Position numbers and translations under genes: made by a program. Shown here one piece after another: positions 1 through 25,709 of a stretch of DNA of 25,709 nt (positions are counted from its first letter, which is position 1; the number at the start of each line of letters is the position of its first letter). Under the pieces are notes generated by a model. It made no database searches. It was not told the DNA's origin and was given only the letters and a program-made list of their open reading frames with translations. The stretch spans positions 1 to 25,709 of the forward strand of contig PEYS01000132.1 in the NCBI GenBank assembly GCA_002763335.1. Reading direction: 5' to 3'. This DNA is from Candidatus Woesearchaeota archaeon CG08_land_8_20_14_0_20_47_9. GTDB lineage: Archaea > Nanobdellota > Nanobdellia > Woesearchaeales > CG1-02-47-18.

Positions 1-1
1 G

Positions 2-220
2 AGGGTCATAGATATAATGTACAAGTTCGGGCTCTCAGGACTTGATATGATACGGCAGATACAGAGGGAGATCATAAACCTTGATATTGCTCCGAGGGGG
101 AAGATGCACCTGATAGACCGTTGCGGAGAGGCTGAGTTTAGAATGACTGAGGGTGCTGATGAGTTTATTCAGATCGAGGCGCTGTTGAGTCAGTTTGTGT
201 TGGCTGGCATAAAATCTTGA
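2..220 (+). CDS. rfcS: Replication factor C small subunit, C-terminal part (5' end outside window)
   Basis: Frame is open from base 2. GLSGLDMIRQIQREI...GEAEFRMTEGADEFIQIEALL matches the conserved RFC-S C-terminal helical domain. Confidence 0.9.
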   Translation, partial: RVIDIMYKFGLSGLDMIRQIQREIINLDIAPRGKMHLIDRCGEAEFRMTEGADEFIQIEALLSQFVLAGIKS

Positions 221-261
221 ATGCCGAGGCGAGCCGTAAGGCGAAGCCGAGTGCATTCAAG
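216..261. repeat. Palindromic hairpin element, family A copy 1
   Basis: Arms CTTGAATGC (216-224) and GCATTCAAG (253-261) around core CGAGGCGAGCCGTAAGGCGAAGCCGAGT. Overlaps the rfcS TGA. Related copies at 7256, 20035 and 25618. Confidence 0.9.
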
Positions 262-275
262 GCTCTCTTTATAAA

Positions 276-316
276 TCCGGAAATCTTCCGAAAATTTCTG
301 GTTAAAGCATATTAAG
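276..316 (+). promoter_or_regulatory. Putative BRE/TATA promoter and upstream operator-like repeat of the Ubl operon
   Basis: AAAGCATATTAAG at 304-316 resembles other promoters in the window (AAAGCTTTTTATAA, AAAGCTTATTAA). TCCGRAAAT direct repeat at 276 and 287; CCGGAAAT/ATTTCTGG inverted repeat at 277-301. Confidence 0.5.
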
Positions 317-350
317 TTTGGATTCTGCTACTTCTGTATGGTGGTTCTAC

Positions 351-752
351 ATGACAAGCAGTAGCGACAGGACAGTGCCTATACAGTGCAGCCTCAGCAT
401 GATGGATGATCCTGAGAGGGAGCTGCGGAGGATTGTGCCTCCAGAGGCAGAGACTGTTGAGGATGTTCTATACAGGATGTTCGACCCCAGAGGGGATAAG
501 TACAACCCTCCGATGAGCGAGGGCAGTGTTAATCTGGTTAGGGAATTCTTATCATTACTGGAAGCAGCCCTCAATGGGGATCTGATCACCCTGCTTTACG
601 TAAATAAGGGGGAAGAATTAAGACTGGTGATGCCGAAAACAGGGCTTAGCTCCCTGCTTCCAAGTCCACTCTATGAATGTATTTATGGATGTATTAGCCC
701 AAAACTCTACAGCCTTGAACTAGAGCTGGTAGCAATACCAACGAGGGGGTAG
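351..752 (+). CDS. Putative ubiquitin-like (beta-grasp) protein ending ...LELVAIPTRG
   Basis: ATG 351 follows a GGTGG SD (ORF track start is TTG 318). Ubl-like order: strand VPIQCSL, strand ELRRIV, helix ETVEDVLYRMF (cf. ubiquitin DTIENVK), TLLYVNKGEEL, KTGLSSL, terminal strand SLELELV, then C-terminal RG. First gene upstream of E1- and JAB-like genes. Confidence 0.55.
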   Translation: MTSSSDRTVPIQCSLSMMDDPERELRRIVPPEAETVEDVLYRMFDPRGDKYNPPMSEGSVNLVREFLSLLEAALNGDLITLLYVNKGEELRLVMPKTGLSSLLPSPLYECIYGCISPKLYSLELELVAIPTRG

Positions 753-757
753 CAGAA

Positions 758-1744
758 TTGTCGTACCTGCTGTTTGGCATCCTGCAAGAATCAGGGATTG
801 GCCTGATCAACAACAATGGAGAGCTATACTGCCTCAGCAGGGCTAAGAGGGCATCAGAGGATTTAGTTATAAGGCTGAACAAGAGAAGCCACCCGCTTTG
901 CTATGTTGGCCCTGCAAAGCAGCTTCTGGTTGAGGGGCTTAATGAGTCTGGCGGGCCATTAAGCAGAATAGAGAACATGGAGAAGGGCTTCAAGATAGAA
1001 CAGGTCTGCAACATAATCGAGGCTGTATGCGAAACATACCTGAGAATGCTAAACCCTGACCTAGAGAAGGTGAATAAGAAAAAGGCAAAGGCAGCAAGAA
1101 GTCTGCTTAAAGACCTGCTGATCATTGGAAACAATGCCTACAAGATAAGGTATTATAACAACGTGAACAGGAATGAATTCACCCTTGACAATATTGTCAG
1201 GGAGAGCTGCCAATCTCTCAGCCAGCTTGAGGAGAGTTGCCATAAGACTCTAACATGCCCTGCCTGCTCATCAGTGCATCACCTGCAGCAATACAAATCA
1301 AGCCTCCAATTCCGGATTGCTGAATCCTATGCCATGATCTCTGTGATAATCCCATCAATGCAGTACATTGACATGGACCCAGATGATGGAAACTGCATCA
1401 AGAATGTTACTATCAGCGTAATACTTGATTTCTCTAAACATCTGAGCATTGCAAATGAGGAGCAGCCATACATCATACCAAGCCCCCTGCTAAACTTAAA
1501 CAAGGCATATGTTGAAGATCTGCCTAAGAATGCGTTCGGGCTCAGCTTTCTAACCACGCCAGCACACATACTGCTCAGCCCACCAGAGTATATCCGTAAC
1601 ATCAGCGATCCAATCGAGATGGCTGCTGAGCTTCTTCGTACAGCCCCTATTTTTCTCGACGCAGTATACCAGAAACATGACCTCAAGGGGATACAGAACC
1701 TATGCCATGATTCCAGAAGGCTTCTTGAGGGGGGGGCATCGTGA
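758..1744 (+). CDS. Hypothetical protein with a C/H cluster and a possible C-terminal E2/UBC-like domain lacking the catalytic Cys
   Basis: TTG start after GAGGGGG SD. CHKTLTCPACSSVHH motif. The C-terminal ~115 aa has a strands / P-x-I-x-x-SPLL / GLSFL / final helix layout similar to UBC HPN...ICL...helix. CDS is well supported; function is inferred from pattern and context. Confidence 0.45.
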   Translation: MSYLLFGILQESGIGLINNNGELYCLSRAKRASEDLVIRLNKRSHPLCYVGPAKQLLVEGLNESGGPLSRIENMEKGFKIEQVCNIIEAVCETYLRMLNPDLEKVNKKKAKAARSLLKDLLIIGNNAYKIRYYNNVNRNEFTLDNIVRESCQSLSQLEESCHKTLTCPACSSVHHLQQYKSSLQFRIAESYAMISVIIPSMQYIDMDPDDGNCIKNVTISVILDFSKHLSIANEEQPYIIPSPLLNLNKAYVEDLPKNAFGLSFLTTPAHILLSPPEYIRNISDPIEMAAELLRTAPIFLDAVYQKHDLKGIQNLCHDSRRLLEGGAS

Positions 1745-3093
1745 AGCCACTAAGAGCTGCTGTGCTTGGAGCAGATCTTATGACAGCCTACCTTATAAGC
1801 GCCATCTGCTTTAACAAGGGTGTTGAGGTTGCCATAATCTCAGAGAAGCCCTATGACAAGGGACACTTAGGCGAGGGTAACATAATCCTGCTCCCTGAAA
1901 GCAAGCAAGAGCTGCAGGTTTATGCCATAAGAGAGGGCATCAAAAAGCTAAACCCTGAATGCGAGGTAAATGCAGTCCCCATAAGACCATGTTACGCTGC
2001 TTCCCTAAACAGAATTCAACCAGACATAGTAATTGACCTCACAAGGGAACCAGAACAAAAGGAATTCGCAGAATGGTACTGTAAAAGAAATAAAAAGCCC
2101 CTTATATCGTCAATAGCAGGTCATGAGTCTGTACTTGTAATCTCAACTACTCCGAAAGGAGCAGACTCTATCTACAAGGACATAGGTTATGGGGACTCCT
2201 GGGCAGGGCTTGAAAAGACTGCAATGGCAGGGGCAGGGGCAGGGATCGCTGCTCTATACTTATCAGAGCCAGATTCAGATCAGTTGTTTTACTTCAGTCC
2301 AAACAAGCTCATCCAGGTTAATGGCTGCTTTGATATAAATGCTCTTGAAGAGATAAGGGACGAGAAGGTAAACAATGCAGTTGCTCAGTCGCCGCTAGAA
2401 AAAAGGCTATGTCTTGTTGGTGGCAGAGGCATGCTCTCAATGCATGTTGCGCTTGCAGCCCTGCTTGAGGGGGCAGCAGGGGTTGATATTTACGATAACG
2501 GGGCTGGGATGCCATCAGAACTCCAGGATAAGCCATTCTCCATTGAATTGCTCTATAAGCCACAAAAAAACAGCCATGCAGAGACTGTAAACATCATTGA
2601 GAAGAATGCAGCATACAAGAATGCTGCAAGTGGCGCTTACGCAGCAGTATTCGCAACTGGCTTTGAGCCAGGGGATGGCTTTGCGCTGAAATCACTAATT
2701 CTGAATGGCCCCCCAGTTATTGGTGGCCTTATAGGCCCGAGCTACAATGGCAAGATAATATCCATGCATAAAGGTCCGTGTTTGGTCTGCCAGCTTGCAC
2801 CAAACGCAAACCTTGATACACTACGCAAACAGGATGATGGCCTTAAAGAATTGGTATCAACCTACAGGAAGCTGCCTGAATACAGCGCAGCTTCAGGCCA
2901 GGAAGAGGATTGGCCTAGTTGCCTGAGAAGCTACCAGGTGACATCTATGATTATGGCGAGCCTGATGGTAAACAGGCTGAGAGGCTTATCAGGCAATGCC
3001 CAAACACAACAGCTTATTGTTAAACCAGGCTCTTCGAGAACACTGAGGTTCTTCCACTCAAAAGAATATGGGCGGGGGTGTGCCTGCAATTAG
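1741..3093 (+). CDS. E1-like enzyme with two tandem ThiF/MoeB domains, degenerate adenylation motifs
   Basis: Domain 1: RAAVLGA, IKKLNPECEV, PDIVIDLT, YCKRNKKPLIS. Domain 2: RLCLVGGRGMLS...VDIYD, GPCLVC, PSC (C394), terminal CAC. GTGA overlap with the previous stop. Confidence 0.8.
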   Translation: MKPLRAAVLGADLMTAYLISAICFNKGVEVAIISEKPYDKGHLGEGNIILLPESKQELQVYAIREGIKKLNPECEVNAVPIRPCYAASLNRIQPDIVIDLTREPEQKEFAEWYCKRNKKPLISSIAGHESVLVISTTPKGADSIYKDIGYGDSWAGLEKTAMAGAGAGIAALYLSEPDSDQLFYFSPNKLIQVNGCFDINALEEIRDEKVNNAVAQSPLEKRLCLVGGRGMLSMHVALAALLEGAAGVDIYDNGAGMPSELQDKPFSIELLYKPQKNSHAETVNIIEKNAAYKNAASGAYAAVFATGFEPGDGFALKSLILNGPPVIGGLIGPSYNGKIISMHKGPCLVCQLAPNANLDTLRKQDDGLKELVSTYRKLPEYSAASGQEEDWPSCLRSYQVTSMIMASLMVNRLRGLSGNAQTQQLIVKPGSSRTLRFFHSKEYGRGCACN

Positions 3094-4663
3094 ATCCGCA
3101 GCAGCTGGTTTTGGAGCGGTAATCGACAGCCTGTTCAGAAGGCGAGCTGGCCAGAGGGGCAGCTCCAGGGCAAAGAATAGCTCTCCCATCAGCCTCAATG
3201 TTAGATTGGCAGGCTACATAAAGACGAGGGTTGTATCATTTATAGTTAACAAGCTCTCAGAGGAGGTTTATGGTGAGCCAGCCCAATGCTTCGGCCTGAT
3301 CTGCATACCCAGAGAACAGATTGAAGAGAGGGAATTAAGCCGGGAATTAAGCCTGGAGCAAATGCTGATAACAGAGCTTGTTCCATCTACAACAACATTC
3401 AGTGGCCTGCCCTCATACAATAGGCATAACCTGGAGGGGGCAATAGAATACTCTCAAGATTCAGGGCTTGTTCCTGTTGGGCTGTGGCATACCGCTAACC
3501 TGGAAAAGAGCTGCTTTGAATGGGATACTGGCTTCTATAGCTGGGCGTTTAGGGACAGCAGAATGGCGAGACTAGGCACAGGAAACCTGTTTCTGCAGGG
3601 CCTGTCAATGCTCTTCAGCAATGCAAGCCTGCTCTGCGAGAGTAAATACAACAGGCAGGGAGACATATACTACAGCAGGGGCAGCGGTGTGGATGCGCAT
3701 GCCCCATTCAGGTTTAACTTTGTCATGGATGGCTTGCCGTTACTGGACTATTATTCTTTAATCCGAGCAATAGCGAATGGATTTGATTTTGGCAGCAGAA
3801 GGATTGGCAACCAGGTGGAGGGTGTAATAGATCGCATAGTAGAAGAGCTTAGAATAAACTTCGGAAACCTTGTAATCGAGTCCCAGAGCCAGGAGGATAG
3901 TTCTACCTACACGCCCTCTGATTCCGAGGTCGTTTACCATGATGAGCAGCAGACAACCCAGCCTGAGTGCGAGGATGCTGTAGTTGAACCAGTAACTGAG
4001 AAAGTAGCTGAAGAGGTGGTGGCTGAAGAGCAATATGGGACATCAGAAGCCAGATCTGCTGGCATGGAAGCAACAGCTCTTGACCTGTTCATCAACACCT
4101 ACGGGCTGGTGAATAAGCCCCTAACAGGGTTTATGAGGGCATATTACCAGGGCCTAGAGGCAGAAAATGCCTGTGAGCTCTATGAAGTTGCGAGAATAAT
4201 TGCAGGTGATTATGTTAAGGCAGATGGCAGAAGGGCCTGGCTCTGGGGTGATAGGGTCTCAGAGCTTGAAAGGATCTGTGGCTCAAGCAGATTCTCAGAT
4301 CATGCAGATCATGAGGAGCTGATCATGCTCCTTGACATGGCTGCTGCATCCAGCTATCTCAGGTATGCCCATAGGGAGGCTGCCAGCAGGCTGCAGTCAC
4401 TGGCTGACAGCTACCTTGCCATGCATGAAGATGATGGCCTTGGCATGGCTATGAAGATAATGGTTGAGATTGTTGACGGCAGGGATAAAGACTATTGGAA
4501 GTGGGAGAAGCGCGCAGACACGATATCAACTGTACTTGGCAACCTCACCATTGAAAAGCTGTCGTCCTATGACCGTATTATGCTAAGGCGGGCTGCTGTG
4601 CACGCATCATCTAAGGGGATGTACAACAAGCGGATTGGCCATTTATTCGGTGTAGAGGACTAA
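3068..4663 (+). CDS. JAB/MPN-domain protein (probably non-catalytic) with acidic linker and C-terminal two-copy helical repeat
   Basis: PAQCFGLI and LVPVGLWHTAN...EWD match the MPN ExxGxL and VGWxHSH...SxxD positions with substitutions. Acidic stretch aa ~271-325; repeated WxWxxR motifs. Confidence 0.65.
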   Translation: MGGGVPAIRSAAAGFGAVIDSLFRRRAGQRGSSRAKNSSPISLNVRLAGYIKTRVVSFIVNKLSEEVYGEPAQCFGLICIPREQIEERELSRELSLEQMLITELVPSTTTFSGLPSYNRHNLEGAIEYSQDSGLVPVGLWHTANLEKSCFEWDTGFYSWAFRDSRMARLGTGNLFLQGLSMLFSNASLLCESKYNRQGDIYYSRGSGVDAHAPFRFNFVMDGLPLLDYYSLIRAIANGFDFGSRRIGNQVEGVIDRIVEELRINFGNLVIESQSQEDSSTYTPSDSEVVYHDEQQTTQPECEDAVVEPVTEKVAEEVVAEEQYGTSEARSAGMEATALDLFINTYGLVNKPLTGFMRAYYQGLEAENACELYEVARIIAGDYVKADGRRAWLWGDRVSELERICGSSRFSDHADHEELIMLLDMAAASSYLRYAHREAASRLQSLADSYLAMHEDDGLGMAMKIMVEIVDGRDKDYWKWEKRADTISTVLGNLTIEKLSSYDRIMLRRAAVHASSKGMYNKRIGHLFGVED

Positions 4664-4665
4664 GA

Positions 4666-5568
4666 ATGTTTGCTCGAAAAGCCAAGATAAGCTATGAAGA
4701 CGAGGCTAGAAGCAGGTTCGACAGCATGCTTGACCCACGAGAGCATGTTGATCGCTTTTACGGGCCTGAAGTGAATCCATCCTATTGCTTGCCCCTTGAT
4801 ATTCTTGCGCCGAGGGTGCCTGTAGAAAAGGTTGTTGAGATCTGCTCCAGGAAAGACCCCTTAAACTGGGCAGCGTTTATTGATTACTTTGCATACCTTT
4901 CAGGCCTTATCAGGGGCCTTATCCAAGTCGAAGATAAAGAAACCAGCCAGGTAAGCCCTGAGCTTTGCATACTGGCATCTGATGAGAGGCTGGAAGAGAT
5001 GCTGAAAAAATACTGCAGCCTGACTCTCATTAATCTCTATAACTCACTTATTAAGATCGATAATGATTACAGTTTTCTATTCCAATTGAGTGAGACAGGA
5101 CAAGGATTTGCAGGGGGAGGGCAAACAGAAAGATTATCTTCCCACCAGTCTGAGACCGGTGGAAAGACTAATCTGGAAAAAATGCGAGGAGACCGAAGCT
5201 TTAGCGAGCAAACACGCCCTGTGACTGGGGGTGTCTCCGAGCATTTTGACACAAGCCAGGATATACCTATGCCAAGAGCATACACACCACCGGTCATATT
5301 CACAATAAGCGATACGCTTGGGATTCCTGTGCATACCTTGTATCAGCTTATCATGGTAATGGAGATTCCAGAAAACCTGACCTCACTCTTCTTCATAAAG
5401 CCCTATAACCCACTGCTGCTGGATCCTAAAAGCCTCTTGAGGATTGAGAAGAGGGATAAGCAATACAAGCAACTCATTGATCAGGGCTTCTCACGCTTTG
5501 ATATTCAAGCGTTAAATGCTGCACTGGCATACATGCCCAGGAAAAAGACTGCTGTAAAGAGGTTTTAG
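4666..5568 (+). CDS. Hypothetical protein, last gene of the Ubl-like operon
   Basis: 300-aa ORF starting 2 nt after the previous stop, GAGG SD. Two predicted ordered regions separated by a G/S/T/E-rich linker. No family recognised. Confidence 0.8.
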   Translation: MFARKAKISYEDEARSRFDSMLDPREHVDRFYGPEVNPSYCLPLDILAPRVPVEKVVEICSRKDPLNWAAFIDYFAYLSGLIRGLIQVEDKETSQVSPELCILASDERLEEMLKKYCSLTLINLYNSLIKIDNDYSFLFQLSETGQGFAGGGQTERLSSHQSETGGKTNLEKMRGDRSFSEQTRPVTGGVSEHFDTSQDIPMPRAYTPPVIFTISDTLGIPVHTLYQLIMVMEIPENLTSLFFIKPYNPLLLDPKSLLRIEKRDKQYKQLIDQGFSRFDIQALNAALAYMPRKKTAVKRF

Positions 5569-5589
5569 AAGTACTCAGTTAAATGAAAA

Positions 5590-5694
5590 ATCCAGCCATG
5601 GCGCAGGCGAAAGCGCTTCCCCTTCGGGATGCCGAGCAGGACATTTTGCGAAGCCTTGCTGAGCAAAATGGCCAAACCTTATGGATGGCTGGAT
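5590..5694. repeat. Multi-branch structured intergenic element
   Basis: Outer stem ATCCAGCCAT (5590-5599)/ATGGCTGGAT (5685-5694). Inner hairpins GCGC/GCGC, TCCC/GGGA and CATTTTGC/GCAAAATG. Contains AGGCGA, GCCGAG and GCGAAGC words shared with family A. Confidence 0.7.
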
Positions 5695-5813
5695 AGATCA
5701 CATCCTACACAAAGAACTCAATTAGGGCTTATCTTGACTCCAAAAAGAAATGACAAATGAGTGACAATCCCTTAGAGGATAGCAGCCTTATCAATCAGAA
5801 TATGGCTTGAACA

Positions 5814-5827
5814 GAAACATTTATAAG
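5814..5827 (+). promoter_or_regulatory. BRE/TATA promoter of rps17e-GNAT-histone
   Basis: GAAACATTTATAAG about 40 nt upstream of the rps17e ATG; AGGAGGTG SD at 5853-5860. Confidence 0.65.
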
Positions 5828-5864
5828 CCCAGGGCAGATCGCAGGGCTCATCAGGAGGTGTGTT

Positions 5865-6074
5865 ATGGGGAGGATAAAGACTCAGCTGATAAAATCAACA
5901 GCCTTCAGGATTATGGAGGAACACGGGGATAAGATTACCAACGACTTTGGGAAGAACAAACTCCTGATTCAGGGGTTTGTTGACATACCCTCCAAGAAGA
6001 TCAGGAACATCACCGCGGGTTATGTGACAAGGCTGTTCATAATGGGTAAGAAGAAAGAAGGCGCTTGGGTATGA
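5865..6074 (+). CDS. rps17e: 30S ribosomal protein S17e
   Basis: MGRIKT...DFGKNK...SKKIRNITAGYVTR signature; strong SD. Confidence 0.95.
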   Translation: MGRIKTQLIKSTAFRIMEEHGDKITNDFGKNKLLIQGFVDIPSKKIRNITAGYVTRLFIMGKKKEGAWV

Positions 6075-7090
6075 TAGAGTTCGAGACCGAGGCAGAGGTC
6101 AGGAAGCTTAATATCCGCGAGGAGTTTGATATCCAGAAAATAGAATTAGCAATAGCCCAGAACATTGACAGGGCTGACATGGTGAACATATTCAGCCCTA
6201 CACAGGGGCTTGTTGAGCACTTCACAAGGCATGGCTACTTCTATAGGCCGAACAAGGTCACATACAAGATGGATGTCCCGTTCTCTGAATCCGAGTACAT
6301 TTCAAAACTAAAGAAGAACAAGAGAAAGACCATAAAGAAGGCTGTTAAGAGGTGCAGGGAGTGCGGGATCAGCATACTAAAGGAGCCGCAGCTAAGCGAG
6401 GTGTCATACCGCGGATGGCTTGATGTCTACACTGAAAACATAAACGGTAAGAAGAGGGGCATAATAAGAACAGGGCTTGAGCGCTATTACAGAAGCAAGG
6501 ACATGATGGCCGGGATATTTGCAGTGAAAGACAACCACATCATAGGAGGCATAATACTGAGGCGGAAACACCTCAGATCAGGGCTTAGGAAGATTTCATT
6601 CTCATTCGCCTCATCAAGGAAGGAATATTTCAAAAAGGGGGTGAACGAGCTCCTGAACCTAAAAGCAGTGCTCTTCGCAAGGGAGCTGGGCTACGACCAC
6701 CTCGAGAGGGGCATGGATTCAAACCTCTACGGGCATTACCTCTCACCAGGACTTTACCTCTTCAAAAAGTCATTCGGCTTCCGCATAACACCGAAAAATC
6801 GCTTTGGTGAGGTACTCACCACAATAACAAACTACGCGCCATTCCAGGATATCATCTTCTTTGTCAGCCACAACAAAGAGAAGCCGGAGGGAAACCTGAT
6901 ACTCAAAAACGATATTGACAGCACGAGGATTGCAGAGTTCGTATCAAAGTACCTCGAAAGGCTCAATGTTTATAAAGTTGAAGATAATACCATCAGAAAG
7001 GTTGATGAGATAATAATTCCGAGAGGTGTGATGATATGGCAAAGGGAGAAACCGCAATACCAAAAGCACCCGCTGCAAGAATACTCCTGA
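6071..7090 (+). CDS. FemAB/BioF2-like GNAT-superfamily acyl- or aminoacyl-transferase
   Basis: ATGA overlap with the rps17e stop. LKKNKRKTIKKA, GVNELLNLKAVLFARELGY and GLYLFKKSFG are typical of the C-terminal GNAT domain of FemAB-like proteins. Confidence 0.7.
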   Translation: MIEFETEAEVRKLNIREEFDIQKIELAIAQNIDRADMVNIFSPTQGLVEHFTRHGYFYRPNKVTYKMDVPFSESEYISKLKKNKRKTIKKAVKRCRECGISILKEPQLSEVSYRGWLDVYTENINGKKRGIIRTGLERYYRSKDMMAGIFAVKDNHIIGGIILRRKHLRSGLRKISFSFASSRKEYFKKGVNELLNLKAVLFARELGYDHLERGMDSNLYGHYLSPGLYLFKKSFGFRITPKNRFGEVLTTITNYAPFQDIIFFVSHNKEKPEGNLILKNDIDSTRIAEFVSKYLERLNVYKVEDNTIRKVDEIIIPRGVMIWQREKPQYQKHPLQEYS

Positions 7091-7251
7091 GCGGAGGGGC
7101 GAAGAGGGTTTCAGCATCTGCAGTGGATGCCTTTGTAAGGGTTCTTGAAGAGCGAGCCTTCCACATCTCAGAAAGGGCTCTTCAGCTGGCAAAGCACTCT
7201 GGACGGGTCACGATTCAGCGCGAAGACATTGAGATGGCAGTCAGGAGATAG
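7036..7251 (+). CDS. Archaeal histone (HMf-like singlet)
   Basis: IPKAPAARI...AKRVSASA...AKHSGRVTIQREDI histone fold with the R-x-T-I-x3-D motif; GAGGTG SD. Overlaps the GNAT 3' end by 55 nt. Confidence 0.95.
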   Translation: MAKGETAIPKAPAARILLSGGAKRVSASAVDAFVRVLEERAFHISERALQLAKHSGRVTIQREDIEMAVRR

Positions 7252-7255
7252 GTAC

Positions 7256-7312
7256 TGATGGCTTTGAATAGCGAGGCGAGCGTAGCGAAGCCGAGTCTAT
7301 TCAAAGCCATCA
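7256..7312. repeat. Palindromic hairpin element, family A copy 2 (between convergent histone and xerA)
   Basis: Perfect 16-bp arms TGATGGCTTTGAATAG/CTATTCAAAGCCATCA around CGAGGCGAGCGTAGCGAAGCCGAGT. Confidence 0.9.
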
Positions 7313-8140
7313 CTAAAGACTATCCAGTGGGCTTTTAATCTTTCTAAGCTGATCAGTGGATACCTTCGTGTATATCTGGGTTGTCTGCAGGTTCGCGTGG
7401 CCTAGAAGCTCCTGAATGCGCCGAATATCCACGCCATTCTCAAGCAGATGGGTTGCAAAGGAGTGCCTTAGCGTGTGGGGGCTGACCTTCTTTTTTATGC
7501 CTGCTCTCAGGGCGGCCCTCTTAACAATCCCCTGTATGTTTCTGGAACTCAGCTGCGAGCCACTTCTTGATGGGAAGACAAAGGACTGCTCAGGGCATTC
7601 CCCAACATAATGCCTTAGGTGCTCAACAAGCCTCTCTGATAGTATGATAAGCCTGTCCTTTGAGCCTTTGCCCTTCCTGACCCAGCCGATTCTTTCATTA
7701 AGCTCGAGGTCAGAGATGCGCAGCATTATGCATTCAGAAAGCCTGATGCCTGTAGAGTAGAGTGTCTCAATTATAAGCCTGCTCTTTTCTGTTGGCGAAT
7801 TGGCTATTAATGCGCGCACCTCATCCTTTGAAAGCACTGCAGGGAGCTTCTTCTCAGACTTCGGGGTTTTTAGGGCTACAATGCCCCTCCCAAGAACATC
7901 ATCGTAGAAGAACCTTAGAGAGGCCTTTGCAAGGGATACAGTTGAGCTGCTGTTGCCCCTGCCCATAAGGTGGGCGAGATAGGCCTTCACATCATCTGCA
8001 CTAACCCTGTCAGCAGGCCTCCCTAAAAACTCCAGAAACCTCCTGTTATACGACATATAAACCTTGATTGTCCTAGGACTAAAGCCTCTGAGCTTAAGCT
8101 CCACCTCAAGCCTGCTGAGCCTATCATCTGAAGCCTCCAT
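7313..8140 (-). CDS. xerA: Xer-type tyrosine recombinase
   Basis: N-terminal SAM-like domain (FSPRTIKVY), GIRLSE, GKGSKDR, HTLRHSFATHLLENG, LGHANLQTTQIY. No integron-integrase insertion. Upstream AAAGCTTTTTAA promoter at 8165-8178 (-). Confidence 0.9.
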   Translation of the reverse strand: MEASDDRLSRLEVELKLRGFSPRTIKVYMSYNRRFLEFLGRPADRVSADDVKAYLAHLMGRGNSSSTVSLAKASLRFFYDDVLGRGIVALKTPKSEKKLPAVLSKDEVRALIANSPTEKSRLIIETLYSTGIRLSECIMLRISDLELNERIGWVRKGKGSKDRLIILSERLVEHLRHYVGECPEQSFVFPSRSGSQLSSRNIQGIVKRAALRAGIKKKVSPHTLRHSFATHLLENGVDIRRIQELLGHANLQTTQIYTKVSTDQLRKIKSPLDSL

Positions 8141-8203
8141 GCACCATCACGGGGCTGTAATCGGTTAAAAAGCTTTCTTTTCGCTCCCGACACAAACAGC
8201 ATC

Positions 8204-8251
8204 AGAGGCTTTTGACTAACCAACGCGTAGCGAGGTTAGTTAAAGCCCTCT
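8204..8251. repeat. Palindromic hairpin element, family E copy 1
   Basis: Imperfect 18-bp arms AGAGGCTTTTGACTAACC/GGTTAGTTAAAGCCCTCT, loop AACGCGTAGCGA. Inverted homologue at 19396. Confidence 0.85.
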
Positions 8252-8323
8252 TTGACGCAAACATTTATTAACACTGCCATATTGCCAGCCAACAATCATC
8301 ACAATCATTGGAGGGGAATCATA

Positions 8324-9103
8324 ATGGTGAAATCAGCGGTCAAATCCAGGAGTAAGAAGGATGCGCTGCATAAAAAACACAGGGCGTTCAGGGCAGCCAG
8401 GAGGCGCTTAAGAAGGCGCGTCAAGATAGTCAACATGCTCATAGTTATAGTAGCGATTGCCATAATCTCTGTCGGGGCGTACCTCATCTACAGCGGAAGA
8501 GTGAGGGAAGGGAGCAAGGAACCAGGTTCAGATGAGGGAGAGAACCTTGGTAAGGTCTCTGATTATGTTTTGGCAAGAGTGAATGGCGAGCCCATAATGG
8601 CCTCAGAGATTGAGAAGCAATACACAACGATTCCAGAGCAGTCACAGCCCTTTATCACCAGGGAAATCATTCTTAATCAGACAATAAACAAGCTCCTGCT
8701 CCTGCAGGAGGCTGAGAAAGAGGGGATCAGCATCAGTTACGAGGAGGTTGACGACCTTATCTTCTACAACCTTGACATGATGAATCGCTCTCTGGATGAT
8801 TTTAAGAATGAGCTTAAAGAGCTTAAAATGGATTTTGAAGAGTTCAGAGAGAGCTACAGGGATGACCTGATAATAAACAGGCTGATCAATGAGACCATAG
8901 TGTCGCAGATAGAGATCTCTGAAGCTGAGGTCGGGGAGTTTTACGATTCAAGCAACTTTGGGGATGCAAACATAACAATTGAGGATGTTGAACCCCAGAT
9001 AAAGGACTATCTAACATCGCAGAAGGTTATGGATGCGCTTGATGCGCTCATAAACAAACTCAGGAAGACCTCAAGTATTGAGCTGGCTGAGGCCAGTGGT
9101 TAG
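8324..9103 (+). CDS. Membrane-anchored SurA/PrsA N-terminal-domain chaperone without a PPIase domain
   Basis: ATG 8324 after GGAGGGG SD and TATA at 8259-8272. Basic N-terminus, one TM helix, VLARVNGEPI and ILNQTINKLLLLQEAEKEGI SurA_N motifs. Confidence 0.75.
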   Translation: MVKSAVKSRSKKDALHKKHRAFRAARRRLRRRVKIVNMLIVIVAIAIISVGAYLIYSGRVREGSKEPGSDEGENLGKVSDYVLARVNGEPIMASEIEKQYTTIPEQSQPFITREIILNQTINKLLLLQEAEKEGISISYEEVDDLIFYNLDMMNRSLDDFKNELKELKMDFEEFRESYRDDLIINRLINETIVSQIEISEAEVGEFYDSSNFGDANITIEDVEPQIKDYLTSQKVMDALDALINKLRKTSSIELAEASG

Positions 9104-9117
9104 ATTGTGAGGGGCTT

Positions 9118-9708
9118 ATGGGGCCTGAAAAGGATATTGTGAACCTATGGCTGAATAGGGCTGGTTTCTTTACTGTCAGGAATATCAATGCTGGCAAGAA
9201 CAGGGTTGTTGGCATTGTTGCGCTAAAGCAGGATGGCACTCCTAAGGTTGCGCACGTCGAGGTGAGCTACACAGCCTCAAAGCCCTCTAAGGTTTATAGG
9301 GAGGAGCTTGTAAAGAGGTTTGAATCAGCCCAGGTAATAAAGACAGTGAAGGACTGCATAAGGAGGCATGTCGGGAAGGACATTGAATACGAGCGCATAC
9401 TCATCTCAACAACTGACTTTGAGATCGAGGGCGTAAAGAGGATATCCTTTTCAAGGGTGCTTGAGGAGCTTATATCCTGGATTGACAGGAAGGATTATGA
9501 CGATGCAGTGATAAGAAGCCTCCAGATTTTTAAGTATGCTGTGCTCAAAAAGCCGAGGGTGCTTGCAAACATCGTGAAGATAACATCCGGGAGGCGCTCC
9601 CAAAGCAGGCTTATAGACTCCTTATGCAGCGATAAGGTGAAGAAGCTCCCAATCCAGGGCTCGCTTGAAAGCTTCTTTGGCGGCATTGACAGCAGGCGTA
9701 AAGATTAA
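9118..9708 (+). CDS. Hypothetical protein, possible inactivated PD-(D/E)xK nuclease fold
   Basis: EKDIVNLWL...GFFTVRNI...VVGIVALK...AHVEVS follows the restriction-endonuclease-like core with G at the Asp position and S at the Lys position. Confidence 0.5.
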   Translation: MGPEKDIVNLWLNRAGFFTVRNINAGKNRVVGIVALKQDGTPKVAHVEVSYTASKPSKVYREELVKRFESAQVIKTVKDCIRRHVGKDIEYERILISTTDFEIEGVKRISFSRVLEELISWIDRKDYDDAVIRSLQIFKYAVLKKPRVLANIVKITSGRRSQSRLIDSLCSDKVKKLPIQGSLESFFGGIDSRRKD

Positions 9709-9754
9709 TAAGAGGTGGCAGAATGCTCTGGGCATGGCTTACATGGATACTGTA

Positions 9755-10120
9755 ATGATAAAGAATGCCTCAAAGGGCATAGTCATATCAGAGGCTGCCA
9801 GGCTCTGCACATCCAGGGCATCAAAGATTCGTGGCTTGATGTTCTCCCAGCCAAAAGACCTGGTCTTTGCTTTTAAAGAGGAACAGCCAATAAGCCTCCA
9901 CATGCTCTTCGTCTTCTTCCCAATTGACGTGGTGTTCCTTAACTCTGAGATGCGAGTAACAGGTTTGAGGAAGGGTGCTATGCCATTTGCCTCACTCATC
10001 AGGGGGCATGGCAAGTATGTCCTTGAGCTCAGGGCTGGAACAATAGCCAGAACAAAGGTAGGGGTGGGGGATGGGGTGGAGATCAGAGTCTCTGCAAATG
10101 CTTATCCTGAACATATCTGA
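9755..10120 (+). CDS. DUF192-family protein
   Basis: KIRGLMF, LHMLFVFFPIDVVFL, YVLELRAG. Start is uncertain (9734, 9743 or 9755). 3' end overlaps the thyA 3' end by 38 nt. Confidence 0.85.
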   Translation: MIKNASKGIVISEAARLCTSRASKIRGLMFSQPKDLVFAFKEEQPISLHMLFVFFPIDVVFLNSEMRVTGLRKGAMPFASLIRGHGKYVLELRAGTIARTKVGVGDGVEIRVSANAYPEHI

Positions 10121-11567
10121 AAAGCGAGGGATAGTTTAAGGCAATTTCTGCTTTTTCAAGCTCCTTCCCAAGGTAGATTGCATGGCCTATGCTTGAGACA
10201 AGCTGCTCTGCTGCAATCTTCATGTAGACATCTTCTGCGCTTGTTCCTGTATAAGTTCTAATGGTGTTATCATCCTGGCTTATATGCTCTGCACTAATCC
10301 TTCCATTGCTAATCTCAATAACAAAATTCCCCCTGGGATCAGGGCTTGTCACCTCTGATGAAATAAAACTGCCTCTCTGCTCATCTACAATCCTCCTCGC
10401 CTCTTCCCAGCAGTCCTCATATATATGTGCTGACTGCGAGATAATAACCAGGTCGCCGAGCTTAAGCCCATAATTACCCCTCTTCTCAACACCCCCCCTG
10501 ATTAGCTCCTGTAATTTTCTCAGAACAAATGCGTTCTCAGGCCAGCCGCTGAACATATCATTCGAGCGGATTAAAGCAGTCAGAATGAGTTTGTCACCAG
10601 AGATCTTGACCCCAATATAGTTCAGACATGGTGATAAGCCTGGCATTCCCCCTTTCTTGTTATCAATCCTAGGATCCCAAAGAACAGCCACAGCGCTCCT
10701 AATGCCCTTTTCTTCACTCAATTTTTTTATCATCGCCTCAACCTGGTCAACCCCAAAATGTGCCCTGAGTCTTTGGCCATAGGTGTACTTTATCTCAGCA
10801 AGAGGCTGGCTACTAAGCACTGTCGGGAAATATTCCTCAAGCATCTTCTCGTTGCAAGGCAGGAAATCAGGAACGCACATGCCTTCAGGGTCCTCATCAG
10901 TCACAACAGAAATCAGGTCAACTACCTCTTTCATTCTGCTATCGTAATGTGTCGGAGAAACCCTTCCAAACTTCATTATGATATCAAGGAGCTTCACCCA
11001 GACCTCAGCCACCTTTTTACCAGACACTCTAAACGCAGAGTCCTCCCCTTTTATTGTAGCAGCTTCCCTTGGCTTCTTTTCAAAGAACATGGGTTGGCTG
11101 TAGGGCGTGCCTTTCTTTGCTGAGAGTCTTTTTGCATACTCTAAGAGCTCGTCAAGGCTCTTTGCCCCAATCAGTGTGACGTTGTCTCTGAGAAGCTGAA
11201 GAGCTTGCTCGGTGACCTCGATGTCAATAAAACCATCCTTATCACTCCTGACCCTCCAGCACTCGTTCCCCACTGAATCTCTGCCCTTCTCAAACCCCTT
11301 CTTGAAGAAGTCCCGGAGAACAGCCCCACTTCCAGAGAGGTCATTGCCGTATACAATGAGGTAACGTATATGTGTGTTTGCCAGAAGGTTTCTTACAATG
11401 GGGTCTAGGCCGCGAGTTGAGGAATAGAGCTGACCAATAACGCCGTAATGCTCTGGTTTTAAGCTTGCAGCTACTAGATTCTTATCTGACCATAGAGTTA
11501 CAATCGCGAGAGGGCTTTCAGATACCCCAATCGTTAGCATGTTTCCCTTGAATACTGGCTTGAACAT
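10083..11567 (-). CDS. thyA: Thymidylate synthase with N-terminal MtrA-like and C-terminal DUF4346-like domains
   Basis: TS motifs YTYGQRL, RSAVAVLWDP, PCL, RSNDMFSGWPEN, SAHIYE. N-terminal GLDPIVRNLLANTHIRYLIVYG (MtrA-like). C-terminal DPRGNFVI and HAIYLGKELEKAE...YVQD. Confidence 0.85.
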   Translation of the reverse strand: MFKPVFKGNMLTIGVSESPLAIVTLWSDKNLVAASLKPEHYGVIGQLYSSTRGLDPIVRNLLANTHIRYLIVYGNDLSGSGAVLRDFFKKGFEKGRDSVGNECWRVRSDKDGFIDIEVTEQALQLLRDNVTLIGAKSLDELLEYAKRLSAKKGTPYSQPMFFEKKPREAATIKGEDSAFRVSGKKVAEVWVKLLDIIMKFGRVSPTHYDSRMKEVVDLISVVTDEDPEGMCVPDFLPCNEKMLEEYFPTVLSSQPLAEIKYTYGQRLRAHFGVDQVEAMIKKLSEEKGIRSAVAVLWDPRIDNKKGGMPGLSPCLNYIGVKISGDKLILTALIRSNDMFSGWPENAFVLRKLQELIRGGVEKRGNYGLKLGDLVIISQSAHIYEDCWEEARRIVDEQRGSFISSEVTSPDPRGNFVIEISNGRISAEHISQDDNTIRTYTGTSAEDVYMKIAAEQLVSSIGHAIYLGKELEKAEIALNYPSLFRYVQDKHLQRL

Positions 11568-11575
11568 TCTTACCC

Positions 11576-12145
11576 CTACTCGCTTCTTAAAAGACGCTTT
11601 GATGTTGTCTGTGAGATGAACCTTGAGGCAAGATTCATGATGTGCTCTGAAAGCTGGAGTTGCTGAAGCTCAATTCCTGCCTGCCTTATTTCATTCACCC
11701 AATAGGCGTCTCTTTCTTTGTTAAGAGAGTCGTAACCAAGCTCATATACAATCTTCTTAATTCCCGCACTCGCTAACAATTTTGTGCATGTATAGCAGGG
11801 GAGCAATGTGCAGTAGATCGTAGCCCCTTTAATGGGGATGCCGTTTCGTGCTGCCTGCGCTATGGCGTTTGCCTCAGCATGGCTTGACCTGCAAAAATCG
11901 TATTTTCCCTCATCAAAGACCTTCATGCTTCTGCGATAACACCGCCCCTCATCACTACAGTGCGGCGCACCTGGCATTGAGCCATTATAACCTGTAGAGA
12001 GCACCTGTTTCTCAAGCACGATAACAGCCCCGGTTGGTCTGCTAAGGCAGGTCGAGCGAGTTGCTGCGAGTTTTGCTAGAAGCATAAAGTACTCGTCCCA
12101 GCTTGGTCTTATAGCTACGCCCTGCAGGTTTTGGTTAATTTTCAT
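11576..12145 (-). CDS. dCMP deaminase (ComEB family)
   Basis: RPSWDEYF, RSTC, GYNG, HAEANAI, PCYTC zinc motif. ATG 12145 after GGGGGTG SD. Confidence 0.92.
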   Translation of the reverse strand: MKINQNLQGVAIRPSWDEYFMLLAKLAATRSTCLSRPTGAVIVLEKQVLSTGYNGSMPGAPHCSDEGRCYRRSMKVFDEGKYDFCRSSHAEANAIAQAARNGIPIKGATIYCTLLPCYTCTKLLASAGIKKIVYELGYDSLNKERDAYWVNEIRQAGIELQQLQLSEHIMNLASRFISQTTSKRLLRSE

Positions 12146-12202
12146 AATAAAACACCCCCTGAAATTGCTCCCAATCACAACTACATAATTATTTCTTCAT
12201 CA

Positions 12203-12254
12203 TAGGATATCTGCCTAGGATATCTGCCTAGGATATCTGCCTAGGATATCTGCC
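12203..12254. repeat. Perfect tandem repeat, 4 x 13 bp TAGGATATCTGCC
   Basis: Four exact copies at 12203, 12216, 12229 and 12242 in the intergenic gap. Confidence 0.97.
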
Positions 12255-12275
12255 CGCGTCAAGGAAACAGACTAT

Positions 12276-12815
12276 TTAAACCTGCTGCTCCCGCTCTCTG
12301 GTTGACACCCTGCCACTATGCCATTGCCCCCTGTAGAGGTTTGAAGAGCCCTTGACTTCCAAAAAGAGGATATGGCAGATACGCGCACCAAGTTCAATCT
12401 CAACCTCGCAGCTACCCAAGTTGGCTACGCCAAAAATAAGCTCCCCACAATACCCCGGCGCATCCTGGCCGCAAAAGAAAGCAAGGCCGCTTCGATAGAG
12501 CGTTGTTCTCGGGAAGATAAGCCCCACTAGATTCTCAGGGGTGTTAACCCTCTCAATAGTTTTAACAAGGTGGAAGCTTCCTGGTTTAAGGATAAACGAT
12601 GTTTTTTTACCATCCTCATATTTGGCGACAAGCCGAGTCTTAGGCGTCTCCCTCTCATCAACACCTAAAAAACCTCGCCCACTTAGCTCGTATATCTCTC
12701 CGAGGCGCAGGTCAAAGCCAACTCCTTCTGGATTCTGCAGCTCCCGCTCACAAAGCCCTTCAACTAGCCTTTGCTCCTTCACAAGTCTATGCAGCTCACT
12801 TACTCCCAGAATCAT
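12276..12815 (-). CDS. Trimeric dUTPase / dCTP deaminase superfamily protein (dUTPase more likely)
   Basis: EGVGFDLRL, PRTTLYRSG, DAPGYCGEL, GARICHI, YRGQW. The Glu of the deaminase TLE motif is not evident. Confidence 0.8.
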   Translation of the reverse strand: MILGVSELHRLVKEQRLVEGLCERELQNPEGVGFDLRLGEIYELSGRGFLGVDERETPKTRLVAKYEDGKKTSFILKPGSFHLVKTIERVNTPENLVGLIFPRTTLYRSGLAFFCGQDAPGYCGELIFGVANLGSCEVEIELGARICHILFLEVKGSSNLYRGQWHSGRVSTREREQQV

Positions 12816-12824
12816 TTTCAACCA

Positions 12825-13769
12825 TTAGGTTCTCACAGAGACGCCATTTGACTCCTTCATCAGGCTATCCCCAATGCCTAGTCCGATGCTGTAAGAGCTG
12901 ACCTCTGAGGCGAGGCTCAGGAGGTCTGTAAAGCTAGGCCTGCGCTTATACTCAACAATCTTAACATCTGTTATGTTAAGCCTCTGCTTAATCGCCTCAA
13001 CTGCCTCTTTCTTGCCTCCAAGGACATCCACAAGCCCGAGCTCCTTTGCCTGAGCACCTGTGTATGCGCGGGCGTCAGCCAGCTTATTCGCATCTGAAAG
13101 GCTCAGCCCGCGGTTAGCTGCAACAGAGCCTAAAAAGTGATCCCTCATAAGGGAGATCTGCTTATTATACAATTCCTCTTCCTCAGGAGTCATGTTTCTG
13201 AATGGGCTGCCGGTGTCCTTAAAGCTTCCTGAAACGAGGCGCTGGTAGCTAACGCCGTACATCTCCATAAGTCCTGAAAACTCCAGGTATGATGCTATAA
13301 CGCCTACGCTCCCTGTAACTGAGACAGGGCTCGCGACAATGATATCAGCTGAGCTTGCAGCCCAGTACGCTCCTGATGTGCCAATATCGCGTATCCATGC
13401 AACAACTGTCTTATTGCTCTGCTCCACAGCCCTGGCGATCTCCTCTGAGGCTACAGGAGCTCCCCCCGGCGAGTTTATCGCAAGTATTATAGCCTTTATT
13501 TCAGTGTTTGCATCTGCGCGCTCTATCTGCGAGACTATATCATCAGAGTAGGCAAGGCCCTTTTCAAAGGTGCTGGGCTCAGCAGATGTTATGGCGCCCT
13601 CAATGCGTATCAGGGCGACATTCCCTGACTCATGGCTCTCGCTGCTTAAAAAGAAGCCTGTAATCAAGGCTGTAACAGAGGAAAACACGCCCAGGAGTAC
13701 AAGTACGACAATAACAATTGCAAGCCTGTTCCTGGGCTGAGTAGGCTCGCTCTCTTTTGCTCTAACCAT
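12825..13769 (-). CDS. sppA: Signal peptide peptidase SppA (S49), short form
   Basis: N-terminal TM helix, INSPGG, SGAYW (catalytic Ser), GSVGV, SGSFKD (catalytic Lys). Confidence 0.93.
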   Translation of the reverse strand: MVRAKESEPTQPRNRLAIVIVVLVLLGVFSSVTALITGFFLSSESHESGNVALIRIEGAITSAEPSTFEKGLAYSDDIVSQIERADANTEIKAIILAINSPGGAPVASEEIARAVEQSNKTVVAWIRDIGTSGAYWAASSADIIVASPVSVTGSVGVIASYLEFSGLMEMYGVSYQRLVSGSFKDTGSPFRNMTPEEEELYNKQISLMRDHFLGSVAANRGLSLSDANKLADARAYTGAQAKELGLVDVLGGKKEAVEAIKQRLNITDVKIVEYKRRPSFTDLLSLASEVSSYSIGLGIGDSLMKESNGVSVRT

Positions 13770-13775
13770 TTTTAT

Positions 13776-14333
13776 TCACCTTGGAATGCTATAACCCATA
13801 GTGTGGGGCTCAACAACCCTTGTCTTTGAAAGGAACTCTAATGCCCTTTTCCTAGGGCCTAAGACAATAAGGAAGGGCGCAGATATCCAGAGCAGTATCA
13901 CAGGCGCCAGGGGCAGAAACCTAAGGTTCCTGACAATGCACTGCCAGAAGCGCAACTCATGCCTTCGCCCCCTATTATTATAATAGTCGCTGATAACATA
14001 CAGGTTGAAGATCATCTTGCCAACACTCTGGCCAATGGCCCATTCAAGGAGGGCGAAGTATGATATCACGAACAGGGCCATTATAAAAAACATAAGGTAA
14101 ACGCCGGTTGCTACTGAGCTGTTAGACTCAAAAAAGCTGTATGCTGCCCCGTAGGCTGAATAAAAGTTGCTGCTCTGCGGCATTAGGGCTGATATCCTGC
14201 TAAGGAGGCGCGTAAACGGGCCAAGTATCAGGTACTCCACTATAAGCATATCTACAAAGAATGCTACAAACCTCTTCCAGGGTGTTGCGCTGCCAAGCAC
14301 GACCTGGAGCTTAGGGAGGTTAAGGTTTGTCAT
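13776..14333 (-). CDS. RDD-family membrane protein
   Basis: ATPWKRFVAFFVD and GQSVGKM motifs, hydrophobic helices. ATG 14333 has an AAGGGGAT SD. Confidence 0.85.
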   Translation of the reverse strand: MTNLNLPKLQVVLGSATPWKRFVAFFVDMLIVEYLILGPFTRLLSRISALMPQSSNFYSAYGAAYSFFESNSSVATGVYLMFFIMALFVISYFALLEWAIGQSVGKMIFNLYVISDYYNNRGRRHELRFWQCIVRNLRFLPLAPVILLWISAPFLIVLGPRKRALEFLSKTRVVEPHTMGYSIPR

Positions 14334-14377
14334 GATCCCCTTCTTAACAGCTATTAACAGAAACAGAAAGATAAGGG

Positions 14378-14431
14378 TTATAAAAAGCTTTTCAGTGAAA
14401 GTTACCCTGTCCAAAGCAAAGCTTTTTATAA
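14378..14431. promoter_or_regulatory. Back-to-back identical BRE/TATA promoters (RDD/sppA leftward, rpl21e rightward)
   Basis: TTATAAAAAGCTTT (14378-14391) and AAAGCTTTTTATAA (14418-14431) are exact reverse complements. Confidence 0.7.
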
Positions 14432-14476
14432 TTCCCCTGCTCACTTATGGCTTAGGAGTTTGATCGAGGTAGTTTT

Positions 14477-14773
14477 ATGACTCAGAGAACAGGTTCAAAC
14501 ATTAGGAAGGCTAAGCACAAGCTTACTAAGCCTGTCAGACTGCGTGGAAAGATGCCTTTAAAGAGGTACTTGCAGGACATCCGAGCTGGTGATAGGATAG
14601 TGCTCTGTACAGAGCCGGCCTGTCAGGAAGGCAGATACCACATGAGGTTTCACGGCCGAGCAGGTGTTGTTAGCGGCAAAAGAGGTTCATGCTACAAGGT
14701 AGAGGTAGCTGACGGCGGAAAAACAAAGTGCCTGATAGTTCACCCCGCCCACCTAAAGAGGGTAAGGGTATAA
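14477..14773 (+). CDS. rpl21e: 50S ribosomal protein L21e
   Basis: GRYHMRFHGRAGVV...DGGKTKCLIVHPAHLK signature; conserved rpl21e-rpoF-DUF655 synteny. Confidence 0.95.
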   Translation: MTQRTGSNIRKAKHKLTKPVRLRGKMPLKRYLQDIRAGDRIVLCTEPACQEGRYHMRFHGRAGVVSGKRGSCYKVEVADGGKTKCLIVHPAHLKRVRV

Positions 14774-14789
14774 GGGGGGCTTGATAAAA

Positions 14790-15146
14790 ATGACGCAGCC
14801 AATGGTAATAAACGATGAGCCTATCACAATGGTTGAGCTCAGAGAGGAGCTTGCCAGGATTGAAAAGAGGGACAAGGAGCCCAGCTTCAGGGTAGGGAGA
14901 ACAACAGAGTACCTCAATGCATTTGTCCAACTAAGCCCGCAGAAGGCTGAGGAGTTTAAGAAAAGGATTCTAGAGCTTAACATACCCCGCATAAAGGATG
15001 AGCACATAGACAAGATAATAGATGTGATGCCGGCCTCAGTAGAGGAGCTGAAGTCAGTTCTTATGGGCTACATGATAACGGTTAATAATGAGAATATCAA
15101 GAAGATCATGAATGCAGTTGGGGGGTTTACTTCTGAAAAGAAGTAA
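14790..15146 (+). CDS. rpoF: DNA-directed RNA polymerase subunit F (Rpo4)
   Basis: PITMVELREEL...RTTEYL...KIIDVMPASVEELKSV; position in the conserved cluster. Start 14781 (TTG) is also possible. Confidence 0.9.
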   Translation: MTQPMVINDEPITMVELREELARIEKRDKEPSFRVGRTTEYLNAFVQLSPQKAEEFKKRILELNIPRIKDEHIDKIIDVMPASVEELKSVLMGYMITVNNENIKKIMNAVGGFTSEKK

Positions 15147-15174
15147 CCTTGTTCTATTCTCTAAGGTGAGAAAA

Positions 15175-15747
15175 ATGGAAAATAGGTTTGCCCATGAGGA
15201 GTATGCAATTGTGCTCGATTTTCTTAAGCACGGGTACCCATTTCATGAGAAGCCTGGTCATATAAGCACCCCAATTGTGCAGGCTATAGGTACAGATCAC
15301 TTCGTATTACTGGAGCTGGTGCCAAAAAAGGATGTTGAGCTGCAGCCCAGCACCAAGGTATACATTGGGGATGGCAAGCGTGATCATATTCACCACATAA
15401 ACGGGAGACTGCCGCCAGAGAGGCTTACCCAGACTGCAAAAACAGAACTCGAGTTTATTGTAGCTGACCTTGTCAAAAAGAACGAGAAGCGTTTTATCGA
15501 GTTCTTTAATAGGGCACAGCCATTAAGTACTAGAATGCACTCTATCGAGCTTATTCCTGGGATGGGCAAGAAGAGGACGTGGGAGATACTGGAGGAGCGC
15601 AAGGCCAGTCCGTTTGAGAGCTTCCAGGACATGCGAAGCAGGACAAAGCTTATACCTGATCCTGAAAAGGGGGTTGTGCAGAGGATACTTGAGGAGATAA
15701 CCACTCAGCAAAAGCACTACCTTTTCGTAGACGCATTCAGCCAGTAG
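15175..15747 (+). CDS. DUF655 putative nucleic-acid-binding protein
   Basis: EEYAIVLDFL, QAIG...FVLLEL, RMHSIELIPGMGKK HhH motif; GGTGA SD; conserved synteny. Confidence 0.92.
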   Translation: MENRFAHEEYAIVLDFLKHGYPFHEKPGHISTPIVQAIGTDHFVLLELVPKKDVELQPSTKVYIGDGKRDHIHHINGRLPPERLTQTAKTELEFIVADLVKKNEKRFIEFFNRAQPLSTRMHSIELIPGMGKKRTWEILEERKASPFESFQDMRSRTKLIPDPEKGVVQRILEEITTQQKHYLFVDAFSQ

Positions 15748-15762
15748 CCCAAGGTATGCATA

Positions 15763-16611
15763 ATGATTACTGCTGATTTCCTTTCAGGACTTGACCGTTT
15801 CAGCCTGATCGTAAAAAAGAGGGTCACATCAAACTACGCAGGTGGCCGCGCCTCAACGGCCCTTGGCAGAGGAGTGACGATAAAGGATCACCGCATATAC
15901 GCCCCTGGCGATGACTTCAAACTCATAGACTGGAAGATATACGCCAGGACAGATGACCTCTATGTAAGGCGCTACGAGGAAGAGCGTAACCTGATGGTGC
16001 ATATCATCATTGACTGCAGCGCAAGCATGGGTTTCGGCAAGCCCCTGAGCAAGTTTGACTACGCCTCTATGATAGGGGTCGGCTTTGCCTACCTGGCAAT
16101 GCAGGACAATGAGAAGTTCCAGTTCTCGACATTCTCTGAGGGCTTGGAACTATTCCAGTCAAAGAGAGGGCTGAAGCAGCTCGCAGCTATGATTGACTAT
16201 CTCAATGAGGTTAAGACAGGGGGGCATTCGCAGTTCATGAATGCAATTACAAAGTACAAGAAGCTCCTCAGCTCAAGGTCAATGATCATAATAATATCAG
16301 ACTTCCTCTTCCCTGTTGACGATATAAAGAACGGGCTCTGCCTGGTATCAAGGCATGACCTGCATGTAATTCATGTGCTTGATCCTGCAGAGTGGGATCT
16401 TAAGCTTGACGGGGATGTAAAACTGCACGACTCTGAATCAAAGCAGATAATGCGCACCTACATAAGCCCGCGCATAAGGCAGAGATACCAGGAGAGGCTG
16501 GAGGCGCATATCTCAACCATTGATGCCACCTGCACCCAGATCAGTGCAAGATTCAACGTGGTTAAGACAGACACACCGATCTTTGATGCCTTCTACGAGC
16601 TGCTGAACTAA
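15763..16611 (+). CDS. DUF58 vWA-like protein (MoxR-associated family)
   Basis: HRIYAPGDDFKLIDWKIYART, YEEE, IIDCSASM, IIISDF. Confidence 0.9.
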   Translation: MITADFLSGLDRFSLIVKKRVTSNYAGGRASTALGRGVTIKDHRIYAPGDDFKLIDWKIYARTDDLYVRRYEEERNLMVHIIIDCSASMGFGKPLSKFDYASMIGVGFAYLAMQDNEKFQFSTFSEGLELFQSKRGLKQLAAMIDYLNEVKTGGHSQFMNAITKYKKLLSSRSMIIIISDFLFPVDDIKNGLCLVSRHDLHVIHVLDPAEWDLKLDGDVKLHDSESKQIMRTYISPRIRQRYQERLEAHISTIDATCTQISARFNVVKTDTPIFDAFYELLN

Positions 16612-16652
16612 ACGAAAGATTTAAGATAAATCAACAACTACCAGCCCGTAGC

Positions 16653-17207
16653 ATGTACCTTATCCTGGACATAGAAACAGCGCCCCTTGAGAGCCTTAAT
16701 AGCGAAGGTAAGCCTGAAGATGCCCTGAGCCCAATAACCGGGCGCGTGATTGCAATTGGCATGCGCTGGAGGGATGAGGAGCGCATAATAATGGATCCTA
16801 ATGAAAAGAAAATGCTATCTGAATTCTGGTCAGAGCTGAGGGCGTTTTCAAATAGCTACCCAAACTTCCGCCTTGTGGGCTTTAATGTCATAGATTTTGA
16901 TATGTATTTCCTGATAAACCGTAGCCTGCACCACAATGTTAAAATCCTCCGCCTGGGTAGGAATTCCTTCCTAGATTTAAGGGAGCACGTAACCCTATTC
17001 AGGCCTTACAGAAAGGGCGGGAGCCTGATTGACTATGCAAGGCTTATTGGCGTGGAAGGCAAATATGAGGCAATAGAGGGCCGCCAAATACCCGGACTGT
17101 GGAAGGAGGGAAGGATTGAGGATATAAGGGCATACCTCAGCTCTGACCTCAGAATTACACAAGTGCTGCTGGAGCAGTGCATAGGAATTGGCCTTATAGA
17201 AACGTAA
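16653..17207 (+). CDS. Stand-alone DEDDy 3'-5' exonuclease (PolB-exo/YprB-like)
   Basis: ExoI LDIET, ExoII GFNVIDFD, ExoIII YLSSD. Own TATA at 16614-16628. Confidence 0.85.
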   Translation: MYLILDIETAPLESLNSEGKPEDALSPITGRVIAIGMRWRDEERIIMDPNEKKMLSEFWSELRAFSNSYPNFRLVGFNVIDFDMYFLINRSLHHNVKILRLGRNSFLDLREHVTLFRPYRKGGSLIDYARLIGVEGKYEAIEGRQIPGLWKEGRIEDIRAYLSSDLRITQVLLEQCIGIGLIET

Positions 17208-17241
17208 CTTTCCACTGGTCTGCGACCAGTGGAAAGTTACG
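17203..17241. repeat. Perfect hairpin, family F copy 1
   Basis: 18-bp arms CGTAACTTTCCACTGGTC/GACCAGTGGAAAGTTACG, loop TGC. Contains the exonuclease TAA. Confidence 0.92.
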
Positions 17242-17255
17242 CCTCGTCCGATGCA

Positions 17256-17302
17256 GAAAACTTTGAATAACCTCCCCTAGGGGGAGGTTATTCAAAGTTT
17301 TC
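17256..17302. repeat. Perfect 22-bp hairpin with family-A-type arms, overlapping the gatE 3' end
   Basis: GAAAACTTTGAATAACCTCCCC-TAG-GGGGAGGTTATTCAAAGTTTTC. The right arm includes gatE codons ENFE-stop. Confidence 0.92.
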
Positions 17303-19126
17303 TTTTACAATCAATGCTATTCTCTTTCCATCTGCCCTGCCGCGCAGCCTTGACATGACCTTGCCTATTAATGCCTTTGGTGGCGCATCCTTGTTCTGGC
17401 TTATTACATCCTTCACAGCCTCTCTAAGCTCCTCATCACTCAACACCCTATAATCCTCTGGTCTTGGCTTTTTACCTGATGCGACCTCACAGAGCATCTC
17501 AAATACTGCATCCTTGCCTATGATCCCGCTGTCAAGATAGCCCAGTATTTTGTCTACTGCCTCATCTGTTATCAGGGAGCTGTCCAGCTTAAGCCTCGTC
17601 TTTATCTCCTTCGGCGCAAGCACTAGGGTGCTGGCGATAAAGCCAGGGTCAACATTCCTATACTCCGCACATAGGTCATCAAAGAGCTCTGCTTTGTTTG
17701 ACCTTGAAAGCTGCTCTGCTAAGTCTCTGCTTATGCCTACCGAGGCCAGCCTGTCTGCTGTTTCTGATATCAGCTCAGGGAGTTTTATGGAGCTGATCAA
17801 GTCAGCTGTTATTGGTATCGGGGGTATATCTGTCTCAGGGTACATCCTTGCTGCTCCCGGCATAGGCCTAAGGAAGGATGTTGAGCTATCAGGATAAGCC
17901 CTCCTAACCTCTTCTGGAACACCGAGGAATGCTGCCTTAACACGCCCTATAACTGCCCTGAGTGCCCTCTCAGCCTTATGCCGCGCATCCAGAACAATTA
18001 CAAAGCCGTCCCTCTCATTACAGCTGAGGAGCTTTATTATTTTATTTATGTGTTCGTCGGTTATCCCATACCCTGGGAGCTCATCCGAGTGTATAATGCC
18101 ACCAACATTCGCACTAACCCGTGCATAGTCAGCCAGTTCGCTTCCGAACCTCCTGTTTGGTTGGGCTTCGCTACCTAAAATGCCCTTAAAGCCCTCTAAC
18201 TTGACTGCAAGCGCGACGCCTCTGTCAGAGATTGCCTTACTCACAAGCCTTGAGTTTGAGGTCTTGAGTATCGCGGTTATATCCTTTATGTCATAGGCCT
18301 TTGGTTTTATGTTGCCTGATTCGAGCATCTTTTTTATGTTGATAAGTCTCAGTTGACGAATACACTCTGTTTCAATCAGCTTTTGCAGTATGTGTAGATC
18401 TTGAGCTCCCTTTATCTCAACCCTAGAGCCGCCTCGGATTGAGATGTTGATGTCCTGCCTTATAGTGCCTATTCCGCGCTTTACTGTCCTTGTGCTTCTC
18501 AGCATCATGCCCAGTCTCTTCGCAACCTCCAGTGCTTGTTCAGGACTCTTTATGTCAGGCTCTGTGCCAATCTCAATCAGCGGTACGCCTAGTCGCGAAA
18601 GATCGTAGGTATCGCATTCTCCTTTTCTCTCCACTATCCTCGCAGCATCCTCCTCGATGCATAATACAGAGATGCCTACATTGCCTTGCGGCGTTCCAAT
18701 CCTGCCCCCTGTTGCAACAAGGGCGGTCCTCTGGAATCCGGATGTGTTGCTTCCATCAACAACAGTCTTTCGCATGACCTGCACAAGCTCAACAGGGTAT
18801 GATTTCAGCATAAGTGCGAGTAGCACAGCTGTCTTGAGCGCATCCATGCTAAGCTGATTGGGAGGCTCCTCGTCAAGCTCAACGAGACAACTGCTTTCAG
18901 GTGAGGAGTTGTATACATAGTATTTGCCTTTCTTTGTTTCGTGCTCTGCAGCTGCATCCACCAGGCCTTCTTCTCCAGCAGATGCCCGCATCTGCCTAAC
19001 TGTTCTGTGAGCTGGGTCCTTAGCATCATTGTCAGGAGAGCAGTTGCAGAATAATTTTCTTCCAGAAAGCTGTTGATGAACCTCTATACCTACCCTAAGG
19101 CCGAGATTTGCATAATCAATGTCCAT
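17288..19126 (-). CDS. gatE: Glutamyl-tRNA(Gln) amidotransferase subunit E
   Basis: GLRVGIEVHQQL, ELDEEPP, RKTVVDGSNTSGFQRT, EEDAAR, RLGVPLIEI, MRPMPGAARMYPETD-type motif, AspRS-like insert. Confidence 0.96.
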   Translation of the reverse strand: MDIDYANLGLRVGIEVHQQLSGRKLFCNCSPDNDAKDPAHRTVRQMRASAGEEGLVDAAAEHETKKGKYYVYNSSPESSCLVELDEEPPNQLSMDALKTAVLLALMLKSYPVELVQVMRKTVVDGSNTSGFQRTALVATGGRIGTPQGNVGISVLCIEEDAARIVERKGECDTYDLSRLGVPLIEIGTEPDIKSPEQALEVAKRLGMMLRSTRTVKRGIGTIRQDINISIRGGSRVEIKGAQDLHILQKLIETECIRQLRLINIKKMLESGNIKPKAYDIKDITAILKTSNSRLVSKAISDRGVALAVKLEGFKGILGSEAQPNRRFGSELADYARVSANVGGIIHSDELPGYGITDEHINKIIKLLSCNERDGFVIVLDARHKAERALRAVIGRVKAAFLGVPEEVRRAYPDSSTSFLRPMPGAARMYPETDIPPIPITADLISSIKLPELISETADRLASVGISRDLAEQLSRSNKAELFDDLCAEYRNVDPGFIASTLVLAPKEIKTRLKLDSSLITDEAVDKILGYLDSGIIGKDAVFEMLCEVASGKKPRPEDYRVLSDEELREAVKDVISQNKDAPPKALIGKVMSRLRGRADGKRIALIVKENFE

Positions 19127-19248
19127 AAGCGCAGAAAGATTCTCTTTTTATATAAATCTATCTCTTGAGAGAATTTATCTCGTAACAGCTCTTGGCAAAA
19201 AAGATAAAAGGAGGAGATGAGAACAATATAAACGAAAAGGAAAAGCGT

Positions 19249-19323
19249 TTATCTCCTCTTCTTTTTTCTGCTGGCCTTCTTTGCTGTCTTCTTCTTTGTT
19301 GCCTTCTTTCTTTTAGCAGCCAT
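19249..19323 (-). CDS. 24-aa highly basic peptide MAAKRKKATKKKTAKKASRKKKRR (not in the ORF track)
   Basis: AAGGAGGTG SD 7 nt before ATG, AAAAGCTTATTAA BRE/TATA at 19364-19376 (-), TAA stop followed by T-rich tracts. Confidence 0.8.
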   Translation of the reverse strand: MAAKRKKATKKKTAKKASRKKKRR

Positions 19324-19395
19324 ATGAATACACCTCCTTTATAGATTTTTATATACCTACTTATTAATAAGCTTTTCGTTTTTTCCGACGGAAAT

Positions 19396-19443
19396 CGAGG
19401 GCTTTGACTAACCTCGCTTCGCTTTGGTTAGTCAAAGCCCTCG
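19396..19443. repeat. Palindromic hairpin element, family E copy 2
   Basis: Perfect 18-bp arms CGAGGGCTTTGACTAACC/GGTTAGTCAAAGCCCTCG, loop TCGCTTCGCTTT. Confidence 0.9.
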
Positions 19444-19513
19444 GATGACATTGTGACATGATCAAAAAAAATAAGCACGCTCTCGTCGATATAAAAAGCT
19501 TCAGTCAAACGAG

Positions 19514-19554
19514 GCGTAACTTTACACTGGTCGCAGACCAGTGTAAAGTTACGC
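19514..19554. repeat. Perfect hairpin, family F copy 2
   Basis: 19-bp arms GCGTAACTTTACACTGGTC/GACCAGTGTAAAGTTACGC, loop GCA. Inverted homologue of 17203-17247. Confidence 0.92.
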
Positions 19555-19634
19555 TCTAATATCCAATGACTAAAGGCCAGCAGCGAATCAACAAAAGCTT
19601 TATATTCAACTCGTATTAACCTGAACATCTGTTT

Positions 19635-19709
19635 GGGCCTATAGCTCAGCCTGGTTAGAGCGATCGGCTCTTAACCGATAGGTCGAGGGTCCGAATCCCT
19701 CTAGGCCCG
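19635..19709 (+). tRNA. tRNA-Lys(CTT), no intron, CCA not encoded
   Basis: Acceptor GGGCCTA/TAGGCCC; anticodon arm ATCGG-CTCTTAA-CCGAT; T arm GAGGG-TCCGAAT-CCCTC; TATA AAAAGCTTTATA at 19593-19604. Confidence 0.95.
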
Positions 19710-19797
19710 TGAACAGCTATGAGGTGCCATGGGTGAGAAATGAGGGCTTAGACTTCTCACCTATGGCCTATCATCTCCTGTGACTGGCATCTGACAT

Positions 19798-19869
19798 GGG
19801 CCGGTGGTCTAGTGGTATGACGCCGCTCTCACGCGGCGGATGTCGCGAGTTCGAATCTTGCCCGGCCCA
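19798..19869 (+). tRNA. tRNA-Val(CAC), no intron, CCA not encoded
   Basis: Acceptor GGGCCGG/CCGGCCC; anticodon arm CCGCT-CTCACGC-GGCGG; T arm GCGAG-TTCGAAT-CTTGC; discriminator A. Confidence 0.93.
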
Positions 19870-19923
19870 TCGGTATAGAGGGCTTTGAACTCACTGCCCC
19901 CTCGCTTTGACGGCGTGTTTAAA

Positions 19924-20092
19924 CTTAAAAGTTCTCGCCCTGAAGAGCGAGTTACCCACGAACTTTTAAGCATGATGGAATGCAAAAAGAGCGTTAATCA
20001 AGCATGCCTCCCAAAAGTAGCAGTTCCGACATAAGAAAACCTTGAATGCTGAGGCGAGCCGTAAGGCGAAGCCGAATGCATTCAAGGTTTTC
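19924..20092. repeat. Composite repeat block: nested hairpin plus conserved 5' module plus family A copy 3
   Basis: CTTAAAAGTTC/GAACTTTTAAG arms (19924-19970) enclose CTCGCCCTGAAGAGCGAG. AAAGTAGCAGTTCCGACATAAG module. 15-bp arms GAAAACCTTGAATGC/GCATTCAAGGTTTTC at 20035-20092. Modules recur at 25416-25657. Confidence 0.85.
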
Positions 20093-20151
20093 GTAGGATA
20101 AAGTAGGATAATGGTAAGATATTTATACCCTGCCTTTTCCCACAGCAGGGC

Positions 20152-21435
20152 ATGGAGATATGTGTCGTTGGTACAGGCTACGTAGGCCTAAGCTGCGGGG
20201 TATGCTTTGCAAAACTAGGCAACAGAGTGACGTGTGTTGATATAGACGAGAATAAAATCGAGATGCTCAAACAGGGCGAGGTGCCAATATACGAGCCAGA
20301 GGTAAAGGAACTACTCGATATGCACTCAGGCAAAAACCTCTTCTTCACAACAGGTCTTGTAGAACCTGTTAAAAAATCAAATGTTGTATTCATTGCAGTT
20401 GGTACGCCGTCCTCAGAAGACGGTAGTGTAAACCTTGAGTATGTCAAGGCTGCTGCAGCGGACATTGGCAAGGCCATAGATGGCTATAAGGTCATTGTAA
20501 ATAAGAGCACAGTCCCTGTAGGCACAGGGGAGATTGTAGAATCAATAATCTCAAAGCATTACAAGGGCGAGTTTGACATTGTCTCAAACCCTGAGTTCCT
20601 GAGAGAGGGAACAGCTGTCTCAGACTTCCTGAAGCCAGATAGGATTGTGATTGGATGCAGCAGTAAAAGGGCTATGAATATAATGAAGAGGCTCTACTCA
20701 ACTATCAAGGCTCCAATTCTCTTCACAGACATAAAGAGTGCAGAGCTGATAAAGTATGCCAGCAACGCATTCTTGGCAACAAAGATATCCTTTATCAATG
20801 AGATTGCAAACCTGTGCGACATTGTAGGAGGGAACATCAACTCTGTTGCAGATGGCATGGGGCTTGACAAGAGAATCGGCAGAGAATTTCTCAATGCAGG
20901 TATTGGCTTTGGAGGTAGCTGCTTCCCAAAGGATGTCAAGGCACTTATCAGCATAGCAAGGGAGAATGGCTTTGATTTCAGGATCCTCAGGGCAGTAGAG
21001 AGCGTGAACAGCGAGCAGCACCTAAGGGCAGTTGAAAAGCTTCAGGATTTAGTAGGCCCTGTTAATGGTAAGAAAATAGCCCTCCTAGGCCTCGCATTCA
21101 AGCCAAACACAGATGACACCCGCGAGGCTCCATCAATAAGAATCATAGAGCAGCTGATAAGTATGGGCGCAGTGGTAAGTGTCTATGACCCCAAGGCTAT
21201 GGGGGCTGTACAGGCAATATTCGAGAACAAGCTTCAGTTCGCTGAGAACGCATACAAATGCGCATCAGGCTCTGACGCACTTATGCTCATAACTGAGTGG
21301 GAGGAATTCAAGAAGCTGGACCTCCGCAAAATAAGGAATGTTATTAATAAGCCAAACATAATTGACGGGAGAAACATCTACTCCAGGGAGAGGCTTGAAA
21401 TGATGGGATTCAACTATCGAGGTGTTGGAAGATGA
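20152..21435 (+). CDS. ugd: UDP-glucose/GDP-mannose 6-dehydrogenase family, probably UDP-glucose 6-dehydrogenase
   Basis: GTGYVG, IAVGTP, NKSTVP, NPEFLREG, GFGGSCFPKD (catalytic Cys), AFKPNTDDTRE. Confidence 0.93.
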   Translation: MEICVVGTGYVGLSCGVCFAKLGNRVTCVDIDENKIEMLKQGEVPIYEPEVKELLDMHSGKNLFFTTGLVEPVKKSNVVFIAVGTPSSEDGSVNLEYVKAAAADIGKAIDGYKVIVNKSTVPVGTGEIVESIISKHYKGEFDIVSNPEFLREGTAVSDFLKPDRIVIGCSSKRAMNIMKRLYSTIKAPILFTDIKSAELIKYASNAFLATKISFINEIANLCDIVGGNINSVADGMGLDKRIGREFLNAGIGFGGSCFPKDVKALISIARENGFDFRILRAVESVNSEQHLRAVEKLQDLVGPVNGKKIALLGLAFKPNTDDTREAPSIRIIEQLISMGAVVSVYDPKAMGAVQAIFENKLQFAENAYKCASGSDALMLITEWEEFKKLDLRKIRNVINKPNIIDGRNIYSRERLEMMGFNYRGVGR

Positions 21436-22412
21436 AAATGATTATTCCCTTGGCAGGAAAGGGCACAAGGCTTAGGCCGCATACACACTCAAAGCCGAAG
21501 CCCCTGCTGAAGGTGGCAGGCAAGTCTGTGCTGGGGCATATACTCGACAGCGTTGTCAGCCTTAAACCAGAGGAGATTATATTCATTACAGGGGATAAGG
21601 AGGAGCAGATAAAGGAGTTTATATCAACAAACTATCACATAAAAACAAGATTCATAAGACAGCAGGAGCTACTGGGAGATGGGCATGCGATCAGCCTTGC
21701 AGCAGACTACGTGAAGGAGGATCTCTTAATAATCTTCGTAGATACAATATTCAAGGCAGACCTATCAATCATAGGGGATCTTAAATGCGATGGCGTAGTA
21801 TGGGTTCGCGAGGTCGAGGATCCCAGGAGATTTGGGGTCGTGGTGCTTAACAAGGAGGGCTACATCAGCGAGATCATTGAGAAGCCAGAGGTGCCCCCCT
21901 CAAAACTGGTCAACATAGGATTATACTATGTAAAGGATGCAAGGGTGCTGTTTGAATGCCTTGCAAACAACATAAAGAACAACATAACATCAAAGGGCGA
22001 GCTCAGACTGGTTGATGCCCTGACAGCAATGATCAAGAAGGGAAAGAAGCTGGTTGCGCCAGAGGCTGAGGAGTGGCTTGACTGCGGCAAGCCAGAAACA
22101 CTCCTGAGTACAAACCGCTACCTCCTGGAGCATGGCTTTCACAGGGTCGTGCAAACACTTAACACTGTGATCATACCGCCGGTGCACATCGGCGATAATG
22201 TCAAGATTGAAAACTCGATAATCGGGCCTTACGTCTCAATAGCACCAAACTGCAGGATACACAACTCGATTATAAGCGACTCGATCATAGACCAGAACTC
22301 AGTAGTGGAGAACGCTGCGCTCCACAAATCGCTTGTAGGTGACAGCGCACTCATAAAGGACACATTCAGAAGGCTGAATGTTGGCGATAACTCGGAGATT
22401 GACTTTGACTAA
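21432..22412 (+). CDS. Sugar-1-phosphate nucleotidylyltransferase (RmlA long-form-like, with C-terminal left-handed beta helix)
   Basis: LAGKGTRLRPHT...KPLL, RRFGVV, IEKP, WLDCG, hexapeptide repeats. ATGA overlap. Confidence 0.9.
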   Translation: MKMIIPLAGKGTRLRPHTHSKPKPLLKVAGKSVLGHILDSVVSLKPEEIIFITGDKEEQIKEFISTNYHIKTRFIRQQELLGDGHAISLAADYVKEDLLIIFVDTIFKADLSIIGDLKCDGVVWVREVEDPRRFGVVVLNKEGYISEIIEKPEVPPSKLVNIGLYYVKDARVLFECLANNIKNNITSKGELRLVDALTAMIKKGKKLVAPEAEEWLDCGKPETLLSTNRYLLEHGFHRVVQTLNTVIIPPVHIGDNVKIENSIIGPYVSIAPNCRIHNSIISDSIIDQNSVVENAALHKSLVGDSALIKDTFRRLNVGDNSEIDFD

Positions 22413-22435
22413 CAGCAAAAAGGGGGGCAAAAGGC

Positions 22436-23410
22436 TTGAACATACTCATAATAGGCGGGGCAGGATTCATAGGATGCCACCTGTGTGAAGGGCTGCTCAG
22501 AGAGCATGCAGTTGTATGCCTGGACAACCTCTCAACAGGGAGCAGGGAGAACATAAAGCAGCTCCTGAGCAACAGCAGATTCTACTTCATCAGGGAGGAC
22601 ATCACATCAGACCTCAGGGCAATCAAGGCGAGGCTCTCCAATGCAGAGATTCAAAGGGGATTTGACTGGGTACTTAACCTTGCAAGCCCTGCAAGCCCTG
22701 CTGCATACGCCAAGATGCCTGTTGAGACAATGCTTACAGGGTCAGCAGGCACGTACAATGCCCTGGAGCTTGCACGCGCATACAATGCAGGATTCCTCTT
22801 CACCAGCACAAGTGAGGTCTATGGGGACCCGGAGATAAACCCGCAGCACGAGGGCTATTTTGGAAATGTCAATCCGATAGGTGCCAGGAGCGTCTATGAC
22901 GAGGCAAAGCGCTTCTCAGAGGCTCTCATAATGGCGTATCACCGCAAATTCAGGCTGAAGACCCGCATCGTCAGGCTATTCAACACCTTTGGCTCTAGAA
23001 TGGCATCTGATGACGGCAGGGTTGTGCCCACATTCATAACGCAGGCCCTTGCCAATAAGCCCATCACAGTCTTCGGATCAGGCAAGCAGACAAGGAGCCT
23101 CTGCTACGTATCTGACACAGTCGAGGGAATCTGCGCAGCGATAACAGCAGAGGACAAAGATGAGATCAACTACCCAATAAACGTCGGCAGCGAGGAAGAG
23201 CTAAGCATAGTGGAGCTTGCAAAGAAGATAATAAAGCTGAGCAGCTCATCCAGCAGAATCGAGTTTAAAGACCTCCCTGAGGATGACCCTAAGGTGAGAA
23301 GGCCGGACATAACCAGGGCGAGGAAGCTCCTGGGCTGGGAGCCGAAGGTGAATGTTGACGAGGGGCTGGTAAAGACCATTGAGTGGTTCAGGTCCAAATG
23401 TTCGCAGTAA
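22436..23410 (+). CDS. uxs: UDP-glucuronate decarboxylase (UDP-xylose synthase-like SDR)
   Basis: GGAGFIG, NLASPASP, STSEVYGDP, YDEAKR, RLFNTFG, DDGRVV, QTRSLCYVSD, DDPKVRRPDI. Confidence 0.85.
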   Translation: MNILIIGGAGFIGCHLCEGLLREHAVVCLDNLSTGSRENIKQLLSNSRFYFIREDITSDLRAIKARLSNAEIQRGFDWVLNLASPASPAAYAKMPVETMLTGSAGTYNALELARAYNAGFLFTSTSEVYGDPEINPQHEGYFGNVNPIGARSVYDEAKRFSEALIMAYHRKFRLKTRIVRLFNTFGSRMASDDGRVVPTFITQALANKPITVFGSGKQTRSLCYVSDTVEGICAAITAEDKDEINYPINVGSEEELSIVELAKKIIKLSSSSSRIEFKDLPEDDPKVRRPDITRARKLLGWEPKVNVDEGLVKTIEWFRSKCSQ

Positions 23411-24225
23411 TACTCACAGCAGGCTACGCAACAAGGCTATACCCTCTAACGAGAAACACTGCAAAGCCCCTGCTCAAGGTCAGGGGCAGGCTGATAATTG
23501 ACTTCATACTAACCAAGCTTCTGAGAGAAGAGGAAATACAAGAGGTCAAGATAGTAACCAATAACAGGTTCTACCAGGATTTCCTGGAGTGGTCAAGAAA
23601 CAGGAGGGCGAGATCGGCAGGCAAACCTGTAACCAAACCAATAACAATAGTCAATGACCGCATAACAAGCAACGAAACCCGCCTTGGGGCAATAGGGGAC
23701 TTAGCCTTCATAGTTAGGGAGCAGGGCATCAGGGATGATATGCTTATAGTTGCTGGTGATAACCTCTTCAACTTTTCACTCTCAACATTCGTCAGCTTCT
23801 TCAATGAAAAAAGAGCGCCTGTGATACTCGTCTACGATGCAAAAGACAAAAGTCTTATTGCAGGGAGGCACGGCTGCGTGGTGCTTGATAATGACTCAAG
23901 GGTTGTTGACTTTGAGGAGAAGCCAGAAAATCCAAAAACAACGCTTGCATGCCCTGTGTTCTACATAATCCCTGCAGCAATGGTTAACCTATTTGAGAAA
24001 TACACCTCGGAGACCTCGCAGAATAAAGGAATGGCAGAGGGTAGAGAGCTGGGGAATAAGGGAAGCCCTGATAAATGCAGCTCTGATGCACCAGGCAACT
24101 TCATAGCATGGCTCTCAAAGAAGACAAGCGTTTACGCAATGATGATGCCCGGAGAGAGGCATGATATTGGAAGCATTGAAGGCTACAAAGCTGCTGAGGG
24201 GCTTGGGGAGAGATTTTTTAGTTAA
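23398..24225 (+). CDS. Sugar-phosphate nucleotidylyltransferase (AGYATRLYPLT subfamily)
   Basis: AGYATRLYPLT...KPLL, VAGDNLF, FEEKP, DAPG, DIGS. ATG 23398. Confidence 0.88.
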   Translation: MFAVILTAGYATRLYPLTRNTAKPLLKVRGRLIIDFILTKLLREEEIQEVKIVTNNRFYQDFLEWSRNRRARSAGKPVTKPITIVNDRITSNETRLGAIGDLAFIVREQGIRDDMLIVAGDNLFNFSLSTFVSFFNEKRAPVILVYDAKDKSLIAGRHGCVVLDNDSRVVDFEEKPENPKTTLACPVFYIIPAAMVNLFEKYTSETSQNKGMAEGRELGNKGSPDKCSSDAPGNFIAWLSKKTSVYAMMMPGERHDIGSIEGYKAAEGLGERFFS

Positions 24226-24269
24226 ACCGCTAGCAACATAGACTTACAATTTAGGAATTGGCAGAATGT

Positions 24270-25277
24270 TTAGTCAAAAGCAAATAATTTTTGCTGTGCT
24301 CTTCCAGCGAAATATGCATTTATTACGCTGATTACGTTCTCAAAAGATTTTCGGGTACGCGCCCCCCCAGATCGTCGATGGGCTCCAGAACCACCAAATA
24401 ATTTTGCTACAGCTTTGACGTCTTCATTTCCAAAGTAATTTCTAAAGAATAACCGCCCATTGTCATGTTCAAGATATAATCTACCATCTTTATTTATTAA
24501 ATTCAATTTCACAGAATAACTACCAGCATAGTTTTGATTACTCGAGTCTATCGCAACAAAGAATTTGTTCTGTACAAATCTGTTAATATTTGCACTCAGA
24601 AAATTTTCAATAGCTTTTTGTTTTTCTAAATATAAACGATATAATTCGCTTTGATAAAAAACCTCGTACCCGGTATCGATGCTTTCTTTTACTAAATTGA
24701 ATCCTATTTCAGGTGCATCAAAAGACATTAGAAGAATTTGTGCTAACTCAAAATTTTTAGAATAATATATTGATTTAAGGTCCGTGCTCTGTACTAGCGC
24801 TGGATACTGTTTAGCGATAAAATCAAATAAATCTGGAACATCTTCTATTGCTAAGTCTCCTGCAGAACCCACTCCTAAAATCCAAGCTATCTTTTCTGGT
24901 CTAAATAATTTCCACACTAAACCCGAAGAAGATATAAACTCCTTACCACAGATTTTTTTAGGGTTTAGACAAAGATATTTATCGTGCTTTATGTCTAAAA
25001 TATCATGATGATCGAAATTAATAACCTCAATGGCATTTTTGAGACAAGAATATACTTGTCCAGGACTCAAAAGAAGATCACACACCACAAATAATTTTTT
25101 GTTATCAAATGAAGGGAGTGTTCGTGGCCTAAACGACTGACTAAAGACAGTTGCTATATCTCCAAACAGATAATTTAAAGCTGCTGCTGCACAAATGCCA
25201 TCGTGATCTGCATGAGTATATATCAAAATGTCGGTAGCTGCATAATTTTTGAAAATGTGGATTATTTTCTCTTTCAT
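24270..25277 (-). CDS. DHH/DHHA1 phosphoesterase (RecJ/NrnA-like), low GC
   Basis: HADHDG (motif I), VCD (II), DHHD (III), GSAGD (IV), GGSGAH...GG (DHHA1). Clearly AT-richer than neighbours. Confidence 0.85.
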   Translation of the reverse strand: MKEKIIHIFKNYAATDILIYTHADHDGICAAAALNYLFGDIATVFSQSFRPRTLPSFDNKKLFVVCDLLLSPGQVYSCLKNAIEVINFDHHDILDIKHDKYLCLNPKKICGKEFISSSGLVWKLFRPEKIAWILGVGSAGDLAIEDVPDLFDFIAKQYPALVQSTDLKSIYYSKNFELAQILLMSFDAPEIGFNLVKESIDTGYEVFYQSELYRLYLEKQKAIENFLSANINRFVQNKFFVAIDSSNQNYAGSYSVKLNLINKDGRLYLEHDNGRLFFRNYFGNEDVKAVAKLFGGSGAHRRSGGARTRKSFENVISVINAYFAGRAQQKLFAFD

Positions 25278-25390
25278 AATTTACCTCTTAATTTTTCTAT
25301 AGTTCTTAATATTTCTTTTTTACCATAGTAAATTCTCCAGTCCCATTTATCTTCTTTCTTCAATTTTTTGGCTAAAAGCATTCTAAGGTA
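25274..25390 (-). pseudogene. 3' remnant of an unknown low-GC gene coupled to the DHH gene
   Basis: Frame YLRMLLAKKLKKEDKWDWRIYYGKKEILRTIEKLRGKL-TGA. Its TGA overlaps the DHH ATG (ATGA). Upstream it runs into the repeat starting at 25388 and reaches a stop at 25412-25414. Confidence 0.55.
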
Positions 25391-25709
25391 ACGAAAATCT
25401 GCTGCTCTGGGCTATACCCACGAACTTTTGAGTATAAAAACCTTTCAATTTTGTTAAAGTCCTCGCCCTAAAACTGGCTATTCACAACATTTAGAGTGTA
25501 AAGACCAAGAACGTGATGAGTTAGTGAGGGTTCTATAAAAATCTGAGAAGAAGCTTATGCTTATTGATGCTCTCTTCAGCATCCTACCTAACATCTAAAG
25601 TAGCAGTCCCGACATCAGAAAACCTTGAATACCGAGGCGAGCTGCAAGCGAAGCCGAGTGTAACGAAAATCTGCTGCTCGGGGCTATCCCCGACTTAAAA
25701 GTCGGGGCT
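25388..25709. mobile_element. Nested MITE-like repeat mosaic including family A copy 4 and a transposon-end-like hairpin
   Basis: GTAACGAAAATCTGCTGCTC..GGCTAT at both 25388 and 25660. Modules shared with 19924-20075. A4 (25618-25659) lacks its right arm. Terminal AGCCCC-type hairpin CCCCGACTTAAAAGTCGGGG. No transposase in the window. Confidence 0.55.

Follow-up and report, generated by a model that had tools for sequence, protein, structure and literature searches.

The window analyzed here, a 25,709-nucleotide stretch from a groundwater archaeon with a 1.2-Mb, 92% complete genome, contains five co-oriented ORFs (Table 1) between the C-terminus of the replication factor C small subunit (Rep_fac_C, E = 2.4e-14) on the 5′ side and rpS17e (9.3e-14) on the 3′ side. 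Successive ORFs overlap or lie at most 5 nt apart (+5, −4, −26 [or −14], and +2 nt), and SD-like G-rich runs precede all five starts. Public gene calls for identical contigs list the same five genes, and the other two forward frames carry 63–113 stops each over the operon region. The original prediction of five tightly spaced genes with SD-like or coupled starts, neighboring rfcS and rps17e in a probable DPANN archaeon, was thus borne out, and the records of same-order relatives have titles such as Woesearchaeota, Nanoarchaeota, and Pacearchaeota.

Table 1. Features of the operon region, in window coordinates
Feature	Position (nt)	Strand	Length or residues	Remark
Hairpin directly 3′ of the rfcS stop codon	216–261	.		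Belongs to a dispersed family of ~52-nt repeats
Candidate archaeal TATA box, TTTATAAAT	268–276	+		Predicted from the sequence alone
ORF1	351–752	+	133 aa	
ORF2	758–1744	+	328 aa	
ORF3	1741–3093	+	450 aa	
ORF3 inactive-type N-domain	1753–2499	+	about 5–253	Tandem ThiF
ORF3 C-terminal adenylation-type domain		+	about 222–450	Eroded nucleotide-binding residues
ORF4	3068–4663	+	531 aa	Alternative GTG start at 3080, 527 aa
ORF4 N-terminal MPN/JAB-like domain	3170–3877	+	about 35–270	By alignment
ORF4 acidic linker		+	about 275–330	
ORF4 W-x-W-x2-R helical domain, copy 1	4058–4396	+	331–443	Profile 7.6e-10
ORF4 W-x-W-x2-R helical domain, copy 2	4412–4567	+	449–500	Profile 0.0036
ORF5	4666–5568	+	300 aa	
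Palindromic repeat copy	5127–5252	.	126 nt (42 codons)	In frame in ORF5, residues about 155–196
Hairpin element 3′ of ORF5	5590–5694	.	105 nt	Belongs to a second family of dispersed repeats

The proposal that the genes were inserted between rfcS and rps17e was not supported: the two flanking genes lay within 1.5 kb of each other in 0 of 30 relatives, and no compositional break in GC content was found across the operon region. The operon is known from a single lineage, all of whose contigs are 99.9% identical, and the neighboring RFC, in contrast to the highly diverged ORF3, shares 49–68% (mostly 58–68%) identity with its relatives. The predicted hairpin on each side does exist (positions 212–265, −26.5 kcal/mol, z = −6.2 vs. 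shuffles; positions 5586–5698, −47.7 kcal/mol, z = −4.5). However, both are genome-wide repeats, each with some 30–40 copies or more: the ~52-nt family has 39 further copies at 82–96% identity, one of them at 20036–20087 of the window, and the 105-nt element has 30 other matches at 77–98%. The hairpins are neither operon-specific nor borders of an island.

Profile searches firmly identified ORF3 as a homologous two-domain (tandem-ThiF) E1, as had been proposed. With ORF3 left out of the E1 family profile, the protein still matched it at E = 3.6e-20; it also matched an independent six-sequence E1 profile (1.3e-12), and BLASTP alignments to relatives spanned both domains (1e-11 over residues 5–363 and 2e-8 over residues 42–450). 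The ThiF motif, originally described as recognizable, was strong against the family profile but weak in Pfam (E = 1.4e-4, 21.6 bits, under the cut-off). Divergence from relatives extends to about 20% identity, and ORF3 forms the longest terminal branch of the E1 tree (2.58 vs. a family median of 0.42), with a sister clade (support 0.70) that has short E2s (282–342 aa) and mostly the E1-before-JAB order.

Moreover, family-invariant residues are replaced in ORF3, with GAGxxG changed to GGRGML, D.D to D.G, and NxNRQ to ELQDK, together with K-to-Q and R-to-K substitutions. The columns that are 96–100% conserved in 90 E1s (the second and third Gly of the Gly loop, D.D, N, N, R, Q, and K) are all substituted, and the N-terminal RYxRQ (Arg) helix of the family was absent on comparison with relatives. 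Judged from the alignment, ORF3 has replaced the residues by which every active relative binds ATP and adenylates its tag, and the enzyme is likely unable to adenylate. In contrast, structural Cys and Asp columns stay: ORF3 retains the VDN (Mg-binding) Asp, C324/C327 and the C-terminal CxC of the CxxC...CxC zinc cysteines, and the 'SC' loop Cys, which is 99% conserved in the family. A search of the rest of the genome, which is 92% complete, found no active tandem E1, E2-like protein, or cassette JAB, only a single-domain ThiF, the canonical 242-aa protein on contig C122 (220 bits vs. Pfam, where ORF3 scores 21.6).

The operon is very probably an extremely diverged, longest-branch member of a DPANN Ubl / HP..C / JAB / tandem-ThiF-E1 cassette, for which no published description was found in the literature searched. 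The order (Woesearchaeota-type) was sampled with 401 genomes, of which 167 carry the E1 family, and a Ubl-E2-JAB-E1 or Ubl-E2-E1-JAB neighborhood was conserved at about 95 loci; the genes are thus co-conserved outside this genome. The operon is strongly diverged, as originally proposed, but it is an aberrant member of a widespread cassette and not a lone novelty. Some relatives have several cassette copies per genome, and their cassettes often adjoin a PAN-like AAA unfoldase, whereas the operon has none adjacent. The operon shares with these relatives the homologous E1, the C-terminal domain of the post-E1 protein, a Ubl first gene with a strand-plus-Gly ending, gene content, and tight coupling. 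Its order is that of the Ubl-E2-E1-JAB sub-group (L132, L138, L139, L143, L121, and L123), the E1-before-JAB arrangement of a minority of relatives; besides gene order, the E1 tree and the short E2 agree with this placement. In a survey of relatives picked by profile rather than by motif, N[RK]Q was found in 20 of 22 E1s, HxH..S..D in 23 of 25 JABs, and HP..C in 17 of 19 E2s. The corresponding proteins of the window fit none of these motifs, and the operon further differs in its duplicated WxW domain and in its fifth gene, an orphan into which a repeat has inserted.

Alignment and domain architecture support the assignment of ORF4 as JAB-type. The full-length protein matched the profile of post-E1 JAB proteins of relatives (E = 7.8e-12; hhalign probability 81%, E = 1.2e-5), and the N-domain alone was not significant (hmmsearch E = 0.22, hhalign E = 0.015). 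The C-terminal WxW domain, without a PDB or Pfam match, is by profile firmly common to the JAB proteins that follow E1 in relatives; it lies downstream of E1 in four genomes (G021, G299, G001, and G067) and stands alone in three (G114, G319, and G153). The MPN motif that had been called recognizable is present only in degenerate form. Q73 replaces the catalytic Glu, and H141-T-A143 replaces HxH with loss of a Zn-binding His. These residues fell in the E/H/H columns in all four MAFFT sets, where every family row but at most one carries E/H/H, and two of these sets also aligned S158 with the family Ser column. By alignment, ORF4 lacks the Glu needed for catalysis and one of the His that bind Zn.

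ORF5, translationally coupled to ORF4, is by sequence searches an orphan, with zero matches in Pfam, NCBIfam, and PADLOC and no relatives in 400 genomes of the order except for its repeat segment. This 126-nt palindromic repeat (−47.2 kcal/mol, z = −5.4) interrupts the gene in frame and occurs at 4 other full-length and more than 10 partial places (82–95% identity), many at contig ends; other assemblies break at position 5152, inside the repeat. The remaining full copies sit within RmlD-like, Polysacc_synt_2, and 4Fe-4S genes.

Several lines of evidence supported the prediction that ORF1 is a Ubl with a beta-grasp fold, namely a family-guided AF2 model, alignment, C-terminus, and synteny. The protein was colinear with 56 family first-gene proteins in a MAFFT alignment, and its C-terminus, ...LELELVAIPTRG-stop, resembles the family pattern ..LEIEV....GG(+0–10 aa), e.g., LELVLLNDIAGG and LDLEVYARG. 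As ORF1 ends directly in this sequence, it would expose a free C-terminal Gly with no tail to trim. The AF2 model from the family MSA (pLDDT 76.9, pTM 0.69) showed the order b1-b2-a1-(helix)-b3-b4-b5, i.e., a beta-grasp with an extra helix. Its top Foldseek PDB matches were almost all Ubl domains, among them TBCE-UBL (E = 0.038, probability 0.94), USP15/11 UBL, Caldiarchaeum ubiquitin (6fno_D and 6fj7), SUMO1, FAT10, and UBX. The match of ORF1 to the family first-gene profile was not significant (E = 0.22). In addition, the terminal Arg-Gly codons of ORF1, AGGGGG, double as the SD of ORF2.

The E2-like assignment of ORF2 is weakly supported. Position and a weak match (E = 1.3e-4) to a profile of 73 family sequences from the E2 position, built without ORF2, suggest that ORF2 is the counterpart of the family 'E2-like' HP..C protein. 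The match comprises two colinear stretches (residues 20–55 and 102–165) in the non-catalytic N-terminal part; the E2-core assignment was not significant by sequence (E = 0.07–0.12), and no match was found in Pfam, NCBIfam, or PADLOC. The AF2 model (pLDDT 64.7 overall; N-domain 80–91, core 50–76) confidently predicts a beta/alpha N-terminal domain, but Foldseek returned no match to solved folds (best E = 1.1) and no UBC, the fold that had been expected. In alignments A6 and A7, stable with 10–30 sequences, P285 is the HP proline, the His is D284, and the Cys column holds R294. Based on this preferred, spacing-consistent alignment, HP is probably changed to DP and the catalytic Cys absent; larger sets place C316 in the family Cys column instead, so that ORF2 could still have the Cys.

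Taken as a whole, the operon can be read as a non-conjugating yet functional, pseudo-enzymatic derivative of the cassette, to which we assign a probability of roughly 45–50%. Because catalytic residues of the E1 and the protease, and probably of the carrier, are lost, protein tagging by the operon may have ceased. The operon would no longer run the adenylation–thioester–isopeptide cascade, and four of its proteins would form a non-catalytic assembly: the ORF3 shell with its zinc site, the MPN-minus domain of ORF4, and the E2-like fold of ORF2, a putative Cys-less (UEV-like) form of the family carrier, could bind the Ubl or partners non-covalently, with the duplicated WxW domain and ORF5 as possible adaptors. 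This reading is supported by family membership, the selective erosion of ORF3, and the substituted ORF4 residues, and the intactness of five ORFs of 133–531 codons with coupled starts supports real genes. Eukaryotic pseudo-enzymes offer a possible functional analogy. In UEVs (Mms2 and Tsg101), MPN-minus proteins (Rpn8 and CSN6), and inactive E1 halves (SAE1 and NAE1), the E2, JAMM, and E1 folds are non-catalytic and serve in non-covalent Ubl binding or as scaffolds. These proteins, however, work beside active paralogues, and only a single-domain ThiF was found elsewhere in the genome of the window.

Against the non-conjugating reading, the Mg-Asp, loop Cys, and zinc site of ORF3 and the terminal Gly of ORF1 would be expected if activation mattered, although the Arg-Gly codons of ORF1 also act as the ORF2 SD. 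The same features fit a system that, as first proposed, still conjugates Ubl despite strong divergence, as does the fully preserved operon structure. Such a system would use the Lys after the lost Arg in ORF3 and C316 in ORF2, which some alignments match to the family Cys, as stand-ins; ORF4 would have a one-His metal site, or trimming would be unneeded given the free Gly. Alternatively, activation could come in trans from the canonical ThiF on contig C122. We consider activity unlikely, as ORF3 has lost the ATP-contacting Arg (R to D) and Lys (K to Q) found in all 90 relatives, the Gly loop, and the N-terminal Arg-finger helix, ORF4 has Gln for the JAB catalytic Glu and Ala for one Zn ligand, and ORF2 is without HP or Cys in the preferred alignment.

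Less likely still is a decaying remnant, in which cassette function was lost in this lineage and the genes drift with products that have no role. Decay would fit the facts that two or three enzymes lost their catalytic motifs together, that the E1 branch is the longest of its tree, and that a mobile repeat sits inside ORF5. However, five frames remain open across 5.2 kb despite divergence to about 20% identity, and start, SD, and overlap coupling are all intact. Zinc Cys, fold-defining Gly/Asp, and the WxW domain are selectively kept while catalytic residues are lost, and the 126-nt repeat also lies in frame within evidently functional genes. Reduced genomes usually delete dead DNA, which disfavors decay in a genome of this size. 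A horizontally acquired, hairpin-bounded anti-phage island of the Bil or CBASS-Cap2 type, suggested by four-component logic as in BilABCD (Ubl, E2, JAB, and IAD+AAD E1; PMC10557695) and by multiple copies in some relatives, is very improbable, since PADLOC gave zero matches for the five proteins and relatives matched only the generic E1 part of Cap2 models, GC content and hairpins mark no island, the cassette is vertically widespread and often beside the unfoldase, and proteins that are catalytically dead could not carry out conjugation.

Type I and II BilABCD of bacteria combine a Ubl, an E2, a JAMM DUB, and an E1 with inactive plus active adenylation domains, and in their Ubls the DUB removes a short tail that follows a conserved Gly (Chambers et al., PMC10557695 / 10.1101/2023.09.26.559546). 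Most DPANN relatives share this gene order. However, Pfam, PADLOC, and PDB searches gave no sequence-level link for the DPANN Ubl and E2, and the DPANN E1 has a short crossover loop vs. the ~80-aa CYS domain of Bil; the window further differs in its archaeal host, lack of defense context, and eroded active sites. In the SAMP/UbaA (Haloferax) and ThiF/MoeB sulfur-carrier systems, the E1 is a homodimer of single-domain subunits and there is no E2. They resemble the operon in the ThiF-fold activating enzyme and the beta-grasp protein with a Gly end, whereas ORF3 forms a pseudo-dimer in tandem and has lost the ATP-binding residues. The clusters of Caldiarchaeum subterraneum and Asgard archaea encode a eukaryote-like Ub-E1-E2-RING-Rpn11 set (PMC5654768). 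Unlike the operon, they have a RING E3 and a recognizable UBC as E2; the second gene of the operon matches no UBC profile or fold, and the operon components are without catalytic residues. Both are archaeal operons of a beta-grasp modifier, E1, E2, and JAMM protease, and Caldiarchaeum ubiquitin is itself among the Foldseek matches of the ORF1 model.

The five genes of the operon (ORF1–ORF5) are co-oriented and tightly coupled, in the manner of a cassette, with spacings of +5, −4, −26 (−14 if ORF4 begins at its alternative GTG) and +2 nt and an SD-like G-rich run ahead of every start. They are flanked by the genes for the RFC small subunit and rpS17e, which bears out the original prediction of a five-gene operon between two core genes. 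Public groundwater contigs identical to the window, such as MNWV01000002.1 of GCA_001872825.1, carry gene calls for the same five genes, and all public contigs of the lineage are 99.9–100% identical to each other, that is, a single lineage. The genome holding the window is 1.2 Mb in size and 92% complete.

Coordinates of the operon genes, domains and repeats (window positions unless a contig, C, of the same genome, G000, or a locus, L, of other Woesearchaeota is named)
Feature	Location	Strand	Remark
ORF1	351-752	+	Ubl-like
ORF2	758-1744	+	E2-position counterpart
Cys/His cluster in ORF2	1238-1282		residues 161-175
ORF3	1741-3093	+	tandem-ThiF E1
ORF4	3068-4663	+	JAB-like, with WxW domain
WxW domain in ORF4	4058-4396, 4412-4567		second copy weaker
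ORF5	4666-5568	+	orphan
126-nt palindromic repeat	5127-5252		in frame in ORF5
126-nt repeat, other copies	C24:342-466, C176:824-949, C154:9105-9232, C75:3611-3747
~52-nt hairpin	216-261, 20036-20087		first begins in last bases of rfcS
~105-nt hairpin	5590-5694
341-aa ORF	6065-7090
Stand-alone WxW domain	L075:1768-2649, L076:8045-8803, L077:1905-2645		beside AsnC, LysM or deacetylase genes

Direct searches with the window proteins returned little. In Pfam only ORF3 scored, with a sub-threshold ThiF match (E 1.4e-4, residues 59–147), NCBIfam and PADLOC gave nothing useful for the five proteins, and word-indexed homologue searches with ORF3, the ORF2 alignment and the ORF4 C-terminal region retrieved essentially the queries themselves. 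A full HMMER search of ORF3 against 1.84 billion representatives yielded two marginal matches (~8e-4). Single-sequence hhalign and hmmsearch comparisons of ORF1, the ORF2 core and the ORF4 N-terminal domain were non-significant with profiles of 20, of 56–88 and of sister-clade-only sequences. This orphan status at the sequence level arises partly because the genome is the sole member of its taxonomic family, which places every relative at inter-family distance.

The family came to light through weak ORF3 matches in two genomes from this order, whose operons of like layout encode a small protein, a ~430-aa protein, a JAB protein (Prok-JAB, 4.7e-4), a tandem ThiF protein (Pfam 9e-56, in two stretches) and large accessory proteins. 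Matches to the E1 profile at E ≤ 1e-20 were present in 167 of the 401 genomes sampled from the order; many of these matches are full-length, and some genomes have several copies. Furthermore, scanning GTDB species genomes by pattern identified 278 further loci, one of them in the complete archaeon GW2011_AR15 genome. Woesearchaeota, Nanoarchaeota and Pacearchaeota account for most of the titles, next to some Aenigmatarchaeota, some Njordarchaeota and a few bacteria. Neighbourhood maps of ~95 loci revealed a constant core of small protein, E2-position protein (the second gene of the family), JAB and E1, followed by variable downstream genes (coiled-coil giants, a Ser/Thr kinase and others). A minority of loci (L084, L121, L123, L132, L138, L139, L143 and L146) share with the window the order small protein, E2, E1, JAB. 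Rather than the distinct system first proposed, the operon is a member of this cassette. A literature search found no paper describing the DPANN cassette, which is widespread and apparently undescribed.

A PAN-like AAA ATPase (AAA plus proteasomal OB domain) lies just upstream of the cassette in at least 12 loci, which suggests delivery of the tag to an unfoldase or proteasome, and the frequent presence of the ATPase beside the cassette points to proteostasis rather than defence. The ATPase gene stands directly upstream of the Ubl gene in L047, L053, L085, L088, L089, L092, L102, L104, L108, L113 and L117. The defence role suggested earlier gained no backing from PADLOC, which was blank for the window proteins and in relatives recognized only the generic E1 part, through Cap2 models, plus weak JAB models. 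The Type I/II BilABCD systems, in which a BilB-type E2, a BilA Ubl and a BilC JAB accompany antiphage activity, also differ in their E1: BilD has a CYS domain, whereas the DPANN crossover loop is short. PADLOC detected no such system among the five proteins.

ORF3 matched a profile of 90 family E1s, itself excluded, with an E value of 3.6e-20 and an independent 6-sequence E1 profile with 1.3e-12, and BLASTP alignments with single relatives covered both domains (1e-11 and 2e-8). The tandem-ThiF assignment thus held up, and ORF3 is a true family E1 with an inactive-type and an active-type domain. The nearest PDB entries to the family E1 profile are SUMO-E1 UBA2, MccB, UBA1/6, MoeB and ThiF. In MoeB, ThiF and UBA enzymes, the Arg, Lys, Gly loop and Arg finger bind ATP and stabilize adenylation, and the Cys4 site is structural. 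ORF3 has lost the GxGxxG nucleotide loop (GAGxxG, 97–100% conserved, reads GGRGML), and columns of the second domain that are 96–100% conserved in the 90 relatives are substituted. D.D has become D.G, NLNRQ has become ELQDK, with Asp in place of the Arg of NxNRQ, and the invariant Lys that follows is Gln. The N-terminal RYxRQ (Arg-finger) helix is missing as well, with only four open codons upstream. Retained are the Mg-binding Asp (of VDN), the CxxC and C-terminal CxC of the structural zinc Cys4, and the "SC" crossover-loop Cys (99% conserved). Among relatives chosen by profile, not by motif, the E1 motif was kept in 20 of 22, and ORF3 gave no match.

In the E1 tree, ORF3 formed the longest terminal branch (2.58 vs. 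a median of 0.42), with a clade of nine relatives (L119/121/123/132/138/139/143/144/152) as its sister at a support of 0.70; its identity to the family is 20%, against 32% between family members. The adjacent RFC, by contrast, is 49–68% identical to its relatives, mostly 58–68%. Gene order, short E2 length and the E1 tree are three independent characters, and all place the origin of the window operon in the E1-before-JAB, short-E2 sub-group (E2-position proteins of 282–342 aa). The same genome encodes a canonical 242-aa ThiF (220 bits in Pfam), and its 92%-complete sequence yielded no second tandem E1.

ORF1 aligned colinearly with the family's first-gene proteins, whose C-terminus is a hydrophobic strand, after which come GG or G and 0–10 extra residues (ORF1, LELELVAIPTRG; family, LEIEV....GG). 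The AF2 model, which was built from the family alignment and depends on it, had a pLDDT of 76.9 and a pTM of 0.69, with the order b1-b2-a1-helix-b3-b4-b5. Most entries of its Foldseek list were ubiquitin-like domains (among them Caldiarchaeum ubiquitin, SUMO1 and FAT10), at E values of only 0.04–1. Together with the last strand and Gly, these matches agree with the beta-grasp Ubl anticipated for the first gene.

The E2-position proteins of the family share the motif Y-x-H-P-x(9-13)-I-C-x-G, in which the Cys is near-invariant. None of 55 such proteins (ORF2 and 54 family counterparts) matched Pfam, and their profile found neither a sequence match nor an E2 in the PDB. ORF2 itself matched the profile in its N-terminal part only (E 1.3e-4) and lacks the motif, which was kept in 17 of 19 relatives selected by profile. 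When ORF2 was aligned end to end with the short-E2 sub-group, D284-P285 took the H-P position and R294 that of the Cys, a placement that was stable with sets of 10–30 sequences; bigger sets put C316 under the Cys. This alternative, with C316 as the catalytic Cys, was ranked below the alignment designated A6/A7 because it requires a deletion of ~20 residues after the Cys or an insertion of ~18 residues before it. The alignments suggest that in ORF2 the HP turn has become DP and that the Cys is probably absent. The AF2 model (pLDDT 64.7; core 50–76, a strand-rich segment and then helices) gave no fold match in Foldseek against the PDB, UBC included, and is too uncertain to place an active site. 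The expectation of an E2 is consistent with the N-terminal profile match, but HP..C is missing; the E2 label is therefore putative for ORF2 and, strictly, for its family counterparts. The last ~25 residues of ORF2 (VYQKHDLKGIQN...) were also considered as a frameshifted E1 N-terminus (RYxRQxxIxxWDQ) and set aside, since ~10 residues too many separate them from the first Gly motif and so short a stretch gives no basis for a comparison. ORF2 also has a lineage-specific C-H-x4-C-x2-C-x3-H-H cluster that lacks an equivalent in the family alignment and may be a zinc knuckle; AF2 confidence is low there.

The fourth gene, predicted to encode a JAB protein, is best anchored by its C-terminus. Residues 331–443 of ORF4 matched the C-terminal domain of post-E1 JAB proteins (profile E 7.8e-12; hhalign 81%), and residues 449–500 form a second, weaker copy; G, W-x-W and R are invariant. 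The domain profile returned only coiled-coil noise from the PDB and no match in Pfam. The N-terminal 270 residues aligned colinearly with the JAB family, but the score was non-significant (hhalign E 0.015, probability 3%). Four different alignments nevertheless placed Q73, H141 and A143 under the Glu, His and His columns of the family in similar local contexts (QCFGLI vs. ECxGxL; VGLWH vs. IGxWH), and two of the four placed S158 under the Ser column, with the Asp spacing altered. The JAMM motif E...HxH x7 S xx D is therefore absent, Glu being Q73 and HxH being H141-T-A143, and the JAB motif kept in 23 of 25 profile-selected relatives gave no match in ORF4. The prediction thus stands for the C-terminal domain and the reproducible columns, but not for the catalytic motif. 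The WxW domain (~110 aa, consensus ILSGDYVKxDGKRAWxWxDR...NKYLRxKH) also stands alone, as a protein of 246–293 aa remote from any E1, in other Woesearchaeota.

The operon is real and is a Ubl-type cassette, not a unique one; it is a catalytically eroded variant of the DPANN cassette, and the pseudo-enzyme twist is its new element. The reading we favour is that of a pseudo-enzymatic derivative which no longer conjugates and whose proteins would bind Ubl or partners non-covalently; it draws on a single lineage and, in part, on alignments that are non-significant. We assign a probability of roughly 0.4 to a joint conversion of E1, E2-like protein and JAMM into pseudo-enzymes, retained as a coupled operon and forming a non-covalent Ubl-binding machine in a reduced symbiont genome. 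Such a machine might act, for example, as a scaffold or regulator, or as a decoy directed at the Ubl system of a host or virus. Eukaryotic UEV, MPN-minus and inactive-E1 subunits are analogues of this non-catalytic role, although no active paralogues were found in the 92%-complete genome. Catalytic residues are gone from the E1, the JAB and probably the carrier and structural ones are kept, a pattern that argues against an ordinary active cascade. The terminal Gly of ORF1, the Mg-binding Asp and loop Cys of ORF3 and C316 of ORF2 would also fit a system still active through non-canonical chemistry or with the canonical ThiF supplying activation in trans; we regard this as unlikely. A slowly decaying relic is somewhat less likely still, since this selective loss extends across two or three enzymes and the five ORFs have stayed intact and coupled in a reduced genome.

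Prokaryotic Ubl cascades (Bil, Cap2/Cap3, Caldiarchaeum and Asgard) are relevant to immunity and to the question of how eukaryotic ubiquitination arose, and the tag and "E2" of this family have no match in Pfam, NCBIfam, PADLOC or the PDB, although the cassette is common in the order. Within the family, the window is a natural experiment in which fold-defining and zinc residues survive and ATP-binding and protease residues, probably with the carrier Cys, are lost. If the proteins are expressed and assembled, the pseudo-enzymatic derivative would represent whole-pathway pseudo-enzyme evolution in a prokaryote and would mark the surfaces that count when Ubl is recognized without catalysis. Simple decay of the operon, on the other hand, would make it an example of how these cassettes disappear.

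ORF5 had no relatives in domain libraries or, its repeat segment aside, in 400 genomes of the order. It is interrupted in frame by a 126-nt (42-codon) palindromic repeat, which elsewhere in the genome also lies in frame in genes for an RmlD-like reductase, a Polysacc_synt_2 protein and a 4Fe-4S protein and occurs in more than 10 partial copies at contig ends. Rickettsia palindromic elements insert into genes in frame in a similar way. Two distinct families of intergenic hairpins, of ~52 nt (~40 copies) and ~105 nt (~30 copies), are dispersed through the 1.2-Mb genome. The hairpins noted on each side of the operon are both real, but as dispersed repeats they do not mark the borders of an insertion. 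The proposed insertion between rfcS and rps17e likewise lost its basis: rps17e lay within 1.5 kb of rfcS in none of 30 relatives, so that no conserved pair has been split, and GC content shows no break across the region. A mobile-island reading was rejected on these three grounds. Beyond the operon lies an ORF of 341 aa whose match to FemAB is faint (E 0.053) and which shares sequence with rps17e and a histone-fold gene, both of which it overlaps.

Follow-up and report, generated by a model that had tools for sequence, protein, structure and literature searches.

A highly diverged relative of Bil-like ubiquitin conjugation operons with apparently eroded E1 and E2-like catalytic sites in a Woesearchaeota archaeon

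Introduction

UEV domains, MPN- subunits (CSN6/eIF3f) and the inactive halves of E1 keep the folds of ubiquitin-system enzymes while having lost the catalytic Cys, the Zn ligands or the ATP site. These eukaryotic pseudo-enzymes serve as binders or scaffolds, beside active partners in the same complex. A 25,709-nucleotide contig of Candidatus Woesearchaeota archaeon CG08_land_8_20_14_0_20_47_9 (PEYS01000132.1, hereafter the window) raises the question of whether a whole prokaryotic conjugation pathway may have taken this course. The original prediction, made from the window alone, proposed that an E2, an E1 and a JAB homologue encoded there had jointly lost their catalytic residues, possibly leaving a non-covalent complex or a system working in trans with an active paralogous operon. 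Here we compare this locus with its relatives in the same archaeal order, and weigh the explanations for its unusual residues.

Results

Positions 351-5568 of the window hold a single plus-strand operon of five genes (ORF1-ORF5, Table 1), flanked by rfcS on one side and rps17e on the other, in a 1.2-Mb archaeal MAG with an assembly completeness of 92%. A small protein with a C-terminal Gly (ORF1) is followed by ORF2, a tandem-ThiF E1 (ORF3), ORF4 and ORF5. The ends of the ORFs overlap or abut, with zero stops or frameshifts across the operon's 5.2 kb, bearing out the earlier view that the frames are full length and uninterrupted; each residue named earlier for ORF2, ORF3 and ORF4 was also found at its position. 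The palindromic repeat upstream of the operon has more than 40 further copies across the genome, and is followed at about 268-276 by a TTTATAAA box, which may act as the operon promoter from about 75 nt upstream of ATG 351. The operon was detected in groundwater metagenome runs of 2014, 2015 and 2017.

Table 1. Features of the operon and its upstream region in window coordinates
Feature	Position	Strand	Basis or remark
Palindromic repeat element	211..262	.	at rfcS stop, just upstream of operon
ORF1, Ubl-like small protein, 133 aa, ending ...PTRG-stop	351..752	+	family HMM
ORF2, shortened Cys-less homologue of relatives' E2-like 'Y' protein	758..1744	+	weak HMM, gene position
ORF3 residues 4-253, inactive adenylation domain and first beta-alpha-beta of second ThiF	1750..2499	+	HMM
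ORF3 residues 254-450, eroded adenylation domain	2500..3093	+	MAFFT against relatives
ORF4 residues 1-320, orphan N-terminal region where relatives have JAB	3068..4027	+	position
ORF4 residues ~365-460, conserved C-terminal domain G-[KR]-R-x-W-x-W-x-x-R	4160..4447	+	phmmer, jackhmmer
ORF5, orphan protein, 300 aa, translationally coupled to ORF4	4666..5568	+	ORF call

Operons combining a Ubl with GG, an E2-like protein (HP-x8-C), a tandem E1 and a JAB were found in relatives. Among 400 genomes sampled from the same GTDB order, 80 (20%) have the E2-like gene within such an operon, some in several copies, and the distribution of the operons is patchy, as for an accessory system. Two gene orders occur, one of which (Ubl, E2-like, E1, JAB) is the window's order and is shared by five relatives. 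In most of these operons the nearly invariant Gly of the Ubl's GG is followed by a short tail. The relatives' E1s match Pfam ThiF at 9e-56; the first ThiF half is an inactive adenylation domain in 22 of 22, 11 columns of the active adenylation domain (AAD) are 100% conserved among them, and only about 15-25 residues separate the CxxC from the invariant Cys. PADLOC matched these E1s via the AAD, and only to generic CBASS E1-E2 models. The JAB domains (n=27) have E, HxH and D at 100% and S at 96%, and a second JAB protein with a W-x-W-x-x-R C-domain is frequent.

In the relatives, the E2-like 'Y' protein has a length of about 430 aa, carries one or two additional beta/helical modules at its N-terminus, and is recognised by no Pfam model or PDB sequence. 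Its catalytic Cys is present in 31 of 31 members, with H and P each at 90% or above, and lies 10 residues after H-P, as in canonical E2s. For the AF2 model of one member (pLDDT 84.5), the best non-helical PDB matches were E2s, each spanning nearly the whole E2 chain at moderate Z: UbcH5b (Z 6.1, 127 residues), Ube2W (Z 4.9, 114/140 residues) and UbcA1 (Z 4.6, 116/141 residues).

These parts are the four of BilABCD of Type I/II (Ubl BilA, E2 BilB, JAB BilC and the IAD-AAD-CYS E1 BilD). Like Bil, the archaeal operons pair an inactive with an active adenylation domain in E1, encode a Ubl with a conserved Gly and often a short tail beyond it that a JAB peptidase would remove, lack an E3, and are patchily distributed. 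They differ in having an archaeal rather than a bacterial host, in the length, extra modules and missing Pfam match of the E2-like protein, in the frequent second JAB protein, and in the short E1 crossover of both relatives and ORF3, from which the helical CYS domain of about 80 aa is absent. If this comparison holds, the relatives' operons would be an undescribed archaeal family of Bil-like systems with a new E2-like protein. The window copy differs further, in that its E1 AAD and E2 catalytic residues are gone. As to the anti-phage function of Bil, PADLOC gave no match to the window proteins.

ORF1 scored 10.5 bits against an HMM built from 17 small proteins upstream of the relatives' E2-like gene, a score reached by 0 of 2000 shuffles, suggesting weak but significant homology to the relatives' Ubl. 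Its longest frame begins at TTG 318, and its terminal Gly144 (in the numbering of that frame) aligned to the relatives' nearly invariant Gly, encoded as in Bil beside E2-, E1- and JAB-like genes. Because the putative Ubl already ends at this Gly, no processing peptidase would be needed. Similarity to the ThiS/MoaD/SAMP families was not detectable in ORF1.

ORF2 occupies the operon position of the relatives' E2-like gene. It matched family HMMs weakly (7.1 and 9.7 bits, 0/2000 shuffles each), and hhalign aligned residues 12-59 with P = 0.007; a single-sequence AF2 model reached a pLDDT of 32. MAFFT placed S242-P243 on the family H-P and left a gap at the invariant Cys. The identification as an E2 homologue by gene position, HMM match and MAFFT placement is thus weakly significant. 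The strings S242-P243-L244-L245 and G261-L262-S263-F264 were confirmed in the translation, no Cys occurs in residues 214-315 (the E2-core region), and an H-P motif with a Cys about 10 residues on is absent. The reported loss of HP...IC therefore stands for this putative E2 insofar as neither Cys nor His is at the site. An additional Cys/His cluster is found at residues 151-175.

ORF3 is, by its HMM score, clearly a homologue of the relatives' tandem E1 (54.6 bits against the family HMM, 53.7 of them over residues 4-253), the match reaching no further than the inactive domain and the first beta-alpha-beta of the second. Two Rossmann-like ThiF domains lie in its single chain, and its ESM Atlas model matched a 464-aa archaeal tandem-ThiF cluster with TM 0.74 over 394 residues; its language-model neighbours include BilD_N/ThiF clusters. 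Against Pfam ThiF (PF00899) it reached E = 1.4e-4 and 21.6 bits, under the 28.1 cut-off. An AAD-only HMM gave 4.8 bits at residues 222-253 and about zero past there, and equivalences beyond residue 253 come from the MAFFT alignment, carry no HMM significance of their own and may be off by one residue or more. By this alignment, ORF3 keeps four of the 11 invariant AAD columns (G228, G230, D252 and D312), while in place of the invariant D, N, R, Q, K, C and N it has G254, E260, D263, K264, Q275, S385 and S402, respectively, leaving the adenylation-site set of the second ThiF domain incomplete. K276 and C394 sit near the lost Lys and Cys positions. The family's N-terminal R-Y-x-R-Q (Arg-finger) segment is also missing, with just four more open codons upstream. 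By contrast, the structural zinc site (CxxC ... CxC) is present, with C347/C350 on the family CxxC, C447 on the family C-terminal Cys and C449 completing the CxC.

These alignments modify the original prediction for the E1. The absence of NLxRQ from both ThiF halves is a real loss in the second half, but is normal in the first, which is inactive throughout the family. YAAVFATGF, confirmed at residues 300-308 in place of DxxD, does lack the upstream Asp (A305); however, D312 aligns with the invariant Asp of 'C-V-D', and the Mg-binding Asp is probably retained there. Of the residues said to be kept, the zinc cysteines hold, whereas C394, the Cys of PSC, aligns with the Val of P-S-V, and the invariant Cys column, about 35 residues from the CxxC, is occupied by S385, nine residues upstream (register uncertain by ~1-2 residues). 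Nor are the substitutions common to homologues, as had been proposed for checking. Because residues 100% conserved in relatives are replaced or missing in the window, the sequence comparison indicates that, of the three enzymes, at least the E1 and the E2-like protein have really lost catalytic residues. For the third, the claim depends on a JAB homology of ORF4 that is not demonstrable.

In ORF4, the C-terminal domain is common to the relatives' post-E1 JAB proteins (phmmer E = 6.7e-8), and jackhmmer retrieved six relatives, five with an N-terminal JAB domain. A weak second copy extends to the C-terminus, the internal repeat being equalled or beaten in 12 of 1000 shuffles. Residues 1-320 gave no match with Pfam (PF14464/PF01398), the family JAB HMM or hhalign, and 34 of 120 shuffles aligned to JAB equally well. 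Language-model neighbours are mostly JAB clusters, at a score of only 0.83. Gene position, the shared C-domain and this language-model lead point to a JAB at the N-terminus, a candidate assignment with no statistical support. The strings read earlier as a dead JAB are there (Q73, H141-T142-A143, F150, D153), E70 lies three residues upstream of Q73, and the E ... H-x-H ... S-x-x-D set is incomplete if that register is right, but by sequence the motif reading does no better than chance. ORF5 had no match in Pfam, in PADLOC or among the neighbours of the relatives' operons.

The 92%-complete genome yielded no second Ubl/E2-like/E1/JAB operon and no intact paralogue such as the original prediction had allowed for. 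Its single canonical ThiF (242 aa, 220 bits) and single Prok-JAB (192 aa) are stand-alone genes in housekeeping contexts, in no E2-containing operon. HMMER against 1.84 billion representatives returned nothing nearer than 25% identity. Because the version with eroded residues is known from one lineage only, constraint on it is not measurable.

Discussion

ORF1, ORF2, ORF3 and the ORF4 C-domain each have homologues in operons of related genomes with the same gene order, indicating that the operon derives from a Ubl/E2-like/E1/JAB system. Our best reading is that the system is non-catalytic or decaying, with a chance of about one half. We likewise see roughly even chances that it stems from a Bil-like conjugation operon, has diverged strongly and lost its catalysis, and has had its proteins retained for another role. 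By the alignment, the E1 has kept its pseudo-dimer scaffold, glycine loop, two Asp and structural zinc site, while being stripped of the phosphate-binding N-L-x-R-Q, the Lys, the Arg-finger residues and apparently the crossover-loop Cys, and the E2-like protein offers neither Cys nor His at the H-P...C site. Canonical adenylation, thioester transfer and isopeptidase cleavage would then no longer be possible. That about 80% of residues have diverged with zero stops or frameshifts in 5.2 kb suggests that selection for another role held the proteins through most of the divergence, although selection may be relaxed now. The likeliest such role would be a non-covalent complex in which a pseudo-E1 grips both the tail of the Ubl and the E2-like protein. 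A complete Ubl module with every enzyme non-catalytic, derived from an active Bil-like ancestor and used as a non-covalent assembly, is a more tentative proposal that we consider somewhat improbable. If true, it would give prokaryotes an equivalent of the UEV, MPN- and pseudo-E1 scaffolds. The operon differs from these in that each of its candidate enzymes looks eroded, and a search for an active partner operon found none.

The window holds the sole copy found in which the invariant E1 residues and the E2-like Cys are lost while the frames stay open. Should the proteins still be used, this copy would be a natural example of an entire conjugation cascade converted to binding functions; should they be unused, it is a snapshot of accessory-system loss. 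The frequency of Bil-like operons in this small-genome archaeal order (80/400) bears on the reach of complete ubiquitin-type cascades beyond eukaryotes and bacteria.

Two alternatives keep ORF1 a conjugated protein. In archaea, UbaA activates several SAMPs with no E2 involved, and ORF1 might likewise be conjugated in trans by a housekeeping UbaA/MoeB-type E1 and removed by a stand-alone JAMM, the operon's E1 and E2-like proteins acting as specificity or adaptor factors. This genome does have E1 and JAMM homologues elsewhere, the ThiF and Prok-JAB described above. However, no linkage or co-occurrence points to it, and ORF1 shows no similarity to the ThiS/MoaD/SAMP families; we regard this explanation as very improbable. 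The SAMP/UbaA/HvJAMM system is likewise archaeal Ubl conjugation, but uses a single-domain E1, no E2 and a ThiS/MoaD-family Ubl. In the other alternative, ORF3 would adenylate the C-terminal Gly of ORF1 at a rebuilt ATP site, and transfer would proceed via Ser385 (as a hydroxyl) or Cys394 and then the E2-like Ser263, as with Tyr/Ser in Bub. Absence of Cys alone is no proof of a pseudo-enzyme, because Bub E1/E2 relatives without catalytic Cys still conjugate, via Tyr/Ser oxyesters, a Ubl with a conserved terminal Gly, and a mutant in the adenylation Arg remains partly active, at a reduced level (10.1101/2024.11.21.623953). The intact ORFs, the ORF1 Gly exactly at the protein end, the Ser at the invariant Cys column, and the glycine loop, D252, D312 and zinc site of ORF3 all accord with such chemistry. 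Bub, by contrast, keeps a functional adenylation site and conserved Tyr/Ser-His residues, whereas in ORF3 several phosphate-binding residues are gone together, including a charge reversal from R to D263, along with the Arg-finger segment. An intermediate Ser/Tyr state was seen in 0 of 22 E1s and 0 of 31 E2-like proteins, and ORF2 Ser263 lies 21 residues past S242 against the family His-Cys spacing of 10. Bub (6E/DUF6527) operons also encode a serine protease, BubE, and fuse E2 to E1 or the Ubl to E2, while the genes of the window's operon are separate and Pfam assigned ORF5 and the other operon proteins to no family, BubE/DUF6527 included. We therefore regard non-canonical conjugation as unlikely.

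Retention for another role also has to be set against simple decay, in which a recent loss of function has yet to leave stops in the genes. Loss should be tolerated in an accessory family present in 20% of genomes, and this version is not kept by close relatives. However, identity has dropped to 17-19%, with similarity nearly gone in ORF2, the ORF4 N-terminus and ORF5, a distance that neutral change could not cover in 5.2 kb while sparing every frame from stops and frameshifts. The genes remain coupled start to stop, and structural features have been selectively retained, namely the IAD, the four Zn cysteines and the terminal Gly of the Ubl. Decay alone thus appears improbable. Population SNPs lean the other way: the seven in the operon (about 1.3 per kb) comprise six non-synonymous and one synonymous, against one non-synonymous and two synonymous among three coding SNPs in 7.5 kb of flanking housekeeping genes. 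This ratio fits relaxed selection, but the counts are tiny and not significant. Of the operon's seven SNPs, four lie in ORF4 residues 203-325.

Setting of the operon

The window is the complete 25.7-kb contig G000:C174 of an archaeal MAG (1.2 Mb in 231 contigs, 92% complete), which derives from groundwater metagenomes. Five tightly packed ORFs, coding for ubiquitin-like (Ubl-like), E2-like, tandem-ThiF E1, putative JAB and orphan proteins, occupy 318-5568 of the plus strand (see the table), with the RFC small subunit gene (rfcS) directly upstream, as seen in a copy of the contig that extends slightly further, and with genes for ribosomal protein S17e (rps17e), a 339-aa protein, a histone and a XerA-like recombinase downstream. 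Because of these flanks, the neighbourhood is a housekeeping one with no obvious mobile island. An origin from a mobile island, suggested by a nearby integrase, was rejected, as the gene in question is the XerA-like recombinase amid rfcS, rps17e and the histone gene. The protein of 339 or 341 aa between rps17e and the histone gene belongs to no Pfam family and overlaps both gene calls. A palindromic repeat occurs twice on the contig and in more than 40 further copies (80-95% identity) scattered over other contigs of the MAG; its first copy lies across the rfcS stop codon, ahead of the operon's TATA-like box (TTTATAAA), which is ~75 nt upstream of the ATG at 351.

Features of the contig, in window positions
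Feature	Position	Strand	Remark
Palindromic repeat, ~52 nt	211-262 and 20036-20087		arms CTTGAATGC / GCATTCAAG
ORF1	318/351-752	+	Ubl-like
ORF2	758-1744	+	E2-like
Cys/His cluster, ORF2 residues 151-175	1208-1282		C151, C161-H162, C167-x2-C170, H174-H175
ORF3	1741-3093	+	tandem-ThiF E1; 4-nt overlap with ORF2
ORF4	3068-4663	+	putative JAB
Unannotated C-domain with weak second copy, ORF4 residues ~365-531	4160-4663		12/1000 shuffles match or beat the second copy
ORF5	4666-5568	+	orphan
339/341-aa protein	6065-7090		
494-aa fusion protein	10083-11567	-	MtrA-like, thymidylate-synthase and pterin-binding DUF4346 domains
Intergenic deletion polymorphism, 13 nt	12203-12215		

An intact operon family in related archaea

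ORF3 matched Pfam ThiF with E = 1.4e-4 (21.6 bits, below the cut-off of 28.1), while ORF1, ORF2, ORF4 and ORF5 had no Pfam match, and the operon proteins matched nothing in PADLOC or among PDB sequences. With ORF3 and ORF4 as queries, a word-indexed search of 5.8 billion clustered proteins returned self-matches alone; for ORF3, exhaustive HMMER comparison with 1.84 billion representatives yielded two proteins (E ~1e-3, 25-27% identity). The ESM Atlas model of ORF3 (pTM 0.78) resembled a 464-aa archaeal tandem-ThiF cluster with a TM of 0.74 over 394 residues, and BilD_N/ThiF clusters were found among its language-model neighbours. The neighbours of ORF4 were mostly JAB clusters (score 0.83, rated by the tool as a lead only), those of ORF2 were noise, and single-sequence AlphaFold2 gave no usable fold for ORF2 (pLDDT 32).

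In six-frame searches of related genomes, weak ORF3 matches lay within proteins of ~440-500 aa that are canonical tandem ThiF E1s (Pfam ThiF 9e-56, matching the second domain). These are surrounded by a conserved operon consisting of a small protein (140-165 aa) with a C-terminal GG, in some cases extended by a short tail, an E2-like protein designated Y, the E1 and either one or two Prok-JAB proteins. The genes occur in two orders, Ubl-Y-JAB-E1(-JAB2) and Ubl-Y-E1-JAB, the second being that of the window. Operon loci were noted in sampled genomes L027, L028, L029, L031 and L067-L086 of the same GTDB order, and among 400 genomes sampled from the order, 80 matched the Y profile, at times in several copies. 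A large unannotated protein (670-1170 aa) often lies 3' of the relatives' operon.

Y (~430 aa, H-P-x8-C) matched neither Pfam nor PDB sequences, and running its family profile against 5.8 billion proteins added just three sequences. Its Cys is invariant (31/31) and follows a nearly invariant H-P by ten residues, the canonical E2 spacing. AlphaFold2 modelling of one member from a 31-sequence alignment gave a mean pLDDT of 84.5. Foldseek found nothing significant in the PDB for the full-length model, and VIA-align hits of the model were mostly helical bundles, matching the N-terminal modules; the only other notable matches were E2 enzymes aligned over almost their whole length, namely UbcH5b (Z 6.1, 127 residues), Ube2W (Z 4.9, 114/140 residues) and UbcA1 (Z 4.6, 116/141 residues), a similarity that is probably underestimated because the model exceeds 400 residues. 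The predicted structure thus lends moderate support to Y being E2-like, with additional modules at its N-terminus.

In its parts and logic, this family is similar to bacterial BilABCD, which combines a Ubl whose Gly is conserved and whose tail can be removed, an E2, a JAB and an E1 with inactive and active adenylation domains (IAD-AAD) (10.1101/2023.09.26.559546). By contrast with BilABCD, the archaeal E1 is without the ~80-aa CYS insertion. No published description of the archaeal operon family was found in full-text literature searches, although one may still exist, and the intact family and its unannotated E2-like protein merit follow-up in their own right. The window operon is an eroded archaeal member of this Bil-like kind, new relative to known systems.

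Loss of conserved positions in the E1

Against an HMM of 22 family E1s, ORF3 scored 54.6 bits with residues 4-253 only being aligned. This segment corresponds to the IAD and the first beta-alpha-beta of the AAD, and the alignment ends exactly where the family motif D-x-V-E-x-x-N-L-N-R-Q starts. With separate domain HMMs, the IAD scored 48.2 bits and residues 254-450 practically nothing, the raw identity of the two halves being about equal (17% and 19%). As judged from these comparisons, the asymmetry is one of heavily conserved motif positions being gone, not of a faster overall rate. Across the 22 family E1s, eleven AAD columns show 100% conservation. In a collinear MAFFT alignment that past residue 253 has no HMM significance of its own and is anchored at GxG, D252, D312, P325, G345, CxxC, S393 and C447, ORF3 keeps G228, G230, D252 and D312 and replaces seven (D to G254, N to E260, R to D263, Q to K264, K to Q275, Cys to S385 and N to S402), with K276 adjoining Q275. 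The CxxC and C-terminal Cys are kept (C347, C350 and C447, the last being followed by C449). ORF3 is also without the N-terminal R-Y-x-R-Q segment, from which the Arg finger of E1-type enzymes (MoeB, Uba1) comes, and no more than four further codons are open upstream.

Given these seven replacements and the absent Arg-finger segment, the original prediction of an eroded ATP site holds. However, three corrections were needed. The supposed loss in the first ThiF domain is none, as this domain is inactive in every relative; the Mg-binding Asp thought to be lost at YAAVFATGF seems to be retained as D312, just past that string; and Cys394 of 'PSC', listed among the kept residues, is not in the family's Cys column.

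The remaining operon proteins

ORF1 scored 10.5 bits against the HMM of the relatives' small proteins (0/2000 shuffles above 3.0 bits) and shares a D-P-x-x-D-x-x-N-P motif with them. Its last residue, Gly144, aligns with the nearly invariant Gly of the family, and it ends there without a tail, as do its counterparts in two relatives with the same gene order. Two Y-family HMMs gave ORF2 scores of 7.1 and 9.7 bits, values reached by 0/2000 shuffles, and the controls ORF5 and ORF6 did not stand out in these tests. Hhalign found nothing between ORF2 and a first 5-sequence E2-like alignment, and it aligned ORF2 residues 12-59 with the second N-terminal module of Y (P = 0.007). ORF2 is ~100 residues shorter than Y, consistent with one N-terminal module instead of two. 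MAFFT independently sets S242-P243 on the family H-P with a gap at the invariant Cys, and residues 214-315 contain no Cys. The predicted catalytic loss in the E2 is supported to this extent. Ser263, proposed as the equivalent of the Cys, lies 21 residues past S242 where the family spacing is 10. ORF2 also carries a Cys/His cluster that could bind metal; the corresponding part of the relatives' E2-like proteins is a helical linker.

ORF4 residues ~365-460 are homologous to an unannotated C-terminal domain, G-[KR]-R-x-W-x-W-x-x-R, which six relatives carry in the protein whose gene comes directly after that of the E1; five of these proteins begin with a JAB domain, and in one relative the C-domain sits behind a non-JAB, coiled-coil-like N-terminus. 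The first 320 residues of ORF4 had no match. Family JAB domains (n=27) conserve E, H-x-H and D at 100% and S at 96%. The strings on which a JAB loss had been proposed, Q73-C-F-G-L, H141-T-A143 and F150-x-x-D153, do resemble degenerate JAB motifs, and a small MAFFT alignment matches H141 and D153 to them; but the homology was supported neither by the family HMM nor by hhalign, 34/120 shuffles scored as well, and global hhalign to the JAB alignment covered a meaningless 7 columns. The N-terminal part may be a dead JAB or a different domain. ORF5 is an orphan. The observation of coordinated catalytic loss is partly confirmed: it is firm for the E1 as corrected and has support in the E2-like protein, but for the JAB it is unproven. 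The interpretation given to it is partly supported.

Retention, possible drift and alternative readings

All other contigs with the operon are at least 99.9% identical to the window copy, so dN/dS could not be computed. Seven SNPs were found in the operon, six non-synonymous and one synonymous, with four in ORF4 residues 203-325, versus one non-synonymous and two synonymous SNPs in 7.5 kb of flanking genes, a ratio that hints at presently relaxed constraint in numbers too small to carry weight. The operon sequence was found in metagenome runs dated 2014, 2015 and 2017, all DNA, with no RNA run listed.

We give about an even chance to the reading that a Bil-like conjugation operon has lost its canonical chemistry while its proteins were long retained intact. 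Such long retention makes it probable that they act non-covalently, and they may now be drifting. A tail-less Ubl would fit this loss, since with no tail to remove a processing peptidase would be dispensable. In Bub pathways, conjugation proceeds via Tyr/Ser oxyesters with no catalytic Cys at all, and losing the adenylation Arg lowers activity but is tolerated (10.1101/2024.11.21.623953). The operon might likewise still be catalytic via non-canonical residues; however, with the Arg finger as well as N, R, Q and K lost simultaneously, charge reversal included, we consider this unlikely. Recent pseudogenisation with frames as yet undamaged also seems improbable, because the 5.2 kb have diverged until similarity is barely detectable and yet contain no stop or frameshift, the genes remain coupled, and the Zn ligands, the IAD and the terminal Gly of the Ubl at the exact C-terminus were selectively kept.

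The original prediction also offered action in trans with an active paralogous operon, and none was found with ThiF, Prok-JAB and Y profiles in the 92%-complete assembly. Pfam ThiF identified one canonical single-domain E1 (242 aa, 220 bits), adjoining a CBS/HTH gene near ribosomal protein L11, Prok-JAB identified one 192-aa protein near an alanyl-tRNA-synthetase-like gene, and the Y profile had no match. Action in trans is conceivable in principle for these two generic enzymes (UbaA-type and JAMM-type), but activation of ORF1 by the housekeeping E1 appears very improbable.

Elsewhere on the contig, the gene for the 494-aa fusion protein makes up a compact dTMP-synthesis cluster with the dCMP deaminase and dCTP deaminase genes that come after it on the same strand. 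The 13-nt deletion polymorphism lies in the gap between the two deaminase genes and occurs in two of the near-identical contigs.
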